Below the pieces are notes generated by a model that searched no databases, was not told the DNA's origin, and worked only from the letters and a program-made list of their open reading frames with translations. A stretch of DNA of 44,353 bases from positions 1 to 44,353 of the forward strand of contig DASWJZ010000075.1 in assembly GCA_036396875.1 (NCBI GenBank), given 5' to 3'. Source of the DNA: Propylenella sp. Its GTDB lineage: Bacteria > Pseudomonadota > Alphaproteobacteria > Rhizobiales > Afifellaceae. A program made the translations under genes and the position numbers. Shown in pieces: positions 1 to 44,353 of the stretch; position 1 is the first letter of the stretch, and each line of letters starts with the position of its first letter.

Positions 1-146
1 ACGGTCTGGGCGAGATCGATGATGTGGATGTTGTTGCGGGCGCCATAGATGTAGGGGCCCATCTTCGGGTTCCAGCGATGCGTCTGGTGACCGAAATGCA
101 CGCCAGCCTCAAGCAGCTGGCGCATCGAAAAATCGGGAAGCACCAT
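1..146 (-). CDS. rpsB: 30S ribosomal protein S2, first 48 codons (gene continues past window start)
   Basis: Absent from the ORF track because it is truncated. Minus-strand translation from ATG 146..144 gives [48 protein letters not shown], the conserved S2 N-terminus. A GGAG Shine-Dalgarno lies just upstream. Confidence 0.9.
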
Positions 147-309
147 AGAATTCTCCGGTTTTTTCCGCCGCGGGGAATGGCGATCGCCGTAAAGGCGAAG
201 CCACCGGAAAGCCGGTCAAGGCTTCGTGCCCGCGTGTGAGATGGCGCGGATATAGGGGAACAACCGGCATTCCGCAAGCGGATGTGCCGCTTCCAGCCGC
301 TTCCCGACC

Positions 310-3300
310 CTACCCAATCTCCACATGCACGATGCCCGGCACCGCCTTGATGGCGCCGGCGACCTGCGGCGTCACGCGGTAATGTCCGGGGAGCTTAACC
401 TCGACCTCGCGACCCTGCAGCATGACGACGACGGAGACCGTTCCCTCCCCCTCATCGAGCCGGCTGGCAAGCCGCTCGATCGGCTCAGGCGCATCCAGAA
501 AAACGCGGATCGCATGGCTGCGGCGCGCCGCCACCGCTTCGAGCGGCTCGACGTTCTGAATACGCGCCCGCACCTCCTCGGCCGCCGGGTCGTATTCCGC
601 GCCGATCTGCAGAAGCAACGACTTCCCGGGCTCCAGCAGCTCGCGCCAGTCTGCGAGCCGCTCCTGATAGACCGTCGCTTCGAATTGGGCCGTCTGGTCG
701 GAGAGCGTGACGATGCCGATCCGCCCGCCGGTGCGGGTGCGCCGCTCCTGGCGCTGCACGACGGTCGCCGCGACCAGTCCGGCGAGCTGCCGCGCGCCGC
801 GGAGCCGGGCGAGGAAGCCGGCCCAGCTCAGACCCCCGCGCGCTTCCACAAGCGCCGCATAGTCCTCGATCGGATGAGCGCTGAGATACATGCCGATCGC
901 GCTGAATTCGCGCTGCAGGCGCTCCGACGGCGCCCAGGGGTCGGAATCCGCGAGGAAGAGGGCCGCCGGCTCGCCGGATGCGCCGAAAAGATCCGTGATG
1001 CCGCTCGCCGCCCGCGCCGTCCGCTCCTGCGCATAAGCGAGAATCTTGCCGATATTCGCGAAGACCCGCGCCCGCTCCGGAACCAGCCGATCGAAAGCGC
1101 CGGCCTGCACCAGGCATTCGAGCGCCTTGCGGTTGACGAGCTGCGGGTCGATGCGCGCGGCGAAATCGGCGAGATCGACGAACGGTCGGCCGCCGCGCGC
1201 CGCGACGATATGATCGACGACCTGCGTGCCGACGCCCTTCAACGCCGCGAGCGCATAGACGATCGCCCCGTCGGCGACTTCGAAGGCCGCTCCCGAGCGG
1301 TTGATGTCGGGCGGCACAATCGGGATGCCGAGGCGCCGCGCCTCGAGTCGGAATTCGTTGAGCTTGTCGGTGTTGTTCACATCGAGCGTCATCGAGGCGG
1401 CGAGGAACTCCACCGGATGGTTCGCCTTCAGATAGGCCGTCTGGTAGGCGACGACCGCATAGGCGGCGGCGTGCGACTTGTTGAAACCGTAGCTGGCGAA
1501 CTTCGCCACCAGATCGAAGATCGCCACCGCATCGGCGCGGCCGACGTTCCGCTCCACCGCGCCGTCGACGAAACGCTCCCGCTGGGCGTTCATCTCGGCC
1601 TTGATCTTCTTGCCCATAGCGCGCCGAAGCAGATCGGCCTCACCGAGCGTGTAGCCGGAAAGGGCGCGGGCGATCTCCATGACCTGCTCCTGATAGATGA
1701 TGACCCCGTAGGTCTCCTTCAGGATCGGCTCCAGCCGCGGATGCAGGTAGTCGACCGTCTCCTCGCCGTGCTTTCGGCGGTTGTAGAGCGGGATGTTGTC
1801 CATCGGGCCCGGCCGATAGAGGGCGACCAGCGCGATCAGATCCTCCAGTCGGTCCGGCTTCATGCCGACGAGGGCGCGGCGCATGCCCTGCCCTTCCACC
1901 TGGAACACGCCGACCGTCTCGCCCCGCGACAGCATCGCGAAGGTCGGCGGGTCGTCGAGCGGGAGGGCCGCGAGGTCGATTTCGGCCCCTCTGCGACGGA
2001 CGAGCTCAGCCGCCTTCTCGAGCACGGTGAGGGTCTTGAGTCCGAGGAAATCGAATTTTACCAGGCCGGCCTGCTCGACCCACTTCATGTTGAACTGAGT
2101 GACCGGCAGAGGCGAGCGCGGGTCACGGTAGAGCGGCACCAGCTCTCTCAGCGGCCGGTCGCCGATGACGATGCCCGCGGCATGCGTCGACGCATGCCGG
2201 TAAAGCCCCTCCAGCTTCATGGCGATCGTCAGCAGCCGGTCGACCACCGGCTCCTGCCGGCGCGCTTCCTCGAAACGCGGTTCGCCCGCCACCGCCTTCT
2301 CAAGCGAAACCGGATTTGCCGGATCGGCCGGCACCAGCTTGCAGAGCCGGTCCACCTGGCCATACGGCATTTCGAGAACCCGCCCGACGTCGCGGAGTGC
2401 GGCGCGCGCCTGCAGCGTCCCGAACGTGATGATCTGGGCGACCCGGTCGGCGCCGTAGCGCCGCTGCACATAATCAATCACTTCGTCGCGGCGGTCCTGG
2501 CAGAAATCGATGTCGAAATCCGGCATCGAGACGCGGTCTGGGTTCAGAAACCGCTCGAAGAGAAGGCCGAAGCGCAGCGGGTCGAGATCGGTGATGGTGA
2601 GCGCCCAGGCGACGACCGAGCCGGCGCCCGAGCCGCGCCCCGGCCCGACCGGAATTTTCTTCGCTTTCGCCCATTTGATGAAGTCGGCGACAATCAGGAA
2701 GTAGCCCGGATACTTCATCGCCTCGATGACGCCGAGTTCGAAGTCCAGACGCTCGCGGTAATCCTCCTCCTCAAAGCCCGGGGCCGTGCCTTGCGCGGCG
2801 AGCCGCCTGCCGAGCCCCTCCTTGGCCTGCCGGCGCAGTTCCTCCGCCTCTTCGCGCTCCGCCGATTCGGTGTCGGCCGCGAGCGACGCGAAGCGCGGCA
2901 GGATCGGCTGCACGATGCGTGGGCGCGTGCGGCAACGGACGGCGATTTCGACCGTATTATCCAACGCTTCCGGGGCATCGGTGAAGCGCCTCATCATTTC
3001 GGCACGGCTGCCGAAATGATGCTGCGGCGTCAGTCTTCTTCGGTCGTCGCTGGAAAGCAGCCGACCGTCCGCAATGGCGAGCAGGGCATCATGCGCCTCG
3101 AAATCCTCCGCGGTCGGAAAAAACGGCTCGTTGGTCGCCACAAGAGGCACGCCGTGGGCATAGGCGAGATCGACGAGAGCCGGTTCCGCCCGAGTCTCGA
3201 CGTCCATCCCGTGCCGCTCCAGCGCCACGTAGAGCCGGTCGCCGAACGCGGCCTTCAGGTTCGCAAGTCTCGCTTCCGCCAAGGCGTGCTCGCCCTCTGC

Positions 3301-3765
3301 GAGAATCGGGTAGAGGGGGCCGTCATGTCCGCCCGTCAAGGCGATGAGGCCAGGAGCGGCGGCGAGGGCTGCGACTGGAAGCGGCTCCGCGCGTCCGGCC
3401 TCGCCCAGATAGAACGTCGTCACAACGTTGATCAGCGCGCGATAACCCTCGTCGGTGGCGCAAAGAACGCAGAGCGGCGCCACGTGGCGCGACGGACGAC
3501 CGCTGCCCGGACGGCGCGAATCAAACTCCGCCTCCGGCTCGAACCGCACCGGCAGTTTGCAACCGATGATCGGCTGCAAGCCTGCCGCCGCGGCCTTTTC
3601 GGAGAATTCCAGCGCTCCGAAGAGGTTGGCGGTATCCGTAACGCCGACGGCCGGCATGCCGTCCGCTACGGCAAGCTTTACAAGCGCGGCGATCGGCAGC
3701 GCACCCTCGAGCAGCGAATAGGCCGAGTGGCAGTTGAGATGGATGAATCCGGGGCCTTCGGTCAC
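310..3765 (-). CDS. dnaE: DNA polymerase III alpha subunit
   Basis: 1151-aa ORF with a GTG start. N-terminal PHP-domain signature FIHLNCHSAYSLLEGA and full-length DnaE-like sequence. AAGGA Shine-Dalgarno 8 nt upstream. Confidence 0.97.
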   Translation of the reverse strand: MTEGPGFIHLNCHSAYSLLEGALPIAALVKLAVADGMPAVGVTDTANLFGALEFSEKAAAAGLQPIIGCKLPVRFEPEAEFDSRRPGSGRPSRHVAPLCVLCATDEGYRALINVVTTFYLGEAGRAEPLPVAALAAAPGLIALTGGHDGPLYPILAEGEHALAEARLANLKAAFGDRLYVALERHGMDVETRAEPALVDLAYAHGVPLVATNEPFFPTAEDFEAHDALLAIADGRLLSSDDRRRLTPQHHFGSRAEMMRRFTDAPEALDNTVEIAVRCRTRPRIVQPILPRFASLAADTESAEREEAEELRRQAKEGLGRRLAAQGTAPGFEEEDYRERLDFELGVIEAMKYPGYFLIVADFIKWAKAKKIPVGPGRGSGAGSVVAWALTITDLDPLRFGLLFERFLNPDRVSMPDFDIDFCQDRRDEVIDYVQRRYGADRVAQIITFGTLQARAALRDVGRVLEMPYGQVDRLCKLVPADPANPVSLEKAVAGEPRFEEARRQEPVVDRLLTIAMKLEGLYRHASTHAAGIVIGDRPLRELVPLYRDPRSPLPVTQFNMKWVEQAGLVKFDFLGLKTLTVLEKAAELVRRRGAEIDLAALPLDDPPTFAMLSRGETVGVFQVEGQGMRRALVGMKPDRLEDLIALVALYRPGPMDNIPLYNRRKHGEETVDYLHPRLEPILKETYGVIIYQEQVMEIARALSGYTLGEADLLRRAMGKKIKAEMNAQRERFVDGAVERNVGRADAVAIFDLVAKFASYGFNKSHAAAYAVVAYQTAYLKANHPVEFLAASMTLDVNNTDKLNEFRLEARRLGIPIVPPDINRSGAAFEVADGAIVYALAALKGVGTQVVDHIVAARGGRPFVDLADFAARIDPQLVNRKALECLVQAGAFDRLVPERARVFANIGKILAYAQERTARAASGITDLFGASGEPAALFLADSDPWAPSERLQREFSAIGMYLSAHPIEDYAALVEARGGLSWAGFLARLRGARQLAGLVAATVVQRQERRTRTGGRIGIVTLSDQTAQFEATVYQERLADWRELLEPGKSLLLQIGAEYDPAAEEVRARIQNVEPLEAVAARRSHAIRVFLDAPEPIERLASRLDEGEGTVSVVVMLQGREVEVKLPGHYRVTPQVAGAIKAVPGIVHVEIG

Positions 3766-3887
3766 AATTCATTCCTTTGAGCCCGTGCTTAGACCCGAGA
3801 GCACGTCCGGGCCAGCGGCGGTACCGGCAATCCCCGTGTCTTTCACCGCGCCACGGCCGCTCGATCCTTTGCGCCGCCGGCTTTTTC

Positions 3888-4646
3888 CTACCCCGCCTTG
3901 GCCGGGACGATCGCCCCATCCTCGATCGTCACCGTCCGATCCATTTCAGCTGCGAGCGTGTAATTGTGGGTCGCGAAGAGCGCAGCGAGCCCGGATTCCC
4001 TCACCAGGACTTTCAGCGCCGCAAACACGTGACCCGATGTCTTCGGATCGAGATTGCCGGTCGGCTCGTCGGCAAGGAGGAGCCGCGGCGCATTGGCCAC
4101 CGCCCGGGCGATTGCGACGCGCTGCTGCTCGCCGCCCGACAGCTCCGCCGGGCGGTGCGTCGCGCGCTGGTCGACGCGGAGATACGCGAGCAGCTCGCGT
4201 CCCCTTTTTTCCGCCTCCCTGCGGCCGAGGCCTGCAATCATCTGCGGCAGCACCACGTTTTCGAGCGCGGAGAATTCCGGCAGCAGATGATGGAACTGAT
4301 AGACAAAGCCGATGTGCGTGCGCCGAAGCGCCGTCCTGGCGTCGTCGCCGAGCGTCGAGGCGGCTTCGCCGCCGATGAACACCTCGCCTGAATCCGGGTG
4401 CTCCAGCAGCCCCGCGATGTGGAGAAGCGTCGACTTGCCGGCGCCCGACGGCGCTACCAGCGCTACCATCTCCCCGCTGGCGACCGCCAGATTTGCGCCC
4501 TTGAGGACCGGCAATGGACCGGAGCCTGTGCGATACGCGCGCGAAACGTTCTCAAGTGCCAGCGCGCTTTTCAAAGCCGCACCTTTGAGGGCTCCGCCGG
4601 GCGACGGGCTGTCCGCGCCTGGTACTGAGCCGGCCTCGTCACTCAT
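3888..4646 (-). CDS. lolD: lipoprotein-releasing ABC transporter ATP-binding protein
   Basis: 252 aa from the internal ATG (MSDEAGS...). Walker [12 protein letters not shown] signature [14 protein letters not shown], Walker B LLLADEPT. Its ATG overlaps the permease stop (ATGA at 4643-4646). The 662-aa track ORF is an upstream extension running across the permease gene in another frame. Confidence 0.9.
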
Positions 4647-5962
4647 TCGTAGCGCAGCGCCTCGACCGGATCGAGCCGCGCCGCCCGCCAGGCCGGGTAG
4701 AGCGTCGCCAGGAACGACAGCACGAGCGCCATCAGTACGATTGCCGCAGTCTCCGCCGGATCCATGTCGGCCGGCAGCGTCGACAGGAAATAAAGCTCCG
4801 GCGCGAAGACCTCCGTCCGGGTGAGCCAGGACACGACCTGTCGGAGCGGCTCCACATTCGTGCTGATCAGCATGCCGATCAGCAGGCCGGCGAGCGTGCC
4901 GACCGTCCCGATGCTTGCCCCGGTGATGAAGAACACGCGCAGGATCGCTCCCTTCGTCGCACCCATCGTGCGGAGGATCGCGATATCCCGTCCCTTGTCC
5001 TTCACCAGCATGATGAGCCCGGAGATGATGTTGAGGGCGGCCACCAGCACGATCAATGTGAGAATCACGAACATCACATTCCGCTCGACCTCGAGCGCAT
5101 TGAAGAACGTGACATTGCGCGTCCGCCAGTCGGTGGAAAAGACCGGGCGTTCGGCCGCCTCTTCGACCGAGGCGCGCAGCGATCCGACCTGATCCGGATC
5201 GTCGAGAAAGACTTCGATCGCCTGCGCCGCATCGGGGCTGTTGAAATAAAGCATTGCCTCGGAGAGCGGCATAAAGACATAGGTCGAATCGTATTCCGAC
5301 ATTCCGATCTGGAAGATGGCGACGACCGGGTACGCCTTTACCCGCGGCGCGGACCCCATCGGCGTGATCGCGCCGCGCGGACTGATGAGCGTCAGCCGAT
5401 CGCCCATATTGAGTCCCAGCGAGTTGGCGAGTCCCCGTCCGATGGCCACCCCGCCGGAATTGTCGAAATCGATGAGGCCGCCGCCATTCTCGACGGTGCC
5501 GGCGACCTTCTCCACTCCGAGAAGGTCGGGCCCGCGGACGCCTCGGACGAGAACGCCGGAGCTGCCGCCGCTCGGCCCCGAGGCAAGCGCCTGGCCTTCG
5601 ATGATGGGCATCGCCGACTTCACGCCGGGAACGGCCGAGATGCGTTCGGCGACGGCGTTGTAGTCGGTCAGCTCGGTGTCGACCGGTTGCACGATCACGT
5701 GGCCGTTGATGCCAAGAATCTTGTCGAGCAGCTCCGCCCGGAAGCCGTTCATCACGGCCATGACCACGACCAGCGTCGCCACCCCCAGCATGATACCGAG
5801 GAAGGAGAAGACGGCGATCACTGAAATGAACGCCTCCTTCCGCCGCGGCCTCAGGTAGCGGAGGGCAAGCATCCACTCGAAGGACGAAAAGGGCCTGGTT
5901 GTCCTCGCCGAGGCTGCCGCCGTCTCCGCCATGTCAGGGGCTTCCGCCGACGGAATGGACAA
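4643..5962 (-). CDS. lipoprotein-releasing ABC transporter permease, LolC/LolE family
   Basis: 439-aa ORF with an N-terminal TM helix ([26 protein letters not shown]), a large periplasmic domain and a C-terminal FtsX-like three-helix bundle, directly upstream of lolD. An alternative start at 5932 (MAETAAA) would remove the 29-nt overlap with proS. Confidence 0.88.
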
Positions 5963-7268
5963 GCCGGTTCACGGCAGCGTCGGTGGTAAGCGTCTTGCGC
6001 TCGCCGGTGGCGCGCCGTTTGATCTCTACCTCGCCGCCGGCGGCGCCGCGCGGCCCCACAACCAGCTGCCACGGAAGGCCGATCAGATCCATTGTGGCGA
6101 ACTTGGCCCCCGCGCGCTGGTCGATATCGTCGTAAAGGACTGAAACACCTGCGTTTTCAAGCCTTGCCAGCAGACTCACAGAAACGTCGTCGGTAATCTC
6201 GTCGCCAGGCTTCAGATTGACCAGTCCGACCGCAAACGGCGCGACCGTGTCGGGCCAGATTATGCCATTATCGTCGTGGCTTGCCTCAATGATTGCGGCG
6301 GCGAGGCGCGACACGCCGATACCGTAGGAGCCCATGTGCACGGCGTGCTGCTGCCCGTCGGGCCCGGCGACGGTGGCCCTCATCGGCTCCGAATACTTGG
6401 TGCCGAAATAGAAGATGTGCCCCACCTCTATGCCGCGCGCCGAAAGCCGGCGGTCCTCCGGCAGAGCGGCGAACGCCGCCTCATCATGCTTCTCGTCGGT
6501 CGCCGCGTAAGGCGCCGTCCATCGGTCAACGATCGAGGACAGATCGGCACGGAAATCGGTCTCCTCCCCGGGCACCGCGATCTCGAGCAGCGCGCGGTCG
6601 CAGAAGACGGCGCTTTCCCCCGTCTCGGCAAGGATAACGAACTCATGGCTCATGTCGCCGCCGATCGGCCCGGATTCCGCGCGCATCGGGACGGCCTTCA
6701 GGCCGAGCCGGGCGAATGTCCTCAAATACGCGACGAACATGCGATTGTAGGCGCGGCGGGCGCCTTCGAAGTCGAGGTCGAACGAATAGGCATCCTTCAT
6801 TAGAAACTCGCGGCCGCGCATCACTCCGAAGCGCGGCCGAACCTCGTCGCGGAACTTCCACTGGATATGATAGAGGTTGATGGGCAGCTCGCGATATGAG
6901 CGCACATAGGCGCGGAAGATATCGGTGATCATCTCCTCGTTGGTCGGACCGTAGAGCATCGGCCGCTCGTGCCGGTCGCGGATGCGCAGCATCTCCGGCC
7001 CGTAGTCATTCATGCGTCCGGACTCGACCCAGAGGTCGGCCGGCTGGATCGTCGGCATCAGGACTTCCAGCGCCCCGGCCCGGTTCTGCTCCTCCCTGAC
7101 GATCTCTTCGATCTTGTTCAGGACGCGAACACCGAGCGGCAACCAGGAATAGATGCCGGCCGCCTGTTGCCTCAGCATTCCCGCTCGCAACATCAAACGG
7201 TGCGAAACGACCTCGGCTTCCTTCGGTGTCTCCTTGAGGATCGGAAGAAAATAGCGGGAAAGCTGCAT
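5934..7268 (-). CDS. proS: proline--tRNA ligase (short alphaproteobacterial type)
   Basis: 444 aa from ATG 7268 ([30 protein letters not shown]...), the typical ProRS N-terminus. Its length suggests the type without the large INS editing domain. The track ORF carries 36 extra upstream codons. Confidence 0.93.
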
Positions 7269-7557
7269 GGCCTCTGAATCATTGCGGGGGAGCCTGCGCG
7301 ACATGATCGTATCGGGCCGGGCTTGGCAAGGGTGGCGGGCAGCCATGCTGCGGCTGCCTGATGCCCAGGCAGGCAAGCTGAAATTTTCGGCAGCCCTAGG
7401 GAAAAGTAGTGACAGCCCGTTGTCGATGGGCTAGTGTACCGGCCACCAAGAATGGTGCCATCGGTACCGAATACATCGCGGTCCAAGTCTTGGGAGGACT
7501 TCGTCAGACAGCGTGTCCAGGCGCTGCGACGGGGAAATGGCTAGTCGCGAAGTTCTT

Positions 7558-7589
7558 GAGCAAGGCTGTGCCTTGCTCTTTTCTTTTCC
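7558..7589 (+). terminator. rho-independent terminator oriented for plus-strand transcription
   Basis: GAGCAAGGC-TGT-GCCTTGCTC forms a perfect 9-bp stem (7558-7578), followed by TTTTCTTTTCC (7579-7589). On the minus strand the stem is followed by AAGAACTTCG, with no U tract. No annotated plus-strand gene lies upstream. Confidence 0.55.
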
Positions 7590-7616
7590 GCTGCCCGGGA
7601 TGTGCCCTGTGCACCT

Positions 7617-7868
7617 TCACGGCACCAGATCGTCCAGTCTCATCTGATACACGCTGAAGTAGAGATAGATTCCTGCAAAGATGAGAGCCGAGAGCAGGGT
7701 CGTCGCAATGACCCTCCTGAGCAGAAATGGCGTAATCGGCGCACCTGGCTCGGTTCCGGGCGCGACGGCGTTCGCCTCGTGCTGGCTCCTGACGCCGAAC
7801 GGCAGCACGACGAAGAGGCACAGCCACCACAGGACGAAGTAGATCGCAATCGAGCTGACGAGGCTCAT
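7617..7868 (-). CDS. DUF1467 family small membrane protein
   Basis: 83 aa, MSLVSSIAIYFVLWWLCLFVVLPFGVRSQ..., with two TM helices. This is the typical alphaproteobacterial DUF1467 pattern and position downstream of mce. Its start overlaps the mce stop (7865-7868). Confidence 0.85.
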   Translation of the reverse strand: MSLVSSIAIYFVLWWLCLFVVLPFGVRSQHEANAVAPGTEPGAPITPFLLRRVIATTLLSALIFAGIYLYFSVYQMRLDDLVP

Positions 7869-8275
7869 CGCGGCGCTTCCTCAAGTTCGATCAGCGTGCC
7901 GCAAAAATCCTTCGGGTCGAGAAAGACGACCGGCCGCCCATGCGCGCCGATCTTCGGCTCGCCGTCGCCGAGGATGCGGGCTCCGCTTTCGACAAGGCGG
8001 TCGCGCACGGCTTCTATGTCGCCGACCTCGTAGCAGAGGTGGTGGATGCCGCCTTCGGGACGCCGCGACAGAAAGGCGGCGATCGGGGAAGCGTCGCCAA
8101 GCGGCTCCAGCAATTCGATCCGGGTGTTGGGAATGTCGACGAAGACGACGCTGACGCCGTGCTCGGGCAAGCTTTCCCGCACCGACACTTTGGCGCCGAG
8201 CATCTCGCGGTAGAGCCTTGCCGCGGCTTCGAGGTCGGGCACCGCAATCGCGACATGGTTGAGCCGTCCGAGCAT
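7865..8275 (-). CDS. mce: methylmalonyl-CoA epimerase (VOC/glyoxalase fold)
   Basis: 136 aa, MLGRLNHVAIAVPDLEAAARLY...GGIHHLCYEV...FLDPKDFCGTLIELEE, the typical epimerase signature. Confidence 0.88.
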   Translation of the reverse strand: MLGRLNHVAIAVPDLEAAARLYREMLGAKVSVRESLPEHGVSVVFVDIPNTRIELLEPLGDASPIAAFLSRRPEGGIHHLCYEVGDIEAVRDRLVESGARILGDGEPKIGAHGRPVVFLDPKDFCGTLIELEEAPR

Positions 8276-8415
8276 CGCTTGGTCTCAGCACGGAACGCGC
8301 ATCCCCGGCAACAGGGGCGCACTCTGCGGAAGTGCTCCGGCGGAAATTGGCGAAGTCCGATCCGGCGGCTACGATGGCCAAAGGGCGCTGAGCCCGGGCG
8401 ATACGGGGGAGCTGG

Positions 8416-9228
8416 ATGTCGGAGAGCGACAAGGTGTTCGCGGGTTCGATCCCCGAGAAATACGACACGCTGATGGTCCCCTTGATCTTCGAGCCCTACG
8501 CGCGCGACCTGGCCGAGCGCGTGGCCGCCGTCTCGCCAGGCGCGGTGCTGGAAACCGCCGCCGGCAGCGGTGTTGTCACGCGCGCGCTCGCGAGGAAGCT
8601 CGCACCGGACGCCCGCTATGCCGTCACCGACCTGAACCAGCCCATGCTCGACTACGCCGCTCGCCGGCAGGGCCCGGACGGACGGATCGTCTGGCGCCAG
8701 GCTGACGCCCTCTATCTGCCGTTCGACGATGCGTCCTTCGACGCGGTCTGCTGCCAGTTCGGCGTGATGTTCTTTCCCGATAGGATCGCCGGCTACAAGG
8801 AGGCGCTACGCGTGCTGAAGCCAGGCGGACGTTTCGTCTTCAATGTCTGGGATCGCATCGAGGAGAATGAATTCGCGCACGAAGTCACCGAGGCGGTCGC
8901 AGAGCTCTTCCCGGACGATCCGCCACGGTTCCTCGCCCGCACGCCGCACGGCTATCACGATGTGGCGCTGATCCGCGGGGAGCTGACGAGCGCAGGCTTC
9001 CGCGAGATCACCGTTGCGACGATGGCGGATGAGAGCCGCGCGCCCTCGCCGGCCGTCGCCGCTGAGGCCTATTGCCAGGGAACGCCGCTTCGCAACGAGA
9101 TCGAGAAGCGCGACGCTGGCTTGCTTCAGCTCGCCACCGACCGCGCGGCGGAGGCGATCGCAAGACGCCACGGCAACGGCGCGGTCGCCGGAAAGATCCA
9201 GGCGCACGTCATCGTCGCCGCGGCGTAG
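8416..9228 (+). CDS. class I SAM-dependent methyltransferase
   Basis: 270 aa with SAM-binding motif I VLETAAGSGVVT and the post-I and later motifs DASFDAVCCQFGVMFF...LKPGGRFVF. GGGGGAG Shine-Dalgarno. It is one of only a few plus-strand genes here. Confidence 0.85.
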   Translation: MSESDKVFAGSIPEKYDTLMVPLIFEPYARDLAERVAAVSPGAVLETAAGSGVVTRALARKLAPDARYAVTDLNQPMLDYAARRQGPDGRIVWRQADALYLPFDDASFDAVCCQFGVMFFPDRIAGYKEALRVLKPGGRFVFNVWDRIEENEFAHEVTEAVAELFPDDPPRFLARTPHGYHDVALIRGELTSAGFREITVATMADESRAPSPAVAAEAYCQGTPLRNEIEKRDAGLLQLATDRAAEAIARRHGNGAVAGKIQAHVIVAAA

Positions 9229-9270
9229 GGCGGATCAGCGCCGTAGGTGTCGGTGACGCTCGCCTTGCGA

Positions 9271-10947
9271 CTAATCGCTGACATGGGCGACGTGCACCAT
9301 AGTCTGCGGCTTCTTACCCCATACGGCTTCGATCTCGCCGCGCACGGCCCGCCTGACGGCTTCGCGAACCGCGCCGGCGTCGCGGCGGCGGGGCTTGGAA
9401 AGCGCGTCGAGCGCGTCGTCGACGGCGTCCTCCGCCACTTCCCGGAGCGAGGCGCCCTCCATGCTTGCCTCGGGAATGCCCAGCAGCACCACGGTCGGAT
9501 CCTCGAGCACGTCGCCGCTGTCGGAAAGCACGATCGCAACGCTGATTACCCCGGCGAAGCCGAGACGGCGCCTGTCGACGACGCCGCTCGCCTCGTGCGA
9601 CACGAGCAGCCGGCCGTCACGGTAGAGCCGGCCGTGGTGGACGCTCTCGAGCAGTTCGGCGGGGCCCGGCGCCAGCCGGATCATGCGGCCGTTTCGCGCC
9701 TCCACCACCTGCGGCACGCCGACGGCGCGGGCGAGCTTGGCCTGCTCGTGCAGGTGCAGCGCCTCGCCATGCACCGGAACGACGATCTCGGGCTTGATCC
9801 AGTCGTAGAGCTGGCGCAGTTCGTCGCGCCGCGGATGCCCCGAAGTATGCACGAGGGCATCCCGATCGGTGATCACCTCAGCACCGAAATCGACGAGCGC
9901 ATTGATGATCATGTTCACCGCCCGCTCATTGCCCGGGATCGTGCGGGAGGAAAAAATGACCATGTCGCCGGGAGCCAAGGCAACAGCCCGGTTGTCGCCC
10001 GCTGCGATTTTCGCCAGAGCGGCGCGCGGCTCGCCCTGGCTGCCCGTCATGAGCGCGACCACCTTGTTTCGAGGCAGCTGCCCGAACACGTCCTGATCGA
10101 GGAACTCCGGCAAGCCGTCGAGATAACCGAGCTCGCGGGCCACGTCGACCGCACGATGAATGGCGCGGCCGATGACCACGACCTCGCGGCCGGCGCGATG
10201 GGCGGCGGATGCGATCGCCCGGATCCGCGCGACATTGGATGCAAAGGTCGTCACCGCCACGCGGTGCGGCGCTTCGGCGATGAGGCGTTCCAGCACGACT
10301 GCGACCTCGCCCTCGCTCGGGCTGACCCCGTCGCGGATCGCATTGGTGGAATCGGAAATGAGCGCCAGCACACCCTCCGCCCCAATCGCGGCAAGCCGGT
10401 CATCGTCGGTCGGGCGACCGATTCCGGGCGCCGGGTCGAGCTTCCAGTCGCCGGTATGCACCACGGTTCCCGCCGGGGTGCGGATCGCGAGCGCATTCGG
10501 CTCGGGTATGGAATGGGAGACCGGAATGAATTCCACGTCGAACGGGCCGACCCCGACCCGTTGGCCTTGCCTGACGACAGTAACGGGAATTTTCGGCGCA
10601 TTCGGCTCGCCGAGGCGTTTGGCTTCCAGAAGCGCGGCGGCAAAGGGCGTCATGTAGACGGGAGCCTCGAGCTGCGCCCAGAAATCGAACAGCCCGCCGT
10701 AATGGTCCTCATGCGCATGCGTGATCACGATGCCCGCCAACTGCGCCTTCCGCTCCAGCAGGAACCGGATGTCGGGAAGCACCGCATCGACGCCGGGCAG
10801 CACTTCCTCATGGCCGAAGGCGACACCCATGTCGACGGCGAGCCAGCTGCGACTGCGCCCCTGGCCGTAGCCGTAGAGCGTGAGATTCATGCCGATCTCG
10901 CCGACCCCGCCGAGCGGCACGAAGACCAGGTCGTTCGCACCCCGCAT
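9271..10947 (-). CDS. rnj: ribonuclease J (metallo-beta-lactamase / beta-CASP)
   Basis: 558 aa from the internal ATG (MRGANDLVFVPLGGVGEIGMN...). Contains the HxHxDH motif THAHEDHYGG. Its ATG overlaps the birA stop by 1 nt (TGATG at 10945-10949). The track ORF carries 75 extra upstream codons. Confidence 0.9.
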   Translation of the reverse strand: MRGANDLVFVPLGGVGEIGMNLTLYGYGQGRSRSWLAVDMGVAFGHEEVLPGVDAVLPDIRFLLERKAQLAGIVITHAHEDHYGGLFDFWAQLEAPVYMTPFAAALLEAKRLGEPNAPKIPVTVVRQGQRVGVGPFDVEFIPVSHSIPEPNALAIRTPAGTVVHTGDWKLDPAPGIGRPTDDDRLAAIGAEGVLALISDSTNAIRDGVSPSEGEVAVVLERLIAEAPHRVAVTTFASNVARIRAIASAAHRAGREVVVIGRAIHRAVDVARELGYLDGLPEFLDQDVFGQLPRNKVVALMTGSQGEPRAALAKIAAGDNRAVALAPGDMVIFSSRTIPGNERAVNMIINALVDFGAEVITDRDALVHTSGHPRRDELRQLYDWIKPEIVVPVHGEALHLHEQAKLARAVGVPQVVEARNGRMIRLAPGPAELLESVHHGRLYRDGRLLVSHEASGVVDRRRLGFAGVISVAIVLSDSGDVLEDPTVVLLGIPEASMEGASLREVAEDAVDDALDALSKPRRRDAGAVREAVRRAVRGEIEAVWGKKPQTMVHVAHVSD

Positions 10948-11768
10948 CAGGACGCCGCCGTGGCTGCGGCGCCGAAATGCACGTCGCCGGCGCTGATGGT
11001 CCGCGCCGCGCCGTCGGCTCCGCGCACGACGAGCCGGCCGTCCTCGTCGATGGTCTCGAAGATGCCGCGGAAAATATCCGCCCCTGACCGGACTGCGACG
11101 GGAGCCCCGAGCCCCGCCGCCCGCATCAGCCAGCGGTCGCGGATGCCCGCAAAGCCTCGCCCGCCGTTCCACGCCGTCTCGTACTCGACCCAGCTTTCCG
11201 AGAGAGCCCGGAACAGGTCTTCCGCGCTCGCGTCAGCCCCGCAGGCAGCAAGCGAGGTCGTAGGATAGCTCAGGCCCTCGGCCGCCCGGCGGACATTCAC
11301 GCCGATACCGATGACGACGCTCGTCGGCGATCCGCTGCTGCCCACGGCCTCGAGCAGAATCCCGGCCACCTTCGCACCGTCAATCAGGACGTCGTTCGGC
11401 CACTTCAGCTGAACGCGGGCGGCAATCCCGCTTGCCTCGTCGATGGCCGATTTCACCACCGCCGCCGGACTGACGGCGCGGATCGCATCCTCCAGCGCAA
11501 GGGCGGCTGCGAATCCCAGCGTTGCCGCCCCTGCCGAGGAGACCGGCACAAGCATGAGAAGGCTTGCCGCGAGGTTGCCCGACGGCGTTTGCCAGGGACG
11601 CCCGCGGCGGCCGTGCCCTGCCGTCTGCTCAGTGGCGACGACCCACAGCCGCCCGGGATCGCCCTTCCTCGCCCGCCCGATCGCTTCGCTGCTGGTCGAG
11701 CCGATCGTGTCGAACGCCGCAAGCCGGTAGCCGCTGCTCAGCGCCTTTGGGCCAAGGGCGAAGGCCAT
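10947..11768 (-). CDS. birA: biotin--[acetyl-CoA-carboxylase] ligase (group I, no HTH domain)
   Basis: 273 aa with the GRGRRGRxW-type motif (TAGHGRRGRPWQTPSGNL). Starts 3 nt after the nuoN stop. Confidence 0.9.
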   Translation of the reverse strand: MAFALGPKALSSGYRLAAFDTIGSTSSEAIGRARKGDPGRLWVVATEQTAGHGRRGRPWQTPSGNLAASLLMLVPVSSAGAATLGFAAALALEDAIRAVSPAAVVKSAIDEASGIAARVQLKWPNDVLIDGAKVAGILLEAVGSSGSPTSVVIGIGVNVRRAAEGLSYPTTSLAACGADASAEDLFRALSESWVEYETAWNGGRGFAGIRDRWLMRAAGLGAPVAVRSGADIFRGIFETIDEDGRLVVRGADGAARTISAGDVHFGAAATAAS

Positions 11769-11771
11769 GCG

Positions 11772-13205
11772 CTAAAACAGACTCTGCGCAGCGGAGCCCG
11801 CAGCCCCGACCAGCGGCGCCGCGAACAGCACGAAGGCAATCATCAGAACGCCCGAGACACCGAGGATCCCCTGCAGCTCGGCCGGCGCCGGCTCGAACGC
11901 AGCGGCCGGCTCGTCGAAATACATGAGCTTCACAATTCTCACATAGTAGTACGCCCCGATCACGCTGGTGACGACGCCGATGACGGCCAGCGCATAGAGA
12001 CCCGCCTGCACCGCTGCGAGGAAGACGTAATACTTCGCGAAAAAGCCGGCGAGCGGCGGAATTCCAGCCAGCGAGAACAGGATCGCTCCGAACAGGAAAG
12101 CGGTGGCCGGCTTCGTGCGCGCCAAGCCGGCGAGCTGGTCGATCTCCTCCACCATCTCCCCGTCCCGCCGCATGGTGAGGATGCCCGCGAACGCGCCGAG
12201 CGTCATAACCATGTAGATGACGACATAGATCATGACCCCTTGCACGCCCTGCGCCGTTCCGGCCGCAAGCCCGACGAGCGCGAAGCCCATATGGCCGATC
12301 GACGAATAGGCCATCAGCCGCTTGATGTTCGTCTGCCCGATCGCGGCGAAGGAGCCGAGCGCCATCGACGCGATGGCAAGAAAGGACACGATCTGCTGCC
12401 AGTCGGCGGTGATCGGCGCAAAGGCATCGATGACGACGCGGATGAAGAGGGCCACGGCTGCAAGTTTCGGCGCGGAGGCGAAGAACGCGGTCACAGGCGT
12501 GGGCGCACCCTCATAGACGTCCGGAGTCCACATGTGGAACGGCACCGCGGAGATTTTGAAGGCGAGCCCGGCAAGCACGAAAACGAGCCCGACCACGAGC
12601 CCGATCGAGCGGCCATCGACGAGCGCCGCTGCGATCGGCTCGAAGCCGGTGTGCCCGGTGAAGCCGTAGACGAGTGAAGCGCCGTAAAGGAGCATCCCGG
12701 AGGAGAGCGCGCCGAGAACGAAATATTTCAGGCCCGCCTCGCTCGACCGCTCATTGTCCCGGTGAATGGCCGCGACGACATAGGCGGCGAGCGACTGCAG
12801 CTCCAGGCCGAGATAGAGGCTGATCAGGTCGTTCGCCGAGATCATCACCATCATGCCGAGCGTGCCGAGCAGGATGAGGATCGGGAACTCGAACCGCTCG
12901 AAATCCTCCGCCTGCGCAAACCGTTGCGCCATGACGATCGCCACGCCGGAGCCGATCAGCGAGGCGGCCTTCATGAAGCGGGCGAAGTCGTCGACGACGA
13001 AGGAGCCCCCCATGACGCGGCTCTCGCCGTCTCCGAGGATCACCGCGATCAGCGCGAGAAGGAGCACGCCGAGCGAAGCCGCGTTCGCAATCGTGGCCGC
13101 GTTCCGGCGAGCGAAAGCGCCAACCATGAGAAGCGCCATGGCGCCGAGCGCCAGGATGAGTTCCGGAACGACGGCGGAAAGCTCCGACAGGGTGGCTGAG
13201 CTCAT
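11772..13205 (-). CDS. nuoN: NADH-quinone oxidoreductase subunit N
   Basis: 477-aa polytopic antiporter-like subunit, last in nuo gene order. Confidence 0.95.
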
Positions 13206-13221
13206 GGCGCGGGGCTCCCTC

Positions 13222-14733
13222 TCACCTGCCTGCTACCGACGTCTCGGCGGCCCTCGCGAGGGCGGCCTGATAATTCGCGATGAGCTGATCGACCGAAGCG
13301 GCGGTCACGTCGATGATCGGCTGCGGATAGACGCCGAAGAGGATCGTCAGCGCGACGAGCGGCACGAGGATTGCCTTCTCCCTGAGGCCGAGGTCGAGTA
13401 TTCCAGCAAGGCTCGGCTTCTCAAGCTTGCCGAAGATCACCCGGGCGTAGAGCCAGAGCGCATAGGCGGCCGACAGGATGACGCCGGTGGTCGCGAGGGC
13501 CGCAACCCAGGTATTGACCTGAAACGCGCCGACCAGGGTCAGAAACTCGCCGATGAAGCCGGACGTACCGGGTAAGCCGACATTGGCCAGAGTGAAGACC
13601 ATGAAGGCGAAGGCGTACCACGGCATGCGGTTCACGAGGCCCTCATAGGCATCGATCTGCCGGGTATGCATTCGGTCGTAGATGACGCCGACGCAGAGGA
13701 ACAGCGCGCCCGAGACGATGCCGTGCGACAGCATCTGGAAAATGCCGCCCTGCACGCCCTGCGCCGTCATCGTGAAGATGCCCATTGTGACGAAGCCCAT
13801 GTGGGCGACGGAGGAATAGGCGATGAGCTTCTTCACGTCCTCCTGCATGAGCGCCACCAGCGAGGTGTAGATGATGGCGACGATGGAGAGGGCGTAAATC
13901 AGCGGCGCAAGCTCGTTGCTGGCGAGCGGGAACATCGGCAGAGAGAAGCGCAGGAATCCGTAGCCGCCCATCTTCAACAGGATCGCCGCGAGCACCACCG
14001 AGCCGGCGGTCGGCGCCTCGACGTGCGCGTCCGGCAGCCAGGTGTGGACCGGCCACATCGGAAGCTTGACGGCAAAGGAGGCTAGGAAAGCGAGCCACAG
14101 CCATGTCTGCATCGATGGCGGGAACGGATGCGCCAGGAGGTCAGGAATGGAGGTCGTCCCGGCCTCCCAGTACATCGCCATCATTGCCAGCAGCATCAGC
14201 ACCGAGCCGAGCAGCGTGTAGAGGAAGAACTTGAATGCGGCGTAGACGCGCCGCTGGCCGCCCCAGACGCCGATGATCAGAAACATCGGGATGAGGCCCG
14301 CTTCGAAGAAGACGTAGAAGAGAATGAGATCGAGCGCGGTGAAAACACCGATCATCAGCGTCTCGAGCGCCAGGAAGGCGACCATGTACTCCTTCACCCG
14401 CGTATCGATCGCGCGCCAACTGGCGAGTATGCAGAACGGCATGAGGAAGGTCGTGAGGATTACGAACAGCATCGAAATGCCGTCGACGCCCATCCGGTAG
14501 TTCATGAATCCGCCGGTCCACTCCGCCTCCTCGACGAATTGGAAGCCGGGATTCCGCAGGTCGAAATTCCACCAGATCAGCAGGGAGACAACGAAGGTGA
14601 GCGTCGTGACGCCAAGCGCGACATGCCGGATGTTGCGCTTTTGTGCTTCGCCCTCGCCGGGGATAAAAAGGAAGATAATCGCCGCGCCGACGAGCGGGAG
14701 ATAAGTGACGGTGGAGAGGACGGGCCAGCTCAT
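13222..14733 (-). CDS. nuoM: NADH-quinone oxidoreductase subunit M
   Basis: 503 aa from the ATG at 14733 ([16 protein letters not shown]...), which has GGGGGA 9-10 nt upstream. The track start at 14742 adds MGA. Confidence 0.93.
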
Positions 14734-14836
14734 CGCGCCCATCCCCCACGGGCGACGAGCGCCACTCCGCTTTCCTCGGTCGTCATTACAGTAGTCGCAA
14801 CCGACCCTGCGCCTTGTATCTTTCGCGCCACGCCAA

Positions 14837-16972
14837 TCATCCCGCGAACATCATCCAGGTGACGAGGATGGCGACCCCAAGCAGCATCGCGAAGGCGTAG
14901 TGATAGAGGTAGCCGGTCTGCAGCCGGACGACGTTCCGGGTCACGTCGATCACGCGCGCGGAGACGCCGTCCGGGCCAAAGCCGTCGATCATCCACCCGT
15001 CGCCGAATTTCCACAGGAATCGGCCGAGCGCCATCGCGGGACGCACGAGAAGCGCGTCGTAGACCTCGTCGAAGTACCACTTGTTGAGCAGGAACCGGTA
15101 GAGGACGACATGCTGCTCCGCCAGCCGCGCCGGGGTCTCCGGCGAGCGAATGTAGAACCGCCAGGCGACGCCGAAGCCGAGGAGCATCGCCCCAAAAGGC
15201 GCGAGCTTCACCCAGAAGGGCACATGGTGGAATTCTTCGAGAATGTGGTTGTCAGGAAGGGTGAAAAGAGCACCGCGCCAGAACGATTCGTAGTCGTTGC
15301 CTATGAAGTACTCGTGGAAGAGGAGGCCTGCGAAAAGCGAGCCGGCGGCAAGGATGACAAGCGGCACCAGCATCACCGGCGGCGATTCGTGCACATGCTC
15401 CATGACCTCCGCTGGCGCACGCGGGGCGCCGTGGAAGGTGAGAAAGATGAGCCGCCACGAGTAGAAGCTCGTGAACACAGCCGCGACTGTCAGAAGGAGA
15501 AATGCCAGACCGGCCATCGCATTCTCCCCGGCATACGCCGCCTCGATGATGGCGTCCTTGGAGAAAAACCCGGCGGTGCCGATTATCGTCCCCGGGATAC
15601 CGACCCCGGTCAGCGCCAGGGTACCGACGATCATCAGCCAGTAGGTCTTCGGGATGAGCCTCCGGAGGCCGCCCATCTTGCGCATGTCCTGTTCGTCGCC
15701 GACCGCATGGATAACCGAGCCCGAGCCGAGGAAGAGAAGCGCCTTAAAGAAAGCGTGCGTGAAGAGATGAAAGATGGCGGCGGCGTAGAAGCCGAGGCCG
15801 AGCGCCACGAACATGTAGCCAAGCTGCGAGCAGGTCGAGTAGGCGATAACCCGCTTGATGTCGTTCTGCACGAGGCCGACGGTCGCTGCGAAGAACGCCG
15901 TGAAGGCGCCGATGAAGGTCACGACGATCAGCGCGGAATGCGAGTGCTCGAAGATCGGCGACAGGCGGGCGAGCATGAAGACGCCGGCGGTCACCATCGT
16001 CGCGGCGTGGATGAGGGCGGAGACCGGCGTCGGCCCCTCCATCGCGTCGGGAAGCCAGGTATGGAGCGGCACCTGCGCCGACTTGCCCATCGCCCCCATG
16101 AAGAGGAGCAGGCAGACGGCGGTCAGCGCGCCGGCGCCGTTCAGCGTCTGGCCGAAGATGGTGAGCACCGGCTCGCCGTTCTCCGCGACGGCCGCCGCAT
16201 TCGCGAAAATCGTTCCGAGGTCGATGGAGGCGAAGAGGTAGAACACTCCGAAAATGCCGAGCGCGAAACCGAAATCGCCGATGCGATTGACAATGAACGC
16301 CTTGATCGCCGCCGCGTTCGCCGACGGCCGGTGATACCAGAATCCGATCAGCAGATAGGACGCAAGGCCAACCCCCTCCCAACCGAAGAACATCTGCAGC
16401 AGGTTGTCGGCCGTCACTAGCATCAGCATGGCGAAGGTGAAGAACGAGAGGTAGGAAAAGAAGCGCGGCCCGTGCGGGTCGTGCGCCATGTAGCCGATCG
16501 AATAGACGTGCACGAGCGACGAGACCGTGTTGACCACGACCAGCATCACAACCGTCAGCGAGTCGATCCTGAGCGCCCAATCGGCCGCGAGCGAGCCCGA
16601 CTGCAACCAGGTGAAAACCGGAACGGTGAACACCTCGCCTTCACCCAGCGCGACATCGAAGAACGCGACCCAGGAAAGAACCGCGCAGATGACGAGCAGA
16701 CCCGACGTGATCAGCTCAGCTGCGCGCGACCCCTGCGCGGGGGCGTGATGGTCGCCATGCGGCTCGTGGTGCGCCACATCTACGGCCGCCACATTCGTTG
16801 GCCTGTGCCCAACTTGACCCGTGTCGCCATGAGCCGCCACGACGTCCGCAGCGTGATCCTCACCCCCCGTCGGCGGCTCGCCGCCGGGATGGCGCGCCGC
16901 CGCGCCGACAATCGCAATGATCCCGGCGATGATCGCCCCGAGCAGCGGAAGAAAGACGATCGCCGAGTACAC
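14837..16972 (-). CDS. nuoL: NADH-quinone oxidoreductase subunit L
   Basis: 711 aa, [17 protein letters not shown]..., an antiporter-like subunit. It carries a roughly 60-aa His/Asp-rich insertion between TM1 and TM2. Confidence 0.95.
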
Positions 16973-16974
16973 GC

Positions 16975-17286
16975 TCAGCCCTTCATCATGTTGATGTCTT
17001 CAACCGCGATGCTGCCGCGGTTGCGGTAGAAGACGACGAGGATGGCGAGCCCGATCGCCGCCTCGGCCGCCGCCACGGTCAGCACGAGGAGCGCAAAGAT
17101 CTGCCCAGTCAGGTCGCCGAGGAACGCCGAGAATGCGACGAGGTTGATGTTGACGGCCAGCAGGATCAGCTCGATCGACATCAGGATGACGATGACGTTC
17201 TTGCGGTTGACGAATATCCCGAGCACGCCAAGCGTGAAGAGGATCGCGGCGACGGTCAGGTAGTGGCCGAGGCCTACCGACATCAC
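16975..17286 (-). CDS. nuoK: NADH-quinone oxidoreductase subunit K
   Basis: 103 aa with three TM helices, in conserved order. Confidence 0.95.
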
Positions 17287-17900
17287 CGGAGTCCCGTCCC
17301 GGTGCCTACGCGGACCACGTCAACCGCGGCTTCCCGTGTGCGCGCGAGTTGCCGCGCAATGTCCTGGCGCTTGACTCCCTCCTTGTGACGGAGCGTCAGC
17401 ACGATAGCGCCGATCATCGCCACAAGCAGAACCAGCCCGGCCATCTGGAAGTAGAAGATGTAGCGGGTGTAGAGCACCGATCCGATCACGGCGACGTTGG
17501 AGGCCACCTCGGGCGGTGGTATCGGCGCGGCGGGGGCTGCGGCGGTTTCCGGGGCGCTCAGCAACCCGCCGAGCACCAGCACGAGCTCGACGAGCAGAAT
17601 GATGCCGACCAGCGCGCCGACCGGCAGATATTGCAGGAACCCCTGCCTGAGCTCGGTGAAGTCGACATCGAGCATCATCACGACGAACAGGAAGAGGACG
17701 GCAACGGCGCCGACATAGACGACGATGAGAATCATCGCCAGGAACTCGGCGCCGAGCAGGATGAAGAGCCCAGCCGAGTTGACGAAGGCGAGGATCAGAA
17801 AAAGAACCGAATGCACCGGATTCTTTGCCGCAATCACCATGAAGGCGGCCGCCACGGTGAACGAAGCGAAGAGATAAAAGAACAGCGACTGCAGGATCAT
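17283..17900 (-). CDS. nuoJ: NADH-quinone oxidoreductase subunit J
   Basis: 205-aa membrane subunit with a 4-nt overlap with nuoK. GGAGG Shine-Dalgarno. Confidence 0.93.
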
Positions 17901-18004
17901 ACGGATCCTCCGTGACCCGGGCGCTTCGACGCCAGGGGCGCGGCCCTCTTAGCGAAGGGCATTTGCGCCGTCCATATTGCCAGGGCAGAATTGAGCAGCC
18001 GGGC

Positions 18005-18496
18005 TCATCGATACGGCGCGTCGAGGACGATGTTGCGGGCGATGTCGCGCTCCCAGCGGTCGCCGTTGGCCAGGAGTTTCTCCTTGTCGTAGTAAAGCTC
18101 CTCGCGGGTTTCCGTGGCGAACTCGAAATTCGGCCCCTCGACGATGGCGTCGACCGGACAGGATTCCTGGCAGAAGCCGCAATAGATGCATTTCACCATG
18201 TCGATGTCGTAGCGCAGGGCGCGGCGCGTCCCGTCGTTCCGCCGCGGCCCCGCCTCGATCGTGATCGCCTGCGCCGGACAGATGGCCTCGCAGAGCTTGC
18301 AGGCAATGCAACGTTCCTCGCCATTCGGATAGCGTCGGAGCGCGTGCTCGCCCCGGAATCGGGGGCTCACTTCGTTCTTCTCGAACGGATAGTTCACCGT
18401 CGCCTTCGGCGCGAAGAAATAGCGCAGCCCCAGCCACGTGGCGGCGAAGAACTCCTTCAGAAGCAACGCATGGGCGGCCTGCGTAAGGTTGGCCAT
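18005..18496 (-). CDS. nuoI: NADH-quinone oxidoreductase subunit I (2x[4Fe-4S])
   Basis: 163 aa from the internal ATG ([17 protein letters not shown]...). Two ferredoxin motifs, [12 protein letters not shown] and [12 protein letters not shown]. The track ORF carries 60 extra upstream codons. Confidence 0.95.
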
Positions 18497-18711
18497 CAAG
18501 GAACTCCGGATTCCCCCTCCATCAACCAGCCGATCACAAAGCCGGCGATGGGAAACAAGACAAGCTGAACCTTCCGTGCAAGATCGAGCATGCGTGGTCC
18601 CTGCCCGGTCTCGCCGCGGCTCGCCGCCCGTGCGATAAGCGCTCCGAACATCCAATACTCCACTACCGCGAAGCAAAGTCCGACGAGCGCGCCGAGAACA
18701 GCCAGGATCAT
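18496..18711 (-). CDS. hypothetical 71-aa two-helix membrane protein between nuoH and nuoI
   Basis: [71 protein letters not shown]: two hydrophobic helices joined by a basic loop. The ATG lies 4 nt after the nuoH stop. Its stop overlaps the nuoI ATG (TGATG). Hand count: 49/71 codons end in G/C. Confidence 0.55.
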
Positions 18712-18715
18712 TCCG

Positions 18716-19777
18716 TCAACCCGCGGCCGGAACGCCGCCCCAGCCGGTCAGCTGAAGCACCACCGCCACCACGACGATGGCGGCAAGCGAGATCGGAAGA
18801 AACACCTTCCAGCCGAGCCGCATGAGCTGGTCGTATCGGTAGCGCGGCACGATCGCCTTCACCATGGCGAACATGAAGAAAACGAAGCAGACCTTCAGAA
18901 CGAACCAGACGACGCCCGGCACCCAGGTGAAGGGCGCGAAGCCGAATGGCGGCAACCATCCGCCGAGAAAGAGGATCGTCGTCAGCGCGCAGACCAGGGT
19001 GACGGCGATATATTCCCCGAGCATGAACATCATGTAGGGCGTGGAGGAATACTCGACCATGAAGCCGGCGACGAGCTCCGATTCCGCCTCCGGCAAGTCG
19101 AACGGCGGCCGGTTCGTCTCGGCGAGCCCCGAGATGAAGAAGATGACGAAGAGCGGGAAGAGCGGCAGCCAGTGCCAGTCGAGCAACGTGTTCGGCAGAC
19201 CGGCCATCGTGCCGAGCCCTTCGGTCTGGGCCAACACGATGTCGGTCAGGTTCAGCGACCCGACCGCGAGCAGGACGGCGATGATAACGAAGCCGATGGA
19301 AACCTCGTAGGACACCATCTGCGCGGCCGAGCGAAGAGCGCCGAGAAAGGCATATTTCGAATTCGACGCCCAGCCTCCCATGATGACGCCGTAGACCTCG
19401 AGCGAGGCAATCGCGAAGACATAGAGGATTCCGACATTGATGTCGGCGATGACCCAGCCGGCGCTCACCGGGATGACCGCCCAGGCGGCGAGCGCCAGAA
19501 CAGCGCTCACAAGCGGCGCAAGCAGGAAGATCGCCTTGTTGGCGGGAGCCGGGATGACCGGCTCCTTCAGGACGAATTTCAACAGGTCTGCGAAGGACTG
19601 GAGGAGTCCCCAGGGGCCCACCACGTTCGGTCCGCGACGCAGCTGCACGGCCGCCCAGACCTTGCGGTCCGCATAGAGCAGGTAGGCGACAAGGATGAGC
19701 AGCGCCGTCATGAGGACGGCGCTCTGCAGCACGATGATCGCCCCCGGAATAACGTAGTCGCTGAACAGCGCGTTCAT
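18716..19777 (-). CDS. nuoH: NADH-quinone oxidoreductase subunit H
   Basis: 353 aa with the conserved ...[34 protein letters not shown]... motif. Confidence 0.96.
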
Positions 19778-19783
19778 GCCGAC

Positions 19784-21880
19784 CTACTCCGCCGCTTCCG
19801 CGATCGGACCGAGAGACATCGCCGAGCACTCAGCCATAACTTTCGAGGCACGGGCGATCGGGTTCGTCAGGTAGAAATCCCGGATCGGGCTCGCGAATGC
19901 CTGCGTCCCGAGTTCGCCGCCGAGATCGGCGAGGCGCTCAAAGTCGGCCCTGTCCGCAGCCACGATCGCGTCGATCTCGGCCATATGCGGATGGTCCCGG
20001 TGGAGGCGCAGGCGGAGCTCCGCCAAGCTGTCGAACGGCAATGCGTGGCCGAGAACGCCGGAAAGGGCGCGCAGGATCGACCAGTCTTCCCGCGCGTCCC
20101 CTGGCGGGAAGGCGGCGCGGTTGCCAAGCTGCACGCGCCCCTCGGTGTTGACCCAGGTCCCGTTCTTCTCCGTGTAGGCCGCGCCGGGAAGAATCACGTC
20201 GGCGCGGTGGGCGCCGGCGTCGCCGTGCGTTCCGATATAGACGACGAGGGCGCCGGGCGGGGACATCGGGAGTTCGTCCGCGCCGAGCAGAAAGAGCACG
20301 TCCAGCCGATCCGCGTCGCCGGCGGTCATCTCGATCGCAGTCAGTCCGCCGGCTGCCGGTACGAAGCCGACGTCCAGCCCGCCCACGCGCGAAGCTGCCG
20401 TATGGAGGATGGACAGACCGGTCCAATCGTCGGTGACGGCTTCGACCCGGGCGGCGAGCCGGGCACAGGCCGAAAGCACGACCCGTCCCGCCGTACCCAT
20501 CAGCGCGCCCTGTCCCACGATGATGAGCGGACGCGCGGCACCCTTCAGCGTTTTAAGGAAGGCGTCCTCGCCGTCCGCCAGCCGGCCCAGCGACTCGGAT
20601 CCAGCGCCAAGATGTGTATACGGATAGGTCAGGTCCGCGCGTTCGCCGATGAGGGCAATTGGCAGGCCTCCGAGCCGCCACCGCTTGCGAATGCGAGCAT
20701 TGAGGACCGGCGCCTCCTTGCGCGGGTTGGAGCCGATAATGAGCACGGCATCGGCTGCCTCGATCCCGGCGATCGTTGCATTGAAGATATAACTGCCGCG
20801 GCCGAGCGCCGGATCGAGCGCCGTTCCATCCTGCCGGCAATCGATGTTAGGCGAGCCGAGCGCCTGCATGAGGAGCTTCAGCGCGAACGTCTCCTCCACG
20901 CTCGCCAGATCGCCGGCGACGGCGCCAATCCGGGAGCCGTTGGTCCGGCCGACCCGTTCGACGATCGCGCCGAATGCCTCCTGCCAGCCAACGGGGCGAA
21001 GGGAGCCGTCGATCCGGAGATAGGGGCGATCAAGGCGCTGCGTGCGGAGCCCGTCGACACAATAGCGCGTCTTGTCCGAGATCCACTCCTCGTTCACGAG
21101 CTCGTTGAGGCGCGGCAGAATGCGCATCACCTCCCTGCCCCGTGCATCGACGCGGATGCTGGAGCCGAGCGCATCCATGACGTCGACGGATTCCGTCTTG
21201 GAAAGCTCCCAGGGCCGCGCCTTGAACGAATAGGGCCTCGACGTCAGCGCTCCGACCGGGCAGAGGTCGATGACGTTCGCCTGTAGCTCCGACGTCATCG
21301 CGCGCTCGAGGTAGGTGGTGATCTCCATGTCCTCGCCGCGGCCGGTCGCGCCAAGCTCCGACACGCCCGCCACCTCGGTCGAAAACCGGATGCAGCGTGT
21401 GCAATGAATGCAGCGGTTCATGAACGTCTTGACGAGCGGCCCGATATACTTGTCCTCCACCGCTCGCTTGTTCTCGTGAAAGCGGGAGGAATCGACGCCG
21501 TAGGCCATCGCCTGGTCCTGCAGGTCGCACTCGCCGCCCTGGTCGCAAATCGGGCAGTCTAGCGGGTGATTGATCAGCAGGAATTCCATCACCCCCTCGC
21601 GGGCTTTCCGCGTCAGCTCCGAGCGGGTCAATACCTCGGGCGGCTCGCCGTTCGGCCCCGGCCGACAGTCCCGCACGCCCCACGCACAGGATGCGATGGG
21701 TTTTGGCGCCCCCTTCAGCTCCACCAGGCACATCCGGCAGTTTCCGGCGATCGACAGCCGCTCGTGGAAGCAGAAGCGCGGAATTTCGGCGCCCGCCTCC
21801 TCGCACGCCTGCAGCAGGGTAAAATGGGCAGGAACCTCAATCTCCCTGCCATCGACAATGAGCTTGCGGAGATCGCTCAT
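19784..21880 (-). CDS. nuoG: NADH-quinone oxidoreductase subunit G
   Basis: 698 aa with an N-terminal 2Fe-2S/4Fe-4S cysteine pattern (CEEAGAEIPRFCFHERLSIAGNCRMCLVE...) and a molybdopterin-like domain. Confidence 0.96.
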   Translation of the reverse strand: MSDLRKLIVDGREIEVPAHFTLLQACEEAGAEIPRFCFHERLSIAGNCRMCLVELKGAPKPIASCAWGVRDCRPGPNGEPPEVLTRSELTRKAREGVMEFLLINHPLDCPICDQGGECDLQDQAMAYGVDSSRFHENKRAVEDKYIGPLVKTFMNRCIHCTRCIRFSTEVAGVSELGATGRGEDMEITTYLERAMTSELQANVIDLCPVGALTSRPYSFKARPWELSKTESVDVMDALGSSIRVDARGREVMRILPRLNELVNEEWISDKTRYCVDGLRTQRLDRPYLRIDGSLRPVGWQEAFGAIVERVGRTNGSRIGAVAGDLASVEETFALKLLMQALGSPNIDCRQDGTALDPALGRGSYIFNATIAGIEAADAVLIIGSNPRKEAPVLNARIRKRWRLGGLPIALIGERADLTYPYTHLGAGSESLGRLADGEDAFLKTLKGAARPLIIVGQGALMGTAGRVVLSACARLAARVEAVTDDWTGLSILHTAASRVGGLDVGFVPAAGGLTAIEMTAGDADRLDVLFLLGADELPMSPPGALVVYIGTHGDAGAHRADVILPGAAYTEKNGTWVNTEGRVQLGNRAAFPPGDAREDWSILRALSGVLGHALPFDSLAELRLRLHRDHPHMAEIDAIVAADRADFERLADLGGELGTQAFASPIRDFYLTNPIARASKVMAECSAMSLGPIAEAAE

Positions 21881-22086
21881 CGGGATTGATCCATATGAGA
21901 CCGCCTCGCGCGGGGCCGCGGCGAAGTGTCGGGAGCCGAGGCTGAGAGTCGTAGCGCTTCATCAACAGCGTCATTGACGATCCGGGCTATAATTTCACGC
22001 CCCTTCGCCTCGACGCAGGATGCATGCTGCAGCGCCGTCCGGCTCGGCAGGCTTGCGTCCAGGCGATGGTCGTTCATACGCTTCAC
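21877..22086 (-). CDS. possible small ORF (66-69 aa) between nuoF and nuoG
   Basis: GTG at 22086 or ATG at 22077 (MNDHRLDASLPSRTALQHASCVEAKGREIIARIVNDAVDEALRLS...). Its stop overlaps the nuoG ATG (ATGA). Codon bias decays in the second half and no domain is recognised. Confidence 0.3.
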   Translation of the reverse strand: MKRMNDHRLDASLPSRTALQHASCVEAKGREIIARIVNDAVDEALRLSASAPDTSPRPRARRSHMDQSR

Positions 22087-22091
22087 AACGT

Positions 22092-23396
22092 CTACTCCGC
22101 TGCCTGCAGGATGGCTTCTGGAGGCTTCGGGGTGGCCGAATATTGATCGATCCGCGCCTCGATTTCATGGCGGAAGTGGCGGATGAGCCCCTGCACCGGC
22201 CAGACTGCGCCGTCGGCAAAGGCGCAGATGGTGTGGCCTTCGATCTGGGTCGTAACCTCGAGAAGCATGTCGATCTCACGCTTCTCCGCCTCGCCGCGCG
22301 ACATCCTCTCGAGCACCCGCCACATCCAGCCCATTCCTTCGCGGCACGGCGTGCACTGGCCGCAGCTTTCGTGCTTGTAGAAGTACGAAATGCGGGTGAT
22401 GGCGCGGACGATGTCGGTCGACTTGTCCATGACGATCACAGCAGCGGTGCCGAAGCTCGATTTCAGCTCGCGCATCCCGTCGAAATCCATGATCGCGTCG
22501 CCGCACTGATGCGCCGGGATGAGGGGGCAGGACGAGCCGCCGGGGATCATGGCAAGAAGATTGTCCCAGCCGCCGCGCACGCCGCCGGCGTGCGTTTCGA
22601 TCAGCTCGCGAAACGGAATGCTCATCGTCTCTTCGACGGTGCAAGGCGAATTCACGTGGCCGGATATGTTGAACAGCTTGGTGCCGAGATTGTTGGGACG
22701 GCCGAAGCTCGCGAACCAGCCTGCTCCGCGGCGCATGATGTCGGGGACGACGGCGATCGATTCCACGTTGTTCACGGTCGTCGGGCAGCCATAGACCCCC
22801 ATATTGGCGGGGAACGGTGGCTTCAGCCGGGGCATTCCCTTCTTCCCCTCGAGACTCTCGAGAAGCGCCGTCTCCTCGCCGCAGATATAGGCGCCGGCGC
22901 CATGCGTGACGATGAGTTCGAAGTCCCAACCGTGGACGTTGTCCTTGCCGATCAGCCGCTCCTCGTAGGCTTCGTCCACCGCGCTCTGAAGCGCCTCGCG
23001 CTCGCGGATATATTCGCCGCGGATGTAGATGAAGCAGGCGTTGGCTCCCATGGCGAAGGACGCAATCAGGCAGCCCTCGACGAGGAGATGCGGGTCGTGC
23101 CGCATGATCTCGCGGTCCTTGCACGTCCCCGGCTCGGATTCGTCGGCGTTGACGACCAGGTAGTGCGGCCGCCCGTCCGGCTGCTTCGGCATGAAGGACC
23201 ATTTGAGGCCAGTCGGAAAGCCCGCGCCGCCGCGCCCGCGCAGGCCCGACTTCTTGACCTCTTCGACGATGGCGTCGCGGCCGCGTTCGAGGATGGCCTT
23301 GGTTCCGTCCCAGGCACCGCGCAGTTGCGCGCCCTTGAGCCCCGGATCGTGCAACCCGTAAAGATTTAGAAAGATGCGGTCCTTGTCGGCGAGCAT
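22092..23396 (-). CDS. nuoF: NADH-quinone oxidoreductase subunit F (NADH/FMN-binding)
   Basis: 434 aa with [18 protein letters not shown] (FMN/NADH site) and the 4Fe-4S motif [12 protein letters not shown]. Confidence 0.97.
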
Positions 23397-23398
23397 GC

Positions 23399-24391
23399 TC
23401 AGCCTTCCCTGTCGCCGGTCTCAGAGTCACGGTCGGAGCGGGGCTGCGCGGCACGGTCCTCACCGCTCCGGCGCTCCGGCGGCTGGACCTTTGCGGAATG
23501 CCCCTTTGGCTGTCCCGCGGGCTCGCCGACCGCGCGAGCGGCGGCTTCGTCCGCCCGGCCGGTTGGATCGACGCGTCCGATCTTTTGCGCCTCGGTTGCA
23601 GGGCCGCGCGGGTCAGCGCCACTCGCCTTTGGAGCACCTCCGGCGCGGCGTGCCTGCTTTGCTCGAAGGAGTTCGCCCGGAGGATAGCTTTTCTCCGCCG
23701 CCGGCGGAGTGGGCGCGGACGGCGCGGCGCCGGCGGACCGCCCGGCGTCTGCTCCGTAGCGGCCCTCGGGCGGGACGTCGTCCGCGGCGTAGTCGATTTC
23801 CTTTAGCGAGGTAAGACCGGTGATCGGCATCGAATATTGGCGTCCGTTCTGTGGCCCGGGCGGGGGCCGCTCGTCTCGGGCAAAGGCGTCGAGCAGCGCC
23901 TCGAAGACTTCGCCGGTCAGATCCTCGTAGGTATCCTTCGAGACCTGGACCATCGGCGCATTCACGCAGGCGCCAAGGCATTCGACCTCCTCCCACGACA
24001 GCGCGCCGTCAGCCGAACGGTGGTGCGGATGCGGATGGATGCGCGCGCGGCAGATATCGATCAGCTCGCCGGCGCCGCGCAGCATGCAGGGCGTAGTGCC
24101 GCACACCTGGATATGCGCCTTCGAGCCAACCGGCTCGAGGTGGAACATCGTGTAGAAAGTGGCGACTTCGAGAACGCGGATTAGCGGCATGTCGAGCATT
24201 TTGGCGACACTCTCGATTGCCGGTCTCGTCAGCCAGCCCTCCTGGTCCTGTGCCCGCCAGAGAAGCTGGATGACCGCCGAGGCCTGCCGTCCTGCCGGGA
24301 ATTTGGCGATTATCCGCTCCGCCCAGGCGCGGTTCTCCTGGGTGAAGGCAAAGGTATCAGGCTGCGCTTCCGCGAGGCGACGGACGGCCAT
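23399..24391 (-). CDS. nuoE: NADH-quinone oxidoreductase subunit E with a long low-complexity C-terminal tail
   Basis: 330 aa. The thioredoxin-like 2Fe-2S domain has the [11 protein letters not shown] and [10 protein letters not shown] cysteines. Residues from about 201 to 330 are Ala/Pro/Arg/Gly-rich. Confidence 0.93.
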
Positions 24392-24544
24392 GAGGCTCGA
24401 AATCCAAAGTACAGCGGGCTTGGTTTTGCAGCGGTTCTAGCATTTGCAGTGCGAAAGGCCAGTGTCGCATCGCGACATGATGCGGCGGGAGCCGGGTCTC
24501 CCTCTGGTCTTGTTTCAGCACCGGCAGGAAACCGGCGGGCGCCG

Positions 24545-25735
24545 TCAACGATCCACCTCGCCGAACACGATATCGATCGAGCCGAGGACGGCGGACACGT
24601 CGGCCAGCATGTGGCCGCGGCACATGAAATCGATTGCCTGGAGATGAGCGAAACCGGGCGGGCGAATCTTGCACCGGTAGGGGCGGTTCGAGCCGTCGGA
24701 GACAAGATAGACTCCGAACTCGCCCTTCGGCGCCTCGACGGCCGCGTAAACCTCGCCTTCCGGCACGTGAAAGCCCTCCGTGTAAAGCTTGAAATGATGG
24801 ATCAGCGCTTCCATCGAGCGCTTCATCTCGCCCCGCTTCGGGGGCACGATCTTGTTGTCGACAATGGAGACCGGCCCGGCGCCGTCGGCCGAAAGAAGCT
24901 TTTCCACGCACTGCTTCATGATGCGCGTCGCCTCCCGCATTTCGATCATGCGGATCACGTATCGGTCATAATTGTCGCCGTTTTTGCCGACTGGAATATC
25001 GAACTCCAGCTCGGGATAGCACTCGTAAGGCTGCGCCTTGCGCAGGTCCCATGCGGCGCCCGACCCACGCACCATCACGCCGGAGAACCCCCACTTCCAG
25101 GCATCGTCGAGGCTCACCACGCCGATGTCGACATTGCGCTGCTTGAAAATACGGTTCTCGGTCAGAAGCTCTTCGAGATCGTCGCATACTTTCAGGAACG
25201 GATCGCAGAACGCGCCGATGTCCTCGACGAGTTTCGGCGTCAGATCCTGGTGCACTCCACCCGGCCGAAAATAGGCGGCGTGCATGCGCGAGCCCGAGGC
25301 GCGCTCGTAGAAGACCATGAGCTTCTCGCGCTCCTCAAAGCCCCAGAGGGGCGGCGTGAGCGCTCCCACATCCATGGCCTGCGTGGTGACGTTGAGGAGG
25401 TGCGACAGGAGTCGTCCGATCTCCGAGTAGAGGACGCGGATGAGCTGGCCGCGCTTCGGCACGTCGACGCCGAGCAGGCGTTCCACCGCCAGACACCAGG
25501 CATGCTCCTGGTTCATCGGAGCCACATAATCGAGCCGGTCGAAGTAGGGCAGCGCCTGCAGGTAGGTCTTCGACTCGATCAGCTTCTCGGTGCCGCGGTG
25601 CAGGAGCCCGATATGCGGGTCGACCCGCTCGACAACCTCTCCGTCGAGCTCGAGCACCAGCCGCAGAACGCCGTGCGCCGCCGGATGCTGCGGGCCGAAG
25701 TTGATGTTGAAGTTGCGAACGTCGGCTTCAGGCAT
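24545..25735 (-). CDS. nuoD: NADH-quinone oxidoreductase subunit D
   Basis: 396 aa from the internal ATG ([33 protein letters not shown]...). The track ORF's 75 extra upstream codons read through the heptamer repeat. Confidence 0.96.
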
Positions 25736-25764
25736 GGGGAGTAGCGAGGGGGCCAGTCGCAAGA

Positions 25765-25794
25765 AGTGAGTGGTGAGTAGTGAGTAGTGAGTGG
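25765..25794. repeat. inverted-repeat arm, four tandem heptamers + GG
   Basis: Plus strand reads AGTGAGT GGTGAGT AGTGAGT AGTGAGT GG. Confidence 0.9.
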
Positions 25795-25817
25795 AAAGGC
25801 GCCAGTTCCATCGTCTC

Positions 25818-26228
25818 TCAGACCTCCGAGTATCGCTTCTGCAGTGCCCGAATATACGTCCGCAGCATCTTGCCGAGTGACTCGCAACTTGAGAGCAGCG
25901 CGCGAGTCGTTGCCGGACCCGCGATCCCAACCCTTTCGGCCAGCAGAAGATGGGTCTCAAGCTCTTTCAGGGAACCCTGCGACATTCGGGAAAACTGGAT
26001 GAAAGAGCGCGTCTGCTCGCGCCCATGGCCCTCAGCGATGTTCGCGGCGATGGATGCCGCTGACCTTCGAATCTGGGAGGTCATTCCAAAGAGCTCGTCC
26101 TTAGGAAAGTTTTTCGTCAGGCGATAGCAGGCCTCTGCGATCGTCATGGCGTGCTGCCATACGCGCAAGTCGCGATATGAACTGACCGCAGTCCTCTCCG
26201 CAGTCTGTTCCCACTCACTATTCACCAC
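25818..26228 (-). CDS. four-helix-bundle protein (23S rRNA intervening-sequence protein family, Avd-like)
   Basis: 136 aa with a GTG start. Family-typical motifs: [42 protein letters not shown] and [14 protein letters not shown]. The start codon lies inside the right repeat arm. Confidence 0.85.
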
Positions 26229-26240
26229 TCACTACTCACT
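26211..26240. repeat. inverted-repeat arm, partner of 25765-25794
   Basis: Plus strand reads CCACTCACTATTCACCACTCACTACTCACT. Its reverse complement is AGTGAGT AGTGAGT GGTGAAT AGTGAGT GG. Pairing with the other arm gives 27 Watson-Crick pairs plus 1 G-U out of 30. Confidence 0.9.
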
Positions 26241-26852
26241 CTTCTTCTCATCCCCCGGAAGCGCGTAATCCGGCCCCTCCCACGGCGAGAGGAAATCGAA
26301 GTTGCGGTACTCCTGCGGCAGCTTCACCGGCTCGTAGACGACGCGGCGCTTCTCGGCGTCGTAGCGCACCTCGACAAAACCGGTGAGCGGAAAATCCTTG
26401 CGAAGCGGGTGCCCGCGGAACCCGTAATCCGTGAGAATCCGGCGGAAGTCGGGGTTGCCGGAGAACAGGATGCCGTAGAGGTCGTAGGCCTCGCGCTCGA
26501 ACCACGTCGCGGCGGGAAAGACCGCGCTGATTGAAGGTACCGCCGTTTCCGCGTCGGTCTCGATCTTGACGCGGACGCGGTGGTTCCGGCGCGGGCTGAG
26601 GAGATGATAGACGACATCGAAACGCTTCTCGCGCTGCGGCCAGTCGACGCCGCACAGGTCGATGAACGACACGAACCGAAGCTCCGGATCATCGCGCAGC
26701 GCCGCAATCACCTCGACGATCGCCTCCGGCGCGACCCTGACCGTCAGCTCCTGGTACGCCACCTCCTGCGCAAGTATTCGCGACCCGAGCACTTCGGCGA
26801 CACGCAGGGCGATGTCGTCGAGGCCGCGCTTCTCCGGCGAATACTGGTTCAT
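26232..26852 (-). CDS. nuoC: NADH-quinone oxidoreductase subunit C
   Basis: 206 aa with the conserved ...[12 protein letters not shown]...[29 protein letters not shown]... region. Its last two codons and the TAG lie inside the repeat arm. Confidence 0.95.
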
Positions 26853-26855
26853 GCT

Positions 26856-26880
26856 CTAGCGCTCAATCGTGCCAGTGCCG
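26856..26880. repeat. direct-repeat copy of the nuoB 3' end (partner 27157-27181)
   Basis: ctagcgctcaatcgtgccagtgccg versus ctagcgctcgatcgtgccggtgcgg: 22/25 identical, including the complement of the nuoB TAG stop. The copy lies 3 nt upstream of the nuoC ATG. Confidence 0.8.
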
Positions 26881-26902
26881 GGGACGACGAGCGGGCTGCC
26901 GC

Positions 26903-27154
26903 TCACCTGTGCTCCTCCAATTCACGAACGCGGCGCTCCAGGGCTTCGATCCGTTCCTCGAATTCTCCCGTCACGAGCTTGCTGAGAAGGCTATCCGCCG
27001 ATAGCGCCTGCTTGAAGGATGCTTGCGCCGCTTCCAATGCGATTGGCCGGCGGTCCACGGTGTCAAAGCGTGTATCTACTCGGTCAAACCGGGCCGCGAT
27101 CTCGGCGCGCATTTCGCGCAGCAATGGAAGGATCATGTCGGACGGGTCGGCCAT
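26903..27154 (-). CDS. hypothetical 83-aa coiled-coil protein between nuoB and nuoC
   Basis: MADPSDMILPLLREMRAEIAARFDRVDTRFDTVDRRPIALEAAQASFKQALSADSLLSKLVTGEFEERIEALERRVRELEEHR. The ATG lies 2 nt after the nuoB stop. Codon structure is clean (59/83 codons end in G/C by hand count). No TM helix and no recognised domain. Confidence 0.6.
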   Translation of the reverse strand: MADPSDMILPLLREMRAEIAARFDRVDTRFDTVDRRPIALEAAQASFKQALSADSLLSKLVTGEFEERIEALERRVRELEEHR

Positions 27155-27156
27155 AT

Positions 27157-27741
27157 CTAGCGCTCGATCGTGCCGGTGCGGCGGATCTTCTTCTGCAGCA
27201 GCAGCACGCCGTAAAGCAGCGCCTCCGCGGACGGCGGGCAGCCCGGCACGTAGATGTCGACCGGCACGACCCGGTCGCAGCCGCGGACCACCGAATAGGA
27301 ATAGTGATAGTAGCCGCCGCCGTTGGCGCAGGAGCCCATGGAGATGACGTAGCGCGGCTCCGGCATCTGGTCGTAGACCTTGCGCAGCGCCGGCGCCATC
27401 TTGTTGCAGAGCGTGCCGGCGACGATCATCACGTCCGACTGCCGCGGACTGGCGCGCGGCGCGAAGCCAAAACGCTCGGCGTCGTAGCGCGGCATCGACA
27501 TCTGCATCATCTCCACCGCGCAGCAGGCAAGCCCGAAGGTCATCCACATGAGCGAGCCGGTGCGAGCCCAGGTGATCAGCTCGTCGGTCGAGGTGACGAG
27601 CCAGCCCCTGTCGGCGAGCTCGTCGTTCACCTCGGTGAAGAACGGATCTCGGCGCTTGTCGGCCGGCAGGTAGCCGGCTTCCGTCCGTTCAGGGTGAGGG
27701 CCCGGTTCAATCAGTCCCATTCGAGCGCGCCCTTCTTCCAT
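27157..27741 (-). CDS. nuoB: NADH-quinone oxidoreductase subunit B
   Basis: 194-aa ORF with the conserved [22 protein letters not shown]...[14 protein letters not shown]...VPGCPP 4Fe-4S (N2) ligands. An alternative ATG at 27720 (MGLIEPG) gives 187 aa. Both starts overlap the nuoA end. Confidence 0.93.
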
Positions 27742-28076
27742 TCATAGATGAATCCAACGGTCAGCACGCCCAGAAAGATAAGCACGGAAACCAGGCCAAA
27801 CCACCCGAGGCTCTTGAAGGCGACAACCCAGGGAAACAGGAAAGCCACTTCGAGGTCGAAAATGATGAACAGGATGGCGACGAGGTAGAAGCGCACGTCG
27901 AACTTCATCCGCGCGTCGTCAAACGCGGCGAAACCGCACTCATAGGCCGAAAGCTTCTCGGAATCAGGCTGCTTGTAGGCGACGACGAACGGCGCGGCAA
28001 GCAGTGCAAGCCCGATGACGAGAGCGACACCGATGAAGATGACGATCGGAAGATAGCTCTGCAGCAGCGCTTCCAT
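27711..28076 (-). CDS. nuoA: NADH-quinone oxidoreductase subunit A
   Basis: 121 aa from ATG 28076 ([14 protein letters not shown]...), with GGGAG 5 nt upstream. The track start (GTG at 28082) adds 2 codons. Confidence 0.93.
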
Positions 28077-28109
28077 CCGCACTCCCGTTGCGGCGCAACA
28101 AACGCGGGC

Positions 28110-28137
28110 AATCTAGCCGCCAGCCGACGCCGGTCAA
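28110..28137 (-). promoter_or_regulatory. candidate sigma70-type promoter of the nuo operon
   Basis: Minus strand reads TTGACC (28137-28132), a 16-nt spacer, then TAGATT (28115-28110), about 30 nt upstream of the nuoA ATG. Confidence 0.5.
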
Positions 28138-28219
28138 TGCCGAATCATCCGGCTTCCGCGCGCCTCCAGGCGTGGCGTGAGCAACGCATGGCGTCCGATC
28201 GCCCGCACTGCCGGTGCAG

Positions 28220-28441
28220 TCACGGACAGATCGGCGAGCCGGGGCTGCAGAAGGGAACCGGCGTCGCCGGACCATAGGGCGGCAGCGGACGCGATACTTC
28301 GTCCACGTCCTTGCGCTGCTCGAAAACCTGTGCCGACGCCATCGGCCTGTCGAAAGCCCCGTCAGGGTCGGCCATGGCCCAACCCGCCGAAGGTCCGGCG
28401 GCGATCGCAACGATAAGGCATGCCGCAGAGAAGTGTCTCAT
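28220..28441 (-). CDS. hypothetical small secreted Pro/Cys-containing protein
   Basis: 73 aa from the ATG (MRHFSAACLIVAIAAGPSAGWA|MADP...PLPPYGPATPVPFCSPGSPICP), with a plausible signal peptide. A GTG at 28450 is an alternative start. Codon bias is moderate and there is no recognised family. Confidence 0.4.
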   Translation of the reverse strand: MRHFSAACLIVAIAAGPSAGWAMADPDGAFDRPMASAQVFEQRKDVDEVSRPLPPYGPATPVPFCSPGSPICP

Positions 28442-28542
28442 AATGATCACCAGAGCCTGTCGCTCATTCCAACGATGATCGAAAAGGGTCGTTCCGTCGA
28501 GTCACGGTTCGGGCAACGTCCGGAGGTCACCGCATGCACGAA

Positions 28543-29733
28543 TTAGGGGATTGCTTGCTCGAGCCGCCACACCCCGCCGCCGGTCTGCGTCATGTAGATC
28601 TGACCGCCGAAGCCCTCGCCGAAGGCGCTCAATCCCGGCAGCACGATGCCCGTGGGCTTGTCGTCCGCTGCCTCCTGCGCGGCAATTTCGGCCTTGAAAC
28701 TCCGCACCTTGCCCGTGCAGGCGTCGCCATAGATGTAGCGGCCGGCGAGCGCTGAAACGTCCCGATCCCGAACGACATAGCCGCCGATGACCGCGCAGCG
28801 GCCGCCGCCATGGCCGTAGGTGTGAATTGGGTACGTCGGCGGGTGCACGCCCGGGCGATCGTCGTCGAAGACGAGCTCGCCCTCATATTGCGGCCAGCCG
28901 AAATTCGCGCCCCGCGCGTCGGCCTTCGGAAGGATGTTGATCTCCTCCCTCCTGGACTGGCCGACATCGCCGATCATCAGCCGCCGGCCATCGAAAGCGA
29001 AGCGCCAGGGATTGCGGAAGCCGTAGGCGAAAATCTCGTCGCGGCCATGCTTTCCGACGAACGGATTTCCGGCAGGGATCGTATAGGGCTCCGGGCCCGA
29101 TTTCCTTGGATCGATACGCAGGATCTTGCCAAGCAGGCTCCCAAGATCACGCGCCGGCTCGCCGGCGGGCGTGCTGCGGCCGCCGTCGCCGGTGGAAATG
29201 TAGAGGTGGCCATCCGGCCCGAACTGCAGCTGCCCGCCATTGTGGTTCGCCGCGGTTGAATGCGGAATGACGAGGACTATCCGGCGCGACTCGCGGTCGG
29301 CGCGCACAGCGGTTTCCTCCGATCGCTTGAATTCGTCGACTTCGTTGTTCCCCTTGTTGTTGGTGAAGTAGACATAGAACAGGCCCGTCTCCTCGTAGTC
29401 CGGCGGAAACGCCACCGACAGCAGCCCCTCTTCGTTCCCGGCGCCGGAATCGGGCGGACCCTGGACGATGCCGCGGAGGTTGAGGAACGGCTTCGGAAGC
29501 GTGTTCTCGTCGCGCAGAACCATAATCCGGCCCTGCTGCTCGACGACGAAGAGCAGGCGCCCGTAGCCAGGCGCAACCGTGACGTGGACAGGTCTTTTGA
29601 ACGTTCCGATTTGAGCCGCCTCGGCGGCCGGCGCGGCGTAAGCGGTAAACGGGCCGGCGGCAATGCCTGCGCCCACGGCCACAACGAGCCACGCCGCGCG
29701 GCTTCCCCGCGCGTGCTTCAAAAATGCGCTCAC
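28543..29733 (-). CDS. PQQ-dependent sugar dehydrogenase (soluble aldose/sorbosone dehydrogenase family), secreted
   Basis: 396 aa with a GTG start and a signal peptide. Beta-propeller motifs NHNGGQLQFGPDGHLYISTGDGG and FAYGFRNPWRFAFD. Confidence 0.8.
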   Translation of the reverse strand: MSAFLKHARGSRAAWLVVAVGAGIAAGPFTAYAAPAAEAAQIGTFKRPVHVTVAPGYGRLLFVVEQQGRIMVLRDENTLPKPFLNLRGIVQGPPDSGAGNEEGLLSVAFPPDYEETGLFYVYFTNNKGNNEVDEFKRSEETAVRADRESRRIVLVIPHSTAANHNGGQLQFGPDGHLYISTGDGGRSTPAGEPARDLGSLLGKILRIDPRKSGPEPYTIPAGNPFVGKHGRDEIFAYGFRNPWRFAFDGRRLMIGDVGQSRREEINILPKADARGANFGWPQYEGELVFDDDRPGVHPPTYPIHTYGHGGGRCAVIGGYVVRDRDVSALAGRYIYGDACTGKVRSFKAEIAAQEAADDKPTGIVLPGLSAFGEGFGGQIYMTQTGGGVWRLEQAIP

Positions 29734-29934
29734 CCGGCGATGGCCTCCATTCAGCCTGGCTCGCGGTATCGTAGAATGGATTTGCGCCGCCGCCGGACCC
29801 CGCGCGTCCGAAGGGCTACGAAACCGTTACGTCATACCTGATTCGCCGACCTCGCCTGTGCCGGCCCGGCGGGCAGTGGCAATCCGACGGAACGAGCGCC
29901 GCCGAATCAGAAGCTGATTTCAGGTTGAAGGGAC

Positions 29935-30011
29935 TGGCGGGAGTGACGGGGCTCGAACCCGCGACCTCCGGCGTGACAGGCCGGCACTCTAACCAACTGA
30001 GCTACACCCCC
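29935..30011 (-). tRNA. tRNA-Asp (anticodon GUC)
   Basis: 77 nt: GGGGGTG TA GCTC AGTTGGTTA GAGT G CCGGC CTGTCAC GCCGG AGGTC GCGGG TTCGAGC CCCGT CACTCCC G CCA. Full cloverleaf with discriminator G and encoded CCA. Confidence 0.95.
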
Positions 30012-30051
30012 GCGGGGCCGCATCCGGATGCCCGAATGCGAGGTCGCGTGC

Positions 30052-30080
30052 GAGATAGGATTTCGTCGGATAGGTGTCAA
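30052..30080 (-). promoter_or_regulatory. candidate promoter of tRNA-Asp
   Basis: Minus strand reads TTGACA (30080-30075), a 17-nt spacer, then TATCTC (30057-30052), 40 nt upstream of the mature 5' end. Confidence 0.5.
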
Positions 30081-30088
30081 GCTGAAGG

Positions 30089-30112
30089 GGTCCGCCGAGG
30101 TCCGCCGAGGTC
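30089..30112. repeat. perfect 10-bp tandem duplication (2.4 copies)
   Basis: GGTCCGCCGA GGTCCGCCGA GGTC, in the intergenic region. Confidence 0.9.
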
Positions 30113-30283
30113 AGTTGGGCGGTTGTCCATCCAGGTAGATCCCAGCCAAGCTCCGGCGCCCGCCGGTTGTCGGCCTGGCCGGCGGCCAGTCTGCCAGCAC
30201 CAACGACGATAGGGCGCAACAATCTTCGCAATTCAGCCGGATTCGGCTCGGCAGAATTTGCGCTGGCGAGGGAGAAGCGCGTC

Positions 30284-30925
30284 ATGGCCGAAACTCCAAT
30301 TGATCGGAATCCGCAGGGTATGGACCTTGGCAAGGTTCAGCGACGCCGGCGGATCATTCTTCTGTCGGCCGCTGTCCTTGCAGCCGCCCTGCTGCCATTT
30401 GTCCGCATCAGGGGCGACGAGACGCTTCTGCAGGAAGTCATGGAGACGGCGGGGATCGGACTTATCGTCCTCGCCATTCTCGGCCGGTCGTGGTGCACGC
30501 TCTATATCGGCGGCAGGAAGGCGCGGGAGATCGTCGCTCACGGTCCTTATTCGATCAGCCGCAATCCGCTCTATGTCTTTTCCCTCATCGGTATCTTTGG
30601 GATCGGCGCGCAAACCGGGAGCCTCATCCTCGGGCCGCTTCTGGGCGCGATAGGCTTCGCCGTATTCCTCCCGGTCATCCTGATGGAAGAGCGGGCCCTC
30701 GCGCGCCGCTTCGGCGAGGCCTACAAAGACTACAGAACGCGCGTGCCACGCTTCGGGCCGAGGCCGTCGGCCTGGCGCGATCGGGAGACGGTGCCGGCCC
30801 ACCCCCGCCGGATCATCCAGACCGCGGCGGAGGCCATGCTTCTGCTACTCGCCATTCCCCTCTTCGAGGGCGTCGAATGGCTGCAGGAAACCGATCGGGT
30901 GGCAGCGCTTGTTTCGATTCCGTGA
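30284..30925 (+). CDS. isoprenylcysteine carboxyl methyltransferase (ICMT/PEMT-like) family membrane protein
   Basis: 213 aa from ATG 30284 (MAETPIDRNP...), with several TM helices and the family motif HGPYSISRNPLYVF...EERALARRFGEAYKDYRTRVPRF. Confidence 0.7.
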   Translation: MAETPIDRNPQGMDLGKVQRRRRIILLSAAVLAAALLPFVRIRGDETLLQEVMETAGIGLIVLAILGRSWCTLYIGGRKAREIVAHGPYSISRNPLYVFSLIGIFGIGAQTGSLILGPLLGAIGFAVFLPVILMEERALARRFGEAYKDYRTRVPRFGPRPSAWRDRETVPAHPRRIIQTAAEAMLLLLAIPLFEGVEWLQETDRVAALVSIP

Positions 30926-31058
30926 GCATGGACCCTGTGTAAGGAGGGCGAGGTTCGCCCCCGCCGCTGGGTCTCGCTCGAAAGGAGGTGGTCGAGGTTG
31001 ACTGGGACAGCCCCCGCGCCCCATTGTCCCCCCAGCATTGGTCCTGCGGGGGAGCGAG

Positions 31059-31538
31059 ATGATCCGGAGTACTGCAATTCTGGCTTTGGCGATTTCCGCC
31101 GTCGTTGCCGGGTCGGCGGACGCCCAGTCGATCTTTCCGGGCGGCCCGCGCTATGACGGTACCATCAAAATCATCAAGCTGATCGGCTCAAGCTGCCCTC
31201 CGGGGCAGGAAGGCGCGGTTTTCGACGCCGCGTATCGCGCCAAGATGAAGCCTACTCAGCTTAAGGAAGCGATGTCGGTGGCGATACCGGCTCCGGCGGG
31301 CGCCGTATATCTGACGGCGGAGGGCGACGGCACGTTCCGGGGAACAGATCAAGCCGCAAAAGGAATGCTGATTCTCGACGCGTGGCTGCAGAAGCTTCCG
31401 AACAGCGTTTTGAACCTAGACTTCGAGCCGAACTCGATTACGGAAACGACCGAAGAGTTCACCTTCAAGGGCAAGTTCAAGAACTATACGTTTCAGGGGT
31501 GCACCGCTCGGATTCGCGGCAGCTTCTTCAAACGGTAG
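31059..31538 (+). CDS. hypothetical secreted protein
   Basis: 159 aa from ATG 31059, with GGGGGAG upstream. Signal peptide MIRSTAILALAISAVVAGSADA|QS. Two Cys residues. GC looks visibly lower than in the neighbours. No recognised family. Confidence 0.65.
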   Translation: MIRSTAILALAISAVVAGSADAQSIFPGGPRYDGTIKIIKLIGSSCPPGQEGAVFDAAYRAKMKPTQLKEAMSVAIPAPAGAVYLTAEGDGTFRGTDQAAKGMLILDAWLQKLPNSVLNLDFEPNSITETTEEFTFKGKFKNYTFQGCTARIRGSFFKR

Positions 31539-31720
31539 AGCGCCTGACTCCGGCCGCTTCCTCTGCCCTTCGGCGGCAAAAGCGCGAGGTCACGGGTTCG
31601 CTCCGATTGAAGGCTGGTGGGGCGAAACTCACCAGGGTTTGCTTGAGCCTGCTGCCCCGTGGCTCCCGTTCCGATGAGCGAGCTTCAGGATCTCGGCCTG
31701 GTCTCGAGAATTGATCTGAT

Positions 31721-31797
31721 TGGTGGGCGGTGAGAGGTTCGAACTCCCGACCCCCTGGGTGTAAACCAGGTGCTCTGACCAGCTGAGCTAACCGCCC
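31721..31797 (-). tRNA. tRNA-Val (anticodon UAC)
   Basis: 77 nt: GGGCGGT TA GCTC AGCTGGTCA GAGC A CCTGG TTTACAC CCAGG GGGTC GGGAG TTCGAAC CTCTC ACCGCCC A CCA. Confidence 0.95.
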
Positions 31798-31805
31798 GGG
31801 CGCAA

Positions 31806-31834
31806 GATCTAGTGCGAATCCGCCGCGGTGTCAT
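31806..31834 (-). promoter_or_regulatory. candidate promoter of tRNA-Val
   Basis: Minus strand reads ATGACA (31834-31829), a 17-nt spacer, then TAGATC (31811-31806), 9 nt upstream of the tRNA 5' end. Confidence 0.35.
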
Positions 31835-31879
31835 GGGCAGCGCCAGCGCACGCTGTCATTTCTCCGCCAGGCAGGGCCG

Positions 31880-31907
31880 AAAAACGAAAGCCCCGCAATG
31901 CGGGGCT
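31880..31907 (-). terminator. rho-independent terminator after hupB
   Basis: Minus strand reads AGCCCCGC-ATT-GCGGGGCT, followed by TTCGTTTTT. Confidence 0.8.
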
Positions 31908-31929
31908 CACGCCTTCCTCGCAGGTTCGT

Positions 31930-32205
31930 TCAGGCGTTCAGCGAATCCTTCAGGCCCTTGCCCGGCTTGAACTTTGCCTGCTTGGAGGCCTTGATCTGCA
32001 TCGGCTCGCCGGTCTGAGGGTTGCGCCCAGTGCTCGCGGCGCGCCGGCTCACGGTAAAGTTGCCGAAACCGAGAACGCGAACCTCCTCGCCGTTCTTCAG
32101 CGAATCGGCAATACAACCGAAAACCGCCTCCACGGCGCTGTTCGCCGCTGACTTCGACATGCCGGTCTTGTCCGCCACTGCGGCAGCAAGGTCGCCCTTG
32201 TTCAT
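31930..32205 (-). CDS. hupB: DNA-binding protein HU
   Basis: 91 aa from the internal ATG (MNKGDLAAAVADKTGMSKSAANSAVEAVF...GFGNFTVSRRAASTGRNPQTGEPMQIKASK). GAGGAG Shine-Dalgarno. The track ORF carries 61 extra upstream codons. Confidence 0.95.
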   Translation of the reverse strand: MNKGDLAAAVADKTGMSKSAANSAVEAVFGCIADSLKNGEEVRVLGFGNFTVSRRAASTGRNPQTGEPMQIKASKQAKFKPGKGLKDSLNA

Positions 32206-32306
32206 CCTCAGCTCTCCTCTTGTTGCGATCGATTTGACTGACGCCGCGCGGTGCGCGCTTCGAGCCTCCGCCTGACTGCAAAGCCCGGAATGCCCGGGTT
32301 TGCAAC

Positions 32307-32334
32307 AAAAAAAGGCCGCCCGAAAGGGGCGGCC
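32307..32334 (-). terminator. rho-independent terminator after lon (bidirectional shape)
   Basis: GGCCGCCC-loop-GGGCGGCC forms an 8-bp GC stem (32314-32334). It is flanked by A7 on one side and TCCTTTTTTT on the other, giving a U7 tract in the lon orientation. Confidence 0.85.
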
Positions 32335-32356
32335 TCCTTTTTTTGACGGAGAATGG

Positions 32357-34786
32357 TCAGTGGGCAACCATGCCGGTCGCCGCTTCATCGTCGCCGGCCG
32401 CGGGCTTTGTGGAATCCGCCTCAGGCTCCGACCATTCGGTCGGCTCGGGCTCCCGGATCAGCGCCTGACGCAACACTTCGCCCATGCGGCTCACCGGGAT
32501 GATGTCGAGCCCGCTCTTCACCGAATCCGGTATCTCCGCCAGATCCTTGGCGTTCTCCTCTGGGATGATAACGGTCTTGATCCCGCCTCGCAGCGCTGCG
32601 AGCAGCTTCTCTTTCAGGCCCCCGATCGGCAGCACGCGCCCGCGGAGCGTGATCTCGCCGGTCATGGCGACATCCTTGCGGACGGGAATGCCCGTCATCA
32701 CCGAGACAATCGCGGTGACCATGGCGATGCCGGCGGAGGGCCCATCCTTTGGCGTCGCGCCCTCGGGCACGTGCACGTGGATGTCCCGCCTGTCGAAAAG
32801 CGGCGGCTTGATCCCGAAATCGATCGCCCGCGAGCGCACGTAGGACGCCGCCGCCGAGATCGATTCCTTCATCACGTCCCGGAGATTGCCGGTGACCGTC
32901 ATCTTGCCCTTGCCGGGCATCATGACGCCTTCCACCGTGAGCAGCTCCCCGCCGAATTCCGTCCAGGCGAGCCCGGTGACCACGCCCACCTGATCCTCGC
33001 CCTCGATCTCGCCATAGCGGTAGCGGATCACGCCGAGATAGGATTCCAAATTCTCGCCCGTGACCTTTACGGTCTTGGCATCGGAGGTCAGCAGCTCCTT
33101 GATGACCTTCCGCGAGAGCGTCGCCAGCTCCCGCTCAAGGTTGCGGACGCCGGCCTCCCGCGTATAGCGGCGGATGATGGTCCGGATCGCCTCGTCGTCG
33201 ATCTCGAATTCGTGCTTCTTCAGGCCATGATCCCGCTCCAGCTTCGGAAGCAGGTGGCGGCGCGCGATCTCGACCTTCTCGTTCTCGGTGTACCCGGCGA
33301 TGCGGATGATCTCCATCCGGTCCATCAGCGGGGGCGGAATGTTGAGCGTGTTCGCCGTCGTGAGGAACATCACGTCGGAAAGGTCGTACTCGACCTCCAG
33401 ATAGTGATCCATGAACGTCGAGTTCTGCTCAGGGTCGAGCACTTCGAGCAGCGCCGAGGACGGATCGCCGCGGAAATCCATGCCCATCTTGTCGATCTCG
33501 TCGAAGAGGAACAGCGGGTTCGATTTCTTCGCCTTCCGCATCGACTGGAGCACCTTGCCGGGCATCGAACCGATATAGGTGCGGCGGTGGCCGCGGATTT
33601 CCGCCTCGTCGCGGACGCCGCCGAGCGACATGCGCACAAACTCGCGGCCGGTCGCCTTGGCGATCGACTTCCCGAGTGAGGTCTTGCCGACGCCCGGAGG
33701 ACCGACCAGGCAAAGAATCGGACCTTTGAGCTTGTTGGCTCGGCTCTGCACCGCGAGGTATTCGACGATGCGCTCCTTGACCTTTTCCAGGCCGAAATGG
33801 TCGGCGTCGAGCACCTCCTGGGCATAGTTCAAATCGTTGCGGACCTTCGACCGCTTCTTCCAGGGAATGCCGAGCAGCCAGTCGAGGTAGTTGCGCACCA
33901 CCGTCGCCTCCGCCGACATCGGGCTCATCTGCCGGAGCTTCTTGAGCTCGGTCTCGGCCTTCTCGCGCGCTTCCTTCGACAGCTTGGTCTTGCCGATGCG
34001 ATCTTCCAGCTCGCGCAGCTCGTCGCGGCCATCCTCGCCGTCGCCGAGCTCCTTCTGGATCGCCTTCATCTGCTCGTTCAGGTAATACTCGCGCTGCGTC
34101 TTCTCCATCTGCCGCTTCACGCGCGAGCGGATGCGCTTCTCCACCTGCAGGACGGAGATTTCGCTCTCCATCATGCCCAACACCTTTTCGAGGCGCTCCA
34201 CGACCGAGGTCAGGCCCAGGATTTCCTGCTTCTCGGGGATGCGCACCGCCAGATGCGACGCCACCGTATCAGCGAGCTTCGAATAGTCCTCGATGTTGGA
34301 TACGGCGGAAAGAACTTCCGGGCTGACCTTCTTGTTCAGCTTCACATAGTTCTCGAATTCCGAGACGACGGAGCGCGACAGCGCCTCCACCTCGACCTCC
34401 TCGCCGACGACTTCGGCCAGGATGCGGGCTTCCGCCTCAAAATAGTTCTGCCGTTCGGTGTAACGGAGGATCTGAGCACGGTCCCGCCCCTCCACCAGCA
34501 CCTTCACGGTGCCGTCAGGCAGCTTGAGGAGCTGCAGGACGCTGGCAAGCGTTCCGATCTCGAAAATCGCCTCGGGCGAAGGATCGTCGTCGCCGGCGTC
34601 TTTCTGCGTCGCCAGCAGAATCTGCTTGTCGGCCCGCATCACCTCCTCGAGCGCGCTGATCGACTTCTCGCGGCCGACGAAGAGCGGCACGATCATGTGC
34701 GGAAACACCACAATGTCCCGGAGGGGCAGGACCGGAAACGTGTTCTCGCCCGAGGGTACTCCGATAGGACGTGGATTCTCGGTCAT
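32357..34786 (-). CDS. lon: ATP-dependent protease Lon
   Basis: 809 aa from ATG 34786 ([39 protein letters not shown]...). Walker [10 protein letters not shown] and protease serine motif [15 protein letters not shown] Shine-Dalgarno. Confidence 0.97.
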
Positions 34787-35014
34787 CGTTTTTCCTTCGA
34801 ATCTCGGCGATGCGGCCCGCGAAGCGCCGCCCTCCCGAATCTCATTTAGATGGGGGCGCGCTGCCGACAATACCTGCTTTCGCAGACGCAGCGAGCTGGC
34901 TGGAACAGCCTGGTGGTGACGAGGGCGGTCAGGCTGCTGCCTAAGTGGTCTCGCAGCCAGTCGAATTCAAGCGCGCCGGACGAACGCCCGGGGAGAAATC
35001 CAGGCGGCTCGGCG

Positions 35015-36301
<1,287 letters not shown>

Positions 36302-36439
36302 ATCAACCCTCGCTCAGTGCGCGGTGCACGATCCGTGCCACTGCGCCTTCCGCGCCCAGCATGACTCGCATCGAACCATTCTAATGCGCCAGATTTCAAG
36401 ATTAACTTAATGGGTGCGCAAGCGCTTGTGGAGCCCCGG

Positions 36440-37081
36440 TTACGCTTGATCCGCCGCCAGTTGCTCAAGTGCCGCGCGCGTCGTTATCACCTGGTCCACG
36501 ATGCCGAACTCCCGCGCCTGCTCGGCGCTCATGAAATAGTCGCGATCGAGGGTAGTTTCAATTGATTCATAGGTTTGGCCGGTGTGCTTCACGTAAATGT
36601 CGTTTAGCCGGCGCTTCATTTTGATGATGTCCTCCGCATGCCGCTCGATGTCTGAAGCCTGCCCCTGGAACCCTCCGGAGGGCTGGTGGACCATGATGCG
36701 GGAATTCGGCAGCGCAAAGCGCATGCCCCGCTCGCCGGCGCCGAGGAGCAGCGAACCCATCGAAGCAGCCTGCCCGATGCAGAGCGTGGTCACGGCAGGC
36801 TTCACAAACTGCATCGTGTCGTAAACCGCCATGCCGGAGGTGACCACGCCGCCGGGCGAGTTGATGTACATGGCGATCTCTTTCTTCGGGTTCTCCGCTT
36901 CCAGGAAGAGGAGCTGGGCGCAGACGAGCGCCGCCATCTGGTCTTCGATCGGCCCCGTTATGAAAATGATCCGCTCCTTCAGGAGGCGGGAGTAGATATC
37001 GTAGGCGCGCTCGCCGCGGTTGGTCTGCTCGACCACCATGGGGACGAGAAGGTTCATGTAGGTCTCGGCCGGGTGTCTCAT
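36440..37081 (-). CDS. clpP: ATP-dependent Clp protease proteolytic subunit
   Basis: 213 aa, [40 protein letters not shown]..., with the catalytic Ser in GQAASMGS. Confidence 0.97.
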
Positions 37082-37137
37082 CGTCGTTCACCTGAAAGTG
37101 GCGGCGGAAGATCGCTCGCTCGTGAGCGTATCCACCG

Positions 37138-37168
37138 AAAGATAAGCATGTCTTAGACGTTGCCCAAG
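37138..37168 (-). promoter_or_regulatory. candidate sigma32-type (heat-shock) promoter of clpP
   Basis: Minus strand reads CTTG (37168-37165), an 18-nt spacer, then CTTATCT (37146-37140). This resembles the alphaproteobacterial CTTG-N17-CYTATNT heat-shock consensus, with one extra spacer nucleotide. Confidence 0.35.
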
Positions 37169-37175
37169 GAGGAGG

Positions 37176-37202
37176 CAAAAGTTACGGGAGGCCGCGCCTC
37201 CC
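37176..37202 (-). terminator. probable terminator after tig
   Basis: Minus strand reads GGGAGGC-GCG-GCCTCCC, followed by GTAACTTTTG (an interrupted U tract). Confidence 0.5.
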
Positions 37203-37301
37203 GCCATGCGGCGTCAACCGGGCCTTTTCCCTGCGCGCAGCCGGTCTGCGACCGTTTCAACGCGATCATCGCGCGCAAAACGCGGCGCGCACAAGACACG
37301 A

Positions 37302-38690
37302 TCAATGGTCGTGGTGATGGTGCTCGCTGTGGTGATGGTCGTGATGCTCGTCCTCCTCCTCCTCAGCGAGCAATTCGTCCCTTGACACCTTCTTCTCTGA
37401 AACCTCTGCGAATTCAAGGATATAGTCGACGACCTTCTCCTCGTAGATGGGCGCACGCAGCGCCTGCAGCGCATCGGGATTGTTCCGATAATAGTCGAAT
37501 ACCTGGCGCTCCTGCCCCGGAAACTGCCGCACCTGGGCAGCGAGCGCCCGCTGTAACTCGTCGTCATTCACCGTTACTTCGGCGCTTTCGCCGATCTTGG
37601 AAAGCACCAGCCCCAGCCTGACCCGCCGCTCGGCGATCGTCCTGTATTCCTTCCGCGCCTCCTCCTCGGTCGTGCCTTCCGCCTCGAAGGACTTCCCGTG
37701 GTGCTCCACATCGTGCGTCACCTGCCGCCAGATGTTGTCGAATTCCTGCTCCACGAGCTTTTCGGGCAGCGGGAACCGATGCATCTGGTCCAGCTGGTCG
37801 AGCATCTGCCTCTTGACCCGCTGCCGCGTGGCCTGGCCGTATTCGCCCTCGATCTGGCTCCGCACGGTATTGCGCAGCGATTCGATCGACTCCAGTCCGA
37901 GGCGCTTGGCGAACTCATCATCGAGCACGATCGCCGCAGGTTCGGCGATCTCCTTCACCGAAACGTCGAAGGTAGCCGCCTTTCCGGCGAGGTGCGGCGT
38001 CGGATAAGTGTCCGGGAATGTGACGCTGACCGTCCTCTCGTCGCCGGCCTTGGAACCGGCGAGCTGCTCATCGAACCCCGGGATGAACCGGCCGCTGCCA
38101 AGCACGATCTGGCCGTTCTGGTTGGCGCCGCCCTCGAAGGGCGTCCCGTCGATCTTCCCGACATAGGCCATCGTGATTCGATCGCCGTCCTGCGCCACCC
38201 GATCGACGGGGCTGTAGGTGCGGGTGCTTTCGCCGATCCGCCGCAGGCGCTCGTCCACCCCGGAATCGGTGACTTCGGCGACCGGTCGCTCGATCTTGAG
38301 GCCCTTGAAGTTGCCAAGGTCGAACGTGGGAAGGATCTCATATTCCAGCGTAAAGACGAGATCGGCGCGCCCCTCCAGGATCTCGGTCGCTTCCGCTTCG
38401 TCCTCGGTCATGCCGATCTTCGGCTGCATCGCAGCGCGCTCGCCGCGGTCGGAGATCGCCTGCCGGGTCGTCTCCCCCACCAGGCCTTCCACGATCTCGG
38501 CCATTGCCGCCTTGCCGTAGATCCTGCGCAGGTGGTTGACCGGCACCTTTCCCGGTCGGAAACCCTTGATCCTGACGCGCGACTTCAGCTGGTCGAGGCG
38601 ATCGGCCAGGCGAGAACCCAGCTCCGACGCCGGCACCGTAACGGTCAGTTCCCGTCTCAGGCCCTCCGAGAGGGTCTCATTCACCTGCAT
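37302..38690 (-). CDS. tig: trigger factor with a His-rich acidic C-terminal tail
   Basis: 462 aa from ATG 38690 (MQVNETLSEGLRRELTVTVPASEL...). Contains the ribosome-binding motif GFRPGKVP and a central FKBP domain. It ends in EEEEDEHHDHHHSEHHHHDH. The track ORF's extra upstream codons overlap tRNA-Leu. Confidence 0.95.
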   Translation of the reverse strand: MQVNETLSEGLRRELTVTVPASELGSRLADRLDQLKSRVRIKGFRPGKVPVNHLRRIYGKAAMAEIVEGLVGETTRQAISDRGERAAMQPKIGMTEDEAEATEILEGRADLVFTLEYEILPTFDLGNFKGLKIERPVAEVTDSGVDERLRRIGESTRTYSPVDRVAQDGDRITMAYVGKIDGTPFEGGANQNGQIVLGSGRFIPGFDEQLAGSKAGDERTVSVTFPDTYPTPHLAGKAATFDVSVKEIAEPAAIVLDDEFAKRLGLESIESLRNTVRSQIEGEYGQATRQRVKRQMLDQLDQMHRFPLPEKLVEQEFDNIWRQVTHDVEHHGKSFEAEGTTEEEARKEYRTIAERRVRLGLVLSKIGESAEVTVNDDELQRALAAQVRQFPGQERQVFDYYRNNPDALQALRAPIYEEKVVDYILEFAEVSEKKVSRDELLAEEEEDEHHDHHHSEHHHHDH

Positions 38691-38758
38691 GCTGTCGATC
38701 CCGTGAGAAAAAGTGCCTGTTGCTGCCTTTGCAGGGCTTTGTCTGCGCGCGTCCGTGC

Positions 38759-38844
38759 TGGTGCGGGCGGAGGGACTTGAACCCCCACGGGCTTCGCCCA
38801 CAGGAACCTAAATCCTGCGTGTCTACCAATTCCACCACGCCCGC
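38759..38844 (-). tRNA. tRNA-Leu (anticodon UAG)
   Basis: 86 nt, a class II tRNA with a long variable arm: GCGGGCG...CAGGA TTTAGGT TCCTG TGGGCGAAGCCCGT GGGGG TTCAAGT CCCTC CGCCCGC A CCA. Confidence 0.93.
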
Positions 38845-38912
38845 ACGGATCCGCTCGGCCCAGGCACCCGCGTCGGAGACGCGCTCCTAAAGCATGCCGT
38901 CAATACGAGCAA

Positions 38913-38930
38913 GGCTTTCGCGCGAAAGCC
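38913..38930 (-). terminator. perfect 18-nt palindrome, possible terminator downstream of nnr
   Basis: GGCTTTCGCGCGAAAGCC. In the minus orientation it is followed by TTGCTCGTATTG (a weak U tract). It lies 132 nt after the nnr stop. Confidence 0.3.
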
Positions 38931-39062
38931 GCGGTACGACCGGGGTTTAGATAGAGTGTCGGCCCAACTACGCCAAGGCCGATGGCGCGATGCAGCCGAC
39001 AATCGCCAAAGCCATCTCGCTCGCTTCCCGGTTCACCGCCCGCACGTCGGGAACAAGCCGGG

Positions 39063-40541
39063 CTAAGGGCCCTGCATATCGATTTGCCGAAGGATCTTCG
39101 GCACAGCGGCGGGCAGATCCTCGGCAATGAGGCCGCGGCCGATTTGGCGACCAGCCTCGGCGTGAACCCAGACCGCGGCGCAGGCGGCCTCGAAGCCGGG
39201 CATCCCCTGCGCGAGGTGACCTGCGACCATTCCCGACAGGACATCTCCGCTGCCGGCGGTGGCAAGATCGGGCGTGGCGTTTGAATTGATGGCGGCGCGG
39301 CCGTCGGGAGCCGCGATGACCGTGTCGCCGCCCTTGAGGACGATGGTCGCACCGCTCTCTTTCGCTGCCCTTCTCGCCCGGTCCAGCCTCGGACCGTCGA
39401 ACCGGAAGAGCCGGGCGAACTCGCCCTCGTGCGGCGTCATCACGACGGGCCGCGAACCGCCCGCAACGCCTGTAAACAGCTCTGCCGACAAGTCCCGCCA
39501 GCTGGTCAGGGCATCGGCATCGAGCACGAGCGCGACGCCGCTCGCGAGCGCCGCCGCCACATTCGCACGCGTCCCTTCGCCGACGCCGTTTCCAGGTCCG
39601 AGCACCGCGGCCTTGCGGCCGCCGCCGCCTAGCAACCGGGCGAGGTCGTCCGGGGTGTCGCATCGGCGTACCATGATCGCGGTCAGGTGAGCGGCGTTGA
39701 CCGTCAAGGCGTCGGACGGCGAGGCAACCGTCACGGCGCCCGCGCCGATACGGAGGGCCCCGGCGGCGGCCAAGCGCGCCGCGCCGGTGGCGTCGGCCGG
39801 GCCCGACACGACGAAGACATGCCCGCGCGCGTATTTGTGGTCGGTGGGGTGCAGCCGTCTCAAATGGCTCAGCCACAAGGTCGGAAGGTTATGGAACGTC
39901 GATGGCCTGATCGTCTCGAGAACGGCGTCGGGGATGCCGATCTGCGCCAGCTCTGTCATGCCGGCATGGAGGCGCCCCGGAAAGAGGAGGTGGCCCGGCT
40001 TGAGGCGGAAGAAGGTGACGGTTGCATGCGCCCGTACGGCGGCGCCCAGCACCTCGCCCGAACGACCGTCGATGCCGCTCGGCAGATCGACCGCGAGGAT
40101 CGGCCGGCTGGCTGCATTCATCGCTTCGACTGCACGCAGAGCCTCGCCGGTGAGAGGGCGCGAGAGGCCTGCTCCGAAGAGCGCGTCGACGATCAGGGCG
40201 GCATCCAGACGGGCCCCCCGGCCGATCGTCTCCACGGGTCCGTCATAGGTCTGGGCGGCGCTCGCGGCATCGCCGGTCAGCCGATCGCGGTCGCCAAGGA
40301 GGAGGACGCGCGTCGCGCGTCCGCGGCGGCGCAGCTCAGAGGCGGCGACGAAGCCGTCCCCGCCATTGTTGCCGGGTCCTGCGACCACGACGATATCACC
40401 GTCGGATGCAAGGCGCAGGGCCGCCCGCGCCACCGCTTCGCCGGCCCGTTGCATAAGCGCGAAACCCGGGACGCCCGCCAGGATGGCGAGCCGATCGGCT
40501 TCGGCCATTTCCGTCGGGCAGAGCAGCTCTATGAAATCCAT
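39063..40541 (-). CDS. nnr: bifunctional NAD(P)H-hydrate epimerase / ADP-dependent dehydratase
   Basis: 492 aa with an N-terminal YjeF_N domain (VVVAGPGNNGGDGFVAA) and a C-terminal carbohydrate-kinase-like dehydratase domain (ATAGSGDVLSG). Confidence 0.9.
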   Translation of the reverse strand: MDFIELLCPTEMAEADRLAILAGVPGFALMQRAGEAVARAALRLASDGDIVVVAGPGNNGGDGFVAASELRRRGRATRVLLLGDRDRLTGDAASAAQTYDGPVETIGRGARLDAALIVDALFGAGLSRPLTGEALRAVEAMNAASRPILAVDLPSGIDGRSGEVLGAAVRAHATVTFFRLKPGHLLFPGRLHAGMTELAQIGIPDAVLETIRPSTFHNLPTLWLSHLRRLHPTDHKYARGHVFVVSGPADATGAARLAAAGALRIGAGAVTVASPSDALTVNAAHLTAIMVRRCDTPDDLARLLGGGGRKAAVLGPGNGVGEGTRANVAAALASGVALVLDADALTSWRDLSAELFTGVAGGSRPVVMTPHEGEFARLFRFDGPRLDRARRAAKESGATIVLKGGDTVIAAPDGRAAINSNATPDLATAGSGDVLSGMVAGHLAQGMPGFEAACAAVWVHAEAGRQIGRGLIAEDLPAAVPKILRQIDMQGP

Positions 40542-40586
40542 GCTGTCTACCGCCTAGGCAATTGCACAAGGGATAGGCAGATATAA

Positions 40587-41072
<486 letters not shown>

Positions 41073-41138
41073 CGCGCGCGCCGGCGCGCCGGCGGCGGCA
41101 TCCAACCCCAGTAATGATTTGTCAATGAAGAGGGCAAA

Positions 41139-42548
41139 ATGAGCAGTGCTTCCGAGGTCCTGAAGACGATCAAGGACAACGACATCAAGTATGTGGACCT
41201 GCGGTTCACCGATCCCAGGGGCAAGCTGCAGCACGTCACGATGGACGTGTCCGTCATCGACGAGGATGCCTTCGCCGATGGCGTCATGTTCGACGGATCC
41301 TCCATCGCAGGTTGGAAGGCGATCCATCAATCCGACATGACTCTCATGCTCGATCCCGACGCGGCAACGGTCGATCCCTTCTTCGCGCAGCCGACGCTCG
41401 CAATCTTCTGCGACATTCTCGATCCGGGTACCGGCGAGCCCTATAATCGCGACCCCCGCACAACGGCGAAGAAGGCGCTCGCCTATCTGCAGTCGACCGG
41501 TGTCGGCGACGCGGCCTATTTCGGGCCGGAGGCCGAGTTTTTCGTCTTTGACGACGTGCGCTTTTCCTCTGAGCCGTACAGCACCGGCTTTGAGATCGAC
41601 TCCGCCGAGCTGCCGACCAACACCGGGACGCAGTACGAGGGCGGCAATCTCGGCCACCGGCCGCGCACCAAGGGCGGCTATTTCCCCGTCCCGCCCATCG
41701 ATTCCGCGCAGGACATCCGCTCCGACATGCTGATGTACATGGCGCAGATGGGCGTGAAGGTGGAGAAGCATCACCATGAAGTCGGAGCCGCCCAGCACGA
41801 GCTCGGCATCAAGTTCGAGACGCTGGTCAAGAGCGCCGACAGCCTGCAAATTTACAAATACTGCATTCACCAGACGGCGCAGGCCTACGGGAAGACCGCA
41901 ACCTTCATGCCGAAGCCGATTTTCGGCGACAACGGCTCAGGAATGCATGTCCACCAGTCGATCTGGAAGGACGGGAAACCTGTTTTTGCCGGCAACCGCT
42001 ACGCCGACCTGTCGCAGGAGTGCCTCTACTACATCGGCGGCATCCTGAAGCACGCCAAGGCGATCAATGCCTTCACCAACCCCACGACGAACTCCTACAA
42101 GCGGCTGGTGCCGGGCTACGAGGCGCCGGTTCTCCTCGCCTATTCCGCCCGCAACCGCTCGGCTTCGTGCCGGATACCGATCACCAGCTCGCCGAAAGGA
42201 AAACGCGTGGAGGTGCGTTTCCCGGATCCGGCCGCGAACCCCTATCTCGGATTCACCGCCATGCTCATGGCCGGCCTCGACGGCATCAAGAACAAGATCA
42301 ATCCGGGCGACCCGATGGACAAGGATCTCTACGACCTGCCGCCGGAGGAGCTGAAGGATATCCCGACCGTCAGCGGATCGCTGCGCCAGGCGCTCGGCGA
42401 GCTCGATGCCGACCGCGACTTCCTGCGAGCGGGCGGTGTGTTCGACGATGATCAGATCGACGCCTATGTCGCCCTGAAGTGGGAAGAGAACATGCGCTAC
42501 GAAATGGCGCCGCATCCAGTTGAATTCGACATGTATTACTCCGTCTAG
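41139..42548 (+). CDS. glnA: glutamine synthetase type I
   Basis: 469 aa with GS-I motifs and the adenylylation-site context [17 protein letters not shown] Shine-Dalgarno. Confidence 0.97.
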
Positions 42549-42605
42549 AGCCAGGCTCCGCATGGCGCCGCGTACATCCCCGGCGTCTGCCTAGCAGACA
42601 GAAAG

Positions 42606-42638
42606 CCACCCCATCCGTGCGACGGGGTGGTTCTTTGG
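42606..42638 (+). terminator. probable terminator after glnA
   Basis: CCACCCC, an 11-nt loop, then GGGGTGG, followed by TTCTTTGG. It sits between the convergent glnA and the YRPY-repeat gene. Confidence 0.55.
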
Positions 42639-42657
42639 ACTCTCGCGCGATGGCGCT

Positions 42658-42987
42658 TTAGAACCTGAACTGGAACGACAGCCCGGGATGCCCGTAGAAG
42701 TAGGGGTACGGATAGGAGTAGTAAGGCCGATAAGGCCGATACGGCCGATAGGCGTAGGGATAGTAATAGTACGGCCGGTACGACCGATGCCTGTAGGGCC
42801 GGTAGTAGCGATGCCGGGGTCTCCATCGACGGTCATGCACCAGCTGGATTCCAGCCGCCACATCGGCGCCGTCGAAGAGCACAGCGGTCGCCGGACGGAG
42901 CGGAGCAGCTTCTGCCGGCGCTGAGAAAGCTGCCAAGGTACCGGCAATCATTACCGCCGCACCGAGCGAAAAGATTTGCGAGCGCAT
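42658..42987 (-). CDS. hypothetical secreted Tyr/Arg/Pro-repeat protein
   Basis: 109 aa with a strong GGAGG Shine-Dalgarno and signal peptide MRSQIFSLGAAVMIAGTLAAFSAPAEA. The C-terminal half reads RRWRPRHRYYRPYRHRSYRPYYYYPYAYRPYRPYRPYYSYPYPYFYGHPGLSFQFRF. Confidence 0.6.
   Translation of the reverse strand: MRSQIFSLGAAVMIAGTLAAFSAPAEAAPLRPATAVLFDGADVAAGIQLVHDRRWRPRHRYYRPYRHRSYRPYYYYPYAYRPYRPYRPYYSYPYPYFYGHPGLSFQFRF
42724..42750. repeat. three in-frame tandem 9-bp repeats inside the YRPY gene
   Basis: Plus strand reads AGGCCGATA AGGCCGATA CGGCCGATA, encoding (YRP)x3 on the minus strand. Confidence 0.9.
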
Positions 42988-43052
42988 GATGCACCTCCTC
43001 TCACTGCGTCGAATTTAAACGTTCGGCCGGAGAAATTCGTCGCCGCTCGCAA

Positions 43053-44018
43053 TCACACTTTCGCGACTTGGCCCGAAGCAGCTTGACGCAGCATGTCTGC
43101 GACCTCCGCGCGCCTCGGCGGATCGGCGCCGACGCGGCTGCAGGTGATGGCGGCGACTGCGAGCACGAAATCGAGGATGTCGCCCAAATCCCGATCCGTG
43201 AGCTGATCGAGCCGGGCAACCTCCAGCGCGTCCCTATCGTGCAGCGCAGCCAGAAGCCCGCCCATCGTGGAATCGCCGGCGCCAACCGTATCGGCGACCT
43301 TGATCGGCATGGCGGGTCGCGAGACCGATCCCCGCCGCGTGAAGATGGTGGCGCCGGCGACGCCGCGCGTCAAAAGCACCAGCCGCGCCGCGGCGGCGAG
43401 CCACTCTGCCGCCAGCCCGGCTGGGGGCCTGCCGGGCGCAATCCAGTCCAGATCGGCGCCGCTGGTCTTGATCACGTGCGCTTTGCCGAGGAATTTTTGC
43501 AAGCGCCGGCGATAGTCTGCCTCGTCGTCCACCAGCCCGGCCCGGATGTTCGGGTCGAAGCTCACGATCCGCCGACCCGCCTCGCGCTCCATCAGCGCCT
43601 CGAAGGACTGGGCGGCCGGCATCCGGCTGAGCGACAGCGAGCCGAAATGCAGCGCCTTCACCTCCGGCCCGAGCGCCGGCATGTCCGCCAGCCGCCAGTT
43701 CCGCGGCGCCGCTTCCGCATCATAGAAGGCGTAGCGCGGCTCCTCCCCCTCCAGGTTGACGAAGGCGAGCATGGTCGGCCGGTCGAGCCGCGACACATGG
43801 GCCGTCGAGACGCCGTTCCGTTCCAGCGTCGCCACGATCTCCTCGCCGAAGAAATCGGTCGACAACCCGCCGACGAAGCCGACCGGCACGTCAAGCCGCG
43901 CGAGCGTGACCGCCACGTTCCCGGGCGATCCGCCGACCGCCGGCCGGTAGCAGAGCGAACCGTCGCGCGCCGCCGTCGGGATGAAGTCGATCAGCATCTC
44001 GCCGTGGCAGAGGATCAT
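43053..44018 (-). CDS. PfkB-family carbohydrate kinase (fructokinase-like)
   Basis: 321 aa from the internal ATG (MILCHGEMLIDFIP...GGSPGNVAV...), with the C-terminal DTVGAGDS motif. The track ORF carries 33 extra upstream codons. Confidence 0.85.
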   Translation of the reverse strand: MILCHGEMLIDFIPTAARDGSLCYRPAVGGSPGNVAVTLARLDVPVGFVGGLSTDFFGEEIVATLERNGVSTAHVSRLDRPTMLAFVNLEGEEPRYAFYDAEAAPRNWRLADMPALGPEVKALHFGSLSLSRMPAAQSFEALMEREAGRRIVSFDPNIRAGLVDDEADYRRRLQKFLGKAHVIKTSGADLDWIAPGRPPAGLAAEWLAAAARLVLLTRGVAGATIFTRRGSVSRPAMPIKVADTVGAGDSTMGGLLAALHDRDALEVARLDQLTDRDLGDILDFVLAVAAITCSRVGADPPRRAEVADMLRQAASGQVAKV

Positions 44019-44353
44019 CGGGCGCTTTCCCCCCCGCGCGCTTCTCCCAGCGCCGAGCGCGCTTTTCACTATGACGGCCCGCGGCGGCGGTCCACCGGTT
44101 TTGCCGGGCGCGGCCAAGCCGTGAATTCATAAGCACGTTGAACGATGGCTGACGAGAGTCCGCTTTGGAGCAATCTCCGGAAGTCGTTCAGGGTCTTCGG
44201 CGCTTCCGGAAAGCGCCAAAGAACGAACCCGCTCGCGCGGGAGGGGTGCGAGTTTCGAGGCTGGCGCGTACACGGCATCGATGAGGGTGTGAACGGTCAG
44301 GGGTGACGGTCTGGCATCTGCTCGCGAGCATGAAGGGTCGACCTTCTGTTCGA

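Follow-up and report, generated by a model that had tools for sequence, protein, structure and literature searches.

In the window, i.e., the whole stretch of 44,353 nucleotides that was analyzed, the genes nuoC and nuoD lie on the minus strand of a host operon that is alphaproteobacterial by NuoC/NuoD similarity, and the gap between them is occupied by a small cassette. Its gene, for a basic four-helix-bundle protein, is enclosed by two complementary arrays of heptamers and has the same orientation as its neighbors (Table 1). A sequence-only reading of this DNA had described such an element here, and every feature that it placed in the gap was found.

Table 1. Features of the nuoC-nuoD junction and its cassette
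Feature	Position	Strand	Basis
nuoC (30-kDa subunit), upstream host gene	26232..26852	-	ORF call and PF00329
nuoD (49-kDa subunit), downstream host gene	24545..25735	-	ORF call and PF00346
Cassette ORF, 136 aa, GTG start, basic four-helix-bundle protein	25818..26228	-	PF05635/TIGR02436/NF008911
5' (promoter-proximal) arm, sense AGTGAGT AGTGAGT GGTGAAT AGTGAGT GG	26211..26240	-	Repeat and heptamer searches
3' (promoter-distal) arm, sense CC ACTCACT ACTCACT ACTCACC ACTCACT	25765..25794	-	Repeat and heptamer searches
nuoC stop TAG, from the first/second heptamer of the 5' arm	26232..26234	-	Sequence; comparison with relatives
GCG codon where the closest relatives (L003/L004) use a GTG start	26199..26201	-	Alignment with relatives
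Outer helix extension, 3' side (TCTT..GGCCCCC)	25745..25764	-	Minimum-free-energy fold
Outer helix extension, 5' side, GGGGGATGAGAAGAAG	26241..26256	-	Pairs with 25745..25764 in the minimum-free-energy fold

Anatomy of the cassette

Each arm consists of four heptamers of the pattern RGTGART, and with both arms included the cassette measures 476 nt. Our recount of the pairing agrees with the one originally proposed, giving 27 Watson-Crick pairs and one G-U, plus two A-C oppositions (arm positions 8 and 20), around a loop of 416 nt. The inverted repeat can be extended to 33 nt at 88% complementarity, with inward limits at 26208 and 25797. Six overlapping matches to the heptamer pattern, three per arm, were counted where none are expected from 100 shuffles, and they were restricted to the arms; no other period-7 array occurs in the window. 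The 3' arm ends 29 nt before the ATG of nuoD. As had been claimed, the end of nuoC and the start of the cassette gene both fall inside the promoter-proximal arm. That arm includes the final two codons and the stop of nuoC, then another in-frame stop (TGA) and the cassette GTG (26226-26228). This GTG is in frame with the nuoC stop, with the one extra stop in between (TAG TGA GTG). Relatives, too, have their nuoC stop within the arm or immediately 5' of it.

The folding suggested as a check confirmed the pairing, since the minimum-free-energy RNA fold brings the arms together in a helix that runs outward into GGGGG/CCCCC, with an energy of -216 kcal/mol (z = -3.6) that none of 100 shuffles equaled. 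On its 5' side, this outer extension falls in the end of nuoC, in codons that specify G-D-E-K-K, and the extension is local to some nuo loci, without representing a general terminal motif. An Rfam search of positions 24500-27500 gave no match at E up to 1, and a scan of the cassette for promoter and terminator consensus sequences found none.

The cassette protein

The assignment of the ORF to the PF05635/TIGR02436 family held in profile searches, with scores well above the cut-offs for PF05635 (E 4.7e-36, 123.7 bits, cut-off 33.8) and TIGR02436 (E 2.1e-35, 121.2 bits, cut-off 24) and also above that for NF008911 (E 9.1e-49, 164.9 bits, cut-off 137). The nearest solved structure is 2GSC (XCC0516), matched at E 2.1e-19 over residues 16-132. 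The core of the protein has a pI of 9.9, and the median across homologs is 9.1. The PF05635 type is among the largest uncharacterised protein families; its members carry the annotation “four helix bundle protein” or “S23 ribosomal protein,” and a single search gave over 6,600 homologs at E <1e-10. Neither a part in anti-phage defense nor a phage origin was supported: PADLOC models gave no match to the cassette protein at E up to 0.01, and a search for its phage relatives produced no hits. DGR membership was rejected, with 18 bits for NF033474 against a cut-off of 80 and with nuoC and nuoD as neighbors.

In the two closest relatives, L003 and L004, a GTG immediately internal to the arm serves as the start of the ORF. 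Its counterpart in the window is GCG, which leaves the in-arm GTG as the sole start preserving helix 1. Judged from this alignment, the canonical start codon is lost in the lineage of the window, and, as the copy is without the start codon of its nearest relatives, translation of its ORF is uncertain. Metagenome gene callers give a 109-aa product that starts at Met28. The cassette ORF is under purifying selection, with dN/dS values of 0.05-0.11 overall and 0.05-0.07 against L003 and L004, computed on the core region and excluding HSP stretches that cross in-frame stops in the arm. Its GC3 is 0.69 versus 0.82-0.85 in the host genes, and its synonymous divergence (pS) is 0.59-0.75 versus 0.25-0.50 in the neighbors, differences that simple vertical co-inheritance does not explain.

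The same cassette at nuoC-nuoD in relatives

The idea of a unique or recent insertion did not survive the comparison with relatives, as several alphaproteobacterial orders carry the cassette at nuo. We retrieved 62 cassette-bearing nuoC-nuoD junctions, population duplicates counted in. Orthologous copies with arms come from loci L001-L004, 22 further genome loci, seven metagenome loci, and three population samples. Among the genomes, carriers belong to Bradyrhizobium, Rhodopseudomonas, Methylobacterium, Bosea, Rhizobium, Pseudaminobacter, Mesorhizobium, Hyphomicrobium, Terricaulis, Parvularculaceae, and Cucumibacter, together with locus L034. They include named and apparently cultured bacteria, namely Rhodopseudomonas rhenobacensis DSM 12706, Bradyrhizobium oligotrophicum, Bosea sp. 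OK403, Pseudaminobacter salicylatoxidans DSM 6986, and Cucumibacter marinus DSM 18995. Arms that were noncomplementary or unconserved had been named beforehand as grounds for abandoning the reading; the orthologous copies keep complementary arms, and where the unit has switched (GGCGAAT, GGTGAGT, GGCAGTA), both sides have switched together. No arm polymorphism was seen in the population samples.

Empty nuoC-nuoD junctions, which the sequence-only reading had proposed to look for, were found alongside occupied, decayed, and solo-arm ones. Among 74 related metagenome junctions, 35 were empty, seven had an intact cassette, and four had relics. Solo arms persist at the site in three loci (L115, L149, and L131) and cassette pseudogenes in three others (L033, L039, and L140). 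Relatives that are equidistant by NuoD have empty junctions with an overlapping TGATG, or else unrelated passengers (a FlK thioesterase, GFA, or a sulfotransferase). Recent mobility found no support, as identical cassette proteins, present on 24, 18, and 12 contigs, were confined to nuoC-nuoD. Cassette divergence tracks host divergence (Mantel r 0.47), and the nuo-located proteins are clustered (nine Fitch changes versus about 20 at random) and not monophyletic; strict monophyly is rejected by the nine site changes on the protein tree, which rests on 115 aa, a length at which relocation and noise are inseparable.

This distribution indicates, from comparative sequence, that the cassette at nuo is an old and stable resident across several alphaproteobacterial orders, and it is best read as a long-term commensal rather than an active transposon. 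Another reading is that of a domesticated accessory nuo gene, for example, a factor for nuo mRNA or complex I biogenesis, whose arms would be a regulatory hairpin and whose mobility has been lost. Position and orientation conserved over several orders, purifying selection similar to that on NuoC, the significant clustering of the nuo-located proteins, their stability in populations, and the correlation with host divergence would all fit, but relatives at the same NuoD distance with empty TGATG junctions or unrelated passengers do not, nor do the pseudogenes and solo arms at the very same site, the presence of the module in unrelated operons of other phyla and in rRNA, or a window copy deprived of its canonical start. 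We consider domestication quite improbable.

A heptamer-flanked module across phyla

The notion of a cassette was borne out on a wider scale, because the ORF with its heptamer arms is found inserted in co-directional gene pairs of many kinds and from many phyla. Of 83 homolog loci, which come from at least eight phyla, 71 have the gene between complementary, lineage-specific heptamer arrays, with an arm complementarity that exceeds every shuffle. Arm complementarity scores average 20.2 within loci and 8.9 between them, and period-7 arrays are 15 times denser beside the gene than elsewhere. The 5' arm is the G-rich one in all 71 loci, and in 62 of them at least 70% of the arm positions pair with the opposite arm in the minimum-free-energy fold. 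The arms co-vary between the two sides and are predicted to pair. Outside nuo, 36 of 53 loci have co-directional neighbors on both sides, versus an expected 25%, and the pairs include pgk-tpiA, scoA-scoB, sbcD-sbcC, accC-prmA, nrtR-nadE, and a Cys/Met PLP enzyme followed by thrC. The placement is usually between co-directional, functionally linked genes, and this type of cassette rides within operons of many bacterial phyla.

The arrays also exist without the gene. ORF-less arrays distal to the cassette match the unit of the cassette in their own genome in 19 of 26 cases, versus 8% for other genomes. Divergence of the heptamer unit is positively correlated with that of the protein (rho 0.29), a correlation confounded by shared ancestry. 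Two Nostoc plasmid copies differ by an indel of exactly one unit, and the arms of the cyanobacterial cassettes in our sample are STRR-like heptamer arrays.

Could the arms be nothing but neutral, microsatellite-like slippage products devoid of function, their complementarity being accidental or historical? Heptamer arrays do slip, and periodicity alone accounts for their stops in all three frames, which are found in 41% of arms and 6% of mononucleotide shuffles; random heptamer arrays of matching composition reach 36%, so we attribute these stops to the period of 7 and discard the arms as selected three-frame terminators. The neutral reading is nevertheless close to refuted by the complementary arrays at 71 of 83 loci despite differing units, by the 15-fold enrichment at the gene together with the invariant polarity, and by orthologous nuo arms that changed their unit in concert. 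A unit combining a stop with a Shine-Dalgarno sequence was considered too and dropped, SD-like 4-mers not being enriched in the arms.

Proposed mechanism

We favor, with a probability of roughly 0.6, a promoter-less cassette of the ORF-bearing 23S rRNA IVS type that rides in operons and functions as follows. It would be transcribed solely as part of the nuo mRNA, in sense orientation, and its arms would form a helix of ~30 to 45 bp that encloses the ORF and hides its start codon. Ribosomes ending nuoC inside the 5' arm (at TAG TGA GTG) might briefly open this helix and so permit coupled re-initiation at the cassette ORF. When closed, the helix would be a duplex like those that RNase III cuts in rRNA IVSs, and such a cut would free the cassette and split nuoABC from nuoD-N transcripts. 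By analogy with those IVSs, RNase III cleavage of the arm helix is plausible. Against it, a cut placed as in Coxiella, where the first repeat begins, would separate nuoC from its stop (arm positions 7-9) and leave a non-stop nuoC mRNA.

A probable ligand of the cassette protein is nucleic acid, possibly in the form of the heptamer arrays. Three points suggest this: the protein is basic and related to Avd and XCC0516 (both described as pentamers), ORF-less hairpins in the same genomes share the cassette's unit, and protein divergence correlates with unit divergence.

The strand on which the arms are maintained is where a DNA-level reading enters. We looked in the arm mismatches for the wobble signature of a sense RNA and had to reject it, with 95 G-U versus 92 A-C and no RNA-strand bias; because the mismatches are symmetric, they do not favor selection on the sense RNA over a strand-symmetric DNA process as what keeps the arms complementary. 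The arms could then be sites in DNA, either terminal repeats for a recombinase or transposase acting in trans or sequences produced by slippage or regenerated from a template. In that case, the RNA helix would be a by-product, and the heptamer hairpins would form a MITE-like family whose ORF-bearing master copy is the cassette. Besides the symmetric mismatch spectrum, this would accommodate changes by whole heptamers (in the Nostoc plasmid copies and among Coxiella strains [PMC4990558]), ORF-less hairpins with the unit of the same-genome cassette, the many insertion sites across phyla with their relics and empty sites, the nine site changes of the nuo-located proteins, and a cassette pS above, and GC3 below, those of the flanking genes. 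We nonetheless regard it as unlikely, for several reasons. A target-site duplication is absent (direct repeats in a locus's own flanks score the same as across loci, and one of 47 non-nuo loci scores >=7, with a background of 2%), there is no transposase within or beside the cassette and no conserved terminal motif, and identical proteins never occur in two contexts. The strong bias for sense orientation in operons and a polarity that puts the G-rich arm first in all 71 loci point, moreover, to constraints at the level of the transcript.

Individual signs of transposition were followed up. A GGCGAAG direct repeat flanks the arms in four loci (L004, L010, L027, and L030), and it did not extend to a general target-site signal. 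A terminal motif AGAAG...CTTCT, like the AGAAGA of Coxiella, was present in only nine and four of the 71 loci. Recent movement of the IS or MITE kind found no support in the genomic contexts, identical proteins showing a single one; more distant relatives do sit elsewhere.

What the cassette may represent

The preferred reading of an operon-riding cassette concerns the element in the window and its kin. More tentatively, the locus suggests that one type of element lies behind ORF-bearing IVSs and the STRR hairpins of operons, whose origin and nature, respectively, are old puzzles, and behind the function of the four-helix-bundle family, although we find it doubtful that all these parts will hold jointly. 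The four-helix-bundle gene and its heptamer-array hairpin would then be one widespread and so far unnamed element family, in which the cassette with its ORF would represent the master form, STRR-like ORF-less hairpins would derive from it, and ORF-bearing 23S IVSs would be a special case, with rRNA as the host transcript. The Avd-like protein would recognize the tandem heptamers of its own arms, which, if true, would explain the lineage-specific units, the concerted change of both arms, and the units shared within a genome. The protein might in that case mediate maintenance or spread of the element or RNA processing, providing a function for a very large protein family and an origin for IVSs and STRRs.

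In many rhizobia, a duplex of ~30 bp and an extra cistron are placed between nuoC and nuoD, which could alter subunit stoichiometry or mRNA fate. The cassette is worth recognizing in annotation and in operon engineering.

Comparison with known systems

A functional analogy is provided by the early mRNA of phage T7, in which RNase III cuts intercistronic hairpins to yield separate, stem-capped messages. Those sites are short hairpins with a geneless loop, and cleavage at the cassette is a prediction. REP/BIME elements and MITEs are similar in being small palindromic repeats that are tolerated between co-transcribed genes, with presence/absence variation and relics, and in having ORF-bearing and ORF-less versions with common ends. 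They differ from the window cassette, whose arms are tandem heptamer arrays instead of a single palindrome, which has no target-site duplication, RAYT, or transposase, and for which no identical copies exist across contexts.

Avd, the accessory variability determinant of diversity-generating retroelements (DGRs) (bAvd, PF22296; NF033474), has been described as pentameric and as binding both RNA and the reverse transcriptase (PMC10053308). It is likewise a small, basic protein whose four-helix-bundle fold is homologous, and weak matches to PF22296 come from some of the cassette homologs. The window cassette, however, has no adjacent reverse transcriptase, template repeat, or variable repeat; direct repeats in 25600-26400 were of 12 to 19 nt only, with none like a template/variable repeat pair. 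XCC0516 of Xanthomonas campestris, the nearest structure, is a pentamer of four-helix bundles (PMC4990558) and is known, unlike the cassette protein, as a stand-alone protein entry.

Cyanobacteria were already known to have heptamer hairpins in the gaps of co-transcribed genes, the STRR (short tandemly repeated repetitive) sequences, tandem 7-bp hairpins found, for example, between hupS and hupL, for which roles in transcript stability or translational coupling have been proposed (PMC2670836). The window cassette resembles them as a tandem 7-bp hairpin in an intercistronic gap, but described STRRs are ORF-less and seen as a cyanobacterial peculiarity, whereas here the loop is 416 nt long and contains a conserved gene, in an alphaproteobacterial host. 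No paper tying STRR arrays to the four-helix-bundle gene family was found in the literature searched, and neither was a description of the cassette in nuo or other operons, with a coverage that was incomplete, so that an earlier report is possible.

The architecture had been likened from the outset to that of ORF-bearing 23S rRNA IVSs, which occur in Leptospira and Haemophilus as well as in Coxiella burnetii, and the comparison stands. The helix-45 IVS of C. burnetii is 428 nt long, with a terminal stem of 28 bp and an S23p ORF, and three tandem GACAGAT heptamers build the stem on its 5' side, ahead of the ORF; RNase III cleaves this heptamer-built stem in vitro (PMC4990558). The window cassette lies outside 23S rRNA genes (helix 25 or 45), between nuoC and nuoD, so its host transcript is an operon mRNA and not rRNA, and its heptamer sequence is another one. 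Its type of ORF is under purifying selection, in contrast to the Coxiella ORF, which is reported to be decaying and probably untranslated (PMC4990558). Common to both are a PF05635 ORF, a similar size, a terminal inverted repeat of 28 to 30 bp with few mismatches, an ORF start at or in the stem, and the lack of a promoter of their own, with expression only through the host transcript in Coxiella (PMC4990558) and, as proposed, in the window cassette.

A heptamer-armed gene between nuoC and nuoD

On the minus strand, nuoC and nuoD are separated by a small cassette, a four-helix-bundle gene enclosed by two inverted arrays of heptamers. Reading the minus strand of 25600-26400 together with the ORF listing confirmed the gene order proposed in the sequence-only reading, and a repeat search followed by a recount returned the same pairing of the arms, with 27 Watson-Crick pairs, one G-U and two A-C mismatches around a loop of 416 nt. 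As had also been claimed, the 5' arm provides both the end of nuoC (two codons and the stop, AGT GAG TAG) and the GTG of the cassette ORF, which follows the stop in the reading TAG TGA GTG. This in-arm GTG is the only start in the window that retains helix 1 (the window lineage has GCG at the site of the GTG start of L003 and L004, two nuo loci of close relatives), and arm-borne starts are found in many relatives too (N-termini such as MANGEW or MVNGEL). Matches to RGTGART, none of which were expected, and period-7 arrays occur in the 44-kb window at both arms only. The fold check that had been suggested (25740-26260, minus strand) gave a minimum-free-energy structure in which the arms pair and the helix continues outward (z = -3.6). 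Scans of the cassette region for Rfam families, promoter consensus sequences and intrinsic terminators were all negative. The feature is real and had been correctly described.

Coordinates of the cassette, of other features of the nuo operons and of related arrays in fetched loci (L-numbers)
Feature	Position	Strand	Basis or remark
nuoC	26232-26852	-	PF00329; 3' end ...GAT GAG AAG AAG AGT GAG TAG
5' (promoter-proximal) arm, 30 nt	26211-26240		four RGTGART heptamers + GG
Cassette ORF, 136 aa	GTG at 26228 to 25818	-	ORF listing and profile match
3' (promoter-distal) arm, 30 nt	25765-25794		four RGTGART heptamers + GG
nuoD	ATG end at 25735	-	PF00346
Coiled-coil ORF, 83 aa	26903-27154	-	in nuoB-nuoC interval 26855-27179
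Direct repeat, 24 nt	26855-26878 / 27156-27179		92% identical
NuoE, 330 aa	23399-24391	-	C-terminal extension
L004 (close relative), nuoD-nuoE insertion	4677-5243		Uma2-family ORF (PF05685, weak) and 67-aa ORF
L018 (Phormidium sp. FACHB-1136), arrays around 207-aa ORF	86-949		GGGAGTC/GGGAGTA
L018, 988-aa ORF with arrays inside	948-3914		translated as ESGVGSR repeats
L165 (Nostoc sp. PCC 7120, plasmid alpha)	2498-2920		four-helix-bundle gene
L166 (Nostoc sp. PCC 7120, plasmid gamma)	2504-2920		same accession as L165

Protein family and selection

Profile searches bore out the assignment of the product to PF05635 (E = 4.7e-36) and TIGR02436 (2.1e-35), with 9.1e-49 for the NCBIfam subfamily NF008911, and the closest solved structure is XCC0516 (PDB 2GSC; E = 2.1e-19), a pentameric four-helix bundle. 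There were 6,603 homologs with E below 1e-10, labeled “four helix bundle protein” or “S23 ribosomal protein” in public annotation. Family members are basic, with a median pI of 9.1, and the window copy has a pI of 9.9. The dN/dS of the ORF core (SYRDL onward) was 0.05-0.11, comparable to NuoC and NuoD, and this purifying selection indicates that the protein is functional. For the same genome pairs, synonymous divergence was higher in the cassette (pS 0.59-0.75) than in nuoC and nuoD (0.25-0.50); its GC3 was 0.69 versus 0.82-0.85, and the whole cassette has 57% GC versus 64.5% for the window. Simple co-inheritance with nuo does not account for the high pS and low GC3; weak selection on codons, or homologous exchange that now and then replaces the cassette, may be the cause.

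Gene and arms across phyla

Homolog loci were sampled from Alphaproteobacteria, Cyanobacteria, Acidobacteria, Planctomycetes, Chloroflexi, Bacteroidota, Nitrospirota and others. In 71 of 83 the complementarity of the flanks exceeded every shuffled control, which supports the cassette interpretation and extends it well past the original proposal. The mean complementarity score was 20.2 within and 8.9 between loci, and the arm heptamers are lineage specific (GGGAGTA, GGGTGTA, GGGAACA, GGGAATA, GGGGCTA, GGGCTTA, AGGATTC and others). The G-rich arm lies upstream of the gene in 71/71 loci, ca. 33 nt from the conserved SYRDL codon, and the ORF stop is ca. 10 nt from the 3' arm; 62 of the 71 have a minimum-free-energy fold in which at least 70% of the arm positions pair across to the other arm. 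Beside the gene, period-7 arrays reach 15 times the density seen in the rest of the same loci. Arrays away from the gene, several of which form tight hairpins with no ORF, used the cassette unit of their own genome in 19/26 cases, versus 8% for the units of other genomes.

Some loci depart from this pattern. Octamer arms (GGGGAGTA / GGGCAGTA) replace the heptamers in five loci of Mesorhizobium and Hyphomicrobiales (L036, L043, L044, L054 and L066), which occupy a different recurrent site, between a glutamine-synthetase-like gene and an FAD-dependent oxidase by Pfam in L036 and matched to it by neighbor length in the other four. The Phormidium arrays, built of the cassette unit, bracket an unrelated ORF with no family match, and more of them lie inside the 988-aa ORF. 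Both Nostoc plasmid copies are located just downstream of ISL3 transposase sequence (an annotated gene in gamma, homologous and unannotated in alpha), retain the 3' array alone (CTCTGCC units) and differ by exactly one 7-nt unit.

Residence in operons

Scanning species-representative genomes with the subfamily alignment gave 80 loci, among which 22 complete ones and the partial L034 have the order nuoC-cassette-nuoD. Carriers include Bradyrhizobium, Rhodopseudomonas rhenobacensis, Methylobacterium, Bosea, Rhizobium leguminosarum, R. tropici, Pseudaminobacter, Mesorhizobium hawassense, Hyphomicrobium, Mongoliimonas, Cucumibacter, Terricaulis and a Parvularculaceae MAG. The genes for the homologs P0001, P0002 (near-identical), P0004 and P0027 (75%-identical) likewise all lie in a nuoC-nuoD interval and have RGTGART arms. 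In every nuo locus the conserved NuoC C-terminus (...GDEKAK) directly abuts the 5' arm, the nuoC stop falls within the first heptamers or just ahead, and 10-60 nt separate the 3' arm from the nuoD ATG. The units vary by lineage (GGCGAAT, GGTGAAT/GGTGAGT, GGCAGTA/GGCAGTC), and both arms change together.

Outside nuo, 36 of 53 loci have the cassette in the same direction as both of its neighbors (25% expected), and the upstream ORF typically ends inside the arm. Functionally linked neighbor pairs are pgk and tpiA, two CoA-transferase subunits, sbcD and sbcC, accC and prmA, nrtR and nadE, a Cys/Met-metabolism PLP enzyme and thrC, a circularly permuted ATP-grasp and an Alpha-E gene, and the L036 pair. 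We conclude that the window element belongs to a class of operon-riding cassettes, with a probability of about 0.9.

Gain, decay and stability at the junction

Using the conserved NuoD N-terminus, we recovered 74 usable nuoC-nuoD junctions from metagenomes, at similar NuoD distances. The search for other copies and empty junctions, proposed from the sequence, thus found both: 35 were tight or overlapping (e.g., TGATG) and seven had the cassette with its arms. Another 32, classed by gap length, had other content, among them two cassette relics, L131 and L140. Single arms with no ORF persist in L115 (3' arm, TATTCGC x4) and in L149 and L131 (5' arm), L140 keeps a decayed ORF between degenerate arms, and the ORFs of L033 (R. 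leguminosarum Tri-43) and L039 are truncated or frameshifted. A possible footprint of one to two units (AGCGAATAGCG) is found immediately 5' of the nuoD ATG in L121, which has no ORF.

Recent insertion is not supported. Identical cassette proteins on 24, 18 and 12 contigs were all located between nuoC and nuoD with identical arms, and no recent movement was seen among them. The comparison of loci revealed no target-site duplication or conserved terminal motif, and no transposase, PADLOC match or phage relative was found for the cassette. Cassette and host divergence correlate moderately (Mantel r 0.47; 0.64 for NuoC and NuoD), and nuo-located proteins cluster in the tree (9 site changes versus ca. 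20 at random) and are not monophyletic. Judging from these sequences, the junction changes on long timescales and is stable on short ones.

Small passenger genes thus concentrate at the alphaproteobacterial nuoC-nuoD junction, a hot spot for them: the other-content junctions included genes for an FlK-type thioesterase, a GFA-family protein, a sulfotransferase and a lumazine-binding-like protein, as well as small membrane ORFs. A single junction, that of L028 (Hyphomicrobium), has the four-helix-bundle cassette stacked with an FlK-like and a GFA-like ORF. The nuo operons have other additions. The 83-aa ORF between nuoB and nuoC is a second passenger of the window, with a sub-threshold match to DUF7310 (23.3 bits, cut-off 40), and its flanking repeat is the last 24 nt of nuoB, stop included, duplicated directly ahead of the nuoC start. 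ORFs of 83 aa with no recorded Pfam family in L001/L002 and L183-L187 were matched to it by position and length. In L004 the insertion is between nuoD and nuoE, and the window NuoE has, after its 2Fe-2S thioredoxin-like domain, a long low-complexity extension rich in Pro, Ala, Gly and Arg.

Proposed working

The cassette would be transcribed solely by read-through from the nuo promoter, and a predicted helix of ca. 30-45 bp would enclose the ORF and its start codon. Ribosomes finishing nuoC in the arm would open this helix and permit coupled re-initiation at the cassette ORF. The closed helix would be an RNase III substrate, by analogy with the heptamer-built stem of the Coxiella 23S rRNA intervening sequence (IVS), a demonstrated one (PMC4990558). 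On this analogy, processing in vivo is possible, at slightly less than even odds; cleavage where the first repeat begins, the site used in Coxiella, would deprive the window nuoC of its stop. The basic protein, with pentameric relatives in XCC0516 and Avd, probably binds nucleic acid, possibly its own arrays, although we consider recognition of the heptamer arrays less likely than not.

Mismatches between arms are symmetric (95 G-U versus 92 A-C), and therefore a strand-symmetric upkeep, e.g., unit slippage or conversion, could maintain complementarity. Unit number differs between Coxiella strains (PMC4990558). Stops in all three frames were found in 41% of the arms versus 36% of random heptamer arrays, so that period 7 and composition suffice to explain them, and SD-like motifs are not enriched in the arms.

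Comparison with known systems

A literature search, itself incomplete, found no paper on the gene plus heptamer arms as a general element, on its operon residence or on its presence in nuo. Because of this incomplete coverage, we do not rate the cassette as categorically new. Three described systems come closest to it. ORF-bearing IVSs are of similar size, have the stem and the heptamers and encode a protein of the same family, but their host transcript is rRNA instead of the nuo operon. Cyanobacterial short tandemly repeated repetitive (STRR) hairpins, e.g., at hupS-hupL, are of the same type and occupy the same niche between co-transcribed genes, but have no ORF (PMC2670836). DGR Avd has a homologous fold (PMC10053308), although the equivalog score of the cassette protein is far under the cut-off and there is no adjacent retroelement. 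For the Geobacter metallireducens genome, 49 elements made of four tandem heptanucleotides (GGACCGG) are reported, some inside genes and some between them (PMC2700814); they may be ORF-less relatives of the cassette arrays.
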